Assembly (NCBI GenBank): GCA_964473825.1
Contig: CAYYQL010000005.1
Location: 1 to 64,000, forward strand
Direction: 5' to 3'
Length of the DNA: 64,000 nt
Origin: an uncultured archaeon
Lineage (GTDB): Archaea; Asgardarchaeota; Thorarchaeia; Thorarchaeales; Thorarchaeaceae
Part shown: positions 1-64,000 of the stretch, one piece after another
Position numbering within the stretch: position 1 is the first letter of the stretch
Layout: each line of letters opens with the position of its first letter
Position numbers and translations under genes: made by a program
Notes under the pieces: model-generated
What the model saw: only the letters and a program-made list of their open reading frames with translations
Told to the model about the DNA's origin: nothing
The model's database searches: none

Positions 1-1
1 G

Positions 2-79
2 AGGCCCACTGTATATCTTGAAGCCTCGGCCCTCTGGAACCTGTTCTACGGGGAGTCCGGTCAGAACAAGTGCCCTTGA
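2..79 (+). pseudogene. PIN/VapC-like toxin N-terminal remnant (runs off window edge)
   Basis: Frame 2 reads RPTVYLEASALWNLFYGESG, resembling the PIN first strand/helix (VYLDxSAL..L..E.G), then stops at 77-79. Confidence 0.4.
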
Positions 80-149
80 TCAAGTACCCCGAACCCTTTC
101 TCCAAGACGCTGAAGTATCTTAGAACCATTACCGGAACACTCTGATTTA

Positions 150-335
150 TGCGCAATCCAAGTTACTAGTGGGAGAAAATCTGTGAAGTCACCAAGGTAG
201 CAATACAGTATCAGGGGTTTCATCCCATAGAGTCGGAACCATCGGGTTGTCTACACAAGGAATCACTTTTGTCGCTGTCGATGAGAATGGCAATGTGTTT
301 CACCCAACAATCCTCTGGCTCAATAGACAGGAGTT
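150..335 (+). pseudogene. FGGY-family carbohydrate kinase fragment
   Basis: From 232 reads VGTIGLSTQGITFVAVDENGNVFHPTILWLNR, matching the FGGY N-terminal motif; upstream WEKICEVTK lies in another frame after a stop. Confidence 0.6.
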
Positions 336-414
336 TCAAGGATTAGTTATTCTGGGCAGAGTGAAGTATGACCCTTCGTGGGCCATACTTTATGTCCAAT
401 CTATCTGAGGGTTT

Positions 415-2487
415 CTAATTGCCCACAATTAGTCTGCCGCATGCTGGACACTTGGTACTCTCTCCTTTGGCGACTACCCGATCCATTGGTGCACTGCAAT
501 GTGGACAAGAGGTGACGGTCACTGTGTCTGTCGGCCCACCTTTGCCATAAACAACTGTCGCCGAAACGAACTCGTCAGTTCCCCTATCAATGTGACCGCG
601 AGCTTGTCCATCAGCGATAAGGTCCAATAGAGTGTTTCGTACATCGTTTTGATTTGCACCCAATTGACTTGCCATTTCAGCAAGTCCAATTCTCGGATAA
701 GCCTTAGTGAGTGCCTGAATCCGCTTTGCGAGTGTTGCCTTCTCCTGTCTTTGCATGAACTCGCTCTCTCGGGTTTTGGATTTCTTGTGTCGATATCCAC
801 CATACACAACTGAAAGCACTACTAGGAGGAAAATTAAGAACAGGCCATTCTGGCTTAGAAGTTGGACTAATGGTTCCAATAGGTCTTGCGAATCTGAACC
901 GTCTGGCTGCGTGCTTTCCGCCGTCTGAGTTCCTGCTGTTGCAGATGAAACTTCGTAACTCTGGATAGAAGAGATTGCCCAGTTACCCGCCGAATCCTCT
1001 GCATAAACTCTATAGTGAACTGAGGTCCCCTCGCTTTGGGCAGGAATATCACAGACGTAATTTCCACTCACCTCAGTCATCGTATCATTGATCCAACTAG
1101 ACCCACCATCTGTAGAATAAGATAGAATAGCCTGAGCAATCCCGCTAGGATCGGTTATCTCTGCAGTGACTGTTACTGAATCGCTGTCATCGGGTGAAGT
1201 TGGACTCTGTGATATGCTTGCTATAGAGGGGCCGCTTGTATCTATTGTTTCCTGTAGTTCGGAACCAATCCAGAAATTAACAAAATCCACATCCAAAACT
1301 GCATCCCAATTCTGGATGAATGAGATGACCATATCAGCCGACTGAGTATCCCACGTCGCTGATCCGATATCAGCCCACGTTGTTGATTCAGAATCCTCTT
1401 TTGCCCACAAGTCTGCTCCGTCGGCCCTTACAGTGAGCATGACATTAAACCATATATTCTCTGCGGAGGGTCTGGGCGTAGTATAGAAATTCTGATCATA
1501 TAACTTCCAGTGGTCATCAAAACACCGCAAGTCAATGGTGATTGATTCATCAGAAGCATCAGACAACATTTGGGGCAAAACATAGTCATAGCCCCCTGAA
1601 ACGAGCCGTCCACGCCACTGGACGGTGAAAGGTGTTGGTAGATTGGTGTTGAAGGTTGCTTGATCATTGTTACTGCCATCACTCGAAAAGTGAAGATTTC
1701 CCGATGATACATAGATTGAATCGTCTGTTCGAGTCCAATCTCCAGAGGAGAAGACATCCGTTGAGAAATCTTCTTTCAACAAGGTGCTTTCTACCACGCC
1801 ATCACGAATTTCAATATAATCAACATCACAAAGAGAGTCCCATGGTTGACTGAAACCAAACATCAAATCTGTAGTACTGAATTCTGCTGGGAGTGCGGTA
1901 ATGTATGTAAACGATGCATCAGTGTCTTCCTTTGCCCAGAAAAACACCCCATCAGCAGTGAATGATGCCCGCATTACACGCCAAACACCTTCCGAAGTTG
2001 GTACTTTCAAATCGAAATTGGTCCATCCCCATTTTGCAAACATCCATGCCTTATAATTGGCACCAATACCCAAGTCAAGAGTACCGGAATCAAAATCCTG
2101 GTTTATATGCAAAGAAGGAATGGTGTAATCTTTGCCTCCACTAGTCAGTCGTGCACGCCATTCGATTGTGCATGGCAGGCTTATAGCGGTTTCATACCTA
2201 CAAGCATCGTCATAACTACCGTCAGATGAGAAATGCAGGTATCCAGCCTCTGTGTCAACTGCTACCGATGAATCAGTTCGGTACCAGCTAGACCCTGCAA
2301 AAACATCAGTATCGAAATCTTCACGATATATTACATCGCCTGACAACAAATAGCTGTTTCCATAACCCGATGATGTTGCTGTTAAAGGTTCATCGCGTTG
2401 AAGCGCTATTGGTGCTACAAAGAGCAAGGAAATCAGACATAGTACTACTAATCTAGAAAAATTCAAGTTGAATCTTATTGAATTCAT
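415..2487 (-). CDS. Single-pass membrane protein: signal peptide, two tandem ConA/LamG-like beta domains, Ig-like domain, TM helix, cytoplasmic PCI-like winged helix and Zn ribbon
   Basis: AGGAGGTG RBS before ATG 2487; internal repeat EDFxTDVFxxxxWxRTDxS twice; TM LFLIFLLVVLSVVYGGY; PCI-like tail AYPRIGLAEMASQLG...LIADGQARGHID; CPHC...CPAC. Confidence 0.75.
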   Translation of the reverse strand: MNSIRFNLNFSRLVVLCLISLLFVAPIALQRDEPLTATSSGYGNSYLLSGDVIYREDFDTDVFAGSSWYRTDSSVAVDTEAGYLHFSSDGSYDDACRYETAISLPCTIEWRARLTSGGKDYTIPSLHINQDFDSGTLDLGIGANYKAWMFAKWGWTNFDLKVPTSEGVWRVMRASFTADGVFFWAKEDTDASFTYITALPAEFSTTDLMFGFSQPWDSLCDVDYIEIRDGVVESTLLKEDFSTDVFSSGDWTRTDDSIYVSSGNLHFSSDGSNNDQATFNTNLPTPFTVQWRGRLVSGGYDYVLPQMLSDASDESITIDLRCFDDHWKLYDQNFYTTPRPSAENIWFNVMLTVRADGADLWAKEDSESTTWADIGSATWDTQSADMVISFIQNWDAVLDVDFVNFWIGSELQETIDTSGPSIASISQSPTSPDDSDSVTVTAEITDPSGIAQAILSYSTDGGSSWINDTMTEVSGNYVCDIPAQSEGTSVHYRVYAEDSAGNWAISSIQSYEVSSATAGTQTAESTQPDGSDSQDLLEPLVQLLSQNGLFLIFLLVVLSVVYGGYRHKKSKTRESEFMQRQEKATLAKRIQALTKAYPRIGLAEMASQLGANQNDVRNTLLDLIADGQARGHIDRGTDEFVSATVVYGKGGPTDTVTVTSCPHCSAPMDRVVAKGESTKCPACGRLIVGN

Positions 2488-2990
2488 GCATACACCTCCT
2501 ATTACACACAGAATCATCTACAAGTGGGATTTCTTAGAGAGAACGGAATATCCGACCGTAACCTACGCACATCGTATATTGGTAAATGGCTACCACTAAT
2601 ATTTCTTATGGGTAGGTCCTAAATTCATAATTCTAAGGCAAATATATCAGATTCTAATCCCTGAGGAATTGTCCCGACCTATGACTTGTACGGCACAGAA
2701 CAACCATCAATGCCGTGTCTAATAGCTTGGTTTCCTTACAACACAGAAACGACACTAAACCTCCTTCGGAAAATAGAGAAATTGGAGGATTGACGAGAGC
2801 CGATGAATTACGTGTTCAATATCACGATGACCGTATCAGAATAGGGACTGTGGTAGTCTCTCTTGTCGGACAGAGGCCGGCTATGCGGCTTAAGTCGAGG
2901 AAACGCTCGACAAATACCCGAAATACCTTTCTGGAACCCATGAGTCAGGAGATAGTGGTCTGGCCGGGCCACAGGGATTAGTGCTAGAAA

Positions 2991-3398
2991 ATGGAACGGA
3001 GCAGGATTATCAGACACAAAATGAAGGTTTCTTATATCCTAGAGTACCTTGAGGAGATAGAGGGCGCCCTCCCGAACCCCTCAGGCATCGTACTCAAGGG
3101 GGTCTATTTCAATCTAAGTTCTGCTATTGAGGCGGCAATCGATATGATAGCCATGCTGTGCAAGGACTTGAGAATAGTGCCCACAGGAGACTACGAGAAT
3201 ATCCAAAGCATCCAGCAGAGGGACCTGATCAACGAGGCACTTGCTCAAGCCTTAGCAAAGTGCAATGGCCTCAGGAATGTTCTAATCCATCAGTACAACG
3301 GCATAGATGAAAATCTAGTACTGGAGGCAATCCCCCAAGTCGAGAATGCACTCAAGGAATTCATACACCTCTTGGAGGTCCGTTTCGATGAATCTTGA
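2991..3398 (+). CDS. hepT: HepT-like HEPN (DUF86) RNase toxin
   Basis: Rx4HxY motif RNVLIHQY; 135 aa; adjacent to MNT. Confidence 0.85.
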   Translation: MERSRIIRHKMKVSYILEYLEEIEGALPNPSGIVLKGVYFNLSSAIEAAIDMIAMLCKDLRIVPTGDYENIQSIQQRDLINEALAQALAKCNGLRNVLIHQYNGIDENLVLEAIPQVENALKEFIHLLEVRFDES

Positions 3399-3780
3399 TT
3401 CAATACGCAACGACCTGTCCTTTCTGTCTAGGAAGGAAGTGTTGCTGTTCGGATCTTTCGTAACAGGGGAGAGTGGGCCCAAGTCAGACATCGATGTAGC
3501 AATCATAGCACGAACCCACGATAGAAGCAAGGCAAACAACATCAGAATCGAGGCGGCGGGACGAGCGCCAGACCGCTATGACATTCAGGTCTTTGAGGCA
3601 CTTCCTCTCGTCCTCAAAGGTTCCGTCATCGAGAACTACGAGGTTCTCTTTGGCGACCCACTTGAGATAGGGATGTATTTCTATCAAGTCCGTAAGTTGT
3701 GGGAGGACTACATGCACCGACTTGAGGTTCCCACCGTGGAGGAGATAAGAAGAGGAGTAGCAACGGGAGGGCCCTCCTAG
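3388..3780 (+). CDS. mntA: Minimal nucleotidyltransferase (MntA-like antitoxin)
   Basis: GSx10DxD motif GSFVTGESGPKSDID; likely ATG 3388 overlaps the HEPN gene end. Confidence 0.85.
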   Translation: MNLDSIRNDLSFLSRKEVLLFGSFVTGESGPKSDIDVAIIARTHDRSKANNIRIEAAGRAPDRYDIQVFEALPLVLKGSVIENYEVLFGDPLEIGMYFYQVRKLWEDYMHRLEVPTVEEIRRGVATGGPS

Positions 3781-3840
3781 GCAAGTTCGTCACAACTCTT
3801 TTCTCATGGTGTGTCACATGGAATTCAAGGTGTAGATCAA

Positions 3841-4263
3841 ATGACTGACGAGGAAAGGGTATTTCCCTCAGAGGAATGGATCGAGAAGTACGTGCAAGAA
3901 CTCAACGCAAACGATGCCTATGAGGACGCTGCAAAGACATGGGAGGGCGACTTCATCTTCCAGATCGACCCCGATGGAGAGGTCGTCGAGAAAACCATCA
4001 GATTCTATCTGGACCTCTGGCACGGGAAATGCCGCGAGGGGCGAATGGCGGGTTCAGATGATGACGCAGAGTACGTATATGCAGGCCCGTATGGAAACTG
4101 GAAGAAGCTCATCAAGGGCGAGATAGACCCTATCAAGGGTCTCATGTCCCGGAAGTTCAAACTGAGCAAGGGCGACATGGGCAAGGTCATGCGGGCGACC
4201 AAGGCCGCAGCAGAACTAGTTACAACGGCATCCAACATCCCGACGAAGTTCATGGACGAGTGA
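3841..4263 (+). CDS. SCP2 sterol/lipid-binding domain protein
   Basis: FPSEEW...WKKLIKGEIDPIKGLMSRKFKL.KGDM pattern of SCP2 proteins. Confidence 0.8.
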   Translation: MTDEERVFPSEEWIEKYVQELNANDAYEDAAKTWEGDFIFQIDPDGEVVEKTIRFYLDLWHGKCREGRMAGSDDDAEYVYAGPYGNWKKLIKGEIDPIKGLMSRKFKLSKGDMGKVMRATKAAAELVTTASNIPTKFMDE

Positions 4264-4354
4264 GAAACATCTGGGCGCCAGAAATATCAGGGACCGCGAC
4301 AATCATAGTCTACCTTAGATATCGAAACGATAGCGATTCCAGGGAGGCTTCAAC

Positions 4355-5530
4355 ATGGTATGGTGGTTTTCAGTCCCGAGAGTTGCCTTTGGAGAGGATG
4401 CACTCAGCGAGCTTGAGCAGTTGGCAGGCGAGCGAGCATTCATCGTGACAGACAAGGTCATAGCAGACCTAGGATACCCAAAGAGAGTCAGTGATCTGCT
4501 CAAGTCAAATGGCTGGCAGGTGTCAATCTGGGATAGCGCGGAGCCAGACCCCCGGGTCTCCACGGTCGTGGAGGTCTCAGCCAAGATGGAGAGCTTCGGC
4601 CCAGATACAATCATTGCGATTGGTGGGGGAAGCGTGCTGGATACAGCAAAGGCGGCCTGGGTCTTGTATGCCAACCCCGGGACCAGTCTTGAGTCACTTA
4701 CACCCTTCGATGTCCTGAATCTACGGAAGAAGGCGAAGATGGTGGCGATACCAACCACCGCAGGCACGGGTTCTGAGTCTACTCGCGCCATCGTCGTGAG
4801 GGAAGATGAGTCGGGAAGAAAGTTTGCCACGATGAACCCCGAGCTCACAGCAGACCTTGCTATCTTAGACCCCGAGTTCGTCAAGGGACTGCCTAGAGAT
4901 CTTACTGTATACACCGGGATGGACGCGCTGACTCATGCAGTAGAAGCATACGTTTCGGAGTGGAAGAACGACTATTCGGATGCCTGTGCTATGAAGGCGG
5001 TCAAGATGATATTTGAGTGGCTGCCGAGATCAGTACAGAACCTCGAGGACTTGGAGGCCCGTGAGAAGATGCTGATTGCCTCAGACCTCGCAGGTATGGC
5101 GTTCAGCAACTCCCAGGTCTGTCTGGCACACTCATTAGGACACAGTCTGGGTTCTGTTCTCAGGCTCCAACATGGTATGGCTGTTGGGATGGTATTGCCA
5201 TATACCATTGAATACAACAGCCTGGGCAGCGAGTCTGCGGCCGAATACTATCAAGAACTCGGAGAACAGGTGGGAATTGCAGAGGAGAAGCCACTTGACG
5301 CTGCCAGAGCGTTTGCCAACAAGATACGAGAACTTCAGAGGAGCCTTGACTTTCCGACAGACCTTGAAGATGCCGGCGTGACAAGAAAGGACTTTGATGA
5401 TGCGCTTGAGAAACTTGTCGAGTTTGCTATGATGGACTCGAGCATCACAATGAATCCCCGCAACATAAACAGTCAGGGGATCGAACACATCTACAACGAC
5501 ATCTTCTCAGGGAAACCTATAGACTTCTAG
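4355..5530 (+). CDS. Iron-containing alcohol dehydrogenase
   Basis: IGGGSVLD, IPTTAGTGSE, GMDALTHAVEAY, HSLGH and HG motifs. Confidence 0.93.
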   Translation: MVWWFSVPRVAFGEDALSELEQLAGERAFIVTDKVIADLGYPKRVSDLLKSNGWQVSIWDSAEPDPRVSTVVEVSAKMESFGPDTIIAIGGGSVLDTAKAAWVLYANPGTSLESLTPFDVLNLRKKAKMVAIPTTAGTGSESTRAIVVREDESGRKFATMNPELTADLAILDPEFVKGLPRDLTVYTGMDALTHAVEAYVSEWKNDYSDACAMKAVKMIFEWLPRSVQNLEDLEAREKMLIASDLAGMAFSNSQVCLAHSLGHSLGSVLRLQHGMAVGMVLPYTIEYNSLGSESAAEYYQELGEQVGIAEEKPLDAARAFANKIRELQRSLDFPTDLEDAGVTRKDFDDALEKLVEFAMMDSSITMNPRNINSQGIEHIYNDIFSGKPIDF

Positions 5531-5542
5531 GAGGAAGAGAAT

Positions 5543-7366
5543 ATGAGGGGTTACAGGGGACACGTTATTGAAGTAGACCTGTCCAAGGGAAGGAGCAGTA
5601 TTGAGCCTTTGAACCGAGAGTATGCGCGGGACTTCATCGGAGGGGCTGGTCTCGGATGCCGACTGCTGTACGACCTGGCGGACGCATCGACAGACCCGCT
5701 GGGACCGGAGAATCCGCTGATCATGATGACCGGGCCCTTCTGTGGCACGGTGGTCCCCACAGGCAGCAAGGCCTCCTTCTGCGCAAGGTCACCACTGACA
5801 GGGCTCTGGGCGCACAGCACCTTCGGAGGACATCTTGGTGCAGACCTGAAATTCGCAGGTTATGATGGCATCATCATCAGGGGAAAATCGGACAGCCCCG
5901 CCTACATCTTCGTAGGTAACGATGTCGTTGAGATACGTGATGCCACCCACGTATGGGGCAAGGACACTGAACACACCTGGGAGATTCTGAAGGATGAGAG
6001 TGGTCTGCGTCTTGCGGGAGTGGCACGAATAGGTCGCGCAGGAGAGAACCTCGTCAAGTACGCCAGCATCATGGTGGATCATTTCCGGGCTGCAGGCAGA
6101 GGAGGTCTCGGTGCAGTCATGGGCTCCAAGAATCTCAAAGCAATCGTTGTTGGAGGGGACGATAGAAAAATCCCTGTGGCTGAACCTGAAGCGTTGAATG
6201 AGTACTGCAAGACACTCAACGAGGACAAGAGAGAAACACCCACCTTCAAGATGTATTCCGAGCTGGGGACGGCCGGCTTTGTAGACATGGCCTCACTCAT
6301 GTACGGTTCTCTACCAGCAGGCTACTACACGGTACCGGACTTCGACTCGTACAACATCAGTGGCACCACAGTCAAGGAACAAATTCTTGTTGCTAAGAGT
6401 GCCTGCTACAGGTGTCCAATCGGCTGTGGAAGAGTCATCAAGATAGATGAGGGGAAATACGCAACTGGAAAGTTTGCCGGCCCGGAATTCGAAGTGACAG
6501 GCACCATGGGTTCGCTCATCCTCAATAACGACGTGGAAGCACTGTCCTTTGCAAACAAGAAGTTGGACCTTCTAGGCATCGATACAATCTCAGGAGGTAA
6601 TACCATTGCCTTCGCATACTACCTCTATAACGAAGGACTTGTGACCTCTGACGATCTGGACGACATTGAGCCCGAATGGGGCGATATCGACGCGGCTCTG
6701 CAGTTCATGGAGAAGATTGCTGAGCGAGAGGGGATCGGTGACCTGATGGCAGAAGGAAGCCTGGCACTCGGAAAGAGGTTTGGTCATGAAGACTTGGCTG
6801 TTCAAGTGAATGGCATGGAATTCCCTCAACACGATCCAAGAGGGTTCTCAGGGATGGCCATCGCGTATGCTACATCTCCCCGAGGAGCGTGCCATATGAC
6901 AGCAGACATGTACAACGTGCAGATGGGAGTTCCTGACGAGGGGTTTGACATTGAGAGCGAAGATAGATTTGCCAATGAAGCGGACATAGCAGCAAGACTA
7001 CAGGACTTGAGGTGCGTTACTAATTCGGCTCTGATCTGCCATTTCTATCCGATAGAATCTACTGAGTTGGCAAAGCTCCTGAGGCTTGTCACCGGATGGG
7101 ATTACACCATCGATGAACTCAGAATGGTTGGAGAACGAATCTTCACCCTGATGCGGCTACTCAATCTGAAGTTCGGATACGATACGAGCAACGAGAGACT
7201 ACCAACCCTGATCGAGAGATCTCTCGAAGGTGCCACAGAGGGCCATGTGCCTGACATCGATGCTCAGCTTGATACCTGGTATGAATACAGACGGTGGGAC
7301 AGAACTACTGGTCGACCTGCCCCAGACCGACTGAAGAAGCTCGGACTATCAGACCTCGTTGAGTGA
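5543..7366 (+). CDS. aor: Tungsten/molybdopterin aldehyde:ferredoxin oxidoreductase family
   Basis: GRGGLGAVMGSKNLKA, CYRCPIGC, GPEFE, LGIDTIS, HDPRG, RGACH. Confidence 0.93.
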   Translation: MRGYRGHVIEVDLSKGRSSIEPLNREYARDFIGGAGLGCRLLYDLADASTDPLGPENPLIMMTGPFCGTVVPTGSKASFCARSPLTGLWAHSTFGGHLGADLKFAGYDGIIIRGKSDSPAYIFVGNDVVEIRDATHVWGKDTEHTWEILKDESGLRLAGVARIGRAGENLVKYASIMVDHFRAAGRGGLGAVMGSKNLKAIVVGGDDRKIPVAEPEALNEYCKTLNEDKRETPTFKMYSELGTAGFVDMASLMYGSLPAGYYTVPDFDSYNISGTTVKEQILVAKSACYRCPIGCGRVIKIDEGKYATGKFAGPEFEVTGTMGSLILNNDVEALSFANKKLDLLGIDTISGGNTIAFAYYLYNEGLVTSDDLDDIEPEWGDIDAALQFMEKIAEREGIGDLMAEGSLALGKRFGHEDLAVQVNGMEFPQHDPRGFSGMAIAYATSPRGACHMTADMYNVQMGVPDEGFDIESEDRFANEADIAARLQDLRCVTNSALICHFYPIESTELAKLLRLVTGWDYTIDELRMVGERIFTLMRLLNLKFGYDTSNERLPTLIERSLEGATEGHVPDIDAQLDTWYEYRRWDRTTGRPAPDRLKKLGLSDLVE

Positions 7367-7419
7367 CAACGTGGAGCTCCAGTTACATTCAATAGACATG
7401 CAGACCATCTTTCAAGAAG

Positions 7420-8142
7420 GTGAAAAGCGTGGAGAGGAACTACAGTACACCCTTGAACAGTCCGATGTATCCATCACCCCCGTATCATTATGATGACGCA
7501 AAGATATTCCTGGCCTTGTTCTACTCGAACGAAGACTCCCTGTCAAAAATACTACCGGAGCCCTTACGCCCCACCGATATGTATCTTGCAGGAGTCATGT
7601 TTGGAGAGCAGCCGTGTCGTGAGACTGCCACCTTCCGTGAGTCGGCTATTCTTGTCCAGTCATTATACGAGGATGAGAATACCGGTGAAGAGGAGGTTGG
7701 CGTCTATTTCGTATTCAACTGGTGTGATAGCGATGTGGCACTGGCCGCTGGAAGAGAGATATGGGGCTATCCCCGGAAACTCGCTGATATCCAGATGAAC
7801 TGGAAGAAGGATACGCTGGTCTGTGAGACCTTTAGAGGCGGACAGACCCTATTGAAAGCAACCTGCGAGTTCGAAGATGAGGGAGAATGGATAGACAGCG
7901 GCCCAAACCTTAACGTTCGGAGAATTCCCTCCTCAACCACAGAGGAGCATGCCATCTCGGAGATCACTGCAGCAGACCTAGAATACGACATCAAGACGGG
8001 ACGGTCAGGAGATGTGGAAATAGAGATTCATGAGGGAGACCATGACAAGCTCGGGGACATTCAGATAGAGGGAACCATGATTGGATTGGTCTTCGATACA
8101 GACATCCTTCTGCCGCCACCCAGAAAGGTTCTCTCACTCTAG
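7420..8142 (+). CDS. Acetoacetate decarboxylase family protein
   Basis: AGREIWGYPRKLA signature; P.YP.PPY.Y N-terminus. Confidence 0.85.
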   Translation: MKSVERNYSTPLNSPMYPSPPYHYDDAKIFLALFYSNEDSLSKILPEPLRPTDMYLAGVMFGEQPCRETATFRESAILVQSLYEDENTGEEEVGVYFVFNWCDSDVALAAGREIWGYPRKLADIQMNWKKDTLVCETFRGGQTLLKATCEFEDEGEWIDSGPNLNVRRIPSSTTEEHAISEITAADLEYDIKTGRSGDVEIEIHEGDHDKLGDIQIEGTMIGLVFDTDILLPPPRKVLSL

Positions 8143-8191
8143 CAGCGAACAGGCCCGTGAAGTGGGTCTCAATGTTGAAAGGAGAGAGGGG

Positions 8192-8476
8192 TCACCGTGA
8201 AGAGACCGACTTGCGCTCCTTCGCCTCGCGGATATGAACTCGTCCGGAATGAACTGCGCAGCTCACACAATAATATGCTGTTGTCCTGCGAGTCTGAATG
8301 TATCCACCTTGCTGCCTCAGTTCCCTGGCGATTTGCGGTTCAACAACTGAGGAGTATCGGGTATACTTCTTTGCCTTGTCTGCAGGCACGAGCCGTCCAC
8401 ATCGAGAACACTGAACAGAGGACTTCCGGCCAGCCCCTCCCTTTGACCTACCAGATGATTTTCTCTTCTTAGCCAT
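8192..8476 (-). CDS. rps26e: 30S ribosomal protein eS26
   Basis: KKRKSSGRSK...VQCSRCGRLVPADKAKK...YCVSCAVH. Confidence 0.95.
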   Translation of the reverse strand: MAKKRKSSGRSKGGAGRKSSVQCSRCGRLVPADKAKKYTRYSSVVEPQIARELRQQGGYIQTRRTTAYYCVSCAVHSGRVHIREAKERKSVSSR

Positions 8477-8670
8477 ACTCGGTCACCTTTGAATTCTCCT
8501 CAGCAGGATTGCAATTGTCTTATAGCCTTGTGGCTCTGGTAGAATCGGTGGGGATGATATCTCCGCACTCAAACACTGACCGATATCGTTAGCTGATCCG
8601 CGAGCTGCATAATTGATTCGAGGGAGAAGCAAACGAAATATCAAGGGGTTTGATTCAGAGAGGACACAAG

Positions 8671-9639
8671 ATGAAGAGAGCAGTAGTGACAGGATGCGCT
8701 GGGTTCATAGGTAGCCATCTCACAGACCAGCTTCTGGCCAATGGGTGGAGCGTTATCGGGATTGACAATCTGACCACTGGAAGGAGAGAGAACATCTGCC
8801 AGCACGATGATGAGGACCATTTCCGATTCATCGAAGACACTGTGGTCAATGCGTCCCTACATGAAGTGATTGACACAGAGGTTGATGTCGTCTATCATCT
8901 TGCAGCGATTGCATCTGTCAAGTGGAGCATCGATGACCCTGTTCTCACCGACCAGGTCAACGCGGGCGGGACCGTGAACACGCTTCAGCTTGCAAGACAC
9001 CTCAAAGCAAAACGGTTTGTCTTTATTTCAAGCGCGGCAGTCTACGGGGACTCGCCGAAAACGCCTGTGACGGAGGAACAGAAGGTGTCAGCACTGACCC
9101 CGTATGCGGCATCCAAGATAGCAGGTGAGCAGTACGTCAAGGCCTTTGACAATTGCTATGATCTGGAAACGACTATTCTTCGTTATTTCAACGTCTTCGG
9201 ACCAAGGCAGGCTTACTCCCCCTATAGCGGAGTTGTGTCGATCTTCATCAATCAGGCACTATCTGGTGAGCCAATCACGGTGAACGGTGACGGGAGACAG
9301 ACCCGGAGCATGATATACGTTGAAGATGTGGCTCGAATAACAGCCCGAGCTGGACAACTCCAACAGGCTCATGGGGAAACGATGAATGTCGCAGGCCGTG
9401 ACGAGATCAGCATACTCGAACTGGCAAGAAGAATCAACGAACTGATTCCGGATAGCCCATCGGAGATAGTCCATACCGAGGCCAGGAAGGGTGATATCAG
9501 ACGGAGCATGGCCTCAACTGAACGTGTAAGCAGGCTGCTGGACTTCAGTCCCGAGGTATCACTGACAGAGGGTCTGAAACAGACTATTGACTGGTATCGG
9601 CTCAATCCACAGCAAAGCGCTACGTCACTGTCAAGGTAA
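8671..9639 (+). CDS. NAD-dependent epimerase/dehydratase (UDP-glucose 4-epimerase-like)
   Basis: TGCAGFIGSH, SSAAVYG, YAASK, LRYFNVFGPRQ. Confidence 0.92.
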   Translation: MKRAVVTGCAGFIGSHLTDQLLANGWSVIGIDNLTTGRRENICQHDDEDHFRFIEDTVVNASLHEVIDTEVDVVYHLAAIASVKWSIDDPVLTDQVNAGGTVNTLQLARHLKAKRFVFISSAAVYGDSPKTPVTEEQKVSALTPYAASKIAGEQYVKAFDNCYDLETTILRYFNVFGPRQAYSPYSGVVSIFINQALSGEPITVNGDGRQTRSMIYVEDVARITARAGQLQQAHGETMNVAGRDEISILELARRINELIPDSPSEIVHTEARKGDIRRSMASTERVSRLLDFSPEVSLTEGLKQTIDWYRLNPQQSATSLSR

Positions 9640-12631
9640 CTGCAATCTGGTCCACGATACCGTCCTCGGTTCGAAGGGTCAGGACTACTATGTACGTTGA
9701 GAGGACAACTCCCTCAGGCAGAAACGCTGTCACCGATGGAGCTGTACCATAGAAGTCACCCGGGCCTATCGTTCCAATGTTAAGAGTGTAAGTTGTGTTG
9801 CCGGGATGCACCGTGGGCGTCACACTGTTACCGTGCCAGAGCACTTCGAAGTCACCGGCTGCCATGGCAATATCAACAAACAGCTCGTGACTCACGTTGT
9901 CGTTGTTGCGTAGAATCATATTGAGCTTGGAGAACTCTCCCGAATCAATCGTGAGAGGTGAGAAATTGGTACTCTCAAACCCAACCGCGCCCTCTTCAAC
10001 AATCGTCTGGTTCAGAAGGCCAAACATCTGATAGTATGCCTCAACCACGTCAGCACCAAGAGAAACCCGTCCGCCCGTCTGAGCGTCAACCAACCCAACG
10101 CCACCGAGCTTCTCAATCACACGGTCTGTTGACGACTGCACCTCAAGAAATACCGGGATGACGTAGAAGAGCTCTCCGCCAAGGTGATAGAGTAACCTGT
10201 TTCCATATCGGTACTGCCCCCAAAGCTGCAGCTCAGTTCGAACGTCGTCATTTGTTTCAAACGCCTGCACCGCAGCGTTAGGCCCCAATAAGGTGGATGA
10301 GCCTATCTGCCCGGCTCCATAGAATCTCATGTCGCCAAAGTCCTTTTCGCCACAACCCATCACGTAGATTCCTGCCAAGTTCCTTCCTGCCGAGTTCCTG
10401 AATTCAACGTTGTGCATCGCCACGAATCGTTCTTCGCCGCCAATCCGCATGACTATGTACCGGGTATCGGAGCCGGTGGGGCTCTCATGAAAATCGACAC
10501 CGCTGGCCCACAGATAGCCATCCTCTACATGGTACGTGTAGGCGACCTCGAGTTGGCGTTCGTATAGGTCCTCGGGCCACTTCATCTGGGACTGTAACCA
10601 CGCAGGGGCATCTTGCCAGGGATAGTATTCACTGTACGTCTTGTCTATGAAGAAGCTGCTGTTCTGGCCCGGGGCTCGATAGAATGACAGCTCGCCATCA
10701 TCAACGCCCACCAGGACAACTCCGAGGAATCGCATGTAGTTTTCATGAGCATAACTCGTTGCCAGCTTGTAGTCGATGAAAACGGACACAGCATAGTACA
10801 CCTCCCCTGTGGAATCAACTACTATGTAGGGATCCGAATCTGCGCGCAGTCCCTGTAGTAGAATTGAATCGACACGAAACTGCACGTCTCGCTCTACGAG
10901 CATATCCATGTCCTGTCCAAGGAACGACCATGCCTCAGGCCCCATGGACAGAATGTAATAGAATGATTCGAAGCCAGACAGTGTGTAGTCTGGCGAGCCT
11001 TTGAAGGTCAGATTTCCGACCTCCTCGAAACCTTCGAGATTCACGAATGCAACATCATGAAATCCCGCACCCTCTCCGTAGTAGATTGCGACCGGCTCCG
11101 TCCTGTTCAGGAGAGCCACTCGCTCATCACCCTCCACGATATCCCCGCTGTATGCATCCAGCATGACCATGCCTTCAGTATGGGTATAGATGAGATGCTG
11201 ATTGATGAAACTTGTTGAAACTGCCCGATAGTCAAACGTCAACGGGGCGATCCAATACTCGTGCCCTTTCAGAAACACAATATCCGAATCTGCGAGCTGC
11301 ATCCAGTTCGTGCCTATCTGGTTCTTCATCCGAAGATAGCTTGCCTGTTGATCCCACTGCCGAACTGTGGTCAGGAACTCAACTTCACTCTGAGGAGTGG
11401 CATTAGAGGTGAGATCGTCAAGACCAAGCGAATCAAGATCCTCTGCACGTGCAGCCCAGTTGGTTATTGCGATCTCCTTGCGGGTCTCATAGTTGAACTT
11501 CCACGGAATGTACTTGTCACCATCCATTTGGATGCCATAGTAAAAGGCCTGAATGGTAGGCATCATGATAACAAGGACAACCAAGAACACAGCAACGAAT
11601 CCGTACCTCCGGGGTGAGCCACCAAGGGGAATCATCCTCTCAAATTTGAGTCGCCTCAGTTCGCTGCTGACATGGGAGCGGTCCTGCATGAGCAGATTTA
11701 CCCTGTGTTTGTAGTCCTGCATCTCAACGCTACCAGATTCGTATTCCTCTCGCAGAGTCATCAACTCCCTCTGAAGACGCGCCAGATCCTCCTCAAGCTG
11801 GATAATCTTGCTCTTCAGCCGGGAAAGGGCACCTCCTGATCTCAATCTCGCAAGGAGTAGCAGGATTGCTCCAAAGAAGGCGGAAATGAGGGTAATGATA
11901 AGAGCAAGGTAGCTCATCCATGTGCCCGCATTCACAGTCCACATCGGGACGCCAAGAAGCTGGATTGTGAGTCCCAAAGATGCCATGAAGAGAACCTTTG
12001 CGCCAATTGCATAGCTGTCGCGTCGCTCAGCGAGCATGTCAGCTGCAATACTCATGCCGATGCGAGCAGCAGTGAAGAAGAGGACTGTACTAGCGAGCCC
12101 AAGATAGAGCTGGTATGCCTCCATAGCAGGAATGAGATCCATAACGGATTGAGCGGATACACCGGGATAGAACGGTAGAGAGAACATCTCAGCAAGCTGT
12201 TCGTTGTTGATAGAGATAGAGCCATCGCCAGCTAGCATCATCAGAAATGCGACATTCTGGCCCGTAACAGAATAACCACCAATGGACATGTAGAAACCGA
12301 AGAAGACAACGAACTGGATGAGCCGCCAAATGATGGCTTGGTTCAGGCCTAACCGCCAGACCACAGCATCGGTCTGGGATATAGATGACACCAGCTTGAG
12401 AAATGAAGATCTCTGGGGAAGAGTCAGAAGACTCAGTATTGTCAAGATGATTGACGCGGTGAACAAATTGTTCTGCAGAGTCCAGATTCCCCAATAGTTC
12501 ACATCGCCCTTGAAGGCATACATTTGCTGGTATATCCCCTGGCTGAGAGACCAGCCATAGACTGCACCTGCAAGGAACACAAAGATGACGATAAGACCTA
12601 CAAGGGTCATTACGATGCGATAGTTTCTCAT
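9620..12631 (-). CDS. UPF0182 family membrane protein
   Basis: Multi-TM N-terminus; VRQWD, NQHLIYTHTEG, IYYGE, DSDPYIVV, KWPEDLYERQ, GNRLLY motifs typical of UPF0182. Confidence 0.8.
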   Translation of the reverse strand: MRNYRIVMTLVGLIVIFVFLAGAVYGWSLSQGIYQQMYAFKGDVNYWGIWTLQNNLFTASIILTILSLLTLPQRSSFLKLVSSISQTDAVVWRLGLNQAIIWRLIQFVVFFGFYMSIGGYSVTGQNVAFLMMLAGDGSISINNEQLAEMFSLPFYPGVSAQSVMDLIPAMEAYQLYLGLASTVLFFTAARIGMSIAADMLAERRDSYAIGAKVLFMASLGLTIQLLGVPMWTVNAGTWMSYLALIITLISAFFGAILLLLARLRSGGALSRLKSKIIQLEEDLARLQRELMTLREEYESGSVEMQDYKHRVNLLMQDRSHVSSELRRLKFERMIPLGGSPRRYGFVAVFLVVLVIMMPTIQAFYYGIQMDGDKYIPWKFNYETRKEIAITNWAARAEDLDSLGLDDLTSNATPQSEVEFLTTVRQWDQQASYLRMKNQIGTNWMQLADSDIVFLKGHEYWIAPLTFDYRAVSTSFINQHLIYTHTEGMVMLDAYSGDIVEGDERVALLNRTEPVAIYYGEGAGFHDVAFVNLEGFEEVGNLTFKGSPDYTLSGFESFYYILSMGPEAWSFLGQDMDMLVERDVQFRVDSILLQGLRADSDPYIVVDSTGEVYYAVSVFIDYKLATSYAHENYMRFLGVVLVGVDDGELSFYRAPGQNSSFFIDKTYSEYYPWQDAPAWLQSQMKWPEDLYERQLEVAYTYHVEDGYLWASGVDFHESPTGSDTRYIVMRIGGEERFVAMHNVEFRNSAGRNLAGIYVMGCGEKDFGDMRFYGAGQIGSSTLLGPNAAVQAFETNDDVRTELQLWGQYRYGNRLLYHLGGELFYVIPVFLEVQSSTDRVIEKLGGVGLVDAQTGGRVSLGADVVEAYYQMFGLLNQTIVEEGAVGFESTNFSPLTIDSGEFSKLNMILRNNDNVSHELFVDIAMAAGDFEVLWHGNSVTPTVHPGNTTYTLNIGTIGPGDFYGTAPSVTAFLPEGVVLSTYIVVLTLRTEDGIVDQIAVTLTVT

Positions 12632-12822
12632 AGCCGCATACCCTCAGTAATCATGCCTGTGCATCAGTCTCACGACAGCATAAGAGAGTTTCCTACTATC
12701 AGCAACCGTACGAAACGACGAGTGATTCTATGGAACAGGGGATGACGAGTCAAGAACTATTACAAGGCATGTGATGCTTAGCCTAGTGGACCTTGGCAAA
12801 GAGGTCTATCGCATCTCGAAGG

Positions 12823-13434
12823 CTAGACGAAGTAGAGGACTGAACCGCTTGACGTCCTTCGCCCCACCTTTCCCATCTCGACCAGCTGTTCCAGGAGAAT
12901 ATGTGCGCTATCAACATCCATTGAGAGCTCGGTGGCCGCCTGTTGCGCGCTAAGGCTCTTCTTGCGGATGAGAAGCAACGCGATCTGTGTGGATTCTTGA
13001 GGGACCTCAATGAGACTGAGAGCGTCGAGGGGTTCCAGCGGGTCTACGCGGGTCGATTCCAGAAGGCGAGAGGGAATTATCTTGTCCAGTACACCGTCGA
13101 ACTCCCGGAAAGTGGCTGAGTCACAGAGGTCCAACTCTGCGTGTTTCGAGTAACGACTCACGAAGTTGATGCCGATATTGTCAATCAAGCCCGTTGATAT
13201 CTCCTCGGGGTTTTCTGCAATGAGTACTGTGATGATTCGGTCGTGGTCTGCAACAAAGACGAAACGCCCATCGGACTCGATTCCGCGGAGTTCATCGCCC
13301 ATAGCCTCTCTACTGAACGCTGAGATCGCAGAGATGAAGCTGCTCATCAACATAGGGCTTGCCAATGCAGGATCATAGATTCGGCTATAGATACAGACGC
13401 CACCCTCGACGAGAATATACACAGCTCGAATCAT
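12823..13434 (-). CDS. Longin/roadblock-like domain fused to C-terminal winged HTH
   Basis: IRAVYILVEGGVCIYSRIY...LMSSFISAISAFSRE pattern of longin-fold proteins; C-terminal LSAQQAATELSMDVDSAHILLEQLVEMGKV. Confidence 0.65.
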   Translation of the reverse strand: MIRAVYILVEGGVCIYSRIYDPALASPMLMSSFISAISAFSREAMGDELRGIESDGRFVFVADHDRIITVLIAENPEEISTGLIDNIGINFVSRYSKHAELDLCDSATFREFDGVLDKIIPSRLLESTRVDPLEPLDALSLIEVPQESTQIALLLIRKKSLSAQQAATELSMDVDSAHILLEQLVEMGKVGRRTSSGSVLYFV

Positions 13435-13436
13435 AG

Positions 13437-14243
13437 CTATGCATCCTCTTGCTCTGCTCCTACTACTTCAATGGCATCAAGCCTGTCTGCAAGCTTGTGG
13501 ATGGCCTTGACAAAGGGAGACTCTGGTTGCGTCAGTGCATGAATCTCGCTACCCATGCCGAGTGGAACCTCGCAATAGCAGGGCATGAATCCTATCAACT
13601 CGGTCTTGGAACTGAACATCTCTTCGATGGTTGATTTCATCGTAGAACGTCTGGGCGCCTCCATCATGGGAGGAACCACCTTGTTGAAGAGGAGACAGGT
13701 CTTCTTGTTCAACGGTGCGTAGAGGCCATCAAGAATATTCAGAGTGCCATCAAAATCGAAATTGTCTATCTTCGCTACTATCACCGTGAAATCAGCCAAG
13801 ACAATTGCATTGACGCTGCTGTAGTGGACACCGGGCGCGGAGTCCAACACGAGATAGTCCAGAGATTCTTTCTCCAGATACTGCTTCAGATTCAGGAGCT
13901 GAGACAGAGCCTGCATGTGCCACTTGCGGTCCCGTGCCAGTTGAGAGCGGATTGCCTCAACATTGGGATCCGAGAAACCAACTGCGAGGCGTCCCTCGAG
14001 GCCAAGTGTCTGTCCAAGATCTGTGAGCACCTCTTTGTGCGACTTCTTCTCAACAAGGAACTCGTTGATGTAGGTTGTCTGAGGTGTCACGCCGAACAGG
14101 GTATGGAGACTGGGCGCCTGGAAATCCAAGTCTAAAATGGCAACATTGAGCCCTCGCTGTGCGAGTATGACGGCTAGGTTTGCAGCAAGAGTCGTCTTTC
14201 CAGTCCCACCCTTGTAACTATGTAACGTGAAACACTTCATCAT
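13437..14243 (-). CDS. MinD/ParA family ATPase
   Basis: Deviant Walker A KGGTGKT, ILDLDFQAPSL, LDSAPG, LLFNKV. Confidence 0.9.
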   Translation of the reverse strand: MMKCFTLHSYKGGTGKTTLAANLAVILAQRGLNVAILDLDFQAPSLHTLFGVTPQTTYINEFLVEKKSHKEVLTDLGQTLGLEGRLAVGFSDPNVEAIRSQLARDRKWHMQALSQLLNLKQYLEKESLDYLVLDSAPGVHYSSVNAIVLADFTVIVAKIDNFDFDGTLNILDGLYAPLNKKTCLLFNKVVPPMMEAPRRSTMKSTIEEMFSSKTELIGFMPCYCEVPLGMGSEIHALTQPESPFVKAIHKLADRLDAIEVVGAEQEDA

Positions 14244-14434
14244 CGGACCTCATGCTGCAACTGAGAAGTCATTCGTTCAGAAGACCCTAAATCACTTTCG
14301 TAGATAGACATTTGGAATATGCTGTGACGAACAGCAGTGTACCACGATATCGTGTTCTATGTTACGGCACGGATTCGTTAAATGTCGAACAACATTTCGA
14401 TAGTCATATCAAGACAGAAGGCAGGTTCAACACT

Positions 14435-15262
14435 ATGGCGCGTCCACTTTGGTTTGTTGAGCTCATAAAGAAGACCTTCCCACAGAGGAAACTCATCGCG
14501 AAGCTCACAATGGTTCCCATCATAGGAAGAGTCATTGATAAGATGCTCTTCGAAGGAGATGACATCATCTACCTGCCAAAGGACTCCACTGTTCGTAAGA
14601 TGATCCAAGTAAGGCTGCATCTGGAGAGGCCTGTAGAAACGCCATTGCCCTCCGAGATTATTCACCGTTTCATCGATGAGGCTAACTTCCACTGGAAGAT
14701 GAACTTCTGTATCTGCCGAGCCTCTGCTCATTGTGAAGACTATCCGATAGACTACGGATGCCTGTTTCTCGGTGAGGCGGCTAGAGGTATCAATCCGGAT
14801 CTCGGAAGACAAATCTCCAGAGAAGAAGCACATGAGTACATCGAGGAATGCAGCAAGGCCGGACTCGTTCATATGGTGGGAAGAAACAAGCTCGATGCTA
14901 TGTGGCTCGGAGTGAGCCCAGGGAAGAATCTGATGTCGATATGCAACTGTTGTCCCTGCTGTTGCCTCTGGAAGATACTACCCGACATGGCCCCCGACAT
15001 CGGCCGGAAGATTACAAAGATGCCTGGTGTGAATGTCCGAGTGACTGAAGATTGTGTCGGCTGCGGGCTCTGTGCTAAAGGTGTCTGTTTCACAGATGCA
15101 ATCAAGATGGTGAACGGGAAGGCGGTTATCACAGACGCCTGTAGAGGCTGTGGTCGTTGCGTTGAAGTGTGCCCAGATGAGGCAATAGAACTGACGATAG
15201 ACCGAACGGATAGGCTAGACGAGTCATATGACAGGATTACCCGTGTTATTGACCTGAAATGA
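14435..15262 (+). CDS. 4Fe-4S dicluster binding protein
   Basis: CICR...C...C, ICNCCPCCC, CVGCGLC...C, CRGCGRCVEVCP; start set at ATG 14435. Confidence 0.85.
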   Translation: MARPLWFVELIKKTFPQRKLIAKLTMVPIIGRVIDKMLFEGDDIIYLPKDSTVRKMIQVRLHLERPVETPLPSEIIHRFIDEANFHWKMNFCICRASAHCEDYPIDYGCLFLGEAARGINPDLGRQISREEAHEYIEECSKAGLVHMVGRNKLDAMWLGVSPGKNLMSICNCCPCCCLWKILPDMAPDIGRKITKMPGVNVRVTEDCVGCGLCAKGVCFTDAIKMVNGKAVITDACRGCGRCVEVCPDEAIELTIDRTDRLDESYDRITRVIDLK

Positions 15263-15402
15263 AGCAACTCTGAGTTAAGGTTCTTGCTAGAAGTCTGGTC
15301 GAATAACAGGTACGACAAGTACCTTGTGGTAAGCTTTTTGAAGGACAACTTCTCCGCCCATTTGCATAACCGAGTGATTGGGATTCAGCAGAGGATTAGA
15401 TT

Positions 15403-16755
15403 ATGGCAACCAAGATTGTTGTGATAGGAATGGGCTATGTCGGAATACCGGCCGCAGCCCTGCTTGCAGATGTGGAGGGACATGAAGTTGTGGGCCTTCA
15501 ACGAAGATCGAAAAGGTCAGGATGGAAGATAGACGTTTTGAACTCGGGTAAGTCTCCCTTCGAGGGTGACGAGCCAGGTCTAGATAAACTGATTGCCAAG
15601 GTGGTGGAGAAGGGCACTTTCAGTGTCACAGACGATGTGGAAACCCTTAGGGATGCGGATGTCATCCTAATCGACGTTCAGACGCCGACTGACGCCCAGC
15701 ATATGCCACAGTATGTCTCCCTGCGAGAAGTGAGTAAGAACGTGGGCGAGCGAATCAAGAAGGGAGCAATGATCATTGTAGAATCTACGGTTGCACCCGG
15801 AACAACCCAGAACGTGGTTCAGAAGATAGTGGAGAGAGAATCAGGGATGAAGGGTGGAAAAGACTTCGACCTGGCCTTCTCTTACGAGCGCGTCATGCCA
15901 GGGAAACTACTCGAATACATCATCAATATGCCCCGTGTTGTAGGAGGCATAACCCCGGAGAGTACCAACCGAGCGGTTGAGCTCTACTCGAAGGTCGTTA
16001 AGGAGAAGATATACACTGCTGATACGCTGAGTGCTGAACTGGCAAAGACCATTGAGAACGCCTATCGAGACGTGAATATCGCCTTTGCAAATGAGATGGC
16101 GTTAGTATGCGAGAGCCTTGGGGTCAATGTGTACCATATTATCGAGCTCATCAATGCACGTCACGACAGACACATGCACATGCCCGGTGCCGGCGTTGGA
16201 GGGCACTGTCTGCCGAAGGATCCTTGGTTGCTTCGGTATGGCCTGTACGAATACGGTAGCTGGAAGATTGAACCTGAGTTCATCTCATTATCCAGACGAA
16301 TCAATGATCACATGCCAATCCACATGTCAACACTGGTGGAGAACGGAGTAACGAGCAGAAATGTGAGTATGCAGGAAGCTGAGATTACCATCCTGGGAGT
16401 CGCATATCTTGAGAACTCGGATGACACTCGGAATACTCCCGCGGCGCCACTGATAGGCTCGCTGCAGGCAAGAGGTGCGACAATAAGGCTTCATGACCCC
16501 TATGTCCACCAGTGGGAGTTCACGAATCACAAGATACTCAGAGATGTGTACAAGGCTGCTGATGGAGCAGACTGTCTTGTACTTGTGACCAAACACCAAG
16601 ACTACGAATCATTGGACTTTGACAGACTGAAGAAGGTCATGAGAACACCTGTCATCGTTGACGGGCGCAATATCTTTGACCAAGATGTCCTTGAATCGAA
16701 AGGCTTTGAGTATCGCGCGGTGGGCAAGGCAGGTATCAAGAGAGCTGGCCAGTAA
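15403..16755 (+). CDS. Nucleotide-sugar dehydrogenase (WecC/UDP-GlcNAc-type)
   Basis: GMGYVG, ESTVAPG, ERVMPG, AKTIENAYRDVNIAFANE, GVGGHCLPKD. Confidence 0.92.
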   Translation: MATKIVVIGMGYVGIPAAALLADVEGHEVVGLQRRSKRSGWKIDVLNSGKSPFEGDEPGLDKLIAKVVEKGTFSVTDDVETLRDADVILIDVQTPTDAQHMPQYVSLREVSKNVGERIKKGAMIIVESTVAPGTTQNVVQKIVERESGMKGGKDFDLAFSYERVMPGKLLEYIINMPRVVGGITPESTNRAVELYSKVVKEKIYTADTLSAELAKTIENAYRDVNIAFANEMALVCESLGVNVYHIIELINARHDRHMHMPGAGVGGHCLPKDPWLLRYGLYEYGSWKIEPEFISLSRRINDHMPIHMSTLVENGVTSRNVSMQEAEITILGVAYLENSDDTRNTPAAPLIGSLQARGATIRLHDPYVHQWEFTNHKILRDVYKAADGADCLVLVTKHQDYESLDFDRLKKVMRTPVIVDGRNIFDQDVLESKGFEYRAVGKAGIKRAGQ

Positions 16756-16807
16756 GCGAGAAGAGTCCCAGATGCCTCAGGAAGGAGGACTCTCCCGAAC
16801 CTTCCAC

Positions 16808-17809
16808 CTAGGATTCATCAGTTGGTGTATCAGAGTTCTGCAGGAGTGTCGCTGCTTTCCTTCTTGCCTGAAGGAACTGCACGAAAAAGGCACTCAGGCC
16901 AATCAGGAACAGGCCGATCCAGTCCAGCATGGCAGGTAGCTCACCTAAGAACAGGACTGATAGTATCACAATCTGAGGTAGCATTGCCCCGTTGATGATA
17001 GACATGTCAACTGCTCGCAAGGTCTGCATGGCACGGTGCCATAGATTGAACGCAACAGCTGTGTTGACAACACTGAGCCAAGCTACGTAGAACCAGGACA
17101 GGGCGCTTATCGAAGCAGAGGGTTCAAAGAGATATCCCAGAACAAGAAGCACCAGAGAGCCAATCGCCATGCTCAGTGCTGTGACAACAAGTACGGGTAT
17201 CCGTCGTTCTCGATTGATTGCTCTACCGATGATGGATGAAAAGCTGTTGGACAGGACACCAACGAGAACGACGATTAGACCGATGACCTGTAGCCCACCT
17301 AGGTCGAGGGGTGTGAAATACAGCAGAACTCCGCAGATACCAACGAGGACCCATCCTATCTGCCGGGCTGTAGGCACCTCTTTCAACATAAAGACACCCA
17401 ATATCAGAACGATAAGAGGAGTCATGTTGAGGAGAAGGGAGACTGTTATCGCAGGAAGAAGGGTGAGACCCACGAACTGAGCGCCCATGGTCACGGTTAT
17501 GTACACCAGCCCGTACCCGGCAAGCTGCCAGGCTTGACTGGCACTGAGTGATTTGACTGCACTGCGCGACTGTGGTCGAACTGCGATTGCTGCCAGCAGT
17601 ATAACTGCCGCGATGAAGTATCTCAGGCCGGCGAAGGTGAGCGGTGGTATCTCCTCAAGGCCGAACTTGATAATCACCCATGATGAAGACCACAAGATAG
17701 TGACGAAGAAGGCCTGTGCAACTGCCAGAGCATGGGCTCTCTTCTCTTCTGACACGAGATCTACTCTGGATGCGCTGTCAACTCCGGAGCTTTTCATCCT
17801 TCTCCACAA
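16808..17809 (-). CDS. EamA/DMT family transporter
   Basis: About 10 hydrophobic segments; LWSSSWVIIKFGL..IPP..FAGLR. Confidence 0.9.
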   Translation of the reverse strand: MWRRMKSSGVDSASRVDLVSEEKRAHALAVAQAFFVTILWSSSWVIIKFGLEEIPPLTFAGLRYFIAAVILLAAIAVRPQSRSAVKSLSASQAWQLAGYGLVYITVTMGAQFVGLTLLPAITVSLLLNMTPLIVLILGVFMLKEVPTARQIGWVLVGICGVLLYFTPLDLGGLQVIGLIVVLVGVLSNSFSSIIGRAINRERRIPVLVVTALSMAIGSLVLLVLGYLFEPSASISALSWFYVAWLSVVNTAVAFNLWHRAMQTLRAVDMSIINGAMLPQIVILSVLFLGELPAMLDWIGLFLIGLSAFFVQFLQARRKAATLLQNSDTPTDES

Positions 17810-17858
17810 TTGAAGAGAACACCTCTATAAGGATAGGGCTAATGCCGTCCTGCGACGG

Positions 17859-18530
17859 GTGTATATAATGGTGGTACACTGCCTGATGGAAATCAGTTCC
17901 GAGCAATACTACTCATGTCAGCTGACTCAAGAAACACCGGTCCATGTCCGCATCATGACTATCAATGGAGATACCGGCTTCGGGATTATCGAGTCCATGA
18001 GAGGAGAAGAAGAGGATATCAAGAGATACGTCAGTCGGCTGAGAGAGTCATCCAGCACTGTGGTGGTAGAGGTGACCCATAGATCCCCTGACGCATATTG
18101 GACCCGTGTTGTACACCATATCAGTGGACCCTCCATCTACGAAACCATCTTGGAGAGCGGCTGCATGACACTGCTGCCCATCTCCATAAGCTCTGGAACT
18201 CAGGTACACAGCGTGTTGGCTCCATCAAAACCTGTTCTCAGGCAGCTGCTAGATCTGCTCAGGAAGCGGTTCACCCGTGTTAGAGTCTTGAGAGTCAGAG
18301 CGGGCCCGCCCGACCTAACGGGGATCACGCTGACTCCCAAGCAGAAAGAAGCGATAGTGCTGGCCATCGAGAACGGCTACTACTCAATCCCCCGAGGTGT
18401 TTCAGCCGCTGACCTTGCAGCTGAGATAGGCATCAGCAGAGTGGCCATGCAGGAACGTCTGCGGAGAGCTGAAAAACGCATCATGAATGGATATCTCAAT
18501 GGCGAAATCGAAACGTGGAGTGGCAGCTGA
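17859..18530 (+). CDS. HTH-10 (bacterio-opsin activator-type) transcriptional regulator
   Basis: LTPKQKEAIVLAIENGYYSIPR...LAAEIGIS...ERLRRAE; divergent from EamA gene. Confidence 0.88.
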   Translation: MYIMVVHCLMEISSEQYYSCQLTQETPVHVRIMTINGDTGFGIIESMRGEEEDIKRYVSRLRESSSTVVVEVTHRSPDAYWTRVVHHISGPSIYETILESGCMTLLPISISSGTQVHSVLAPSKPVLRQLLDLLRKRFTRVRVLRVRAGPPDLTGITLTPKQKEAIVLAIENGYYSIPRGVSAADLAAEIGISRVAMQERLRRAEKRIMNGYLNGEIETWSGS

Positions 18531-18573
18531 TCATGCTACTGACCCGATGCATCGCCAAGGACTTCCATGAATC

Positions 18574-19317
18574 CTACTGGACCGTCAAACCGCCGTCCAC
18601 AATCAGAAGCTGACCGGTCACGTAGTCTGAATCATCTGACGCCAGAAATGCAGTAGCCTTACCTATGTCTTCAGCTGTTCCCATTCGCTTCCAGGGTATT
18701 GACTCAATAGTCTGCTTGAGCGTGGCGTCATCCATGACCTGCTCAACTGTTGGCGTCCTAATTGCCCCCGGAGCAATTGCATTCACACGGATCTTGTACT
18801 TGGCAAGTTCCAGAGCAGCAGCCTTCGTGAAACCGAGCATACCCGCTTTCGAGGCGCTGTAGTGTGCTAGCATCTGGTAGCCTACTGTTGTCCCTGCAAT
18901 CGATGCTATGTTGACGATACTGCCGCCTTTTTTCTTCATGTGAGGCAGTACTGCTTTTGTGAGATTGAACGCGCTGTCCAGGTTAACGCTGATTACTTTG
19001 TTCCAATCAGCACGCTCCATATCATCCAATGCCTTGAAGGGATAGATTCCAGCATTGTTTACAAGAACGTCGACCTGACCCCAGCGGTCCACCACCTTAC
19101 GCACCATATCTTCGACTTGCTCTGTGTTACTGACATCACCAATAACAGACATGACCTCATGTCCCTTCTCAGCAAGCTCCTTCGCCTTGTCAGCAACATC
19201 ATCGGCAACATCGTTGAGAGCTACTCGTGCGCCTCTCTCAGCCAGCTCTAGGGCAATGCCCAAGCCTATACCTTGAGCTGCACCAGTTACGATTGCAACT
19301 TTATTCTCAAGTGTCAT
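18574..19317 (-). CDS. Short-chain dehydrogenase/reductase (FabG-like)
   Basis: TGAAQGIG, NNAG, YSASK, RVNAIAPG, VDGG. Confidence 0.92.
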   Translation of the reverse strand: MTLENKVAIVTGAAQGIGLGIALELAERGARVALNDVADDVADKAKELAEKGHEVMSVIGDVSNTEQVEDMVRKVVDRWGQVDVLVNNAGIYPFKALDDMERADWNKVISVNLDSAFNLTKAVLPHMKKKGGSIVNIASIAGTTVGYQMLAHYSASKAGMLGFTKAAALELAKYKIRVNAIAPGAIRTPTVEQVMDDATLKQTIESIPWKRMGTAEDIGKATAFLASDDSDYVTGQLLIVDGGLTVQ

Positions 19318-19392
19318 TGGTGTTCACTATAGTTTACTAGGGCATGAATCAATATATTGTTTTGGAAACGTCAAAGGGAGCATTGGAAACAA

Positions 19393-20634
19393 TCAGGCAC
19401 CATACTTCTCGATGTGACCGGCGTGGCCAAGCAGAAGTGGCATGACATCCAAGCCTCTTATCATGTGCAGAGAGCCGTTGGCCATGTCAAACTCAGAGAA
19501 TCTGTTCACTCGATCTGGCCGAATGAAGTCACAATACAGCACAACAGGAACGGGATCGCACGTGTGTTCACCCACCGAAACAGGCGTGCAGTGGTCTGCA
19601 GTGACTAGAACTACTAGTTTATCACCGACCTCGTCGAGAATCTTACCTATCATGACATCGCTCTTCTCGATTGCTAACACCTTTTCAGCGGCATTTCCGT
19701 CATGGCTCGCATTGTCCGGCGCCTTGATATGCACAAACACATAGTCATAGCCAGACTTGATGCATTCAATGGTCTTCTCAGCAATGCCATCGAAATTGGT
19801 CTCGATTGTGCCTGTCTGCCCCTCCACCATGATATGGTCCATTCCAACATACTTGGCCGTGCCTATGTAAAGAGCTCCCCCTGCAATCACGGCCGACTTG
19901 ATGCCATACCGTTTCTTGACTGTAGGAACATCCTCATGCTTGCCCGCCCCCCGCAACAGAATGACGTTAGCCGGTGGCAGACCACGCTCAACGCGCTTCT
20001 TGTTCACTTCTAGGTCCTTCAGGAGCTCATGTGACCTCTTGACAAACTCGTTCACTATGCGCGCAGTCTTCTCAGCCTCCGGAGAATGAGGGTTGCAGGT
20101 CAAGATCCTCTTTCCAGTCTCGTGGGGGTCTATGTCACTGATGTCTGCAGACAGGTCAGGGCCACGCAGGACAATGGCGCCACGATGTTCGACTGTATGC
20201 ACGAACCTGATGGTGACATCTTCGATTATCATACCATCAATCTTCTCTCCCAGTGCTGAACCCTCCTCAGGAGAGATGTCACGACCTGCCCGACGGTCTT
20301 TTACGACGAAATCCTCATCGATGGTTGCGAAGTTTGAGCGGAAAGCAACATCGCCGGGCTTTGAGTCAAGACCGGCGCCTAGAGCCTCCAGTGGGCCACG
20401 TCCGGGATAGTGTTCCTCTGGATCGTACCCGAAGAGGGATAGGTGCGCAGTATCGCTCCCCGGTGTCTGTCCATGTCCAATCACATTCATCAGACCAGTC
20501 TGCCCCTTCTCAGCAAGCATGTCAAGATGGGGGGTCTCAGCCGCTTCGAATGCGGTCTTCCCTTCTAGCTCCTTGATTCTGCGATCACCCGCTCCGTCCA
20601 AGACGATGAGAAGTGTAGCCCGTTTATCCGTCAT
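19393..20634 (-). CDS. apgM: 2,3-bisphosphoglycerate-independent phosphoglycerate mutase (archaeal)
   Basis: VLDGAGD, PGSDTAHLSLFGY, GRGPLEA, DNASHDG, TADHCTP; adjacent to eno. Confidence 0.93.
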   Translation of the reverse strand: MTDKRATLLIVLDGAGDRRIKELEGKTAFEAAETPHLDMLAEKGQTGLMNVIGHGQTPGSDTAHLSLFGYDPEEHYPGRGPLEALGAGLDSKPGDVAFRSNFATIDEDFVVKDRRAGRDISPEEGSALGEKIDGMIIEDVTIRFVHTVEHRGAIVLRGPDLSADISDIDPHETGKRILTCNPHSPEAEKTARIVNEFVKRSHELLKDLEVNKKRVERGLPPANVILLRGAGKHEDVPTVKKRYGIKSAVIAGGALYIGTAKYVGMDHIMVEGQTGTIETNFDGIAEKTIECIKSGYDYVFVHIKAPDNASHDGNAAEKVLAIEKSDVMIGKILDEVGDKLVVLVTADHCTPVSVGEHTCDPVPVVLYCDFIRPDRVNRFSEFDMANGSLHMIRGLDVMPLLLGHAGHIEKYGA

Positions 20635-20637
20635 ATC

Positions 20638-21936
20638 CTAGAAATTCCTCCACGCTGTCATAAACTGCCTGCCCGGATAGCCATCATGTGCCTCAAGGAT
20701 TTCATGTATTCTGAGCAGACGGTTGTACTTGGCGACCCTGTCAGACCGTGCAGGAGCCCCTGTCTTGATCTGCCCTGTAGAGAGGCCTACGGCAAGGTCA
20801 GCAATGAACGTGTCACAGGTTTCACCGCTCCGATGGCTGACTACAACCGGCCAATCTGCGGCATTGGCAAGGTGCGAAGCCTCGATGGCCTCTGTGACCG
20901 TGCCGATCTGATTGACTTTCAGCAGAAGACCTCGTCCTGCTTTCATATCAATGGCCTTTCTTACGATGTCAGGATTTGAAACCGTCAGGTCATCTGTTAC
21001 TATCTGGATATCTGTCTTCTCAACGAGGGCTGCGAAATCCTCGAAGGCAGTCTCGTCGAATGGGTCTTCAATGCTGGCAATCGGGTATGTGTCAATGATC
21101 TCAAGATAGAACTCCAAGAGGTCTCCCGAGTCGAGGTGCTTCTTGTCAATGTGATACTTCCCATCCCTGTAGAACTCGCTTGCTGCCGCATCAACTGCAA
21201 GCATCACCTCACTCCCGGGGGCATAGCCTGCCTCACTCGCTGCTTCCATGATCTCATCGAGTGCATCGGTGGTTGAATCAAGTCTGAAGCCGCAGAAGCC
21301 GCCCTCATCGCCCACATGTTTTGCCATAGGTCCATACTTTGTGACCATGTTCTTTCCCAGAGTGTGATAGACCTCTGCAACACAGCGCACAGCCTCTCTG
21401 ATGGTAGGAGCCCCAACAGGCATGACCATGAACTCTTGTATGGCAAGGTCGTTTCCAGCATGCTCACCCCCGTTGATCACATTGGACATGGGAACTGGCT
21501 GGAGATACCTTGGCTCTTTGCCGAGGACTTGGGTACGAAGATACTCAAAGAGGCGCATGCCCAGATGACTGGCGGCAGCAACAGCAGAGGCCATAGAGAC
21601 AGATAGAACAGCATTTGCACCCAGGTTATCCTTTCTATCACTGGGGTCAATTTCAAGCAGTTTCTCGTCAACTACCTTTTGCGCAATAGGACTGGTGTCT
21701 TTCAGGCCCTGGAAAATGGTAGTGTTGACATTCTGCATCGCATGTATGACTCCCTTTCCCCTGTATCGATCCTCACCATCTCTCAGCTCAAGGGCCTCAT
21801 TGGCACCTGTAGATGCACCGCTTGGGACTCTCGCAATACCGACTGACCCGTCAGTGAGAACCACACGTGTCATGAGAGTTGGGTTGCCTCGCGAATCCAG
21901 AATCTCCATCGCCTTGATTGTCTTGTACTTCACCAT
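20638..21936 (-). CDS. eno: Enolase
   Basis: ILDSRGNPT, PSGASTG, GDEGG, LLKVNQIG, SHRSGET, QIKTGAP. Confidence 0.97.
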   Translation of the reverse strand: MVKYKTIKAMEILDSRGNPTLMTRVVLTDGSVGIARVPSGASTGANEALELRDGEDRYRGKGVIHAMQNVNTTIFQGLKDTSPIAQKVVDEKLLEIDPSDRKDNLGANAVLSVSMASAVAAASHLGMRLFEYLRTQVLGKEPRYLQPVPMSNVINGGEHAGNDLAIQEFMVMPVGAPTIREAVRCVAEVYHTLGKNMVTKYGPMAKHVGDEGGFCGFRLDSTTDALDEIMEAASEAGYAPGSEVMLAVDAAASEFYRDGKYHIDKKHLDSGDLLEFYLEIIDTYPIASIEDPFDETAFEDFAALVEKTDIQIVTDDLTVSNPDIVRKAIDMKAGRGLLLKVNQIGTVTEAIEASHLANAADWPVVVSHRSGETCDTFIADLAVGLSTGQIKTGAPARSDRVAKYNRLLRIHEILEAHDGYPGRQFMTAWRNF

Positions 21937-22130
21937 TGTCTCTAGCCTTCCTCAAAGTAGCGAGTAATCATTCTCTACAAGAGAGGGAGAGGGGATTTAT
22001 ACTAATTCATATCTCCATCGAGCGCCAGTTCTGGAGAAGAGTGTCTGGCGAGTGAAGCATATGAGTCAACATAGAAGGTCTATTATGCATCTCCACCGTG
22101 AATTTCATGACCGACGAGTGTGAACGAGCA

Positions 22131-23558
22131 ATGAGCAGTGAGAGAACCCGTTCAAAGATTGTATGTACGATTGGACCAGCTTCTAAGGACAGAGATACCT
22201 TAGCTGGAATGGTGGAAGCAGGTATGGATGTGGCACGACTGAACCTGTCCCACGAGAACCATAACAGTGCACGCGAGGTGTTCGACCGGATACGGTCAGT
22301 AGATGATACGATTCCTATACTCTTCGATATTCAGGGGCCAAAGATACGGATCGGTGAGATGCGAGAACCTGTTGACCTGGAGAACGGGCAGGAGATAGTC
22401 CTTACAACAAAGGAGATTGTCGGCACGAAAGACAGAATCTCAGTGTCACACGAAGACCTTCCCCATGATGTACGTCCAGGTGACATCATCGCCATCAACG
22501 ACGGGATAGTCAGACTGGAGGTTGTGAGCATCGACGGAGAGGAGGTCCAAGCAAAAGTGACGCACGGCGGGCCAATCTCCAGCCGGAAGGGTGTGAATAT
22601 CCCGGGCATCAAACTCTCATGTCGTCTGCCAACAGAGAAGGATTTGGAGGACCTCGACCTTGCTGCGGAACTAGAACCCGACCTAATCGCGCTCTCCTTC
22701 GTGACCGATGCATCTGACGTCATTCGGGTAGAGGATATAGTCAAGGAGAATGGGCCGAAGAATGTGGATATCATCAGCAAGATAGAACATGCACTTGCTA
22801 TCGTCAACTACGATGAGATCCTGAAAGAGTCACACGGCGTCATGATTGCACGAGGCGACCTTGGAATCGAAGCGCCCATCGAGGACGTACCAATACTTCA
22901 ACGAGACCTCATCCGCAAGGCAAACCTGTGGGCACGGCCGAGTATTGTTGCAACCCACATGCTGGAGTCCATGACATCAGAACGTCTGCCAACACGGGCG
23001 GAGGTCAGCGATGTTGCGCATGCCATATTCGATCGGGCAGATGCAGTAATGCTTAGCGGAGAGACTGCCATGGGTCACGACCCAGTTGGAACAGTACAGA
23101 TGATGGAACGTATCATCAGGAAGGCGGAGAAGAGGATCACAAGTGTCGATCCCGCAGATATGACATCACCACAGAAGATGATTGTGGAGGTCATTGGCAA
23201 TCTTGTGTATAGCACAGTATCATTACTCCCAGGCAAGATCGACGGAATCGTCACCGCTACAAGAACAGGGTTCACGGCGAGATGGATATCGAAGTTTCGA
23301 CCCCCGACAAACATATTCGCTGTTTCAAGAGACCCCACTGTCATGCGACGTCTGAGGCTGCTCTGGGGTGTCCATCCAGTCAGATTCGAGAGAGATGTAG
23401 GCAGCGTTGACGATTTGGTGAAGGAGGCTGTTCAGGCGGTTCACAGAGCGGGCCTTGTGGGTCCCGACATGGATGTCGTGTTCACATCAGGAATACGCCA
23501 CATCCCACACAGAACGAACATCCTCGGGATATTTCACGTTCAGGACCTCTTGGACTGA
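22131..23558 (+). CDS. pyk: Pyruvate kinase
   Basis: KIVCTIGPAS, RLNLSH, GPKIRIG, SKIE, ARGDLG, PTRAEVSD, MLSGETA. Confidence 0.96.
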   Translation: MSSERTRSKIVCTIGPASKDRDTLAGMVEAGMDVARLNLSHENHNSAREVFDRIRSVDDTIPILFDIQGPKIRIGEMREPVDLENGQEIVLTTKEIVGTKDRISVSHEDLPHDVRPGDIIAINDGIVRLEVVSIDGEEVQAKVTHGGPISSRKGVNIPGIKLSCRLPTEKDLEDLDLAAELEPDLIALSFVTDASDVIRVEDIVKENGPKNVDIISKIEHALAIVNYDEILKESHGVMIARGDLGIEAPIEDVPILQRDLIRKANLWARPSIVATHMLESMTSERLPTRAEVSDVAHAIFDRADAVMLSGETAMGHDPVGTVQMMERIIRKAEKRITSVDPADMTSPQKMIVEVIGNLVYSTVSLLPGKIDGIVTATRTGFTARWISKFRPPTNIFAVSRDPTVMRRLRLLWGVHPVRFERDVGSVDDLVKEAVQAVHRAGLVGPDMDVVFTSGIRHIPHRTNILGIFHVQDLLD

Positions 23559-23640
23559 AGAAGAAGGAGACTGAATCCGGGCAGGTTCTATCAGGTTATG
23601 CTCTTGCAAAGAAAAGGGAGGGAGGACGACTGTTGCCGTC

Positions 23641-23784
23641 CTATAGCTTTTCGAGTTCTTCACGCACACACTGGATTCGTTCGAGTGCTTCGTCGAAACA
23701 CTCCTTCAAATGATCGAGCCGTTCGTCATCCGACATTTCTTTGTGGTGTTTTGAGTCACCGCATTTGCATTTTGTCATTTTCAT
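23641..23784 (-). CDS. Small Cys/His-containing helical protein (hypothetical)
   Basis: MKMTKCKCGDSKHHKEMSDDERLDHLKEC...; fills the gap divergent from the HxlR gene. Confidence 0.45.
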   Translation of the reverse strand: MKMTKCKCGDSKHHKEMSDDERLDHLKECFDEALERIQCVREELEKL

Positions 23785-23977
23785 CACTTGGGTGCGAACA
23801 CTGGAGAAGTAATATAAGTCCGCGCTAGAAGTCGGTGAAGTTACTTCGCCCATGCAAAGTGCAAAATAGATGCCACCATTCCAATCATGTCCCATAACAG
23901 ATTTCTAAGACCCCAACAGGCATATACTACAGAGTGGCGACATCATCATAGTCATTACGAGCTAGGAGCAGAGAGAA

Positions 23978-24361
23978 ATGAAAGAGCAACCGGAATCTAC
24001 GAGGTCGTGTCTTGAACCCTTGAAGATGCTCTTCGAACAACTCGGACGACCCTGGACGGTACAGCTGCTCATTCTGCTGGGAGAGGGCGGCAACATCCGA
24101 TATCATGAAATCCGAGAGGGGCTGAGGAAGGCGGAGGGAAGGGAGATCAGCGATGCGACCCTCTCGAAGCGACTCTCCAGCCTAACAGACCTCGGACTTG
24201 TCCAACGGCATGTGATCGCAGAGACTCCACCTCAGGTGGAATATGCTCTCTCAGAGGCTGGGATGGAAACCTACAGGCACATATGTGTCATGACAGAATG
24301 GGCACAGCACAGATGCCATTCGGGCAGTCTGATGCCGAGATCTTCCGATGAGTGTTCATGA
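23978..24361 (+). CDS. HxlR-family winged-helix regulator
   Basis: LGRPWTVQLL...RYHEI...ISDATLSKRL..L...GLVQR....TPPQVEYALS. Confidence 0.88.
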   Translation: MKEQPESTRSCLEPLKMLFEQLGRPWTVQLLILLGEGGNIRYHEIREGLRKAEGREISDATLSKRLSSLTDLGLVQRHVIAETPPQVEYALSEAGMETYRHICVMTEWAQHRCHSGSLMPRSSDECS

Positions 24362-24568
24362 AATGCGTGAGCTTCATGGAAACAAGATGTGGTGGACCGG
24401 TCTTGCTGGTGTAGTCAGACTAGGAATTGCAGTACAGTCATCCCTCATGTTTTCGCGGTAGATAATCTTGAAACTGAATCAGTATTTTATCTTCGTTGCT
24501 AGGAAACGAGTATAGAAATTCAGGCGTAAGGAATAACACATGTACTATCCATCAAGAGGCCGCTGAAG

Positions 24569-25264
24569 ATGCAAGAGAAGAAAGGGATCAAAGAGCCTCT
24601 AGTCGTAGTCTTCCTGCTCTCGGCGTTCTTCATGAAATTGGTGTCTGAGTTCGTACACGAAGTGATTGGGCATGGACTCTTCGTCATGCTCTTAGGTGGA
24701 ACAATCAGGTCTGTGTACATCAGTGTCCTGTGGCCGTATGAACTCTCACATATCCAGTGGACACTTCCTCCCTTGGAAGTATGGCAAAGAGTCTGGCTCT
24801 ATTCCGGCGGTATCATAGCCACCGGCGCCCTGGCACTCGTCCTGATAACCTATCTACTGGTCAAGAGTCCCGACTATCGTCTGACTGTAATCTTCAGCTG
24901 GCTCGCCTTCTGGTGTCTGATGAATGCCGCAGGATACCTGGTCATCGGTGGCCTACATCCTTTTGGGGACATAGCAGGCCTCATGAATCTCAATGTAATC
25001 AGCAGTGCTCAGTCTTTGGGACTGGGCATCGGTATTCTCGTCATGGGATTCATTGCACTGTCTCACGTACAACGGAAGGCCTTGTTCGCGATTCTGGGGA
25101 GGCAGGCTGCATTCGCAAACATCGTCATGTGGACAACCGTACCCGTTGTGACCTCTCTCGCAGCTATTGGGATGGAAGTCTGCGCTCTTAGAGTTCTGAT
25201 GGCCGGGGTAATTCCACCAGTCCTCTCCGTACTGCTTGAACTCCGCCTCCTAAGAGTGAGATGA
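24569..25264 (+). CDS. Membrane protein, M50B/zincin-like peptidase
   Basis: HEVIGHG metal motif variant, downstream PFGD, multiple TM segments. Confidence 0.6.
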   Translation: MQEKKGIKEPLVVVFLLSAFFMKLVSEFVHEVIGHGLFVMLLGGTIRSVYISVLWPYELSHIQWTLPPLEVWQRVWLYSGGIIATGALALVLITYLLVKSPDYRLTVIFSWLAFWCLMNAAGYLVIGGLHPFGDIAGLMNLNVISSAQSLGLGIGILVMGFIALSHVQRKALFAILGRQAAFANIVMWTTVPVVTSLAAIGMEVCALRVLMAGVIPPVLSVLLELRLLRVR

Positions 25265-25310
25265 GGGTGTCAGGCCAAGAGCCCTCAAAGATGTTTCAGA
25301 AGAAACTTTA

Positions 25311-25862
25311 ATGTGGCAAGCTCTTTGCTCTCTAAGTAGGAGAGCAGCATTGAACGATAAGGCATCTAAGGTTCCATGGAAAGGTCTGCTTGTGCTCATC
25401 TTTATCCTCATCATTGTGAGCATCGTGGCCTATCAGTTGTCAAGCATCGGGGGATTCATCGCAAGCGTCTTCGCGGTCTTTGTAGGGCTGATCGTCAGCT
25501 TCTTCCGAACGGACCTGAAGAGAATACTGGGTCTCGAAAAGAAAGAGGAATACAGAGAGGTGCCCATCGTTGAAGCAGACGCAGATAGAAAGCAGATTCG
25601 TAAACTTGAGAAGATAATCGCAAAGGAACGAACAAAGCTTGCCAAGACAGTGGCAGAGTATGACGACGCTCTCCCTGAAAAGAAGAAGCGGAAGCTCGAT
25701 CAGGAGATTCTTGAAGACTCCACAGAAGTGATAGCCCTGCTGGACCAAGCCAAAGCACGTGCAATCCAACTTGGAGAGTCCGATTTGGTGCAGCACTACG
25801 ATGAGATTGCTGAGGAGATTGAAGAGATTCGGCAGACTGCACGGGCAAGGCTCGGTCAATAG
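25311..25862 (+). CDS. Hypothetical 2-TM protein with charged helical C-terminus
   Basis: Two hydrophobic helices followed by an E/K-rich helical region; start uncertain (TTG ~25350 possible). Confidence 0.65.
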   Translation: MWQALCSLSRRAALNDKASKVPWKGLLVLIFILIIVSIVAYQLSSIGGFIASVFAVFVGLIVSFFRTDLKRILGLEKKEEYREVPIVEADADRKQIRKLEKIIAKERTKLAKTVAEYDDALPEKKKRKLDQEILEDSTEVIALLDQAKARAIQLGESDLVQHYDEIAEEIEEIRQTARARLGQ

Positions 25863-25965
25863 AACCCGTGTCGGCCCTTTCTTCACTCCCACGATAGTCT
25901 TAATGAATCTAATACCTAGGGGAAGGTACAAATGACCTTGAGTGAACACCTTACATAGACATTCC

Positions 25966-26955
25966 ATGTATGACAGCACTCCCGCCTTACGAGCATCTTC
26001 TGCCTACACGTCGACAGTGAATCTGGCACGAAGCTATCTGCGACAACGAGACTTCTTGACCTACGCATCACAGCTTGTCCCTGAACCTCTAGGCTCAGAA
26101 ACATGGTCGCTAGCCTGGGGCTACATCCGGAATTTTGATGATATGCTAGATGCTCCCGGACTCACCAAGGCGCAAGCCGTCGCGATGCTGGAAGGCGAGA
26201 GGAATATAGTGGAGAGAGGTCTTGCGGGAGACCTCCAGCTTGACAGGACAGCACCACTGCGGCACAGATGGCTCTCACAGTTCTTCGATAACGAGAGGAA
26301 GTTCTATAGTGGCGAGGCAATTGAGGTGGTCATGGATCTCTACGAGAGTGCGTGGGGTGATGTAGAGAGAAAGGGGGTTCTCATGTCACAGAGCGATATG
26401 GATAGGCTTCTCTACAAGAAGGCGAGGTCGTTCTTCAAACTCTACTTCATCCTGTCAGACTACGACTTGGGTGGCTGCATAGATGAGCTATCGTACACAC
26501 TTGGCATGGGATTAGGGATGCTCGACGACCTGCTGGATATCAAGAACGACTACGATGCGGGGTACATCAATGTGACCCGAGAAGAGATGGAAACCCTCGG
26601 CGTAGGACTCGATCCCGAGGACAGGGGTTTTCTTAATCGTATCTTGGACGCCGGATATGGGACCCTTCGAGGAAAGAAGATCATGTCGCTGCTTCTACGG
26701 GCAAGACGCCTTGCACGACAGGTCCGACAGCGCCTTGTGAGGATGCTCATCCTTCGACTCACGGAGATCTTCGCAGCACCTATTCTAGAGGGGCGTCTGA
26801 TTCCCGGACAGAGTTACTTTTTCAAGGGTGGGAGATTGGCAAATCGAATCCTCCCGGATAACGAGTCCCTCGCATATAAGATCGGACACCGACTCATTGG
26901 TCTGTTCTTGTCTGTGCCGCAGGTGCTTCCTTCGCTGATGACCTCCCCCTATTGA
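25966..26955 (+). CDS. Class I isoprenoid synthase fold protein (squalene/phytoene synthase-like)
   Basis: Two Asp-rich motifs: IRNFDDMLD and MLDDLLDIKNDYDAGYIN. Confidence 0.65.
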   Translation: MYDSTPALRASSAYTSTVNLARSYLRQRDFLTYASQLVPEPLGSETWSLAWGYIRNFDDMLDAPGLTKAQAVAMLEGERNIVERGLAGDLQLDRTAPLRHRWLSQFFDNERKFYSGEAIEVVMDLYESAWGDVERKGVLMSQSDMDRLLYKKARSFFKLYFILSDYDLGGCIDELSYTLGMGLGMLDDLLDIKNDYDAGYINVTREEMETLGVGLDPEDRGFLNRILDAGYGTLRGKKIMSLLLRARRLARQVRQRLVRMLILRLTEIFAAPILEGRLIPGQSYFFKGGRLANRILPDNESLAYKIGHRLIGLFLSVPQVLPSLMTSPY

Positions 26956-27119
26956 GAGCCCACTAAGCGCTGAAGCAGTAGCATCGTCATGCTGCAAATG
27001 GAACGTCTTGTTGCACTCAGAGGGAGGTGCATCTGCCAGACACCGAGCGGTGAGAGAAGATATCTCAATCTCATTACGCTCAGAGAGGTTCCATGAGGGG
27101 ACTGACGGTCCAGACAATG

Positions 27120-28103
27120 TCAGGACAAATCAGTATGCTCCGATTTCTGGGGTCGCCTCGGAAATGCGGTGGCCTCAGAGATATCCTCGAAACCACAGAT
27201 GTACCGTGTCAGCCGCTCCAGACCTATGCCAAAACCAGCAGAGGGAGGAGTTCCCTCCTGAAGCATCCTGAGATACCAATCATAGTCACGAAGGTCCAAC
27301 CCCCTCTGTGCAATCTTGCTCCGGGCAACCTCGGGACGATACTCCCTTTCGCCTCCGGAGATTCCTTCACCAAACCCCTCTGGAAAGATAAGGTCGAAGT
27401 CTCTGAGGACTGCTGGATCAGCCGGATTGCTCCTGTAATAGAACCCTCTCGTCTCCACCGGGTAATCAACAATCCAGAATGGCTCATCGTGAAGCAGCGA
27501 GAGAGCGGTCTCAGCCTCTGCTGACAACTCGTCACCGCTTCGAGTATCACAACCTAACTCTCTTGCCATCGCGACAGCCTCCTGAAAAGTCATGATTCTG
27601 AAAGGTGTAGCAGGTACCTTTACCGTGCGGTCAAGCGTCTCGAGCTCGGAGAGTGAGGAGGTCTCGGCAACCCGAATCGCACTGACAACCAAGCCCTCGG
27701 CCAACGCGATCACTTCGTCCCGGGAACTACGGGCAACTTCAACATCAACCTGAAGAAACTCAGCAAGATGACGATTCGTTGGATATCTCTCAAGACGCAC
27801 ACAGGGAGAGAAGATGAATATCCGGTCGAGGGCGCCCACAAGCATCTGCTTCTGTAGTATCATACTCGTAGTGAGCCTGTACTTCGTGCCATAGAAGTCC
27901 ACGGAGGCGGCCTCTGCTCCGCGGATGCCGGGGTCAGTGACAGGGCTGAGTATGACCGGTGTAATCTCAACAAACTTGTGCTCTTCCAGAAATGATCTGA
28001 TTCCGGACATCACAGAATGTTGTATCTTCAGTATGGCTCTTGCTCGTTCGGAGCGTATAGATAGATAGTCCTCTTCATCGGGTGATGTGCTCAGGGTTTT
28101 CAT
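27120..28103 (-). CDS. Archaeal asparagine synthetase A-like (AsnRS catalytic-core paralog lacking anticodon domain)
   Basis: LTTSMILQKQ, SPCVRLE, RHLAEF.QVDVE, GISGGEREY, SAGFGIGLERL; 327 aa. Confidence 0.85.
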   Translation of the reverse strand: MKTLSTSPDEEDYLSIRSERARAILKIQHSVMSGIRSFLEEHKFVEITPVILSPVTDPGIRGAEAASVDFYGTKYRLTTSMILQKQMLVGALDRIFIFSPCVRLERYPTNRHLAEFLQVDVEVARSSRDEVIALAEGLVVSAIRVAETSSLSELETLDRTVKVPATPFRIMTFQEAVAMARELGCDTRSGDELSAEAETALSLLHDEPFWIVDYPVETRGFYYRSNPADPAVLRDFDLIFPEGFGEGISGGEREYRPEVARSKIAQRGLDLRDYDWYLRMLQEGTPPSAGFGIGLERLTRYICGFEDISEATAFPRRPQKSEHTDLS

Positions 28104-28182
28104 AGTCCACTCCGTATCTCGACTTTGTCATTCTAACACCCAGCCATCCACGTGACAGAGGCAAGTTATAGCTTTCTACGCA

Positions 28183-28245
28183 AATTACGTAATTCTGCCG
28201 TGATTGGCACAAACTATTTCTACTATGACGTAATAATTACGGTCA
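28183..28245. promoter_or_regulatory. Candidate Lrp/AsnC operator palindromes
   Basis: Perfect AATTACGTAATT (28183-28194) and CGTAAT-A-ATTACG (28229-28241) between the divergent asnA-like and Lrp genes. Confidence 0.5.
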
Positions 28246-28248
28246 CCG

Positions 28249-28713
28249 ATGAAGCTGAGTGAGACCGACCTAAAACTTCTGCGCGTGCTCCAAGAGGACT
28301 GTAGACAACCTGTCACGAACATTGCAAAGAGACTCCGAATCCCGGTCACTACTGCCTACGACAAGGTGAAACGTCTGGAGGAACAGGGAGTGATTAAGGG
28401 ATATACAGCAATCCTGAACGAGAGAGAACTGGGATTCCCCACAACAGCACTCGTCCTTGTCTCTGTGGGGTATCCTCCAGGATCCGAATTCTCACAGGAG
28501 GCTGTGGCCGACAGCATCGCTGCGTTTCCTGAGGTCTCCGAGGTCTACATCATCGCCGGCGATTGGGACTTGATGCTGAAGATAAGGTCACGTAGTATCG
28601 AGGATGTGGGCATCTTCGTGATCAGGAAGCTGAGGAATGTCGAGGGTATCGCGAAGACCAAGACCATCTCTGTGTTCAGAAGGGTAAAAGAGACTCCCAG
28701 GCTTCCGATATAG
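28249..28713 (+). CDS. Lrp/AsnC family regulator
   Basis: LSETDLKLLRVLQEDCR...KRLEEQGVIKGY...IAGDWDLMLKI. Confidence 0.93.
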   Translation: MKLSETDLKLLRVLQEDCRQPVTNIAKRLRIPVTTAYDKVKRLEEQGVIKGYTAILNERELGFPTTALVLVSVGYPPGSEFSQEAVADSIAAFPEVSEVYIIAGDWDLMLKIRSRSIEDVGIFVIRKLRNVEGIAKTKTISVFRRVKETPRLPI

Positions 28714-28973
28714 ACAATCCTTGGCTAACATGGGCAGCAAGAGGACGAAACGCTGTTACATCAAGCCTTTGGAGCATTGATGGTAATGCGAGTCTTGTCA
28801 AGCCCGTTGACGCCGAGTAGAAGTTGGCAGGCTAAGAGAGAGACTCGGTTGATGGAGTCATTCATGGACGGGCTCGATGGAGAATTCTCATGGAGCGCGG
28901 GTACACCAACAGCCACAGAAGGCAGGGATATTTCAGCGTAGGAGTTCGTATACTCCAGCCGATGACTGAGAGC

Positions 28974-29075
28974 TGGTCACTCAGACACCATCGTTGACCA
29001 CGACAGAGACCACCCAGCGCCGTTACCTCGGGTGACGACCCTTTGGGGTCCAAGATCGTCCAGCCTACAGTGAAC
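28974..29075 (-). ncRNA. Candidate structured RNA / dispersed repeat, copy A
   Basis: About 79% identical by hand alignment to 47893-47993 (+); conserved stems; TATA-like GTATAAG ~25 nt upstream on the minus strand. Confidence 0.5.
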
Positions 29076-29231
29076 GGTATATCACTCACGAAACTTATAC
29101 CACTTCATCGCCCTATCCTCATGAGAGGGAGATATCTGTCGAGAGAATATGTCTGATTGCGCCAGATTCGTGCAAAATTCGAAGAATAGTTTATAGGATT
29201 TCACGTGTATGATGACACGGGAGTCTTAGAA

Positions 29232-30038
29232 ATGCAAATAGAAGCGTTGCCATTCTACATCACCATGGGACTGTTCTTCATCGGGTTTCTCGTTATCTTG
29301 CTGATTGCGATGTCTGTTCGGATTGTTAAGGAGTACGAGCGCGCAGTAATATTCCGTATGGGGAGATTCGTTGGAGTAAAGGGACCAGGGCTGTTCATGA
29401 TCATACCCGGACTGGACAAACTGCAGGTAGTAGACCTGCGCACAGTGACATACGACGCACGCACAATCAAAGTGATCACAAAAGACAACATCAGATGTGA
29501 TGTGGACTCATTCGTCTTCTATCGAGTGGTGGACCCGCAGCTTGCTGTACTGGAGATTGAGAACTACATCTCTGCGATCCGGAATCTAGCCAAGACTGTT
29601 CTACGAGACGTCCTCGGAACAGTGGACTTGGACGATCTCCTGACCCGCACACAGGACTTGACACTCAGAATCCAGGAGGAAATCGATGAGAAGACAGACC
29701 ACTGGGGAATCAAAGTGAGCGATGTGGCAATCAGTGATGTCATTCTACCCACAGAGATGCAGCGAGCCATAGCAAAGCAGGCCGAGGCTGAGCGGGAACG
29801 TCGAGCGCGAATCATCATCGCCGAGGGAGAGTACATGGCCGCGGAGAAGATGGTCAAGGCTGCAGAGATGTACGCCGCAAGCCCAATCACTCTGAAGATC
29901 CGCGAGTTACAGACTCTTCAAGAGATTGCGCGAGAGAAGAACTTGGTTGTGGTAACTACCACCGGGAACGCCGAAGAGATTGGACGCATGTTCGCCGTAG
30001 CCGAGGCGGCAAAGAGACAGAAAAGGAACGCGGACTAG
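29232..30038 (+). CDS. SPFH/stomatin (band 7) protein
   Basis: VRIVKEYERAVIFRMGR..G.KGPGL, WGIKV, AKQAEAERERRA. Confidence 0.93.
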   Translation: MQIEALPFYITMGLFFIGFLVILLIAMSVRIVKEYERAVIFRMGRFVGVKGPGLFMIIPGLDKLQVVDLRTVTYDARTIKVITKDNIRCDVDSFVFYRVVDPQLAVLEIENYISAIRNLAKTVLRDVLGTVDLDDLLTRTQDLTLRIQEEIDEKTDHWGIKVSDVAISDVILPTEMQRAIAKQAEAERERRARIIIAEGEYMAAEKMVKAAEMYAASPITLKIRELQTLQEIAREKNLVVVTTTGNAEEIGRMFAVAEAAKRQKRNAD

Positions 30039-30055
30039 GAAGGAGGAGAAAACAG

Positions 30056-30550
30056 ATGCAAGTGCTTGGAATCGGGTGGGCCTTCATGGCAATCACACTC
30101 ATAGCGCTGGGCTTGGCGTTAGTGGTCGCAGAGCTGGTATCAGAAGAGGCAGAGTGCTTCGGGCCAGCTGCGGTCTTCTTCCTGATTACTGGAACAGCTC
30201 TATGGTTCATGGTGACACCCCTGGTCTGGCCCACCCCACCGGCATGGCTGTCAGGACTGTCTCTAGTGCTTGTAGCCGTGACAGCAATCTTCTCGTGCTT
30301 CTCGTTGTTCCTGCTGTACAAGATCTCAAAAGTGAAGCAACAACCACCCATGAACCTTGACTTCATCGGCGGCGTTGGCCGGACGATGGACCGGCTGGGA
30401 CCAGGAGAAGAGGGGTATGTGCACTACCGCGGAGAGTATTGGCGGGCAAAGACCACGGGACCGGTCATCGAGGCAGGTCAACGTGTGAGAATTCATGGAA
30501 AGAGTGGGCTGGTCCTGCTCGTCGAGCCCGAGTTGAACCCCGGAAACTGA
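30056..30550 (+). CDS. NfeD-like (short) membrane protein
   Basis: 3 TM plus OB-like tail G.V...GEYWRA.....IEAGQRVRI....GLVLLVEP; follows stomatin. Confidence 0.88.
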   Translation: MQVLGIGWAFMAITLIALGLALVVAELVSEEAECFGPAAVFFLITGTALWFMVTPLVWPTPPAWLSGLSLVLVAVTAIFSCFSLFLLYKISKVKQQPPMNLDFIGGVGRTMDRLGPGEEGYVHYRGEYWRAKTTGPVIEAGQRVRIHGKSGLVLLVEPELNPGN

Positions 30551-30566
30551 CACCTTGTCTTGAATG

Positions 30567-30606
30567 AGCCCCTAGTGCATCGGTCATTCTGCTGGGCACA
30601 GGGGCT
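30567..30606 (+). terminator. Inverted repeat downstream of nfeD
   Basis: AGCCCCT(A)GTGC...GCACAGGGGCT stem; no U-tract, so terminator function is unproven. Confidence 0.3.
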
Positions 30607-30664
30607 ATGAACCTTAGATGACTGACAATCTGTGGATTGAATGCCAGAATACTTAACGAGAGGC

Positions 30665-30682
30665 TTAGAACACGTGTTCAAA
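30665..30682. repeat. 18-bp palindrome copy 1 (TTAGAACACGTGTTCAAA)
   Basis: One mismatch to the perfect palindrome at 46778-46795. Confidence 0.7.
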
Positions 30683-30787
30683 ACAATATGTTCTTGCTAG
30701 TGATTCTGAGAAGTGAAGTCAGAGAAGCCTTTATAGGAAATATCAGGTGGCTCTATCTGAACAAGCAGTCTGTCCTAGGAGCGATAC

Positions 30788-31708
30788 GTGAAAATGACAC
30801 GCAAGACAGTCGAAATCGGAGGCAAGATCGTTGGGAATGAGCATCCAGTCTTCATAGTTGGAGAGATAGGTATTAATCACAACGGTATTCTGGAGAATGC
30901 CAAGAAACTCATCGATGTTGGAGTCTTCGCGGGGTGTGATGCAGTCAAGTTCCAGAAGAGGAACCCGGATGTTGCGGTACCAGAGCATCAGAAACAGAAG
31001 CCTAGAAACACTCCTTGGGGCGAGATGCCCTACATCGAATATAAGAGGCGCATCGAGTTCGAAGAAGACGAATACAAGGTTATCGACAACTATGCAAAGC
31101 AGAAGGAAATCCAGTGGTATGCTTCGCCCTGGGACGAGGATTCTGTGGACTTTCTTGAGATGTTTGATATGCCCTGCTACAAGATGGCATCTGCTGCGCT
31201 GACTGACCATTCCCTGCTGAAGAAAGTGAGAAACCTGGGTAAGCCAGTAATCCTATCAACAGGAATGTCTACTGCGAAACAGATTGAGCAGGCTGTGGAC
31301 GTCATGGGTGGAACAGACGACATCGTTATACTCCACTGTAACAGCAGCTATCCTGCACGCAACGATGAACTGAATCTCCGTACAATAACAACGCTTCGAG
31401 AAAGATACGACTGTCCAATCGGATATTCTGGCCACGAGACAGGCTTGCAGACAACCTATGCCGCAGTGGCACTCGGCGCGTCTATGGTGGAGAGGCATAT
31501 AACGCTGGATAGGGCCATGTGGGGTACAGACCAAGCTGCATCAGTAGAACCCTTTGGACTCTTGCGACTTGTCAGGGATATCAGAGTCATAGAGGAAGCG
31601 CTGGGGGACGGAGAGATACGAGTCTATGAGAGCGAGATGCCGATCATGGAGAAACTTCGAGTCGTTGACGACACAAAGACCAAGCACTTCAGCAAAGGAG
31701 AGAAGTAA
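30788..31708 (+). CDS. neuB: N-acetylneuraminate/nonulosonate synthase (NeuB family, no SAF domain)
   Basis: GEIGINHNG, AVKFQKR, ILSTGMS, HCNSSYP, GYSGHE, ERHITLDR. Confidence 0.92.
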   Translation: MKMTRKTVEIGGKIVGNEHPVFIVGEIGINHNGILENAKKLIDVGVFAGCDAVKFQKRNPDVAVPEHQKQKPRNTPWGEMPYIEYKRRIEFEEDEYKVIDNYAKQKEIQWYASPWDEDSVDFLEMFDMPCYKMASAALTDHSLLKKVRNLGKPVILSTGMSTAKQIEQAVDVMGGTDDIVILHCNSSYPARNDELNLRTITTLRERYDCPIGYSGHETGLQTTYAAVALGASMVERHITLDRAMWGTDQAASVEPFGLLRLVRDIRVIEEALGDGEIRVYESEMPIMEKLRVVDDTKTKHFSKGEK

Positions 31709-31759
31709 TTGCCTTATCCTCGGATGGGTGACTAGTGACGATAGTGCCGTGATGTTCCG

Positions 31760-32941
31760 ATGATTGATGGAAAGAAAATAGTGGCCCTGGTGCCACTCCG
31801 TGGTGGTTCAAAGTCAATCCCTCGAAAGAACATCAAGGAAATCGCAGGCAAGCCATTGTGCCAGTGGATTCTTGAAGCATTGCTTCAGATAGACAACATC
31901 GATGGTGTCTATGTCTCAACTGAGGACAGCGAGATAGCTCAAGTAGTTCGCTCAATCTCCCCCGAGATCACTATCATTGAGCGACCCGAGGAGCTGGCGA
32001 CCGATGACGCATCGACGGAGAGTGTCATGCTTCATCTTGCGGAAAAGATTGAGTTTGACGTTCTCATTACGGCACAGGCAACATCTCCGTTGACCAAGCC
32101 GCAGGACATTCGAAGAGGTATTGAGGTCTTCTTTGAAGGGGGATATGATTCACTTCTCACCGGCGTTCGAGTCAAGAGGTTCTACTGGAAACTGGAGAAG
32201 GGTGATGTATCACCTATTAACTACGACTACAAGCAGCGTCCCCGTAGACAGGACTCTGAGGGCTGGATAATGGAGAATGGTGCATTCTATGTTACCTCCC
32301 TACCTATCCTACTGAGGGAGGAATCGCGACTAGGAGGAAGAATCGGTATCCTAGAGATGGATGAGAGCACCAGTATCGAAATAGATGAGTCTGGCGACTG
32401 GAGAATCGTTGAGTCGTTGCTCATTGAGCGCAAACGGCTCAATCTACTGGAGAATCTCCCCGACATCAAGCTCCTCGTCATTGATGTGGACGGAACCCTG
32501 ACTGATGCTGGAATGTACTATTCACATGATGGTGAGCTCCTGAAGAAGTTCAACACCCGGGACGCGAAAGGACTGGAACTGGTTCGGAAGAAGGGGATAG
32601 TCGTGGCTATCATGACATCTGAGGACTCAGACATTGTGAGAGCTCGAGCGGAAAAGATGGGTCTTGAACACGTACTTTGTGGCATAGAGGACAAGATGGC
32701 AGCCTTAGAGAAACTATGCAGAGAACTTGACATCGATCTCCCAGAAACCGCATTCATAGGGGATGACCTCAACGATTTGGCATGCATAGGAGCCGTAGGA
32801 CTAGGAGCGTGTCCTGCAGATGCCCTTGACGAAGTCAAGAATAGCGCAGTCTACTTATGCAGACGCAACGGAGGAAGTGGGGCAGTCAGAGAGCTTTGTG
32901 AATTGCTGCTCGAAACCCGACGAAACAGTCGGCGAGAATAG
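31760..32941 (+). CDS. neuA: CMP-nonulosonate synthetase fused to KdsC-like HAD phosphatase
   Basis: PLRGGSKSIPRKN, QATSP, PRRQD, ENGAFY; then DVDGTLTD, FNTRD, FIGDDLND, GG.GAVRE. Confidence 0.9.
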   Translation: MIDGKKIVALVPLRGGSKSIPRKNIKEIAGKPLCQWILEALLQIDNIDGVYVSTEDSEIAQVVRSISPEITIIERPEELATDDASTESVMLHLAEKIEFDVLITAQATSPLTKPQDIRRGIEVFFEGGYDSLLTGVRVKRFYWKLEKGDVSPINYDYKQRPRRQDSEGWIMENGAFYVTSLPILLREESRLGGRIGILEMDESTSIEIDESGDWRIVESLLIERKRLNLLENLPDIKLLVIDVDGTLTDAGMYYSHDGELLKKFNTRDAKGLELVRKKGIVVAIMTSEDSDIVRARAEKMGLEHVLCGIEDKMAALEKLCRELDIDLPETAFIGDDLNDLACIGAVGLGACPADALDEVKNSAVYLCRRNGGSGAVRELCELLLETRRNSRRE

Positions 32942-32978
32942 CCTACCCCCCGCCGACCTCAAGAGATAGGATTGCAGT

Positions 32979-33377
32979 TCATGTCCTTCTGGAAAACAGG
33001 ATGCAAATCGCCGCCAACAGGACTACAAAAGTGCCTGCTGCCGCAGCTATTAGAACCCAGTCAAAGTCTGTAGGCGGCGCGGTAGCAGGAACAGCAGTGA
33101 CAGTAACCCGCACCGTGTCGCTTGCACTGCCACCAAATGTGTCTTCCACCGTCAGTGCATACTCGTAGGTCCCCACAGACAGGCTATCCACACTTAGAAC
33201 AATCTGAGAACCGTTCCATTCGTTTGACTCAATGAGCGTGCCATTTCTGTACACCACATAGTACAGAGGGAAGCTCGCAGTGGCATTCCAAGTGATTTCA
33301 TGTCCTATCGTTCCCTCGTCATACGTGAGATCCTCTGGGCTATCCAGGGTCGGATGTACGGGTTGCATGTGGAACAA
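32979..33377 (-). pseudogene. 5'-truncated surface protein: one Ig-like repeat plus TM anchor
   Basis: PTLDSPEDLTYDEGTIGHEITW...DTVRVTV is the same repeat family as the 2194-aa protein; no signal peptide; in-frame stop just upstream. Confidence 0.7.
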
Positions 33378-33404
33378 GGGCTTCGGTCACTTCCATGACA
33401 TATC

Positions 33405-33909
33405 TTGGAATACGTGTTCTAAATCATCATCCAGTTGTCTTAAGAAGGAGTGAGAAGGACACTAATCAGAGGTAGTTGATGTTGAACAAGAGATCGGATG
33501 CATCAGCCTACGGCGGCAAGAGCTGGTCGCCAAGAACACAATCGTTCAGGCAAGAGATAGGCACTGTATGGAGACCGTGCGGCATTGACTCAGAATGGAA
33601 TGATCTCAAGACCGTTCTCCTTCATCGGCCTGGGAGAGAGCTGGAAGAGATTGTGGATGCTGATGCCGTCCAGATGATCGATATCCCGGACGGGGACTTG
33701 CTTGAGAAACAGCACAATGCCATGGCCCAAGCATATCGCAACGTCGGTGTGGGTGTCCTGTATGTCGAACCCTCGGAAGTACCCCCACCCAACCTGATGT
33801 TTGTGGCCGACCTCATGTTCATGACACCTGAGGGGGGCATCTTGGGGAGACCTGCCTCCACTGTGCGGGCGGGAGAGGAGAGGTATGTCGCAGCTCGTCT
33901 TGCTGCACT
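33405..33909 (+). repeat. Direct repeat of 46778-47282 (palindrome, leader and 5' half of amidinotransferase gene)
   Basis: Constant offset 13373; identical from ~33426 to 33648, then patchy; begins at palindrome variant TTGGAATACGTGTTCTAA. Confidence 0.9.
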
Positions 33910-33973
33910 ATGGCCGTGCCTTTTAAATTATTCATCAGAGAGCCACTATTCCTGTCTTCTGAATTCGAGATAA
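33476..33973 (+). pseudogene. 3'-truncated amidinotransferase/arginine deiminase-family copy
   Basis: Homology to the 46852-47802 product ends at ...ARLAAL; lacks the catalytic C-terminal GGxxC. Confidence 0.85.
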
Positions 33974-34155
33974 ATGCCGTTTTCTTCACTGCGCTCGGTC
34001 CTCTCTTGGGTTTCGATTGAGAAACATGTAGGCTAACTGAAGCAGGCGAGCAAGGAGGCTTTTGAGCTATATAGCCCTGCTTGAGCTGCAGTGTGTAGGC
34101 ACCAAGACAATAGCGACATTCATATACTGCAGCTAGCAAGCGACCCCTGAGCAAT

Positions 34156-36141
34156 ATGTCCGGAATCCCAGATACATCTTCGATAATGAAGTTGGCGAAG
34201 AGCAGGTACAAACTCATTGTGGCAGTCCTAATCCTACTTGCAGACCTTGCGCCATACTACATCTTTGGACATGATATGCATATCGGGCTTCATGATACCT
34301 ATGATAGTATCGTTATCTGGTATGAAGTCTTGGCTAAGAGTGGGATGCTATTTGCACCAAATGATGCCATAGTTCCGGGAATCATGAATGGTCTCCCCAG
34401 AATATGTTTCGGCACGGAGTTCTACGGGTATCTTTGGCTCTTCATATTCCTTGACCCGTACTGGGCCAGCGTGGTCAACATCACACTAGCCTATTTCATT
34501 GGGTTCGCAGGTATGTACCTACTACTGAAGAAGCACTTCCTGACAGACTCCAAACATGATCTCATAGTCATTGGATCCGCTCTGTGCTTTGGCCTCTTGC
34601 AGTTCAGGCCGACAGGCGGTCTCGGGCTTTCCATGCCAACACTTCCCCTTGCCCTCTATGCGTTTCTAAACATAAGGAATGGAGAGGCAAGGAAGAGGGA
34701 CTGGGCCCTGCTTCTTCTGATTCCCTTCAATGCTTCGCTAGTCTATGCCTATGCATTCCTTCTCTCTCTCGTGGGACTTCTATGGCTGGTTGATATCATT
34801 CGCACCAAGACAGTAAACAGAGAGTTCACTGGCTCTCTTTTCCTCATGGGAAGTGTCTTCCTACTCGTAGAATATAGACTTGTGACGGGAATGCTCTTAG
34901 GCTCGGACTTTGTTTCGCACCGCACTATCTTCGATCCTGCATCCTATTCCATACTGGAGTCTCTGGAAAAGAGTGCAGAGATGTTCTTCTTGGGACAGTA
35001 CCACGCCATCTCACTCCATGGCGTTGGGGTCCTCCTCACCGTTGTACTTGCACTTGGACTCGTAGCCTCTTACAAGAAACGAAATCTTCAGAAACCCTTC
35101 ATGGCCATTGGGATTCTTGCTGCTGTAGTGGCGGGTTTTGCAATGCTTGTCTGGTATCCAACTTCCATTATTCCAATGACACGTTATGCTCTGGCACTTC
35201 TACCTCAACAAGTTCACCTCCCACTGGTATTCATTGGGGTGGTTGTGACCGCGGCTGTCCTCGTTCAGGTGCTCTGGTCCTTCTTCTCGGACCCAGATAC
35301 GCAGGAGGAGAATGGTTTCCAGCACCGCAGGCTCGTGCAAGCAATGGTGACTATCTTGGCAATCTGTGTAGTCATTGCGTTGTGGGCGGGACTGTGGGAC
35401 TGGGAGCTTTGGACCCCTCTCAAGAACGAATATGTGGTTCTCAAAGTATTCACATTCCACAGGTTCTATAGGCTGTTTCCGATGCTATGGTACATCATAT
35501 TCGCACTTGCATTGGCAATAATCCAGAGAGGTCCTTCATTCCGAAGCATACCAACAGACAAGATACTGGTATTGGCGCTCATCGGCCTGCAGGTAGGAGT
35601 CATAATGCCCTACAACTGGGCCATGGTCTCAAGAGGGGTGGGGAATCAAGATGTGCAAGTATCGTACCGAGAGTTCTATGCGGAAGATCTGTTTGCAGAG
35701 ATCAAACAGGACATTGGATTGAGTCAGGAAGACTATAGAGTCATCAACATCGGCATGCATCCCGCTCTGGCCCAGCATAGTGGGTTCCATACGCTTGATG
35801 GATATCTCAACAACTATCCCTTAGAATATAAACTGCAATTCAGGAACATCATCGCCTACGAACTGGCCAAGAACGAGGAGCTAGAGAGTTACTATGACGG
35901 TTGGGGTAGCCGCTGCTACACATTCGTTGCAGAACTGGACAAGTATCTCCTCTATACCAAGTCTAAGAGCAGTCCCCTCGAGAACCTAGAACTGAATGTC
36001 ACAGCCCTGTACGAGATGAACTGCTCATATGTGTTCTCTGCAGTTGAGATTCCGAATCCAGAAGATAGCAATCTGACGCTTTTCAATGACTACGTAACCC
36101 CGGAATCAGTGTGGCATATCTTTGTCTACGAGGTCGTCTAG
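34156..36141 (+). CDS. DUF6044/YkoS-like polytopic membrane protein (putative GT-C glycosyltransferase)
   Basis: HDTYDS.V.WY.VLA.SG, MNGLPR, FYA..LF, GMHPA.AQ..GF.TLDGY.NNYPL.YK, WGSRCY; glycosylation context. Confidence 0.75.
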   Translation: MSGIPDTSSIMKLAKSRYKLIVAVLILLADLAPYYIFGHDMHIGLHDTYDSIVIWYEVLAKSGMLFAPNDAIVPGIMNGLPRICFGTEFYGYLWLFIFLDPYWASVVNITLAYFIGFAGMYLLLKKHFLTDSKHDLIVIGSALCFGLLQFRPTGGLGLSMPTLPLALYAFLNIRNGEARKRDWALLLLIPFNASLVYAYAFLLSLVGLLWLVDIIRTKTVNREFTGSLFLMGSVFLLVEYRLVTGMLLGSDFVSHRTIFDPASYSILESLEKSAEMFFLGQYHAISLHGVGVLLTVVLALGLVASYKKRNLQKPFMAIGILAAVVAGFAMLVWYPTSIIPMTRYALALLPQQVHLPLVFIGVVVTAAVLVQVLWSFFSDPDTQEENGFQHRRLVQAMVTILAICVVIALWAGLWDWELWTPLKNEYVVLKVFTFHRFYRLFPMLWYIIFALALAIIQRGPSFRSIPTDKILVLALIGLQVGVIMPYNWAMVSRGVGNQDVQVSYREFYAEDLFAEIKQDIGLSQEDYRVINIGMHPALAQHSGFHTLDGYLNNYPLEYKLQFRNIIAYELAKNEELESYYDGWGSRCYTFVAELDKYLLYTKSKSSPLENLELNVTALYEMNCSYVFSAVEIPNPEDSNLTLFNDYVTPESVWHIFVYEVV

Positions 36142-36335
36142 CTTACGAACCAGATAGAGTCATTGAGGCATGCTGGATTGCATAGTGCATGACGATGAGC
36201 AACCTGCAGGCTAACACTGAGAGGGCCCACCGAATATCAGGGCCAAGACTAAAAAGCGACATCAGGGGTGAATAAGGCAGCTCCACATAAGGAATGGGCT
36301 ACTTAGAATACCCAAAGCATGAGAGAGTACTCACT

Positions 36336-37295
36336 ATGGCTGATGACAGAATTCTGATAACAGGGGCAGCTGGTTTCATCGGTGGACATCTTTGCGAGTG
36401 TCTGCTCGAGGATGGGTGCAGCTTGGTAGGCGTAGATAATCTCAACGACTACTACAACCCAGCCATCAAGGAGGATACTATCAGTCGCCTTATGGCCCAT
36501 GAAAGCTTTGAATTCTTCCGTGTGGATATCCGAAACATTGATGCGTTGGAATCAGTCTTCTCCGACCACGCGTTCGGGACAGTGGTCCACCTCGCTGCCA
36601 TGGCAGGCGTCAGAAGCAGTATCGAGAATCCGAAACTGTATCTAGATGTCAATGTCATAGGTACTGAAAATGTCCTGCAACAGTCTGTTGACCATGGTGT
36701 TTCTAACGTCATCTTTTCCTCGTCATCATCCGTCTACGGCAATCGTCAGGAGGTTCCGTTTCGGGAGGAAGATAGAACTGATACGCCGGTCTCTCCATAT
36801 GCGGCCTCTAAGAAGGCGGGAGAGGTACTTGCTTTCTCTTATCACTCACTCTACAATATACCAGTAACGTGCCTTAGATTCTTCACCGTCTATGGCCCGC
36901 GTGGACGCCCGGATATGGCTCCTTTCATCTTCATCGATAGAATCTCCCGTGGAGTTCCCATCAAACAGTATGGTGATGGAACAAGCCAGCGGGACTACAC
37001 CTACGTGAGCGACATTGTGAAGGGTATCGTGGGGGCCATTGAGAGGCCTAAGCCCTATGAGATATACAACCTCGGCAATTCCGAGCCCGTTGAGCTCTCC
37101 GATTTCATCCAGATAATTGAAGAGAGCGTAGGAAAGAGGGCGAAGATCGAAGTCGCCGGGGACCAACCGGGCGATGTCCAGAAAACATTTGCAGATATCT
37201 CGAAGGCACGTCAGGATCTCGGTTATGATCCGGCGGTCTCCCTCAAAGAGGGGATAGCCAGAACAGTCGATTGGTATAACCGCGCACATGGATGA
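36336..37295 (+). CDS. UDP-glucuronate 4-epimerase-like SDR
   Basis: TGAAGFIG, HLAAMAGVR.S, SSSSVYG, YAASKK, LRFFTVYGPRGRPDMA. Confidence 0.9.
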   Translation: MADDRILITGAAGFIGGHLCECLLEDGCSLVGVDNLNDYYNPAIKEDTISRLMAHESFEFFRVDIRNIDALESVFSDHAFGTVVHLAAMAGVRSSIENPKLYLDVNVIGTENVLQQSVDHGVSNVIFSSSSSVYGNRQEVPFREEDRTDTPVSPYAASKKAGEVLAFSYHSLYNIPVTCLRFFTVYGPRGRPDMAPFIFIDRISRGVPIKQYGDGTSQRDYTYVSDIVKGIVGAIERPKPYEIYNLGNSEPVELSDFIQIIEESVGKRAKIEVAGDQPGDVQKTFADISKARQDLGYDPAVSLKEGIARTVDWYNRAHG

Positions 37296-37303
37296 GAGGA
37301 AAC

Positions 37304-38362
37304 TCATCGAGCATTCTTGGTTATTGCCACAACGAAGCTGGGGGAGAGCAGTGCAGTTTCCCAAGGGCGTGTGGTCCGAAGTCTTTTTCCCGCATATGGG
37401 AAGTATCCAAAAATATCGTAATCGATTGAATATGCAGCAGATTCGAGGATACTATCCAGATAGGAGTAACTGAAGAAATGCTTGTGGTCGGGATTCTGGA
37501 TCTTCTGGGGGGAAAAACCGAGCAGAGATGCAAGTCTGAACATCCAAGCATAGCTGTTGGGAGTTGTCAGGACCACGAAACCCCCATCCTTAGTCACCCG
37601 CAGGAAATCGTTCAATGACTTCAACGGATCGTCAAGATGCTCAATCACCTCGCTGCACCAGATCAGATCGAAATGCTGGTCGGGGAAGGGGAGTCTCTTG
37701 TTCGCATCAACTGTCAGCGCATCTTCGTATTCAGGCTCGATATCTATGGAGGTGACTTCATATCCGATGTGTTTGAGCCAACGACTCTGATGGCCCTCTC
37801 GACAACCGATGTCGAGCGCCTTTCCCAAGGAGTCAATGCCCTTTATTTCAGAGAGAATAGTACGCATGCCGATCACCTTGGCCATTGTATCGAAACGCAT
37901 TTCGCCTTGGCCCAGATCTATTGGGAGTCTTCGCAGGGCATGTCCTAAGGCCTTCATCATTGATGTATCACTGTCCGTCAGGCTGCTTCTCTGTTTGAAG
38001 GAGTACGCATTGTGAAGTACATATGTCCATATGAAGACAATGCCTACTGCCGCCACTTTTACAGCGAGATAATGCAAGAGGAGATACTCCACACCCACCC
38101 ACATCACAGCGTTGGTCAGCAGGAGACCAGAAACCGAAACAATGGTGAATCGGCCGAGTTGCTCCATCCAAATCCCCGGAGAGTCTTTGAAGACCCATTC
38201 TCGATTCAGAGCAAACTTCGACAGTAGTGCAATAAGGTAAGATAGAGTTGCAGAGAGGATATAGTAGATGCCGATGAAGTCTACCAGAAAATACAAGACT
38301 CCAATATCCAGCAGTGTGATGAAGATGGAAACTGCAAGGTATTTGCCAACCCGAATCATCAC
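37304..38362 (-). CDS. GtrA-like flippase fused to class I SAM methyltransferase
   Basis: 4-TM GtrA pattern (KFALNREWVF) then ALDIGCREG, LPFPDQHFDLI, EVIEHL, LTTPN. Confidence 0.8.
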   Translation of the reverse strand: MMIRVGKYLAVSIFITLLDIGVLYFLVDFIGIYYILSATLSYLIALLSKFALNREWVFKDSPGIWMEQLGRFTIVSVSGLLLTNAVMWVGVEYLLLHYLAVKVAAVGIVFIWTYVLHNAYSFKQRSSLTDSDTSMMKALGHALRRLPIDLGQGEMRFDTMAKVIGMRTILSEIKGIDSLGKALDIGCREGHQSRWLKHIGYEVTSIDIEPEYEDALTVDANKRLPFPDQHFDLIWCSEVIEHLDDPLKSLNDFLRVTKDGGFVVLTTPNSYAWMFRLASLLGFSPQKIQNPDHKHFFSYSYLDSILESAAYSIDYDIFGYFPYAGKRLRTTRPWETALLSPSFVVAITKNAR

Positions 38363-38386
38363 TAACTCGCTCCGAAGAGTGCCAAT

Positions 38387-39343
38387 CTAGTCACCGACGA
38401 CTTCCGCAACCACATATGGTTTCATGGCGACGGTCTCATAGTATACTCTGGAGATGTATTCGGCAAGCACCCCCAGACTGAACATCTGTATTCCCAGAAT
38501 GATCATGATAAGGGCCAGTGTGAAGAGCGGTCTATCCTCCAGAGGAGAATTGAAGAGGATACGTTCAATCCCAAGCCAGAAACTAATGAGACTGCCGGGT
38601 ACAGCAAGAAGAGCTCCAAGTGTGCCGAAGAGGTGCAAGGGGCTGGCAGAATAACGATACCAGAAAGTGACAAACATGAGATCTAGGCCACCCTTCACTA
38701 GACGTTTGGCTCCGTACTTTGTTTCTCCACCGCCTCGCTTCCTGTGAGTGACCTTAACCTCTCCAACATCGGATCCTCTCCAATTCAGCAGGGCTGGGAT
38801 ATATCGATGCATCTCCCCCTGTAATTTCAAGTCTCTTGCAACGTCGCTCTTATACACTCTCAGAGAACAGCCTGAGTCATGGATTGTCTCGCCAAGAAGG
38901 CGGCGCCGTAACCAGTTCGACATCCTTGAGAAGGTGCGCTTTGTGAACTTGTCCTCCCTCTTGTGCCGCCAACCACAGATAACGTCATATCCCTTTTCCA
39001 GTTCCTCAACCATCCGTGGAATGTTTGCGGGGTCATCCTGCATGTCACCATCCATAGTGACCAGAAGTCTGCCTTTGGCATGATCGAATCCAGCTTGCAT
39101 CGCGGCACTCTGACCGAAGTTCTTCTTCAGCTTCACCACCTTGATATCAGGCAGTGACTTGAGAATCTCTACGGTAGAATCTGTGGAACCATCGTCAACA
39201 AAAAGAATCTCGTAGGAAACGTCCATGGACTCAAGTACAGATCCAATCTCTTCACTGAGCGCTTTGACGTTCTCCTCTTCGTCATAGACAGGAACAACTA
39301 CAGAGAGATCCAACCCCGTTTCGTTCTCCAATTGTTTCACCAC
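38387..39343 (-). CDS. GT2 polyprenol-phosphate glycosyltransferase (GtrB/ArnC-like)
   Basis: SVVVPVYDEE, VDDGSTD, NFGQSAA, MDGDMQDDP, two C-terminal TMs. Confidence 0.92.
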   Translation of the reverse strand: MVKQLENETGLDLSVVVPVYDEEENVKALSEEIGSVLESMDVSYEILFVDDGSTDSTVEILKSLPDIKVVKLKKNFGQSAAMQAGFDHAKGRLLVTMDGDMQDDPANIPRMVEELEKGYDVICGWRHKREDKFTKRTFSRMSNWLRRRLLGETIHDSGCSLRVYKSDVARDLKLQGEMHRYIPALLNWRGSDVGEVKVTHRKRGGGETKYGAKRLVKGGLDLMFVTFWYRYSASPLHLFGTLGALLAVPGSLISFWLGIERILFNSPLEDRPLFTLALIMIILGIQMFSLGVLAEYISRVYYETVAMKPYVVAEVVGD

Positions 39344-39461
39344 ATAATACAGGATAGTTGGCTTGAGGCAACGACGTTTCGGTCTTCTCTCTACTCATAA
39401 GTCTTGCTGGCAAGATACACGGAGAAGACACTACGCTATCAATCGCTAGATGAGAACCAGG

Positions 39462-39677
39462 TTACTCAGCAGAATCAAATAGCGACGCGTGATTCGAGAT
39501 GACACCACGCCGTGCTGAGAAACCGCATGTACTTGCATTACTCTCCAGCATGATATCCTCCAGTTGAGAGTCTTCTACTGTGGCATTCATTCCTATAGCA
39601 ACATACGGCCCGAGGACGGATTCAGTGGTCTCTGCGCCGGAACCAACATAGCCAGCTCCAACAATCGTGATTTTCAT
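39462..39677 (-). pseudogene. Chimeric deletion scar: nucleotide-sugar dehydrogenase N-terminus joined to sugar-phosphate nucleotidyltransferase beta-helix tail
   Basis: MKITIVGAGYVG (Rossmann start) immediately followed by SGAETTESVLGPYVAIGMNATVEDSQLED. Confidence 0.65.
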
Positions 39678-39786
39678 TGTCATCATAATCCAGTTCTTGG
39701 CCTTGATGGAGCCCTGTGCTATGCTGAGAGGTCGGCATCAACCATCAAAGTTCTTCCATGGCTATACCCAGTTCATCCCGATACTC

Positions 39787-42700
39787 CTATGCTTTTCTGA
39801 AGTCCTCCATCATGTCACTCCAGTCCTCTTCCTTCTTGGTCTTGCCGCGCCCTCGCCAAGCCTTGACCAGTAAGACGCCGAAGACTACTACCACGCCGAG
39901 TGAAACAAGGGTGACGATGTCAGTACCACCCAGCTGCATACCCTGAGCAGGACGTACTGTCACGCCCACAACATCGGACACACTGGAGCCCAGCTCATCA
40001 TAAGCCGTCATGTTGACCTCGTGGTAGCCCTCTCCGAGAGAGTCCACATTGAACTCGATGGCGCCACCATCCCATGTATTGTTAGCAACAAGGGTTCCGT
40101 TGACGTAGATCTCATAGTGACTAGGTGCGTCGGATGACGGATTCCAGGTTATTGTGTTGCCGGTGGTTCCAGCATCAACCTCCATGTCGGACTGATCCGT
40201 CACTGTTGGAGGCGGGATTGAGGCAACTTGTACAAGGACAGTATCGAAGGCGCTATTGTCATCAACATCGTAGAGGACCAAGGTGACGTTATGTGTGCCG
40301 GGAATCAGTCCATCGACATTCTCCGATATCACATTGGAAGACCATGACCCAGAGTTACGCAGACTCCCGTTCAGATAGACCGCAAATCGTGCGGGATGTT
40401 GGTCGTAGGTACTCCAGGTAATCTGGGTTCCTGTGTCACCAAAGGTGTAGTCTATATCCTCAGGATGACTTACCTGGGGAGGATTGAACTCATACACCAC
40501 GCGTAACCACACTGTATCAGCCGCCGTCATTCCGCCCGTATCCTGAACAACAAGTGTCACGTTATAGTACGCACGACTCATACCACTGACATTTACCTCA
40601 ATGGAGGATTGCGTCCAGAGGGCGGATTCGAAGACGGACGCATTGATGTAGACGGTGTAGTTCCGTGGTGTGTCATCGGCGGCGCTCCAAGTTATCGAAC
40701 CGAGCGGGAGCTCTTCTGAATACGAGATATCAGGAGGAGAATCGAGCACCGGTGGCGGATTGTAGGTCACCGTGACCCAAACCGTATCCCATGTCGAGGA
40801 GCTGCTGACATCAAACACCACAAGGGTGACATTGTGGACTCCTACTACAAGTCCGTCCACGGAAACGGTTATTGGATTGTTATCCCAGGTTCCCGACTCG
40901 TACATGGTACCATTGACCAGTACCTCATAGAAATCAGGATTCTCGGTTAGGGGACTCCAAGTCACGGAATGACCAGTCGTACCCTCCAGATATTCAAGGT
41001 CCGCTGGAGAGTCGACGATGGGGACCCCAGACTCCATGACGAAGACCCAGACTAGGTCTGTTGCAGCATTACCCGACGTGTCCGTTGCCAAAATAGTCAG
41101 GTTCCATGTACCCACTGACAGTCCATCCACGGATATTATCACAACCGTCCCGTTGAATACCCCTCCCGTGGTCTGTGAACCATTGCGGAAGATGAGATAG
41201 GAGTCAAGATATTCCTCTTGTAGCGTCCATTCGATGGAGTTACCACTTTCGTCAACGACATAGTAGATATCATCTGGACTACCAAGAATCGGAGCCCTGT
41301 TATCTATCACGTACACCCAGACGCTATCCTGTGATCGAATATCGCTCTCGTCAGCAACAACAAGTGTAACATTGTAGGTGCCAAGAGTCAGATAATCAAT
41401 CTCGAAATCTATGTCTGAACCGTTCCAGCTACCCATATCCACTATGACACTATCAACGTAAACCCAGTAGTAATGGGGATGCTCATCGGAGCATTGCCAG
41501 AGAATCGAATATCCATAGTCCCACTCCCCTCGCGTCACGTCAGCGGGGTGGTCCAAAACAGGTGGGTCGGTTTCCATGACCACAAAGACATAGACTGTGT
41601 CTATCGCGCTGTTGTCTGACGTGTCCCACAGCTGGATTGTGTAGTTGTACGAGGCGATGGAGAGTCCATCAATCTGGATGCTAATATCACTCCCCGCCCA
41701 AGCCCCTTCGGCGACAAGCGTGCCGTTGCGCCAGATCCGGTGAGAGTGGGGATGGTTATCACGAGCCGGCCAGACAAGCCAATTGCCTGTGGATCCCTCT
41801 GTATAAGTGATGTTGTCAGGATTGCCTGTTGACGGGGGCGTCATGTCGAAGACCTCGACAATGACCGAGTCCGAAGACCAGAACCCATGGGTATCGGCCA
41901 CCTTCAGGGTGAAGTTGTAGGCACCCAGAGCAATCCCCGATAAATCGAAGACAATGCTTGGTTCAGCCCAGGTTCCCTGATCTACAATTGTGCCATTCCT
42001 GAAAACCTCATAGGTCCCTGGATGCTCGTCGGATACAGACCAGGTGATGTTGACTCCGGTCTGGCCCTCGTTTATTTGGATGTCAGATGGAGAATCAACC
42101 ACCGGGGGATCTGTTTCAATGACCTCAACCATGACTGTGTCCGAGTTTGAATTGCCACTCATGTCCCAGACGGTCAGTGTGTAGTTATAGACTCCTCTCG
42201 CCAGTCCATCCAGTGATACAGTTATGCTCGAATTGTCCCATGATCCAGATTCAATGACGGAGCCGTTTCTCCGAACCTCATAGCTGGATGGATGGGCAGT
42301 TTCAGGGTTCCAGGTGATACTCTCGCCCGTCGTCCCTTCCAACATATCAACATCAGGAGGGCTGTCGATGATGGGGACGTCGGGGTCCCAGACTGTCACA
42401 ATGACAGTGTCTGTGGCCTCATTTGAGCTAGTGTCCCAGACCAACACCGTGTAGTTATAGTCACCTACCATCAGGCCATCGATTGAGATGTTGACGAATG
42501 TGCCATAGAACCCAGCCCCTGTCTGTTGAACGCCGTCTCGATATACCACTGCAGATGCAATGTATAAATCCGAAACATTCCATCGCAGCACATTTCCAGT
42601 GGTGCCTGTGAAGATGAACTGGTCCCCCGGGCTCTCAATCACCGGAGGAGTGACATCATTTACGGTCACAAAGACGGTATCGCTGGCCCAGAGGCCATTG

Positions 42701-45700
42701 ATGTCGAAGACCTGCAGGGTGTAGTTGTAGTAGCCCTTAGCCAGAGTGTCTAGAGAAAAGGTCAGTGATGAGCCATTCCAAGAAGCCCACTCTATCAGGA
42801 TGGAATCACGATACAGGGAGTAGTTCAGGGGGTGTTGGTCAGTGGGATTCCATGTCAGCGTATTCCCTGTACTCCCCTCGTCCATCGTGATATCTGCCGG
42901 TGAGTCTAGGAAGGGTGCATCATCCTCCATGACGACAAATACGAAGACACTGTCAGAGGCTGAGTTACCGTATACATCAAACACTGTCAGAGTATAGACG
43001 TAGGTTCCAATAGCCAGCCCATCAACATTCTGAGAAATAGAACCGCCAGTCCATTCGGCCGACGCAATAAGTGTCCCATTTCTCGTGACCTTATAGCTAT
43101 CAGGATGAAGGTCAGAGGGGGACCAGTGAATCTGATGTCCAGTAGTTCCTTCGTCGTAGGTGACGTCGCTCGGACTGTCTATCGTGGGGGCAACCGTATC
43201 GTAGACTCTGGGAAACGGGTCTGATGCGGACGCAGGGCCATCAATTGAGTATGCTCCGCTCCCTGAATAGTCATGCCAGTAGTTTCCGAGGGATGAACTG
43301 TCGTACCATACACTTGTAGTTGAGTCATCATAGGCATTTGCCAATGAGTTATAGCCAATCCGGTTGTAGTAGAAATGGCATGATACACCGGATTCGACAT
43401 ATAGGCCGTACTCGTCATTGTAGGTGAGGGTGTTGTTGTAGAATAGGCTCAAATCTGTACCACTCACAAAGATACCATATCGTGTGTTGTTGTGGCTATG
43501 AGAATACCGAATGATGCCATATTCGCAGCCCACCATCCGGATCCCGTTGACTGTGTGATAGACCTCAACGCCGTGAAGAGTAACGTTCAATGAATATGCG
43601 AGGAGTATCTCAGGTATCTCGGAAAAGGTCCCGTTCTCTAGACGAACGTACGAGCAGTTCACTGCAATGACCTGTGAGTAGGAGCTGATATCTAGAAATG
43701 CACCAGAGAGGTTTGCGAAGTAGGCGATTGGTACACCGTCAATCGTGTTGTTGTCAAAGTAATGGTGGAGATGACTCGCGTTTCCATCGAAGAAGACACC
43801 GCATCCATGCAGGATGTTGTCTGCAATACGGCATTGTGAAGAGGATGTGATATTCAGTCCTATGACCGTAGAATTCAAGGTGTTGAAGAAGAGGCCGGTG
43901 TTTGGGGAATCCTGAAGATGAAGGGAAATTTCCGAAGATGTAATATCGACAAAATGAATCATGCAACTGTTACAGTGATCCATGAAGATGCCAGAGACTG
44001 CATTCTGAATTGTCAACGACTCCAGAAATGACTCAGATGTGTTCACGAACCATATAGCTCTGTCACCACCGTCCACAATGCTTTCTGAAAGGGTGATGTT
44101 CAGAGAGTTCTCAACGTAAATCCCGGCCTCAGGAGCATGATTGTACGTGTTGCCTTTGATGATAGTGTGATTTGTGTGTGTGACATATAGCGAGCTCTCA
44201 AGTGAACCCTGGTACCCAACTGTACAGTTGATGGTGTTTCCCGTGATTGTGCTGCTCTCAATGTGCCAAAGTACGATACCTTCACTATTTTGATAGGCGA
44301 TGTTGTCCAGAATCTTGATGCCAGAGAGATACTCAACGAAGATACCATTCCAACAATGATGCACGGTGTTGTTTGACAGTGTAATCTCATCGCAGTATTG
44401 CACGAAAATTCCACCCCAGCCCTCGTAGAATGTGTTATCGTGAACGCTCAAATTGACACACCCGTAGACATGGAGTGTCCCGTACGATCCTCCAAGGCCA
44501 CCACCGAGGTTATGTCCCATCTCGTTCATGCTGATCCATACATCTTGACAGTTAGCAATATACGCTTGTTCGCCGTTGTAGAGCAAGGTATTCTGAACTA
44601 TGGTGATGTTTTGGCAGTTGCGAAGATAGACGCCGTCAACACAATAGGAGCTTGCTGAGTCAAGAATGTCAGAGTGGTTGGACCGTATCATGAAGATGCC
44701 CCATTCGCAATAGTCAGCTTGGACAGATGAAACTCGAACATCCGTTGAGTATGACACTCCCACTCCGATAGTCGAGTTGGGTACGCTGAGGGCTTCGACT
44801 GAAACATTCTGAGAATTGACAACCCAGACCTGCCCAGCAGGCTCAGTGATCACCATTCCGGAAACCCCATCAAGGTAAACAAGTGGCTCGCCATTCACCC
44901 AGTTTCCACTCACCTGATGCTGCCAGTTTTGCAAAAGAAGACCGCCAATCAGCCACGATTCCTTCAGATAGTTGATTCCAAGGCCTCCATCAGTGAACTG
45001 GTTGTTTTCCACGATAACTGCAGTCGAGTCGAGCAGCTCGACTCCCGCTGTCGAACTGTGAGAGATTGTGTTGTTACGGATAAGAGGTGAATCAGCACAC
45101 TCCTGAACCAGCACTCCGATGTCGTTATAGCTCATGGTGTTATACTCGATGACAGTGCCTGGTGAAGACAGCCAAAGCGTCTGCAGGCCGTACTCGGTAT
45201 TTTGCTCGATGGTGTTGTCGGTAACAACCACCGCAGAGTCGTTCCGAACAAGACCGCCAATCCGATTATTGAATATCAGGTTGTCGCGGACTATCGCGTC
45301 CTGGGTCACGGCAAACATGAATCCGTGACCGTTGTCGTGTAGAATATTGTCATGAACGCGGATGCCACTGCTGTACCATGTATTCACGCCATGATATCCA
45401 CAGCCGGCAAGATCACAATTGTATATAGTCATGTTTCTCACATTGTTCCCCCCGACGCCATAGACCCCATAGGTTGAGGCCTCCGTGGTAACATTAGCTG
45501 CAACTGAGTTGTTGGAGTATGAGAAGGCTACAGCATTCCAGCACTCCAAAGCATAGACATCCTTTGTCGTGCAGTTGTCACTGTCAGACCATAATACGGC
45601 CCTTTTGATTCTGTAGAAATCGCCTCCAGTGGTTGTGACATTCTTACACCAGAGAAGATTCGCCTGCCCATACATGTCGAGATTGATCGTTGTATTCGCA

Positions 45701-46371
45701 AGACCCTCGAAGTAGCCAATCGGTTTGCCCCCCACAGTGTTGTTGCTGAAGAAAGTGTTGTTCAGACCGCGGTTGATGTCCATACCTCCATAGGTGTTTG
45801 TGTTGTTTGCAAACAAGCCATGCTGGGGATTGTTGAAATAATGCCCATTCTGCGCAGTATTGTCCACGAATTCAAGATAGTGAGAGTGGTAAATGGCGCA
45901 GCCACTGACGAAGGTGTTGTTGACCACCGAAAGATAGTCGCAGGTCGTGGAATACATTGAACGCCAACCGTTCTCGAACTTATTATTTAGGATACGAACA
46001 TTGTCTGCCGAAATTAGTGATATGGCCACTTTCCCTTCACCGCCGAAGTAGCAGCCACGAATGTCGAGGTGCAGGGTTGTGTCAGAGATACTGATAGCGC
46101 TCTCTTCTGGGTAATCAGTGAAGTTGTATCCCTCGATGAGATAGGGCCATGATGCCGAGCCGTTTCCCGGTAGACCCAAAGCCGCCAGTTCTGCATCTCC
46201 AGTAGCAGATATCGCAGCATGAGGTGTATAGTCCGCAACCAAAGAAGATCCTAGGATTTTAGGAGCGCCAGACCAATCCGGGCCGTTGACTGGAGTAGCC
46301 AACATAATCACCAAAATAAAGAAACCTACGAAGAATACGACGTCTAAAGTCTGACCACTGCTTCTCATCAC
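39787..46371 (-). CDS. Giant surface protein: signal peptide, NosD/PbH1 right-handed beta-helix blocks, 12 Ig-like repeats, TM anchor
   Basis: Asn-rich beta-helix repeats; 12 counted ~90-aa repeats starting P...sPxD....G.TG..I.W; C-terminal TM and basic tail; many NxS/T sequons. Confidence 0.9.
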   Translation of the reverse strand: MMRSSGQTLDVVFFVGFFILVIMLATPVNGPDWSGAPKILGSSLVADYTPHAAISATGDAELAALGLPGNGSASWPYLIEGYNFTDYPEESAISISDTTLHLDIRGCYFGGEGKVAISLISADNVRILNNKFENGWRSMYSTTCDYLSVVNNTFVSGCAIYHSHYLEFVDNTAQNGHYFNNPQHGLFANNTNTYGGMDINRGLNNTFFSNNTVGGKPIGYFEGLANTTINLDMYGQANLLWCKNVTTTGGDFYRIKRAVLWSDSDNCTTKDVYALECWNAVAFSYSNNSVAANVTTEASTYGVYGVGGNNVRNMTIYNCDLAGCGYHGVNTWYSSGIRVHDNILHDNGHGFMFAVTQDAIVRDNLIFNNRIGGLVRNDSAVVVTDNTIEQNTEYGLQTLWLSSPGTVIEYNTMSYNDIGVLVQECADSPLIRNNTISHSSTAGVELLDSTAVIVENNQFTDGGLGINYLKESWLIGGLLLQNWQHQVSGNWVNGEPLVYLDGVSGMVITEPAGQVWVVNSQNVSVEALSVPNSTIGVGVSYSTDVRVSSVQADYCEWGIFMIRSNHSDILDSASSYCVDGVYLRNCQNITIVQNTLLYNGEQAYIANCQDVWISMNEMGHNLGGGLGGSYGTLHVYGCVNLSVHDNTFYEGWGGIFVQYCDEITLSNNTVHHCWNGIFVEYLSGIKILDNIAYQNSEGIVLWHIESSTITGNTINCTVGYQGSLESSLYVTHTNHTIIKGNTYNHAPEAGIYVENSLNITLSESIVDGGDRAIWFVNTSESFLESLTIQNAVSGIFMDHCNSCMIHFVDITSSEISLHLQDSPNTGLFFNTLNSTVIGLNITSSSQCRIADNILHGCGVFFDGNASHLHHYFDNNTIDGVPIAYFANLSGAFLDISSYSQVIAVNCSYVRLENGTFSEIPEILLAYSLNVTLHGVEVYHTVNGIRMVGCEYGIIRYSHSHNNTRYGIFVSGTDLSLFYNNTLTYNDEYGLYVESGVSCHFYYNRIGYNSLANAYDDSTTSVWYDSSSLGNYWHDYSGSGAYSIDGPASASDPFPRVYDTVAPTIDSPSDVTYDEGTTGHQIHWSPSDLHPDSYKVTRNGTLIASAEWTGGSISQNVDGLAIGTYVYTLTVFDVYGNSASDSVFVFVVMEDDAPFLDSPADITMDEGSTGNTLTWNPTDQHPLNYSLYRDSILIEWASWNGSSLTFSLDTLAKGYYNYTLQVFDINGLWASDTVFVTVNDVTPPVIESPGDQFIFTGTTGNVLRWNVSDLYIASAVVYRDGVQQTGAGFYGTFVNISIDGLMVGDYNYTVLVWDTSSNEATDTVIVTVWDPDVPIIDSPPDVDMLEGTTGESITWNPETAHPSSYEVRRNGSVIESGSWDNSSITVSLDGLARGVYNYTLTVWDMSGNSNSDTVMVEVIETDPPVVDSPSDIQINEGQTGVNITWSVSDEHPGTYEVFRNGTIVDQGTWAEPSIVFDLSGIALGAYNFTLKVADTHGFWSSDSVIVEVFDMTPPSTGNPDNITYTEGSTGNWLVWPARDNHPHSHRIWRNGTLVAEGAWAGSDISIQIDGLSIASYNYTIQLWDTSDNSAIDTVYVFVVMETDPPVLDHPADVTRGEWDYGYSILWQCSDEHPHYYWVYVDSVIVDMGSWNGSDIDFEIDYLTLGTYNVTLVVADESDIRSQDSVWVYVIDNRAPILGSPDDIYYVVDESGNSIEWTLQEEYLDSYLIFRNGSQTTGGVFNGTVVIISVDGLSVGTWNLTILATDTSGNAATDLVWVFVMESGVPIVDSPADLEYLEGTTGHSVTWSPLTENPDFYEVLVNGTMYESGTWDNNPITVSVDGLVVGVHNVTLVVFDVSSSSTWDTVWVTVTYNPPPVLDSPPDISYSEELPLGSITWSAADDTPRNYTVYINASVFESALWTQSSIEVNVSGMSRAYYNVTLVVQDTGGMTAADTVWLRVVYEFNPPQVSHPEDIDYTFGDTGTQITWSTYDQHPARFAVYLNGSLRNSGSWSSNVISENVDGLIPGTHNVTLVLYDVDDNSAFDTVLVQVASIPPPTVTDQSDMEVDAGTTGNTITWNPSSDAPSHYEIYVNGTLVANNTWDGGAIEFNVDSLGEGYHEVNMTAYDELGSSVSDVVGVTVRPAQGMQLGGTDIVTLVSLGVVVVFGVLLVKAWRGRGKTKKEEDWSDMMEDFRKA

Positions 46372-46777
46372 ACAAACTCCTCAGTAACGGCAATCTATCA
46401 ATGAAATCGACATCAGATGATTGTTCAATGGGTCTTCTTGCCGTTGTCGAGAAACAAGATACTGGTATTATCCAATATATTTTTCCCGTTTCAATTACTT
46501 TGGTTCCAAAGGGATATAGAGAATTCGGGTCTTGTTCAAAAAATCAATAAGACAACGCTCCCGAATCCAGCAAGTGGAGGATACAAGACCTTGCGATTAC
46601 AACTAGGCTGATGCACGTCACTAGGCGGTCATTAGCTGGTTCATTCCGTTAGTAATACGTGTCACGGCATAGTGCAGACGAAATTGTGCACTAACGTTCA
46701 AGACAATGAAATGATCTGTTGTGCTCCCCCGGTATGTGAAATTTTTCGACCAATCAACACTCACGCAGAGCTTTGAC

Positions 46778-46795
46778 TTAGAACACGTGTTCTAA
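46778..46795. repeat. Perfect 18-bp palindrome TTAGAACACGTGTTCTAA
   Basis: Read directly; marks the left edge of the duplicated segment. Confidence 0.85.
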
Positions 46796-46851
46796 ATTAT
46801 CATCCAGTTGTCTTAAGAAGGAGTGAGAAGGACACTAATCAGAGGTAGTTG

Positions 46852-47802
46852 ATGTTGAACAAGAGATCGGATGCATCAGCCTACGGCGGCAAGAGCTGGT
46901 CGCCAAGAACACAATCGTTCAGGCAAGAGATAGGCACTGTATGGAGACCGTGCGGCATTGACTCAGAATGGAATGATCTCAAGACCGTTCTCCTTCATCG
47001 GCCTGGGAGAGAGCTGGAAGATATTGTGGATGCTGATTCCGTTCAGATGATTGAGATACCCGATGGAGCCACCCTTGAGGAACAGCACGACAATATGGCA
47101 CAGGTGTATCGAGACGCAGGTGTGGATGTCCTGTATGTCGAACCCTCGGAAGTACCCCCACCCAACCTGATGTTTGTAGCCGACCTCATGTTCATGACAC
47201 CAGAAGGGGCTGTTCTGGGGCGCCCGGCCTCCACGGTCCGTGCAGGAGAGGAGAGATATGTGGCGGCCCGACTTGCTGCGCTGGGCATACCTATCATCAG
47301 AAGCGTGTCGGGGAACGGGACATTCGAGGGAGCCGATGCTCTGTGGCTTGACCCCGAGACCGTTCTGATAGGCCTTGGCCTCCGAACAAATGCTGAGGGG
47401 GCATTTCAGGTGGCCACTGTTCTCGACCAGATGGAAATTGATGCCATCCCCGTTGACCTTCCCCACGGTTCGATGCATCTGATGGGGGACTTGAGGTTCG
47501 TTGACGAGGATGTGGCCGTCTGCAGGGAGAAACGGATCTCGTATGGTGCCCTCAATGAACTGCACGAGCGCGGGTTTTCGGTCATTTTCGTGCCCGATGA
47601 TACGGAGGTCTCAAAAAAGATGGCCATGAACTTCGTCACACTCGGCCCTAGCAAGATTTTGATGCCTGAGAAAGCGCCAGAAACTCGCAAGCTCCTCGAA
47701 GACCACAGTATCGAGTGCTGCACCACCGATATAGAGGAAATCGCAAAGGCGGCGGGCGGAATCGGCTGCATGACCGGAGTGCTTGAGCGCACGCTGGTCT
47801 AG
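46852..47802 (+). CDS. Amidinotransferase / arginine deiminase (DDAH-like) family protein
   Basis: LKTVLLHRPG.EL, PNLMFVAD, FEGAD, RTN.EG, MHL, AGGIGCMT. Confidence 0.88.
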   Translation: MLNKRSDASAYGGKSWSPRTQSFRQEIGTVWRPCGIDSEWNDLKTVLLHRPGRELEDIVDADSVQMIEIPDGATLEEQHDNMAQVYRDAGVDVLYVEPSEVPPPNLMFVADLMFMTPEGAVLGRPASTVRAGEERYVAARLAALGIPIIRSVSGNGTFEGADALWLDPETVLIGLGLRTNAEGAFQVATVLDQMEIDAIPVDLPHGSMHLMGDLRFVDEDVAVCREKRISYGALNELHERGFSVIFVPDDTEVSKKMAMNFVTLGPSKILMPEKAPETRKLLEDHSIECCTTDIEEIAKAAGGIGCMTGVLERTLV

Positions 47803-47892
47803 ATTGAATGTGACCATTGATGGCCCCTGCAGGGATAGTCCGCATCTGTTGTGCTCCAGCCGTTCAATCGGCGAGGCAAATGGAAGAGAACT

Positions 47893-47993
47893 GTTCTTTG
47901 TAAGTTGGACGATCTTGGACCCAGAAGGTCGTCATCCGAGGTAACGTTACGGAGCGGCCTCTGTCGCAATCAGCGATGGTGTGTAAGTGACCA
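47893..47993 (+). ncRNA. Candidate structured RNA / dispersed repeat, copy B
   Basis: Homolog of 28974-29075 (-) with compensatory and consistent stem changes. Confidence 0.5.
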
Positions 47994-48079
47994 CGACGAA
48001 GACCACCCAGGGAAACTTGGGCAGAGTAGTCACATAGTTTATATTATTCTGGACGAAGAAGGAATAAGGGAGGAAAATC

Positions 48080-48295
48080 ATGTCATCTGAGTCGAACGGT
48101 GCAATTAAACTAACGCCAATGCAGTTAGCTTTCCTGATGATAGGATGGGTCTTGTTCATCATCGGTTGGATCATCCCAGACTTTCCAAGGATACTCCTTC
48201 AACTCTCTGTCATACTCACTGCTACAATATTGCTCATTATAGGAGTGATTCTTGGATTGGGATGGTTATTCAAGAGAATGAGCCATGAAGAATGA
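48080..48295 (+). CDS. Small 2-TM hypothetical protein
   Basis: GGAGG RBS; two hydrophobic helices. Confidence 0.6.
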   Translation: MSSESNGAIKLTPMQLAFLMIGWVLFIIGWIIPDFPRILLQLSVILTATILLIIGVILGLGWLFKRMSHEE

Positions 48296-48643
48296 TGTGA
48301 TCGGGAAAGACACTGAAACGGACAATCCTATCCTCGCTCCTGTTTGGTTATCGTCCCATCTCATATGACAGAAGTCAAAATAGAAACGTACATCTCTAGC
48401 ATGTGGTGCGATGACTGGGGCATCATATACAGTGCCGGCGTTCCTCTCGCCGATGATACTGCCCGGCATCGGAAGTGCATCGTGATGAGCCGCATATCAT
48501 GTATCGTATACCAGCTGACCCCCATCATCGGCAAATCGCTTCTATCCTGTCAGAAGAAGAATGATGAATCACCGCTTGTCCTCCCGATTGGATCGCTGTC
48601 TGAATTTCAATCTGGTTCAACAGCACAATGGGTGATGCCAAAT

Positions 48644-49021
48644 CTACCCGATTTCAAGTATGTCTTTCAGGACAAGGCGTATCTTTGTCAGCAGTCGCGA
48701 ATTGATTCTTCCAGTTACGGACTCGATTCTGTCAGTGGACACTGCACGAATATTGTGACACAGTGCATATGAGTCGCTTCTCAGTCCGCCGTGCCTGTTC
48801 AGGGGTACTACCGTCCAATAGTTTCTTGGAGTAGTGGTTAGTGGTACTGTTATGGCGATGGCGAGGCTGGAACTCCCTCCCCTGTGTTTGGTGGGCACTG
48901 AGACCACCACGTTCGGCCTCCTTCCACCTTGTTCATGTCCCACCGTAGGCTCTAAGTCCATGACGGCGATATCTCCGGGACTGACCGACTGCACTAGAAC
49001 CTCACTCCAGACCATCGTCAT
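48644..49021 (-). CDS. PemK/MazF-family endoribonuclease toxin
   Basis: GDI..MDLEPTVGHEQGGRRPNVVVS...VPLTT...SYALCHNIRAVS..RI; true start may be GTG ~48994. Confidence 0.9.
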   Translation of the reverse strand: MTMVWSEVLVQSVSPGDIAVMDLEPTVGHEQGGRRPNVVVSVPTKHRGGSSSLAIAITVPLTTTPRNYWTVVPLNRHGGLRSDSYALCHNIRAVSTDRIESVTGRINSRLLTKIRLVLKDILEIG

Positions 49022-49811
49022 GAATTCGAATGTTGACTTCTTCGACTATCTCGAAATCTTCAGCGTCGGGTATAATCCCTCGGAGCTTCACTAGGTCTGT
49101 TCCCTGATAGTTCTGTTCAGCTAGGATTGCCAACTGTGTTCTTATTTCCTGAGTCCAGTCTCTGAGAAGCCTCTCAAGAGTCTCGACGATTGGAGCTGTC
49201 AGTCGCTCATTGCGGTTCACGAGTACCCCCACAAACACAACTGCAGTCATGAATAGACTGATGTCAAACAAGAGAAAAGCCAAGCCCGTTTCTTGCCCCA
49301 TTTCCTCTGTAGCTCGGACAGCGTCGGGCATTTCTTCTGCATCCGTCAAATCTAGATGTTCAAAGGCCTTCTTCAGTTCTTGGATGCTATTCTTCTTCAT
49401 GTTGTCGGGTATCTGTGGCCACTGTTTGATTCCAGCAGAAAAGAGACTGAGAAGGATAGCAAGGCTTCGAAGAGCATAGGCCATGTTCGCAGCCAGGACA
49501 GGGCTGTAGAGTCCTTCAGCCGCATCAAGAAAACTCTCTTTTCGGAAATCTTCAATGGATGCTTTCAGTTTCGATAGGGATCTCTCAGCCTGTCTGTGCG
49601 CCTCATCCAGATCAGCCAAGACTATGTCGAATGAATCACGCAGTTCCTTTCGAACTAGCTGCTTGAGTACGTGGCCAATCCGGCCATCTCTCACCTCTTC
49701 AAGCAACTTGCGAAAGTCCTCATTTCCTTCGGGGTAGTCGGTGACGACAATCGGGGGAACAAACATGGGAATTGACACTCTCTTTTCCCTCCGTTCACTA
49801 ATAAGGGACAC
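49002..49811 (-). CDS. All-helical hypothetical protein in antitoxin position
   Basis: 269-aa ORF directly upstream of the PemK gene; acidic C-terminal tail. Confidence 0.6.
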   Translation of the reverse strand: MSLISERREKRVSIPMFVPPIVVTDYPEGNEDFRKLLEEVRDGRIGHVLKQLVRKELRDSFDIVLADLDEAHRQAERSLSKLKASIEDFRKESFLDAAEGLYSPVLAANMAYALRSLAILLSLFSAGIKQWPQIPDNMKKNSIQELKKAFEHLDLTDAEEMPDAVRATEEMGQETGLAFLLFDISLFMTAVVFVGVLVNRNERLTAPIVETLERLLRDWTQEIRTQLAILAEQNYQGTDLVKLRGIIPDAEDFEIVEEVNIRIHDDGLE

Positions 49812-49975
49812 TGGGAACTCACAGCGACACGGAAATGAGCGTTCTCTTTGTATAAAGCGTTATGGTTTGTGTATTAGCTGGCACCCCCAGCGTAGGGATG
49901 ATAAGCCTGCGCTGTGATGCCATTTATTTGTGATAAACACCCTCTGAAATCGCTGGCTTGGAGAACCTGCTTCTG

Positions 49976-50590
49976 TCATGAAGCCAGAATGGGGCTACCC
50001 GCCATGTAATCAGGAATCTCGATCCCCATGTATCTCAGAATTGTCGGACAGATATCCAGTATTCTCTGAGAGGCCTCTTTCGGTGTTGATTGGTCCGGAA
50101 AATGGGCAAGATAGATACCGTCCCAGTCATGAACCGCGTCGTCGGGGCCGATCTCATTCTCATAGTAGTACATCGATTCGTGGCCCATACCGCTCGATGC
50201 CCGCCATGCCAGACTGTCGAAGTATACCATGAGGTCTGGATAGTCACCCTGGCAGTCCTCGTAGATGTCCTCAGGTTTGTCAACCGTCACGTCCCAGTTC
50301 TGACCGTCGGGACCAGGTATGTTCAGAATCTTCTCAGCGAGCTGGTCACGGAAATGCTCATACTCCTCCGGTGGGACTATGCCGTGACGCTCGTATCCCT
50401 CCACATTGATGAAGATGCGGGAGTAGTAACCGCCCCACGCCCAGGCCTTCGTATCCCTCCAGTCGATCTCCAGATCGTCGAACTCGGTGGGACCAGAGGG
50501 GTGCTTCTTGAGGGTGAGAAGGCCCTCTTCTTCGAGCCACTGGTTAACGCAGAACGCGCCCCGTCTCGTCTTTGCACCATGGTTCGGAAC
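49976..50590 (-). pseudogene. 5'-truncated paralog of the alkaline-phosphatase-superfamily gene at 56509-57900
   Basis: Offset 6533; 50217-50545 identical to 56750-57078; diverged C-terminal ~40 aa; lacks the N-terminal catalytic half. Confidence 0.88.
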
Positions 50591-50599
50591 CACCCGACA

Positions 50600-50964
50600 T
50601 GTATGTGGTGCATCGAGAACCTGGTTCCCATAAGAACCATGGAGCCCGATGATTGGGTGTTCATAACCTACATTAACTGGATACTGAGGGCCCGGGTGAA
50701 CTGCACAGGATACTGGCAGAGATGAGAATGGAATAGGAGGGAGAGAGTGTTGACATCGATGACACCGTCGATTCCACAACCAGAGAGGACAGCGCGGTGG
50801 TGACGGGGCGGAATCCCCTCACAGACTGGAAACAACAACTGTCAGAGGAGCAGATTGCACCGGTGATTGAGATTGTTGACGAGTTTGGGCTCTCCAGCCT
50901 GTATGGACGAGAAACCATGCCCCGGATTCAGCACTTTACGCCTACCAGTGAGATACCGTCCTGA
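50600..50964 (+). pseudogene. PAPS-dependent sulfotransferase C-terminal remnant
   Basis: MWCIENLVPI...WVFITY, then after a frameshift and stop ELHRIL...STT...PLTDWKQQLSEEQI...IVDEFGL..LY. Confidence 0.6.
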
Positions 50965-51309
50965 GTGAAATCGAGGGGAGAGCGCACTATGGATATAGCC
51001 TGGCTTAAGGAGGAAGTGTCAATGACTCGGTATGGAGAGCTCTCGCTTTCTTGGACTGCAAGATCCAATTCATCGGCAATTGTCTAGTCGACAAACTTCA
51101 TCTTAGCAGCAACAAGACGGCCTTGGGAGAGCTCGAGGTCCTTATGGACAGAGGAAGTCCAGAGAAATCTCAATCACCATCTGAGTGGGGGCATGGCGCA
51201 TCGATTACATACACGTCTGTAGGCTCTATGTGCTAATAACCCATAATAGGGAGGCACAAGTATAGACATTATCTCTTTGAGAACATATCCGATAAGTGAG
51301 GGTGAAATA

Positions 51310-52914
51310 TTGGCAAAGCGTTTTGAAAGGGCACTAGTGATGAAGAGTGCCGTGATACGTGATGAGGAGTGCGTAGAAGGCGAAGAAGAGGCGCTGATTC
51401 TGTTTGCAGAAGCGCTCAGACGGTCTATGTCAAAATACGCAAGAACAGTGAAGCGATGCAAGAGATATGCAGCTGTGGCCTTCGTTGAGGCTGTTGTCGT
51501 AGCAGCTGCGCTACTGCTACTGACACAGGGTGATATTTCCATGCTGATGTATACTGCAATCTTGTCCGCCCTCTCTCTTGCTCTGGGTTTCTATTTGCTC
51601 TGGAAGAGTAGGAGGCTCAGGCCTGAGTACAAGATCAGGAGTATTGAACGGATGGAGTATCCGATTGCGTTGTATCGAGAGGAAGACGGACGTTTCATCG
51701 TCTTCGATGCAGGTGGAGCTGCGGCTCAGAAGGAATATTCTTTTCCTGCAATCAAAGACACGGATCGGCTCGGCAACTCGGTGGTTCAGATTCGGAATCA
51801 GATGAAGCGTTACTGGGACTTGCTCGACATGGGAGGATTCCAGCAGGCAGAGACTCTCAGGGCAATGCCGGACTTTGGTGAGGTCACGGCTTCAGGAAAG
51901 ATAGAACAGATTGTTGAGATTCCAATGGGCGGCCTCGTCGATTCCATGGATGAAACCAACATCGAGCGAACTCGAATGAGGGCACCCGTGATAGAACGTG
52001 ACGATCCAGTTATTGATGAGATAGAGTCACTGGCATGTTTTGCTGCGTTGGAAACCAATCTTCCCACAGAAGAACGTGACATGGGGATTCTAGTCGATCG
52101 AGGACTCTGCATGGAAATATCTCCTGAAGATTTGATGAAACAAGCACGAAGTTTCAGGAAATGGTCTAAGGAGGCCCTAGAGCAAGATATCATGACACTG
52201 GTGAAAGATGTAGTGGTCGAATTAGATGAGGAATTCTCTGAGCTCAGACATATCCTCATGTCCACACCAGCTCTGATTGAAGCCACCCTGCCATATTCAG
52301 TAAGCCTCCATGAGGATTTCATGTATTTCCACTTCTGCCCACAGTGTCGTCTGTCAGACTTGGAAGAGGCAGAGAGAGAGACCGATTTCAGAAGATGGGT
52401 AAACGAGAAGATACTCGGTAACGCCCTTGATGATACAGATCTTGTGCATCCACATACATATGGCGATCCAGATACAGTCGAAAGAATCCGAGAACGTATC
52501 GAGGCAACGATTAGGTCCAATCTTCCCTTAGCAGACCCGGTCTTCCCCGTTATCCTTGCAGACCTCAGAGAGTTGACGATGGACGAGCTTGGGAGCTATC
52601 ACTGCGAAGTATGCGGCCTCCAAGGAGAAGGCATCAAGGTGCCTAGGTCAGTGCATCCACTGGCATCTGCATACCTGCTCAATCTCAGAGAACAGGCTAA
52701 ACACATTCAGAAGAAATCCGACGTCATCATCAGAAACGTGCATGATGTGATTATGAACAAGGAATCGAAACTGGTTTCTCTTGGAGCGTATGAACAGAGC
52801 GTTCAACAGGCCGAACAGAGTAAATTGACAGTCAAAGGAGACCTCGATGCTGCAAACGAGGTCGAGAAGGTAGTGAGGGCATTCGAGAAGTCTGCCGAAA
52901 GAGGGAGGCGATAG
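51310..52914 (+). CDS. Hypothetical 2-TM protein with split Zn ribbon and C-terminal coiled coil
   Basis: GAGGGTGA RBS before TTG 51310; two TMs; FCPQC...HCEVC; heptad-rich tail. Confidence 0.75.
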   Translation: MAKRFERALVMKSAVIRDEECVEGEEEALILFAEALRRSMSKYARTVKRCKRYAAVAFVEAVVVAAALLLLTQGDISMLMYTAILSALSLALGFYLLWKSRRLRPEYKIRSIERMEYPIALYREEDGRFIVFDAGGAAAQKEYSFPAIKDTDRLGNSVVQIRNQMKRYWDLLDMGGFQQAETLRAMPDFGEVTASGKIEQIVEIPMGGLVDSMDETNIERTRMRAPVIERDDPVIDEIESLACFAALETNLPTEERDMGILVDRGLCMEISPEDLMKQARSFRKWSKEALEQDIMTLVKDVVVELDEEFSELRHILMSTPALIEATLPYSVSLHEDFMYFHFCPQCRLSDLEEAERETDFRRWVNEKILGNALDDTDLVHPHTYGDPDTVERIRERIEATIRSNLPLADPVFPVILADLRELTMDELGSYHCEVCGLQGEGIKVPRSVHPLASAYLLNLREQAKHIQKKSDVIIRNVHDVIMNKESKLVSLGAYEQSVQQAEQSKLTVKGDLDAANEVEKVVRAFEKSAERGRR

Positions 52915-52915
52915 C

Positions 52916-53938
52916 ATGAGTCAGTATGATGAGATTGCTAGGGTAACGCACTTGATTGATAGGCAGACCTCAATCCTCGCGGAAATCAGGGATGAACTAA
53001 GAAGGCAGACAGATGAGCTAGGAGAGGGATTTGGACACTTGGGGAGGGCCTTGGAGTGGGTTGAACAGGAGATACGCCTTCTCAAGAACGCCACCCTGAG
53101 CATCGAGAAAGCAAAGGCAGAAGCGATTATCGATACAAAGAGGGAACAAATGGAGAGTGCAGTGAGAATCTGGTCAAGAGCAAAAGAACGATTTGCTTCA
53201 CAGTACCGGAAAGTGATTGCCGACTACGTGAAGGGTCTTGAAGACAATGTCCACCGATTCACCCGATTGGTTTCTGACGAGCTGTCCCCCATGTTCAAGA
53301 TCAACGAGGGGGCTAGCGACTTTCAACAGATAATCGAAGAAATGCGTCCCAAAGCCATTGACAACCTCCGAACTGAAACGGCTGTCAACATGTCAGGGAT
53401 GAAGGGATCAGAACTGATGGATAGGTACAAAAGTGCCAGAGAGAGCCTCACTCGGTTCTATAATGAGCGCAAAGCGCTTGTCGACAGAATCGAAGCGGCA
53501 AAGTCTGTGATTGAATTCGACCTGAACCAGCAGATTGCGCCGGGGGAAACGGTTCTCTTCAGAATACCATTCTATGCAGTCACATTTGAGGACGCAAACG
53601 GTAATCTCGTCAGGGAACTCATTGGCCCGAGCAATGCCGTTTCCACGGAAGATGGCGATAATGAACTTATTCCAAAGCTACTGGAACCTCTAGCTCCGAG
53701 TCTCAAAGAAATGGTTGCTGAATCACCAGCCTTCGACATAGACCGAATGATTGGTAGTATACGGCCGACTGGGGGAATTCCTGAGAGTGCTCAATCTGCA
53801 GTTAGCAATGTTGCTCGCTATTTGACATATGCAGGCATGAGTAAGGATCTAGCAGAGGAGATCCAGCAATTCTATGGGCCGGACTGCAGAGATTGGCAAC
53901 CTGAAGCAGAGCACACGCAGGGAGATGATGAAGTGTGA
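52916..53938 (+). CDS. Hypothetical coiled-coil protein with C-terminal alpha/beta domain
   Basis: About 200 aa helical/heptad region then FRIPFYAVTFED; starts 1 nt after the previous stop. Confidence 0.75.
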   Translation: MSQYDEIARVTHLIDRQTSILAEIRDELRRQTDELGEGFGHLGRALEWVEQEIRLLKNATLSIEKAKAEAIIDTKREQMESAVRIWSRAKERFASQYRKVIADYVKGLEDNVHRFTRLVSDELSPMFKINEGASDFQQIIEEMRPKAIDNLRTETAVNMSGMKGSELMDRYKSARESLTRFYNERKALVDRIEAAKSVIEFDLNQQIAPGETVLFRIPFYAVTFEDANGNLVRELIGPSNAVSTEDGDNELIPKLLEPLAPSLKEMVAESPAFDIDRMIGSIRPTGGIPESAQSAVSNVARYLTYAGMSKDLAEEIQQFYGPDCRDWQPEAEHTQGDDEV

Positions 53939-55152
53939 GGAATTCGTTCGTGTCAACAGAACCCGGCGCTCATATCGATGATGTAGAGAACAAGATCCTG
54001 CTAGACGGCAAGTACTACGGAATAGGGGCAGTTTCTGGTTACAACGAAGTCCTTGTCGATGATGGAGCCCGACAGGGCAATTCAATACATGCCTGGCGTA
54101 GGATTGTTATCAACTCCGGGGCGGCCGTTCATGGCAGCGTCTACAGTGATGAGGATATCATAATCAGAAGTGGAAAGGGCAAACAATCAGAATGCTCTGC
54201 TGTCCTGATTGGAGATGTTCTTGCAAGGAATAGACTGGAGGTGGAGCCTCCCACCAAGCAAGATGAGTCGGGTCCGGTAGTTATCTTGGGGAATGTCTAC
54301 GCCAAAGAAATCCATGTGGGCGGTGAATTGTTCGTGCAGGGGAATGTCTACGCCACAAATAGCATGACTGTGAAATCGCCCACCTTCATCGCGGGAAGGC
54401 TGAAAATCGGAAGAGCTCAGTTTGAGAATGCTCACGGCAAGAGAATCTCAATAAAGGGAAAGGGCGAGCTGTCGTCTACCACGGCCTTCGGAGTGATATG
54501 TTACGGGGATCTGGAACTCCATCGAGGCATTTCAGTCCTGGAACCAATGGTCATTGCTAGAAACGGCGATGTGTTCATGAAAGATGAAGAAAGAGTTCGC
54601 GTAGTATCTGAGATGTGTCTTAGCTGTCAGGATTGCGAGGCTGACCCATTCATGTGTCGCGAGTATCTACGGGGGCGATGCAGGAAGTTCGAGTATCTCA
54701 TGGCAGAGGATGCGTCGAAATACAAGAACACAACCACACTCTCATGGTACTGGCGAGCTGGCCCGGGAATGCTAGGCCACCATTACAGCATCCATAAGCT
54801 GTACGAGAGAGCTTTGAAGCGATTCGATAGCTCTGCATTCAGACAAGATGGTATCGCATCAATCAGTTTTGAGAATGCATATGAAGACACTATCGCGGCA
54901 CTTGTGGAAATCGATACATCAAGAGATGCCAAGGCAAGGTGGTTCGCCTCGAAAGTTACCGCCGCAGGCAATCTCCCCGGAGAGAGCTACTACAGGCTGC
55001 TACAGAAGATGCTACCCGGCCCGCCAACAGATGAGGAGGTTCAACTGCGGAAAGTGAAACCACAAGAGATTGAGGAAACCAAGGCAATCGAAACATTCCT
55101 TGAGAATCTGGATGACGGAAACCTGCTGCCAGATCCTGAAGAAGAGCAGTAA
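53935..55152 (+). CDS. Bactofilin/COG4801-like beta-solenoid protein with Cys cluster
   Basis: Repeats QGNSIHA, HGSVYS, IGDVLA, LGNVYA, QGNVYA, AGRLKI; CLSCQDC...C...C; GTGA overlap with upstream gene. Confidence 0.65.
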   Translation: MRNSFVSTEPGAHIDDVENKILLDGKYYGIGAVSGYNEVLVDDGARQGNSIHAWRRIVINSGAAVHGSVYSDEDIIIRSGKGKQSECSAVLIGDVLARNRLEVEPPTKQDESGPVVILGNVYAKEIHVGGELFVQGNVYATNSMTVKSPTFIAGRLKIGRAQFENAHGKRISIKGKGELSSTTAFGVICYGDLELHRGISVLEPMVIARNGDVFMKDEERVRVVSEMCLSCQDCEADPFMCREYLRGRCRKFEYLMAEDASKYKNTTTLSWYWRAGPGMLGHHYSIHKLYERALKRFDSSAFRQDGIASISFENAYEDTIAALVEIDTSRDAKARWFASKVTAAGNLPGESYYRLLQKMLPGPPTDEEVQLRKVKPQEIEETKAIETFLENLDDGNLLPDPEEEQ

Positions 55153-55206
55153 CTCCAAGAGGAATCTGATACATGAACAGATGATGGCCAATGAAGTATT
55201 CAGGAC

Positions 55207-56265
55207 GTGTCTAGCATGAACTGGGACATCCAGGAAGAGATAGCTCTGACCGGACACAAGAGTGCTGTTCATGATGTCTGCTTTCTGAATGGCTCCGAGA
55301 AACTGATATCCGCTTCTGAGATGGGAGTGGTACGCCTGTGGCGCATCACAGACTCGAAGACCCTCTTGTCGCGACGCCTTCACAGCGACACTATCTATGA
55401 CCTGAGCGTGAGCCCGGGCGGTGGTGAAATGGCCACTATCTCAGCAGATAGGACGCTCTCTGTGTGGGACTTGTCCGATGAGTCATCCCACCCCGTATCT
55501 CAAGTACTGGATTCGACCGCATACTGCCTAGAACACTTGAGAGATGATACGCTAGCAATGGGCATGGACAATGGGTGTATTGTACTCCGGGACATTCCAG
55601 GATGCCACGTGAATCAGGTTTCACATGCCCATGAGGACGCAGTCAATGATATGCAATGCAGCCCCAGTGGTGAGTTCTTGGTTTCCGCATCTAGAAATGG
55701 AGAGGTCAGTCTCTGGGCAACCCCGGAACTGCAACTCTACCGGAGATTTCACGGGGCAGAAACTCCGGTGAAATGTGTCGACTTCAGTGCAGATGGCGTC
55801 ACCGTGGCCGCCGGAGATGAAGAGGGCAGAGTTCTATTGTGGGATGCACATATGTCAAGTCCAATCGCATGCCTTGAAACCTGCAATGAGTCAATTGCAG
55901 ACATTAAGTTCCATCCTAGTGGACGTCTGCTGCTCGTTCTTGGTTCATCAGGATTCCTCTATACCAGGGACATAACCAGTACTGATAGTGCTGAAATAGA
56001 TGTATGCGGCGAGGGAGCGAACTGCCTATCTATCAGTTCCGATGGACGTCTGGTCGCAGTGGGGTGCGGCGATTCAAGCATCAGACTTCTGGCACTGTGG
56101 CCTGAGAAGGTCCAAGCAGAGGGTCACCTGAAGAGGCATGTATCCTGGACATGCCGGTACTGCTTTGCCCCCCTTACGGTGAGAGATGTGGAAAGACTGA
56201 AAGCAAATCAACCCGTTTCTTGCTGCTACTGCGGTCGGACTCTCACCTTGGAGCTATACGAGTAG
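55207..56265 (+). CDS. WD40 beta-propeller with C-terminal Zn ribbon
   Basis: About 7 GH/AH...WD-type repeats; CRYC...CCYCG. Confidence 0.9.
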   Translation: MSSMNWDIQEEIALTGHKSAVHDVCFLNGSEKLISASEMGVVRLWRITDSKTLLSRRLHSDTIYDLSVSPGGGEMATISADRTLSVWDLSDESSHPVSQVLDSTAYCLEHLRDDTLAMGMDNGCIVLRDIPGCHVNQVSHAHEDAVNDMQCSPSGEFLVSASRNGEVSLWATPELQLYRRFHGAETPVKCVDFSADGVTVAAGDEEGRVLLWDAHMSSPIACLETCNESIADIKFHPSGRLLLVLGSSGFLYTRDITSTDSAEIDVCGEGANCLSISSDGRLVAVGCGDSSIRLLALWPEKVQAEGHLKRHVSWTCRYCFAPLTVRDVERLKANQPVSCCYCGRTLTLELYE

Positions 56266-56508
56266 ACTTGGCTGCAGACGCCTTGAGAACGCGTCCTCGT
56301 AACCATTTTGGAACAGCCGAGTACCCTTCATTAGACACACAAAGGGAACGATGTCTGCAGTCTTTGATTATATCTCAGGCCGGAAACTATGATCCTTCGC
56401 ACGAGTCCTAACCCGTATCAGGCGGGAATCTCCCATGCGTTAGATTGCTGTCAATCATCACGAAACACTCAGACAGGTGTGCATCTCGTCAGAGGCACGC
56501 GGTCCGTT

Positions 56509-57900
56509 TTACGTTGGCGCGATTGCTTCACCCTTTGCGTAACCCGGAATATTCGAGCCCATGAACCTCAGAATGGTGGGGAAGATGTCGAGTATGCTCC
56601 TGCGTTCAACCTTGGACTCTGTCTGACCCGGAAAATGGGCTAGATAGATACCGTCCCAGTCATGAACCGCATCGTCGGGGCCGATCTCATTCTCATAGTA
56701 GTACATCAATTCGTGGCCCATACTGCTCGACGCGCGCCACGCCAGACTATCGAAGTATACCATGAGGTCTGGATAGTCACCCTGGCAGTCCTCGTAGATG
56801 TCCTCAGGTTTGTCAACCGTCACGTCCCAGTTCTGACCGTCGGGACCAGGTATGTTCAGAATCTTCTCAGCGAGCTGGTCACGGAAATGCTCATACTCCT
56901 CCGGTGGGACTATGCCGTGACGCTCGTATCCCTCCACATTGATGAAGATGCGGGAGTAGTAACCGCCCCACGCCCAGGCCTTCGTATCCCTCCAGTCGAT
57001 CTCCAGATCGTCGAACTCGGTGGGACCAGAGGGGTGCTTCTTGAGGGTGAGAAGGCCCTCTTCTTCGAGCCACTGGTTGACGCAGATAGCTCCCTTCCTC
57101 GCCTTTGCTCCATGGTCGGAAACCAGCATGATGAGACAGTCCTCAGGAGCGAGTTCAATCATCTCACCCAGCTGTCGGTCCATCAGCCGGTAATACTCTC
57201 TGAAGCGTTCCTCGTAGGCGTTGCCCGCCTCGTATAGATGATGGGTCTTGTCGTAGTACTTCCAGAAGCCGTGATGAAGACGGTCAGTACCCACCTCCAT
57301 GAGCCCAAAAAAGTCCCATTCCTTGTTCTTGAGGATGTGCTTGGCAACTTCATGCCGCTTGCTCGTCATTCTGAAGAGATCTTCGAAGAGCCGCTTCTTG
57401 TCCTCGGTCCTGTAGAAGACATCAAGCATGTAATCTCCGACAATCTCTGCAATCTCCCCCGCGAAGGAAGCCGGATAGGTGTATTCTTGTGATGTATCAG
57501 GCGTGATGAACCCGGACACGAGAATGCCGTTCACACTCTGCGGGGGATAGGTGGGTGGAAAGCCAATCACAGCGACCTTGTAGCCTTGATCACCAAGGAG
57601 ATCCCATAGCCTAGGTAGCCGTATTTTCGTAGAGTCGGGAATCCATACTCGCCTGTAATCGCCTGCCTGCCGATGTCTGAAACCGTACATGCCAAGCTGA
57701 CCGGGGTCTGCACCTGTCACCATAGACATCCAAGCAGGTATGGTGATAGGCGGCTTCGTGCTCCTGAGGGGGCCATAGGTGCTCTTCTGCATCAACTCCT
57801 GCAGGTTCGGGAGCTCATCACGTATATTCTCGAACACAAGACCCGGAGGAACACCGTCCCAGCCTATCAACATGACCTTTTTCTTCTGAGATTCGGTCAC
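56509..57900 (-). CDS. Alkaline phosphatase superfamily (type I phosphodiesterase/nucleotide pyrophosphatase-like) protein
   Basis: IGWDG, STKPPITIPAW.SM.TG..PG..G.YGF, DRLHH, VSDHG, GPDDAVH. Confidence 0.88.
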   Translation of the reverse strand: MTESQKKKVMLIGWDGVPPGLVFENIRDELPNLQELMQKSTYGPLRSTKPPITIPAWMSMVTGADPGQLGMYGFRHRQAGDYRRVWIPDSTKIRLPRLWDLLGDQGYKVAVIGFPPTYPPQSVNGILVSGFITPDTSQEYTYPASFAGEIAEIVGDYMLDVFYRTEDKKRLFEDLFRMTSKRHEVAKHILKNKEWDFFGLMEVGTDRLHHGFWKYYDKTHHLYEAGNAYEERFREYYRLMDRQLGEMIELAPEDCLIMLVSDHGAKARKGAICVNQWLEEEGLLTLKKHPSGPTEFDDLEIDWRDTKAWAWGGYYSRIFINVEGYERHGIVPPEEYEHFRDQLAEKILNIPGPDGQNWDVTVDKPEDIYEDCQGDYPDLMVYFDSLAWRASSSMGHELMYYYENEIGPDDAVHDWDGIYLAHFPGQTESKVERRSILDIFPTILRFMGSNIPGYAKGEAIAPT

Positions 57901-57906
57901 TGGAAA

Positions 57907-58683
57907 TCACGTCCCCATAGTGAGCAACACCCACAGTAGCGTTAAGAGTCCGACTATAAGGGTCGAAACCGCAACAAGCGAACGAACGTGGTATTGCTCC
58001 AACTTAGCCGTCGTGAACGCAGAGAGTGGAGCCGCAAGTGCCGCACCGATAGTGATGGTGACAAGGAGGAATACATTCGTGATCCCAGTGATAACAAAAT
58101 GCAGGAGGAATCCCACAATACAGATGAGACCCTCCACGAAGCCCGTAATGGCAACTGCCGCCCTTGGAGGTATATCACTGAGAATCTGCCCGCTCACAGT
58201 CATAGGCCCATATCCACCACCAGATATCCCCTTGTTGAAGGCCGCAATGGAACCCACAAGGAGTAATCGTCTCCGAGAGTAGGTCATATGCCTGCCCCAA
58301 TTCGCTAGCATCAGGATGCCCATGGCACTCACCACGAGCGCGATGTAAATCTTGACAAAGAGAGCAGAGAGCGCTATGATGGTGAAGGTCGAGAGAATAA
58401 CTCCTGCCATCCCCGTGATGACGAGGATTCGGAATGAGGACTGCTCGATGCCGCTCTCGAGAAGATTGACATTCTCAAACTTGTGATGAAAGACCGAGCA
58501 CAATAGACCGGCCACAAACTGGCTGAACAGAAGGACAGGAACGAATTCTATCGGCAGGTAACCAATAATCAGAAGAATCGGTGAGAGGATTGTGCCGAAT
58601 CCCATCCCGAGAGTGGCATCAACGTATTCCAAGATAAAAGCCAGAACAATGAGAAACACAGCAGACTCTAACATCTCGATCAT
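57907..58683 (-). CDS. TauE/SafE (TSUP) sulfite/organosulfonate transporter
   Basis: DATLGMGFGTILSP, NKGISGGGYGP; about 8 TM. Confidence 0.88.
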   Translation of the reverse strand: MIEMLESAVFLIVLAFILEYVDATLGMGFGTILSPILLIIGYLPIEFVPVLLFSQFVAGLLCSVFHHKFENVNLLESGIEQSSFRILVITGMAGVILSTFTIIALSALFVKIYIALVVSAMGILMLANWGRHMTYSRRRLLLVGSIAAFNKGISGGGYGPMTVSGQILSDIPPRAAVAITGFVEGLICIVGFLLHFVITGITNVFLLVTITIGAALAAPLSAFTTAKLEQYHVRSLVAVSTLIVGLLTLLWVLLTMGT

Positions 58684-58781
58684 ACCACCTCTTCACTGTC
58701 TCAACACCTGAGTAACCACTCTGTTCCTATAGCCGATGTAGCTGAATCTAGGACAACTACATGTGATTGCATTGCATGCTC

Positions 58782-59018
58782 TCAGTCCAGATAGCCCAGT
58801 GCTTTCAGTCGGTCCTTAACCTTCTTCTCATCTTCTTCGGTGAAGGGATTGCTCTCCTCTTTCTCGGCCTGACTGGCTATGATCTCCCTCAAGACGTAGG
58901 TGACATAGCTTGACACCGACGTGAACCCCGTCCCCTTAATCTGATCCTCAATCTTGTTGAAGAGGGGAACCGGTATCGATACCGTTGTGAACTTGCCAGT
59001 TCGTTTCTTCTTACCCAA
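58782..59018 (-). CDS. CopG/ribbon-helix-helix regulator
   Basis: TTVSIPVPL..KI...I.GTGFTSVSSYV.YVLRE; tail EEDEKKVKDRLKALGYLD. Confidence 0.85.
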   Translation of the reverse strand: MGKKKRTGKFTTVSIPVPLFNKIEDQIKGTGFTSVSSYVTYVLREIIASQAEKEESNPFTEEDEKKVKDRLKALGYLD

Positions 59019-59035
59019 GTTGTCTTTCCTCCAAC

Positions 59036-59563
59036 TTACTCCTTCAGATAGCCCAGTTCTCGTGCCTTTTCAATGATTCTCATGACGGACTCGGCGGGCT
59101 TATCCTTGTGTGTCTCCACCACAAGGTCGGGCTCCAAGGGTTCCTCGTAGGGGTCATCGATCCCGGTGAACTGCTTGATCTCACCGGCCAGCGCTCGCTT
59201 GTACAGCCCCTTCGGGTCACGTTCGATGCAGACATCCAGCGGGGCCTTCACAAAGACCTCCATCATGTTTGGAATCTGCACCTTTGCGTATGCTCGGGTT
59301 TCACGATAGGGAGAGATAAGCGCAACCACAACGATGACACCGTTTCGCGTCAGCAGCTTGGTGCAAAATATCACGCGCTTGTTGTGTTCATTCCTGTCCT
59401 CTTTCGAAAAGCCCAGGTCACTGCTGAGGCCCTTTCGGATCTCATCGCCGTCCATGGTCTCGATGTATCTGTTTCCCTTGAAGTGGTCCACAAGTCCCTT
59501 TGCTATAGTCGTCTTCCCGGAGCCAGAGAGGCCTGTGAGCCAGACGCAGAATCCTTCATCCAT
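59036..59563 (-). CDS. cysC: Adenylyl-sulfate (APS) kinase
   Basis: WLTGLSGSGKTT, DGDEIR, LGFSKEDR, ISPY, RDPKGLY, FTGIDDPYE; start set at ATG 59563. Confidence 0.95.
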   Translation of the reverse strand: MDEGFCVWLTGLSGSGKTTIAKGLVDHFKGNRYIETMDGDEIRKGLSSDLGFSKEDRNEHNKRVIFCTKLLTRNGVIVVVALISPYRETRAYAKVQIPNMMEVFVKAPLDVCIERDPKGLYKRALAGEIKQFTGIDDPYEEPLEPDLVVETHKDKPAESVMRIIEKARELGYLKE

Positions 59564-59591
59564 GTTATCACCGTCAATCATTGTTTGGTTG

Positions 59592-60743
59592 TCACTGTAC
59601 AAATGGTTCATCGAACTCGAGAATCGTCTTGGCAACCTCGGGACGCATCATGTCTGAGGGAGGGGTCTCACCGTTCTGGAGCATCTCACGAATCTTGCGA
59701 CCAGCGAAGATGATCTGGTCCTCAGGACCGTGGGGGCATACCTTGTCGTTCGCGATGCTGTTGCACTTGTTGCAGTAGAAGAACGACTTGAAGGTGATTG
59801 GCATGATGGAGAGATCGGGATACTCCTCGAAGATGTAGTGGGCATCAAATGGCCCGTAGTAGTCGCCGACGCCTGCATGATCTCTTCCCACAATGAAGTG
59901 CGTGCAGCCGAAGTTCTTACGCATGATTGCATGATGGATGGCCTCCTTGGGGCCTCCGTACCTCATCTCCGTGTGGAGCACTGCCATGACTGCGTACTTG
60001 CGCAGGTAGTAGTTCCGCATCAGTGCGTTGTAAGATGTGAGAATGACCTCGTCCTTGAAATCGCCCGGCTTCTTCTTCCCGATGAGGGGGTTGATGAAGA
60101 TGCCATCCACGATGGAGAGAGCCGTCTTCTGAACGTACTCATGACCGAGGTGCGGAGCGTTTCGCGTCTGGAAGGCAACGATGCTTCGCCATCCCTTTTC
60201 CGCAAACAAGATACGGGTCTCCTTCGGATGGAGGGTGTAGTCAGAATAGGGGTTGCCGATGTCGTCAAAGAGGCGGATTCGACCGCCCAGCAGCAAGTCG
60301 TTCATGCCGTTGACCTTCGCGACCCCAGGGTGGGCTGCGTCCTTTGTGCCAAAGACCGACTCCGAGAATCGGGCCTTGTCGTAGTCGTAGATTTCCTCCA
60401 CCTCGAGGGTTGCCACGGGTCGCCCATCATACACGAGACCCAGCATGTCTCCGTGCGTGATTCCCTCGATCTCCTTCTTGCTCACATCGAGAACAATGGG
60501 AATGGTCCAAGGAGTGTCATCAAGAAGACGGCCATGGTCGAGAACGGACTCAAGCTCATTCTCCACCAAGAAGCCCTTCAGCGGACTGAAGACCCCGTAG
60601 GCGATATTGTCTATCTCCTGTGCAATCTCCTTTGATATCTCAAGAACGGGGTACTCGCCCTGCTCGAAGTTCTCCCTGATTCTCTGGGCCTCTTTGTCGC
60701 TCACGCGCCTATCTATGAGCACTCCGCCATGTGGTTGTATCAT
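59592..60743 (-). CDS. sat: Sulfate adenylyltransferase
   Basis: PHGG.L, FSPL.GF, AFQTRN.PH.GHE, MRYGGP.EA..HA..RKNFGCTHFIVGRDHAG. Confidence 0.96.
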   Translation of the reverse strand: MIQPHGGVLIDRRVSDKEAQRIRENFEQGEYPVLEISKEIAQEIDNIAYGVFSPLKGFLVENELESVLDHGRLLDDTPWTIPIVLDVSKKEIEGITHGDMLGLVYDGRPVATLEVEEIYDYDKARFSESVFGTKDAAHPGVAKVNGMNDLLLGGRIRLFDDIGNPYSDYTLHPKETRILFAEKGWRSIVAFQTRNAPHLGHEYVQKTALSIVDGIFINPLIGKKKPGDFKDEVILTSYNALMRNYYLRKYAVMAVLHTEMRYGGPKEAIHHAIMRKNFGCTHFIVGRDHAGVGDYYGPFDAHYIFEEYPDLSIMPITFKSFFYCNKCNSIANDKVCPHGPEDQIIFAGRKIREMLQNGETPPSDMMRPEVAKTILEFDEPFVQ

Positions 60744-60899
60744 GATATCTCATTCCAAGACTGTTGCTCTGTTCGATTCATGTCGTCGCTTAATGTAATA
60801 TAATTAAGCCTTTTGGGTACACGATAGCACGAACTGAAGCGTCTCCCGAAGAGCCGCCAGACGAAATGGCGAATCATCGGAATCAAGGGGTCGAACAGA

Positions 60900-61129
60900 C
60901 CCAAAGACCATGCCCGGTATTCGCAATTCTTGCACCCCATGATGTCTTATCTGATTCTCTTGGTGAGAAGCTTGTTCAAATGGCGAGGTTCAGGAACTAC
61001 AATGTGCATCTCTATGGGGGTTTCGACAGTGCGATGCTTCACAACACTACAGAGTACATTCTCAAAGACATCGACAAGTATCTCAGCGCAGTTCACAAGT
61101 TCATCAGATCCGATAGTAGAACTCAATGA
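60900..61129 (+). pseudogene. Degenerate HEPN/DUF86 toxin C-terminal remnant
   Basis: FAILAPHDVLSDSLGEKLVQMARFRNYNVHLY...DIDKY contains the Rx4HxY HEPN motif; N-terminal half and MNT partner absent. Confidence 0.6.
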
Positions 61130-61204
61130 ACGCCTTGCATAACAGGTATTCCTATGGCCTCTTCACTGACGACCGTCTACGAGAAAACCCAAGCGTAGAT
61201 ACGG

Positions 61205-63616
61205 TCAGTCGAAGAATTCCTCGTAGTCTTCGTATTTGCGCATCTTACGCCCTCGATGAACCATATAGCCCGCACCTATCAACGCAATTCCAATGATGGC
61301 TACGGAGAGAACCATCGGGTCTACGCTACCGAGGATGTCTGAACCTGCAACTCCGTACGAGTCTTCGGAGGTCACGGCCCAGTCCTCGTAGATGTCGCAT
61401 ATGAATGCCTTATACCGCACCACAGTACCCGGGGCTTGAGGAGGAATCTCTGCCACCCAGTAGTCAGCGGTTCGGTTTGCTGTGGAGTTTGTCCAAGAAT
61501 CACCATCATCGGGGGAATATGCAATCACAACTTTCCAGACAAGATTGGGGTGGTTCATACCAACACTCACTACGACCGAGTCTGTTGGCTCAGGGGACTC
61601 GGGAGAGGTGGTCATGGAAACGACCGACAACTCGATGTGATCTGGCCTGGATAATACGTCGAAGAACGACAACAGCACCAGAGGATAGTGGTCCACATTG
61701 CCACTGTTGATCTCATAGGGTGTGTCTCCAATCCCGTCACCGTCCGAATCCACGCCCTCATACTGCGCCCAGTAGTTCCCATGAGTTGAGTTGTCCCATT
61801 GAATATCGGAGCTCAGGAATACCCTCGCTCCAGAATCATCTCCTGTCAAGAATGCATTGAGAGAAATCAGACAATCAGATGATGACTCAAGGGAGATGTC
61901 GTAGGTCTGAGAGCGGTTGACTGCATTTCCACGTACAACAATCTCTCTGCAGCTCTCAAGGTCGATACCGCGCACTGAGACATCATCGATTATGTTCTCC
62001 AGTAATTCTATGTACTCTGTGCTCATGACAGTAATGCCATGGTTTGCTGTTGTTGAGATGTTATTTTTCACGATTTGTGACCCGTCGGACATGTCCAAGG
62101 CGATACCGCTTGCAGCAACATCGGAGATGCGATTTCCATGCACTGTCGTATTGGGGGCTTTGAGAACAAGTATTCCATTGTCGCCGATATGTTGCGCCTG
62201 GTTGTCCATGAATATACAGTCGGAGCTGTTGAAGACACTCAGCCCCTGCCACCCGGCCACATTGAAGAGGTTCTCTCTCACGAGAGCGTGGTCTGAGAAA
62301 TCGTGGATGAGAATACCATCTTCGACCACACCGTTCAACTCGTTATACTCGAAGATGCAGTCCTTCGACTCTTGGGCACGTAACCCAGTCCAGAAAGTGT
62401 CCTCCAAGATGTTACCACTGACGTGGGCACCGTGTGAGTTCTTCTGAATAACGATACCTCCGGTTCTGATCAGAGTGTTGTCTGCTACATACACCCCAGT
62501 AGTTGCCCATACCTCTACCCCATACTCCCTTGTGTCTTCCACGAAGTTTCCCACGATACTTGTATTGCTTGTATGCGTTGTTCGGATTCCGGGGAATGTG
62601 CTGTTGTAAACTCTGTTGTTCGTGATTGACACGTTAGAGCTCCAATTTTCCACGCCGCACGAGGAGGAGTTGGTGATGGTATTGCCGGTGATTGTGGACG
62701 ACTCAGAGTCCTCTATTCTGATGCCGAGTTCATCTGAGAAACTTATGTGATTGCTTTCGACAGTGTTGTTCGGGGCACCTACAAGGCGAATCCCACACCA
62801 TGTGGTCTCCGAGATTGTGTTATTCCGAATTATTGTGTGCGGGTTCTCCGAACAAATTCCGTTCCATCCCGAGTTTCGTATCGTGTTTCCTTCAACTAAC
62901 TGGTTCGTTGCGCCTATGCAGAGCCGGATTCCATCCCACCCCTGACCATCCAGTTCATTATCACGGATCGTGGTGTAGTTTGAGAACTCAACCCGAATTG
63001 CTCCGAGCGCTGTGTCTTCCACGTGATTCTCAACGATTGTCGAGCTCAACGAGTTGTGTTCGTAGATGCCATAGTGACCCGAGTTCGTGATACTGTTGAG
63101 CTGGATGAGTGTGTTTGTGGATGCCGTGTCGCATATCCCATCGGAGTTATCGTGGATGCTGTTGTCGATCACAGCACAGCCGACACAGGAGGCGAGGAAG
63201 ACTCCTGTCTGGTGCATCTCAACGATGCTGCTCCTGACTGTTCCATGGGTGACATTGCTGAAGGAGATGCCATGATTGCTCGATGATGTGGGCGAGCTGA
63301 TCAGGCAATCCCTAATCTCAAAATGAACATCCGTATCACGGATATAGATACATGTCGCGGTATCTGTGATGTTAAGCCCCTCTATGATGTAGGGCTCGCT
63401 TTCAGTCCCACTCCCAGGCCACCCCTGACTCGCGAAATCATCGTTTCCATTGATGGTGATAGGACCATGGGGCGTGTACGTTTCGGCAACATCTGTCTGA
63501 CCTACGCGGTCACTGGAGATATGTGTTCGAGAATCACCAACAGTAGCCACATACTGAGCAGGAAGTACTACAGAGAACAACATGATTACTAGTAGAATAT
63601 GTTTCCAACCACTCAC
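61205..63616 (-). CDS. Surface protein: NosD/PbH1 beta-helix, Ig-like domain, TM anchor
   Basis: Signal peptide after GTG 63616; YTPHGPI.I.GN.DF..QGWPG.GT...PYIIEG cap; GNYW...DSDGDGIGDTPY; C-terminal TM. Confidence 0.88.
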   Translation of the reverse strand: MSGWKHILLVIMLFSVVLPAQYVATVGDSRTHISSDRVGQTDVAETYTPHGPITINGNDDFASQGWPGSGTESEPYIIEGLNITDTATCIYIRDTDVHFEIRDCLISSPTSSSNHGISFSNVTHGTVRSSIVEMHQTGVFLASCVGCAVIDNSIHDNSDGICDTASTNTLIQLNSITNSGHYGIYEHNSLSSTIVENHVEDTALGAIRVEFSNYTTIRDNELDGQGWDGIRLCIGATNQLVEGNTIRNSGWNGICSENPHTIIRNNTISETTWCGIRLVGAPNNTVESNHISFSDELGIRIEDSESSTITGNTITNSSSCGVENWSSNVSITNNRVYNSTFPGIRTTHTSNTSIVGNFVEDTREYGVEVWATTGVYVADNTLIRTGGIVIQKNSHGAHVSGNILEDTFWTGLRAQESKDCIFEYNELNGVVEDGILIHDFSDHALVRENLFNVAGWQGLSVFNSSDCIFMDNQAQHIGDNGILVLKAPNTTVHGNRISDVAASGIALDMSDGSQIVKNNISTTANHGITVMSTEYIELLENIIDDVSVRGIDLESCREIVVRGNAVNRSQTYDISLESSSDCLISLNAFLTGDDSGARVFLSSDIQWDNSTHGNYWAQYEGVDSDGDGIGDTPYEINSGNVDHYPLVLLSFFDVLSRPDHIELSVVSMTTSPESPEPTDSVVVSVGMNHPNLVWKVVIAYSPDDGDSWTNSTANRTADYWVAEIPPQAPGTVVRYKAFICDIYEDWAVTSEDSYGVAGSDILGSVDPMVLSVAIIGIALIGAGYMVHRGRKMRKYEDYEEFFD

Positions 63617-64000
63617 TCTAACCACACAGCAGGTAAGTTGGCAATAGGACAAATATATTTTTCTCCATCCTATCAATGAAATTCTCCATTGTTTAGAGAA
63701 CAAGTAGGGCCTTAGAATAAGGCAAACTGGCCTAGTCTGTGACGAAACTTCATCTTTTGGTGAGAACCTGTTCGCACGCTGAACGAATCCGTTTGTCTTG
63801 GCCCCAATCGGAGGGAACATCGCTCTGCTGTTGATGACTACTAGGTTCGATTAAAGAGGAGAAAGTATATCACGGCCTACCATGAGCCCATCGTATGAAC
63901 CTCCCGTTCAGCTGGCGCCACATATTCAGTTGGATGTACGTTGATAGAGCCAAGAGCTCAGACGTAATCGTCGTGGCGGGAACAGGAAGGAGCGGAACGA

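What the first reader, a model, noticed from the sequence alone, without database searches (positions are those of the whole stretch)
28974..29100. Candidate novel ~100-nt structured RNA present in two dispersed copies
Seen: 29075-28974 (-) aligns with 47893-47993 (+) at about 81/102 nt with a 1-nt indel, and both copies are intergenic. Stem 1 (GACGAUCUU/AGGGUCGUC vs GACGAUCUU/AAGGUCGUC) shows a U-G to U-A change. Stem 2 (GAGGU/GUCUC vs GAGGU/GCCUC) shows a G-U to G-C change. Stem 3 (CUGUCGU-GGUCA-ACGAUGG vs CUGUCGC-AAUCA-GCGAUGG) shows a U-A to C-G double change. Most other differences fall in loops or flanks, and both copies end AGUGACCA. Copy A has a TATA-like GTATAAG at 29100-29094, ~25 nt upstream. 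Inference: a multi-stem ncRNA or a structured mobile-element end; it matches no tRNA, C/D box, hammerhead or HDV pattern I can recognise. Caveat: only two copies, and some changes are also synonymous in one reading frame.
Basis: partly seen in the sequence, partly recalled or inferred. Interest (0 to 1): 0.75.

Follow-up and report, generated by a model that had tools for sequence, protein, structure and literature searches.

The report
Gene-less IS607 mini-transposon with guide-RNA scaffold
The two look-alike 100-base stretches are worn copies of a small gene-less jumping element, found about 30 times in this Asgard (Thorarchaeota-like) genome, that keeps the transposon ends and the folded guide-RNA scaffold of a TnpB nuclease; this is a known kind of mobile DNA, not a new host RNA.

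Summary
The similarity is real, but "two copies" is wrong. A covariance model finds 34 matches in this 3.27-Mb genome, and relatives occur in 16 of 24 other genomes of the same family.

The full unit is about 185-195 nt.
- **Copy A:** window 28899-29078, nearly complete.
- **Copy B:** window 47993-47890, only the right-end ~104 nt.

One end matches the left end found next to IS607 serine-transposase genes. The other end matches the last ~65 nt of ~720-aa TnpB genes.

Both junctions carry GG: (A)GGGT on the left and AACGG|T on the right, as in studied IS607 elements.

Five helices, two of them pseudoknotted, show compensatory changes across 61 sequences (92% paired against 32-54% when slid).
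- Stems 2 and 3 are not supported by the family.

A TATA-like box lies 132-137 nt from the right end and would start transcription at the first hairpin.

My reading is a non-autonomous IS607-type element carrying a TnpB omega-RNA scaffold. Both window copies are partly decayed. Nothing in Rfam matches.

This scan already reached the same reading on other DNA of this genome (e1-5585873).

The parts
28899..29078 (+). Copy A: nearly full-length gene-less IS607-type mini-element.
   Evidence: nhmmer family profile positions 2-193, E 2.3e-52. CM R1 scores 109 bits at C5:28952-29078(+). Sequence read.
28899..28934 (+). Left end of copy A. It starts GGGTACACCAACAG. One of the two GTTGGAC-type sub-terminal repeats is lost through a 10-nt deletion.
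   Evidence: Alignment of 18 copies. LE junction table. The LE aligns with the LE of the TnpA'-'TnpB element in contig C1 and with the LE beside IS607 tnpA in G009.
28939..28952 (+). TAGGAG block plus a degenerate TATA-like box, TTCGTATA (2 mismatches to YTTAWATA). Inferred promoter for the scaffold RNA.
   Evidence: A box with at most 1 mismatch lies 132-137 nt from the RE end in 34 of 37 family members. TAGGRG lies just upstream.
28974..29000 (+). Hairpin S4 of copy A: UGGUCA (28974-28979) pairs with UGACCA (28995-29000). The loop holds the conserved GACAC-type motif.
   Evidence: Stem finder across 61 sequences. In subgroup alignment A8 this helix is 93% paired.
29004..29045 (+). Long-range helix Pa: CAGAGA (29004-29009) with CCUUUG (29040-29045). 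It encloses hairpin Pb: CCCAG (29013-29017) with CUCGG (29027-29031).
   Evidence: Compensatory changes at 4 of 6 Pa pairs and 4 of 5 Pb pairs.
29034..29060 (+). It crosses Pa, so it forms a pseudoknot.
   Evidence: G-C against U-A covariation in 11-12 sequences.
29020..29077 (+). Candidate pseudoknot PK: CCGUU (29020-29024, in the Pb loop) with AACGG (29073-29077, the last bases of the right end). GG at 29076-29077 is the inferred core dinucleotide.
   Evidence: 92-94% paired but invariant, so there is no covariation support. RE junction logo AACGG|T.
29078..29098 (+). Conserved T followed by unique flank.
   Evidence: Flanks are not conserved among copies. The 20-nt guide candidates of 30 copies match only their own locus.
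47890..47993 (-). Copy B: truncated fragment holding only the scaffold or right-end part, from the S4 start to the RE end. There is no left end and no TATA box. The RE end is mutated to ACAG|T.
   Evidence: CM R1 scores 82 bits at C5:47890-48028(-).
47988..48010 (+). Short inverted duplication of scaffold sequence at the broken end of copy B. The strand switch falls at the palindromic S4 stem.
   Evidence: blastn hit C5:47988-48010(-), 91% to query positions 74-96. Sequence read.

Best explanation
The two stretches are copies of a ~190-nt non-autonomous element made from the two ends of an IS607-type transposon. The parent carries a serine transposase TnpA and a large, ~720-aa TnpB.

1. A left end starting GGGT, with two GTTGGAC-type repeats 10 bp apart. 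These are probable TnpA binding sites.
2. A purine-rich block plus a TATA-like box.
3. A ~105-nt folded segment homologous to the 3' end of tnpB, the omega-RNA scaffold.
4. The right-end boundary ...AACGG, followed by T and unique flank.

Inferred mechanism:
1. The internal promoter starts transcription at the first hairpin.
2. The RNA runs into the flank, giving scaffold plus a locus-specific guide.
3. TnpB made elsewhere binds this RNA.
4. After TnpA excises the element, TnpB cuts the empty site, which has a GGG-type adjacent motif next to the guide match.
5. Repair from a sister copy restores the element.

Shown here: family membership, the homologies of both ends, the GG junctions and the covarying helices.
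Inferred: transcription, strand, TnpB binding and homing.

Both window copies look decayed. Copy A has lost one left-end repeat and has a weakened TATA box. Copy B has no left end or promoter and has a mutated GG.
For: - **Copy number:** 34 CM matches in the genome. Relatives occur in 16 of 24 other genomes of the same family and none in 16 genomes outside it.
- **Right end and TnpB:** This holds in the own genome (C26, C1, C15) and in all 14 Thorarchaeota tnpB loci with a right-end match, out of 18 scanned; in 13 of these the match straddles the end of the tnpB match.
- **Left end and TnpA:** The left end aligns with the LE of the TnpA'-'TnpB deletion element. It also aligns with the LE directly upstream of intact IS607 tnpA (Resolvase plus MerR HTH) at two loci in G009.
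- **Junctions:** (a)GGGT at the LE and AACGG|T at the RE, with T in 56 of 63. This parallels the TGGG TAM, the UCGG scaffold end and the strict GG core of the CboIStron IS607 element (10.1101/2023.11.20.567912).
- **Structure on MAFFT alignments not fitted to the structure:**
  - A4, 61 sequences: 92.1% paired against 32-54% when slid; 78 double-change cells against 20 in shuffles, 0 of 500.
  - A8, 27 sequences: 94.6% paired; 12 pairs with double changes, 0 of 500.
- **Promoter:** A YTTAWATA box lies 132-137 nt from the RE end in 34 of 37 members. It is perfect in 20 of 60 on the TnpB strand and in none on the other strand.
- **Non-coding:** No reading frame is open across copies.
Against: - There is no expression data.
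- The G-U against A-C balance does not clearly fix the strand. It is 69 against 56 overall and 29 against 14 in subgroup A8.
- The PK helix is invariant, so it is not supported by covariation.
- No intact serine or Y1 transposase gene is found in this 95.7%-complete assembly.
- No clean empty site was recovered. At the orthologous locus in G002 the element is absent, but the indel is larger than the element.
- The helices could fold on either strand.
Confidence: 0.8

Rival explanations
1. The stems are relics, or are constrained at the DNA level only, for example as transposase binding and synapsis sites at the ends. On this view the mini-elements make no functional RNA and only full TnpB-carrying elements use the scaffold.
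For: - The TTGGAC/GTCCAA repeats at both ends co-vary together (TTGGAC against CTGGAC), as protein sites would.
- Both window copies are decayed.
- No transposase gene is present in the assembly.
- The G-U/A-C balance is nearly even.
Against: - A serine recombinase acts on double-stranded DNA and needs no hairpins.
- Helices Pa, Pb and S4 lie outside the repeat motifs and keep pairing through different sequences in different genera.
- A TATA-like box is held at a fixed distance upstream of the first hairpin in gene-less copies.
Confidence: 0.12
2. A free-standing host non-coding RNA gene family transcribed from the first reader's strand, unrelated to transposition.
For: - Multi-helix structure with covariation.
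- On that strand some stems of copies A and B pair better: U-G pairs in stem 1 become C-A mismatches on the other strand.
- No Rfam match.
Against: - The segment is homologous to the 3' end and right boundary of tnpB genes on the other strand in every locus examined.
- The rest of the unit is an IS607 left end.
- Copy number and location vary between congeners.
Confidence: 0.04
3. Decayed fragments of a protein-coding gene. The overlapping 75-aa and 79-aa ORFs are window 28862-29089(-) and 47851-48090(+).
For: Both copies sit inside mechanical ORFs on the same strand, and part of the translations look alike.
Against: - The 1-nt indel shifts the frame between the copies.
- Across 17 full copies no frame is free of stops in all copies; only scattered frames are open in a few copies.
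- Substitutions follow base-pairing rather than codon position.
Confidence: 0.01

Closest known systems
IS607-family transposons with TnpB and a right-end omega-RNA/reRNA (CboIStron of Clostridium botulinum, 10.1101/2023.11.20.567912; ISFba1, PMC11061315)
   Same: - A serine TnpA is associated with the same left end.
- TnpB abuts the right end.
- The scaffold ends in ...CGG at the boundary, followed by the guide.
- GG sits at both junctions.
- The left-flank motif xGGG differs from the right-end xCGG at position -3.
- The scaffold is pseudoknotted.
   Different: - Here most copies carry no genes at all.
- The TnpB partners are ~720 aa, not ~390-430 aa.
- There is no match to the RAGATH-18 core of the Firmicutes reRNA.
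- There is no group I intron.
- The host is an archaeon, and the element has its own TATA-like box.
PATE-like gene-less derivatives of IS200/IS605 elements that 'often encode omega-RNAs' to be used in trans (Meers et al., PMC10055086)
   Same: A minimal non-autonomous element keeping the left end, the right end and the guide-RNA scaffold. It is present in many copies and depends on TnpA and TnpB made elsewhere.
   Different: - Those elements are mobilised by a Y1 tyrosine transposase through single-stranded DNA hairpins. Here no Y1 gene is found, and the ends and junctions are of the IS607 serine-recombinase type.
Asgard 'aCas1-TnpB' loci (groups Cas1H-Asgard-1/-2; Altae-Tran et al. 2023, PMC10691335)
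   Same: - Large TnpB genes in Asgard archaea.
- That paper notes a hypervariable stretch downstream of tnpB preceded by a single conserved T. Here T follows AACGG in 56 of 63 copies.
   Different: - That paper describes gene-carrying loci, proposes Cas1 as the transposase and gives no RNA structure.
- The copies here are gene-less. I did not test any Cas1 link; it comes only from earlier notes of this scan.

Membership tests
IS607-family insertion sequence (non-autonomous derivative) | Ends shared with elements that encode a serine-recombinase TnpA (MerR-type HTH plus resolvase domain) | tested here: met
   The LE profile hits directly upstream of intact tnpA (PF00239 plus MerR) at two G009 loci, E 5e-6 to 7e-6. 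The LE and RE flank the TnpA'-'TnpB chimera in own contig C1 (NF033518 residues 2-78). The mini-element itself encodes nothing.
IS607-family insertion sequence (non-autonomous derivative) | GG core dinucleotide at both transposon-host junctions | tested here: met
   The LE starts (a)GGGT in most of 33 junctions. The RE ends AACGG in 57-58 of 63.
IS607-family insertion sequence (non-autonomous derivative) | Asymmetric ends without terminal inverted repeats | tested here: met
   The termini GGGTACACC... and ...CAATGAACGG are not inverted repeats. Only the sub-terminal GTTGGAC/GTCCAAC motifs are inverted between the ends.
IS607-family insertion sequence (non-autonomous derivative) | Evidence of mobility (precise filled and empty sites) | tested here: inconclusive
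   The element is absent at the G002 orthologue of the copy A locus, but the indel is ~370 nt. The other comparisons are composite. Copy number varies among genomes.
TnpB omega-RNA / reRNA | Encoded at the 3' end of tnpB and the right end, on the tnpB strand, ending at the boundary next to a variable guide | tested here: met
The homologous segment straddles the tnpB stop in own C26, C1 and C15. Flanks are unique.
TnpB omega-RNA / reRNA | Conserved multi-helix, pseudoknotted fold supported by covariation | tested here: met
   Pa, Pb, Pc and S4 show double changes. The PK helix is conserved but invariant.
TnpB omega-RNA / reRNA | Transcribed and bound by TnpB; guides DNA cleavage next to a TAM | not testable with these tools
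   No RNA-seq or biochemical data are on hand. The promoter and strand are inferred.
RAGATH-18 (Rfam motif at the core of Firmicutes IS607 reRNAs) | Match to the Rfam covariance model | tested here: not met
   No hit at gathering threshold in the window. No hit at E<=10 around either copy, on both strands.
Classical MITE | Terminal inverted repeats and target-site duplication | tested here: not met
   No TIRs and no flanking direct repeats were seen. 'MITE-like' applies only in the loose sense of a short gene-less derivative.
PATE (IS200/IS605 derivative) | Mobilised by a Y1 TnpA; IS605-type ends | tested here: not met
   No PF01797 match in the genome. The ends and junctions are of IS607 type.

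The most novel reading that the evidence does not exclude
The gene-less copies are working, self-promoted guide-RNA genes. Each carries its own BRE/TATA-like promoter placed to start at the first hairpin, so the genome holds some 20-30 dispersed single-guide units that arm the large Asgard TnpB in trans. That would be a scattered guide repertoire. It would protect the mini-elements from loss, and it could be a stepping stone towards array-based systems or towards RNA-guided regulation of neighbouring genes.
Probability: 0.18. Interest if true: 0.65.

Novelty: new member of a known kind. Interest (0 to 1): 0.35.

Why it matters
It removes a false lead: this is not a new class of host RNA.

It also gives three usable results:
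- A covarying secondary-structure model for the guide-RNA scaffold of the large, untested TnpB nucleases of Asgard archaea. This scaffold is not in Rfam.
- A predicted adjacent motif, (A)GGG.
- A prediction that the scaffold can be expressed from a short stand-alone unit with its own promoter.

These points would help anyone trying to reconstitute the nucleases, and anyone masking or annotating repeats in Asgard genomes.

Tried and rejected
- **Rfam:** Scans at gathering and at E<=10 gave no relevant family.
- **Single-sequence folding:** Neither copy is more stable than shuffles, z -0.5 and -0.1. The support comes from covariation, not energy.
- **Coding reading:** Rejected.
- **IS200/IS605 (Y1) origin:** Considered first, then rejected.
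- **Strand from G-U against A-C counts:** Indecisive, with a 2:1 lean to the TnpB strand in one subgroup.
- **Empty-site search in congeners:** Only imprecise or composite indels were found.
- **Covariance model R1:** I built it with the 3' strands of two helices mis-registered by one column, my error. Its hit list is usable, but the pair counts on its alignment A7 are not and are not used.
- **S4 stem-finder score:** Only modestly above shuffles, 13.4 against 10.8. S4 rests on positional consistency and.
- **Guide search:** Candidates have no second targets in the genome. An earlier fuzzy search timed out.

Full report
**1. Observation**

The two stretches are alike: about 79-81% identity with one 1-nt indel, and BLAST E 1.6e-18 within the genome. 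Both lie between genes. Copy B sits between a 317-aa ORF ending at 47802 and a small ORF starting at 48080. Copy A sits in a 430-nt stretch that is not conserved in a congener, while both of its flanks are. No Rfam family matches either strand. Folding either copy alone is no better than folding shuffled sequence.

**2. Not two copies, and not 100 nt**

- The window's own assembly (3.27 Mb, 103 contigs) holds 12 blastn copies.
- A profile finds about 36 significant matches, and a covariance model finds 34.
- Aligned with flanks, conservation runs for about 185-195 nt.
- Copy A is nearly full length at window 28899-29078. It has a 10-nt deletion that removes one left-end repeat.
- Copy B keeps only the ~104 nt next to one end (47993-47890), followed by a short inverted duplication.
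- No reading frame is free of stops in all copies, and the indel shifts the frame between A and B.

**3. What the ends are**

That gene is a ~720-aa protein with the Cas12f1-like TNB and OrfB_IS605 domains, and it matches NCBIfam's TnpB family model below that model's curated cut-off. The shared segment straddles the gene's stop codon and ends ...CAATGAACGG about 30 nt later. In 18 TnpB loci fetched from other MAGs, mostly titled Candidatus Thorarchaeota, the profile hits 14. Every hit is on the strand opposite to tnpB, and 13 lie at the gene's 3' end.

*Left end.* The other end of the unit aligns with the left end of a 207-aa chimera in contig C1. Residues 2-78 of the chimera match the IS607 transposase model, and its C-terminus matches TnpB. 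The same end also matches the sequence directly upstream of intact IS607 transposase genes (resolvase plus MerR HTH) at two loci of a same-family genome.

*Transposase genes.* This assembly, 95.7% complete, has no Y1 transposase and no intact resolvase gene.

**4. Junctions**

On the TnpB strand the left junction reads (a)GGGT. The right junction reads AACGG followed by T in 56 of 63 copies, then unconserved sequence.

In the studied IS607 element of Clostridium botulinum:
- the transposase needs a GG core dinucleotide;
- the target and TnpB TAM is TGGG;
- the guide-RNA scaffold ends UCGG;
- position -3 tells the empty site from the occupied one (10.1101/2023.11.20.567912).

The pair AGGG and ACGG found here follows the same logic. 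Both ends also carry two GTTGGAC-type motifs 10 bp apart, inverted between the ends. These motifs change together between subfamilies (TTGGAC against CTGGAC). I read them as transposase sites. That is inference.

**5. Structure**

I worked on sequence-only MAFFT alignments read on the TnpB strand, and counted five helices.

| Helix | Pairing | Note |
|---|---|---|
| S4 | UGGUCA/UGACCA; UGAGGU/ACCUCA, GAGGGU/ACCCUC or CUGGU/ACCAG in other lineages | hairpin |
| Pa | CAGAGA/UCUCUG | long-range |
| Pb | CCCAG/CUGGG | hairpin inside Pa |
| Pc | GGACA/UGUCC | crosses Pa |
| PK | CCGUU (Pb loop) / AACGG (last bases of the element) | candidate pseudoknot |

- With 61 sequences from about a dozen genomes, 92.1% of cells pair, against 32-54% when partners are slid. 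78 cells show changes on both sides, against 20 in shuffles (0 of 500).
- In a 27-sequence subgroup where S4 is aligned, 94.6% pair and 12 pairs have double changes (0 of 500).
- PK never varies, so it is unsupported by covariation.
- TnpB-linked copies keep Pa, Pb and Pc with other sequences (AUCA/UGAU, UCAA/UUGA, GUACA/UGUAC). They also have a hairpin in the coding region where S4 sits (read by eye).
Stem 2 exists only in the A/B sub-lineage. Stem 3 competes with S4.

**6. Strand and promoter**

G-U against A-C counts do not settle the strand: 69 against 56 overall, and 29 against 14 in the subgroup. The case for the TnpB strand rests on two things.

- *Homology.* The segment is homologous to the right end of tnpB, where the guide RNA is known to be encoded on the tnpB strand (PMC10055086, PMC11061315).
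- *A conserved box.* YTTAWATA with at most one mismatch lies 132-137 nt from the right end in 34 of 37 elements. It is perfect in 20 of 60 on this strand and in none on the other. A conserved TAGGRG lies just upstream.

With the usual archaeal spacing (my knowledge), transcription would start at the first bases of S4. That gives a ~105-nt scaffold plus flank. In copy A the box is degenerate (TTCGTATA).

**7. Mechanism and state**

The best reading is a gene-less IS607-type mini-transposon that keeps the TnpB guide-RNA scaffold. It would be moved by a TnpA made elsewhere and protected from loss by TnpB in trans, in the way proposed for PATE-like elements (PMC10055086).

- Each copy's would-be guide is unique to its own flank, as a homing guide should be.
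- Related elements occur in 16 of 24 other genomes of the same family, and in none of 16 genomes searched outside it.
- Both window copies are damaged, so they are probably fossils.

**8. Comparison and novelty**

- It works like IS607 TnpB-omega-RNA systems, and I file it as a non-autonomous member.
- It is not RAGATH-18, not a classical MITE and not a Y1-type PATE (see the membership rows).
- Earlier notes of this scan reached the same reading on other DNA of this genome (e1-5585873). I re-derived it independently before reading them.
- The new points are modest: a structure model for the scaffold of the large Asgard TnpBs, the predicted (A)GGG motif, and the fixed internal promoter.

Noticed in passing
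own genome contigs C26:~26370-28530(-), C78:2068-4293(+), C2:~67520-69700(-), C6:87035-89161(+): Several intact-looking TnpB-like genes of 708-741 aa, nearly twice the usual TnpB size. The recognisable RuvC and Zn-ribbon part lies in the last ~250 residues, and Pfam names nothing in the first ~370.
   Followed up: partly
own genome contig C1:113678-114310 (locus L029:1888-2511): A 207-210-aa open frame joins the HTH start of an IS607 transposase to the Zn-ribbon end of TnpB. It sits inside a ~700-nt element with the same left and right ends, so it looks like an internal-deletion derivative.
   Followed up: partly
L064:1175-4801(-) and L066:1123-4800(-) (genome G009, contig C18): At two loci an intact IS607 tnpA is followed by a convergent ORF of more than 1200 aa with no Pfam match at E<=0.001. 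Earlier notes of the scan call such a gene a giant Cas1-like fusion. I did not test that.
   Followed up: no
window 47988-48010: The truncated end of copy B carries a 23-nt inverted duplication of scaffold sequence. The strand switch falls at the palindromic UGGUCA/UGACCA stem, which suggests a template-switch or snap-back rearrangement.
   Followed up: partly
own genome C6:~86900 and C17 (downstream of TnpB-like genes; output): The motif GTTCACTCA appears downstream of two other TnpB-like genes. Altae-Tran et al. 2023 (PMC10691335) report the same motif after a hypervariable stretch in Asgard aCas1-TnpB loci.
   Followed up: no
own genome C48:11785-11760 (just past the left end of the C48:11794-11976 copy): About 10 nt beyond one element's left end lies ...GATGAACGGT, a right-end terminus. 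This suggests two elements inserted back to back.
   Followed up: no
window 1-64000: No Rfam family, not even a tRNA, reaches gathering score anywhere in the 64-kb window.
   Followed up: no

Follow-up and report, generated by a model that had tools for sequence, protein, structure and literature searches.

A conserved three-gene archaeal system probably encoding a membrane-anchored, non-enzymatic scaffold with an exchangeable fourth partner

The 64,000-nucleotide stretch of Thorarchaeon DNA analysed here (the window) contains four genes, of which the first three (g1 to g3) form a conserved core and the last (g4) occupies a variable slot. The locus comprises the following features:

50095..50592, strand not assigned: left repeat copy, the 3' part of a truncated AlkP-family gene (- strand)
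51310..52914, + strand: g1, core gene without Pfam, NCBIfam or PADLOC family
52916..53938, + strand: g2, core gene, long coiled coil and small α/β domain
53935..55152, + strand: g3, core gene, right-handed β-helix, four-Cys site, W-x-W-R motif and helical tail
55207..56265, + strand: g4, variable slot, WD40 propeller and Zn ribbon
56628..57125, strand not assigned: right repeat copy, within an intact AlkP-family gene (56509-57900, - strand)

The first-pass annotation of the window had described four intact co-oriented genes, and the ORF coordinates bear this out, with intergenic spacings of 1, -4 and 54 nt. The two copies of a 499-bp direct repeat, 96% identical to each other, bracket these genes, and the flanking AlkP-family genes lie on the minus strand, opposite to g1-g4. 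Among these two AlkP copies truncation affects only that at 49976-50600, the other, at 56509-57900, being an intact ORF of 463 aa. Recent foreign acquisition of the locus was rejected because its GC3 (0.51-0.54) matches the genome mean (0.52 ± 0.05). A MazF-like gene, recognized by motif only, was also observed near the locus.

Depending on the start chosen (TTG at 51310, with alternatives at 51277 and ATG at 51340), g1 encodes a protein of 524-545 aa with an N-terminal helix, a two-TM hairpin, a small β region, a split four-Cys site and a C-terminal coiled coil. The two transmembrane helices proposed initially correspond to two hydrophobic segments, g2, g3 and g4 having none, and are modelled as a long helical hairpin with its hydrophobic portion at the tip; the spacing reported for CPQC and CEVC was also correct, with 85 residues between them. 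In the alignment of 34 homologues C333, C336 and C422 are invariant and the TM sequences vary. The hairpin is predicted to leave both ends of the protein on one side of the membrane, which from the Cys sites and partners would be the cytoplasmic side. Neither g1 nor g2 matched any Pfam, NCBIfam or PADLOC family, as single sequences or across homologue alignments. Fold searches with g1 in the PDB (Foldseek), VIA-wide and in the Atlas returned no clear match, only generic hairpins and an unnamed archaeal cluster (TM 0.31-0.39), and their query, the full-length 524-residue model with a pTM of 0.41, cannot support a claim of a new fold. The top Foldseek rows were F-BAR proteins (E 0.44 or worse, TM 0.12, rmsd above 30 Å), and the Z scores of the hairpin against CHMP1B and CHMP4B (8.8-9.1) were level with those of unrelated hairpins. 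The g1 (34 members) and g2 (18 members) alignments had no Pfam match to ESCRT-III/PspA, CdvA or the steadiness box.

The g2 product consists of a long coiled coil followed by a small α/β domain, for which the Atlas feature search returned unnamed clusters only, and no paralogy between g1 and g2 was detectable by sequence comparison. Natural fusions join g2 to the N-terminal half of g1 in two genomes (G447 and G424); in the former, the N-terminal part was assigned to g1 at 95% (E 2e-8) and the C-terminal part to g2 at 98% (E 1e-12). Complex modelling of g2 against g1 and g3 gave 0.49, with 0.00 for the best control and 0.00 upon replacement of g1, at least 81% of contacts agreeing between runs and a partner pLDDT of at least 63. 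Of 80 solved pairs 58 reach the mark applied, as do 2 of 110 mismatched ones; since values of 0.60 or under include only 7 of the 80 solved pairs yet both mismatches, support from this model is weak, and binding of g2 to g1 is weakly predicted. A long hairpin with a second long-helix partner is the general plan of multi-part α-pore formers, and the hydrophobic tip of the g1 hairpin together with g2 would suit a pore or export conduit formed by membrane-embedded oligomers of g1 hairpins, with a helical barrel completed by g2 and with g3 as plug or spike. We consider such a conduit distinctly improbable, as no fold of this kind was among the top g1 matches (again with the 524-residue, pTM 0.41 model as query) and the TM sequences of g1 are not conserved.

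The bactofilin-like solenoid noted in g3 was confirmed by a confident right-handed β-helix model (pLDDT 87), in which the strands span residues 12 to about 225 and the Cys/helical domain comes next, the solenoid being about twice as long as that of bactofilins and not a compact six-winding domain with free ends. The T. thermophilus bactofilin (6RIA) superposes whole on residues 37-147 (Z 7.5, rmsd 1.7 Å, 89 of 90 residues), and the Pfam Bactofilin family (PF04519) matches a single stretch (116-165) at 26 bits, below the cut-off of 27.9. Searching PDB sequences with the g3 profile yielded nothing significant, the bactofilin-like leads of the Atlas feature search were all below 0.9, and a haloarchaeal g3 used as query had no plasmid match. 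All five cysteines of the originally described cluster are present but only four are conserved (C228, C231, C241 and C249), so a five-Cys cluster was discarded as a family trait; haloarchaeal g3 proteins lack these four.

The best Z matches of g3 were right-handed lyase-like and adhesin β-helices, compatible with a lyase or acyltransferase in a glycan-modifying or glycan-binding unit of a surrounding sugar and sulfate island, and in two genomes (G000 and G003) the triad is indeed surrounded by NeuA/NeuB-like, sulfate-related and AlkP genes. This is nevertheless very improbable, given that such a context is missing at the other triad loci, that nearly every invariant residue of the solenoid is a glycine, and that g3 has no hydrophobic signal or anchor. 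The left-handed acyltransferase fold, named beforehand as an outcome adverse to the first-pass annotation, did not materialize, and g3 as a left-handed hexapeptide acyltransferase was rejected, left-handed chains fitting only at rmsd 11-14 Å versus 1.7-4.5 Å for right-handed ones.

Bactofilins (PF04519) and the halofilins HalA and HalB (PMC11459167) share with g3 the right-handed, three-faced β-helix. The 6RIA superposition and the sub-threshold Pfam match, together with the role of halofilins in shaping haloarchaeal cells (PMC11459167), would favor a membrane-tethered cytoskeleton in which g3 polymerizes end to end and g1 and g2 tie the filament to the membrane. We find this unlikely, because the solenoid is of double length with a Cys/helical domain at one end, large C-terminal fusions occur, g3 was never seen apart from g1 and g2, and presence in 1-2% of genomes poorly fits a shape system. 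Polymerization of g3 is itself doubtful since the model places a Zn/helical domain after the solenoid. Unlike bactofilins and halofilins, g3 combines its longer solenoid with a C-terminal four-Cys and helical domain and belongs to a fixed operon with two coiled-coil proteins; it has neither the hairpin-linked double domain of HalA nor the five-TM layout of HalB.

The assignment of g4 as a WD40 protein with a Zn ribbon stands, with PF00400 matching over five stretches (E 9e-31, 105 bits against a cut-off of 27), a C-terminal CxxC..CxxC and a length compatible with seven blades; in PADLOC only its generic repeat region was matched. This exact form was seen in only three Thorarchaeota loci, the fourth slot elsewhere holding WD40-Ig-platform or propeller-kinase proteins, STAND-like ATPases, SPFH proteins, zinc ribbons or Vps4. 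The proposed four-gene system was thus reduced to a conserved core of three genes with an interchangeable fourth, a four-gene core being rejected because this slot varies between loci. At two loci (L009 and L010) the WD40 domain of g4 is followed by a two-part β domain and a coiled coil; reading this tail as an adaptin appendage was a likeness by eye that searches did not confirm. The same by-eye likeness is the one to coat adaptors (COPI/AP and the BBS2/7/9 layout, with propeller and Ig-platform appendage), from which the window's locus differs in that g4 has no appendage-like part and neither an α-solenoid nor a small GTPase is present.

Co-occurrence of the genes elsewhere, suggested as a test with the original description, was found for the triad, whose order g1-g2-g3 is fixed in about 30 loci from Asgard archaea, Thermoproteota, Halobacteria and other archaea, the distant ones below 30% identity, so the arrangement is not due to chance. 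The triad is scattered over four major archaeal groups but occurs in only 1-2% of sampled genomes, with strong matches in 8 of 400 Asgard genomes, and presence in 4 of 301 Thermoproteota and 4 of 401 Halobacteria; it was not found in two genomes of the same genus (87% and 92% complete). Cultured carriers include Halosimplex marinum, Haloplanus litoreus and Infirmifilum lucidum. The g3 tree has two clades, with Thermoprotei nested within Asgard. No description of the triad was found in the searchable papers, a scope that leaves out most subscription papers, and no family, defence model or searched paper covers it, in agreement with its designation as an undescribed system. Relative to the searchable literature the set is new, and its reading as a conserved, non-enzymatic, membrane-anchored unit was supported; it is probably a non-enzymatic scaffold on the inner membrane face.

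The very patchy spread, the nesting of Thermoprotei (consistent with transfer) and partners that include STAND-like ATPases, kinases and a vWA-phosphatase-kinase trio resembling TerY-P would also agree with a virus-defence or conflict module, as would the repeat bracket and the motif-level MazF-like gene at the window's locus. In such a module, the variable fourth protein would sense infection and the triad would serve as effector or as a platform for signalling, ESCRT being one output where present. Such a role is the chief alternative, a serious if minor possibility: g1-g3 matched no PADLOC profile (library of 2023), no known effector domain, whether nuclease, NADase or other, is present in the triad, its neighbourhoods are mostly not defence islands and the GC3 of the locus equals the genome mean.

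Linkage to Vps4/ESCRT-type and SPFH genes in other archaea had escaped the earlier reading. A Vps4-type ATPase is encoded at 10 of the roughly 30 triad loci. Eight of these are among the 9 haloarchaeal loci, which are kin and not independent; there the ATPase gene lies no more than about 10 kb from the triad, in several distinct arrangements of genes. In L040 it immediately follows g3, and in G447 some 10 kb separate it from the triad. The haloarchaeal ATPase matches the CdvC model over residues 10-382. A small gene of the haloarchaeal and G447 loci had no Snf7 or PDB match, and its location ahead of the ATPase and its basic/acidic layout agree with ESCRT-III; by position, size, charge and neighbours the haloarchaeal gene is a candidate ESCRT-III. 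Among 201 Halobacteria sampled, only 7 have this ESCRT-III-like gene, and only three of nine inspected haloarchaeal ESCRT loci carry the triad. Other triad neighbours and fusions comprise SPFH-coiled coil-Zn ribbon proteins, Ig/propeller kinases, Ig-platform and winged-helix domains, the domain set listed for archaeal ESCRT loci (PMC10936438).

Neither Vps4 nor ESCRT-III was found near the 15 triad loci of the Asgard/Thermoprotei clade, the window's included, many of which lie on short contigs; ESCRT-linked triads all fall in one g3 clade and the window's g3 in the other. The window's locus encodes no Vps4 (MIT+AAA) or ESCRT-III, and its genome has Snf7 genes on two other contigs (C4 and C10), the C10 one adjoined by an AAA ATPase. 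The single-contig, triad-bearing genomes of Infirmifilum lucidum and G615 yielded neither an MIT-bearing CdvC nor a match to Snf7. Because no Asgard locus lies near Vps4 and neither Vps4 nor Snf7 was found in these two complete, triad-carrying Thermoproteota genomes, the ESCRT link is optional, and the triad as an obligate ESCRT subunit was rejected.

The products of g1, g2 and g3 very likely form one membrane-anchored complex, which would be non-enzymatic and reside on the inner membrane face. Within it, g1 would provide the anchor through its two-helix hairpin, g2 would pair with g1 through long helices to form a stalk, and g3 would be a rigid β-helical head whose attachment is suggested by gene order only. 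The fourth gene would supply an exchangeable sensor or adaptor, a WD40 propeller at the window's locus. In the full proposal, to which we assign a probability of about 0.5, this scaffold would mark or organize a membrane patch and hand it over to ESCRT-III/Vps4 and SPFH-type stress or remodelling machinery, a coupling seen as gene linkage in other archaea and presumed here to be physical and functional. In the Thorarchaeon host the triad may act in trans with ESCRT proteins encoded on other contigs, or without ESCRT.

In Bacillus PspA-YdjGHI modules, an ESCRT-III-family protein is encoded alongside SPFH proteins, zinc ribbons and membrane accessories. This combination recalls the ESCRT-linked triad loci, although no homology of g1-g3 to the accessories was found; to our knowledge these modules contain no β-solenoid. 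The Bacillus YdjI-PspA link is cited in the survey of archaeal ESCRT loci (Makarova et al. 2024, PMC10936438), whose Main, Meth_adaptin and Halo_adaptin clades are the nearest known counterparts of the ESCRT-linked triad loci. The triad is found within or next to such loci, in which an AAA ATPase of the MIT type is encoded together with an ESCRT-III-like gene, an SPFH-CC-Zn ribbon protein, kinases and proteins that resemble arCOG09748 and arCOG08177, and the variable partners of the triad use ESCRT-locus domains (propeller, Ig, platform and winged helix; PMC10936438). In the parts of that publication available to us, no triad of TM-coiled coil, coiled coil and β-solenoid proteins is described and 'bactofilin' and 'solenoid' are absent from text and supplements. 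The triad is optional in archaeal ESCRT loci and also exists without them. More tentatively, the triad may be a class of membrane scaffold in its own right, pan-archaeal and built from a TM stalk, a coiled-coil partner and a β-helical head. It would then serve as a cargo-selecting upstream module that links exchangeable adaptors (WD40, appendage-like or kinase) to ESCRT-III/Vps4 wherever these are present, in Asgard archaea also in trans.

For the recruitment of non-division archaeal ESCRT to membranes, the triad is a concrete candidate that brings its own integral membrane anchor. Because cultured species carry it as well as Asgard archaea, it is open to testing, with Infirmifilum as an example of the ESCRT-free state, and would extend bactofilin-like solenoids to a heteromeric and probably capped use. 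Were the defence role true instead, it would be a system without an enzymatic effector.

The conserved unit of the operon is three genes, g1-g2-g3 (the triad), and not the four-gene system proposed in the first-pass annotation: the order g1-g2-g3 is kept in about 30 loci, and the fourth slot changes. The four ORFs, their spacing and the motifs claimed for them were all borne out by ORF and sequence checks of the window; of the five-Cys cluster reported in g3, four cysteines are conserved among homologues and the fifth is not.

51310..52914 (+), g1, two-TM anchor, split Cys site and coiled coil
52916..53938 (+), g2, coiled coil and small alpha/beta domain
53935..55152 (+), g3, beta-helix, four-Cys site and helical tail
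55207..56265 (+), g4, WD40 and Zn ribbon

Each gene is present in one copy in the genome, with codon GC3 typical of it and nearest named homologues in Ca. Thorarchaeota, and only g1 among the four carries hydrophobic segments. Family profile searches identified g4 as a clear WD40 protein and gave g3 a bactofilin match below the Pfam threshold, with no family match for g1 or g2 in Pfam, NCBIfam or PADLOC.

Triad loci by group
Asgard-type, 11
Thermoprotei, 4, including Infirmifilum lucidum
Haloarchaeal, 9, including Halosimplex marinum and Haloplanus litoreus
Other archaea without assigned taxonomy, 4, one with an additional gene between g2 and g3
Thermoproteota with fused g1-g2, 2

A g1 profile search of the whole library yielded 33 representatives, all named ones being archaeal. 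The triad is rare within every group sampled, with strong matches in 8 of 400 Asgard genomes and matches in 4/301 Thermoproteota and 4/401 Halobacteria genomes (the last at E 1e-10, a cut-off that leaves out a short-g3 subtype), and searches of two genomes from the window's genus did not detect it.

The operon is flanked by truncated and intact AlkP-family copies with 499 bp in common at 96% identity, and the window also holds:

29205-30550 (+), SPFH gene of the stomatin type beside an NfeD-like gene, 21 kb away from the operon
33404-33703 and 46777-47076, another direct repeat (300 nt, 95%), arising from partial duplication of an amidinotransferase-like gene
48644-49811 (-), MazF/PemK-like toxin gene (assigned on motif alone); a helical gene of 269 aa lies upstream and overlaps it
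57907-60743 (-), ATP sulfurylase-like and APS kinase-like sulfate activation genes and a sulfite-exporter-like gene, beside the intact AlkP copy

The SPFH/NfeD-like pairing is a common one and probably has nothing to do with the operon. Between the amidinotransferase-like copies lie a glycosylation block and the gene for a 2194-aa beta-helix/Ig surface protein. In locus L005 (genome G003, C1:410000-426550) the operon likewise stands amid amidinotransferase-like, sulfite-exporter-like and NeuB/NeuA-like genes, suggesting a common variable surface-glycan island. That the triad is itself a glycan enzyme in such an island seems to us highly improbable.

The g3 model (pLDDT 87, pTM 0.85) is a long beta-helix followed by the Cys site and helices. 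It fits right-handed solenoids at 1.7-4.5 A and left-handed acyltransferases only at 11-14 A, so the latter assignment was rejected; T. thermophilus bactofilin superposes on residues 37-147 (1.7 A, Z 7.5). The predicted fold therefore has bactofilin geometry, yet is no standard bactofilin, with an extra domain at one end. That the triad works as a filament is improbable. The g1 model (pLDDT 84.5, pTM 0.41) forms a long hairpin tipped by the TM pair, a mixed middle and, at the end, a coiled coil; fold searches turned up no convincing relative. We give little credence to a pore. In the three-chain model g2 scored 0.49; the best control scored 0.00, as did g2 once g1 had been swapped out. Contact agreement between runs was at least 81% and partner pLDDT at least 63. 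In calibration 58/80 solved and 2/110 mismatched pairs passed; because only 7/80 solved pairs, but both mismatches, passed with scores in the range of g2, the model hints weakly at a g1-g2 complex. The natural g1-g2 fusion argues more strongly for their partnership. g1-g2-g3 probably form one complex.

The fourth slot holds WD40-Zn ribbon proteins in three Thorarchaeota loci; in two closer relatives the WD40 part is joined by an Ig/platform-like region and a coiled coil. Two Asgard loci, of which one is named Njordarchaeia, have a STAND-like ATPase there, and Thermoprotei have propeller-Ig-kinase proteins; the remaining loci have zinc-ribbon proteins, SPFH or an ATPase of the Vps4 type. The triad could also be a defence module, which we consider unlikely and which is not mutually exclusive with an ESCRT/SPFH-type role. 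Immediately upstream of the triad in L032 are vWA, phosphatase-like and kinase genes in a TerY-P-like layout (L032:3610-9738). Two Asgard genomes have a long C-terminal fusion on g3 (L007:6231-9071, L030:1047-3857), with Zn ribbons and winged-helix-like and platform-like parts, as judged by eye. The g4 ribbon shares 44% identity with one from a giant surface protein of the same genome, where it closes an Ig/platform-like cytoplasmic tail; g4 may thus have arisen by shortening of a propeller-Ig-platform-ribbon protein. That surface protein (L083:1-6495, contig C41; >2100 aa) has Ig repeats and one TM segment, and its cytoplasmic domain and ribbon are related to the WD40-partner tails of L009 and L010 and to the g4 ribbon.

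In 8/9 haloarchaeal loci a Vps4/CdvC-type ATPase, a small ESCRT-III-like gene and an SPFH-zinc-ribbon gene lie about 10 kb or less from the triad, most also with genes resembling arCOG09748 and arCOG08177. Gene order differs among these loci, the triad lying between ESCRT-type genes in two, and the ESCRT-III-like gene is present in only 7/201 Halobacteria. By architecture and neighbourhood, not direct sequence comparison, they match the 'Main' clade of archaeal ESCRT loci in PMC10936438, which includes Halosimplex halophilum members. In L040 a Vps4-type gene immediately follows g3. In the Thermoproteota genome G447 the fused triad comes after a MIT+AAA gene, a pair of small helical genes, a gene like arCOG09748 and a propeller-kinase. 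At L087:14030-16589 this genome has a divergent MIT+AAA ATPase, additional to its canonical Cdv locus, together with two small genes resembling ESCRT-III and close to an arCOG09748-like gene. An Ig-repeat protein adjoining the I. lucidum triad (L036:7545-9398) has a C-terminal domain related to arCOG09748-like proteins (E 2e-7). An obligate ESCRT link was rejected: Vps4 was near the triad in 0/15 Asgard/Thermoprotei-clade loci within the sequence available around each, MIT-bearing CdvC or Snf7 was not found in the I. lucidum and G615 (Thermoproteota) genomes, and the triad was absent within 10 kb at 6/9 haloarchaeal ESCRT loci. Snf7 genes of the window's genome are on contigs other than the triad's. 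The g3 tree (midpoint root, three long branches) sets an Asgard and Thermoprotei clade, with the window, against a clade with every ESCRT-linked case; as the haloarchaeal cases are kin, roughly three lineages give independent instances of the linkage.

The triad is not described in the available part of that ESCRT survey (PMC10936438) or in the halofilin paper (PMC11459167), nor was a description found in a wider literature search of incomplete coverage. We propose that g1 and g2 would form a cytoplasmic stalk to which g3 attaches, that g4 would be an adaptor, and that the assembly would hand over to membrane stress or remodelling machinery of the ESCRT/SPFH kind. That the triad is a membrane scaffold class of its own, upstream of ESCRT, is a tentative, less likely view. 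At a probability of roughly 0.5 for the whole reading, from complex and adaptor to hand-over, the triad may serve ESCRT/SPFH-type membrane systems as a previously undescribed accessory module.
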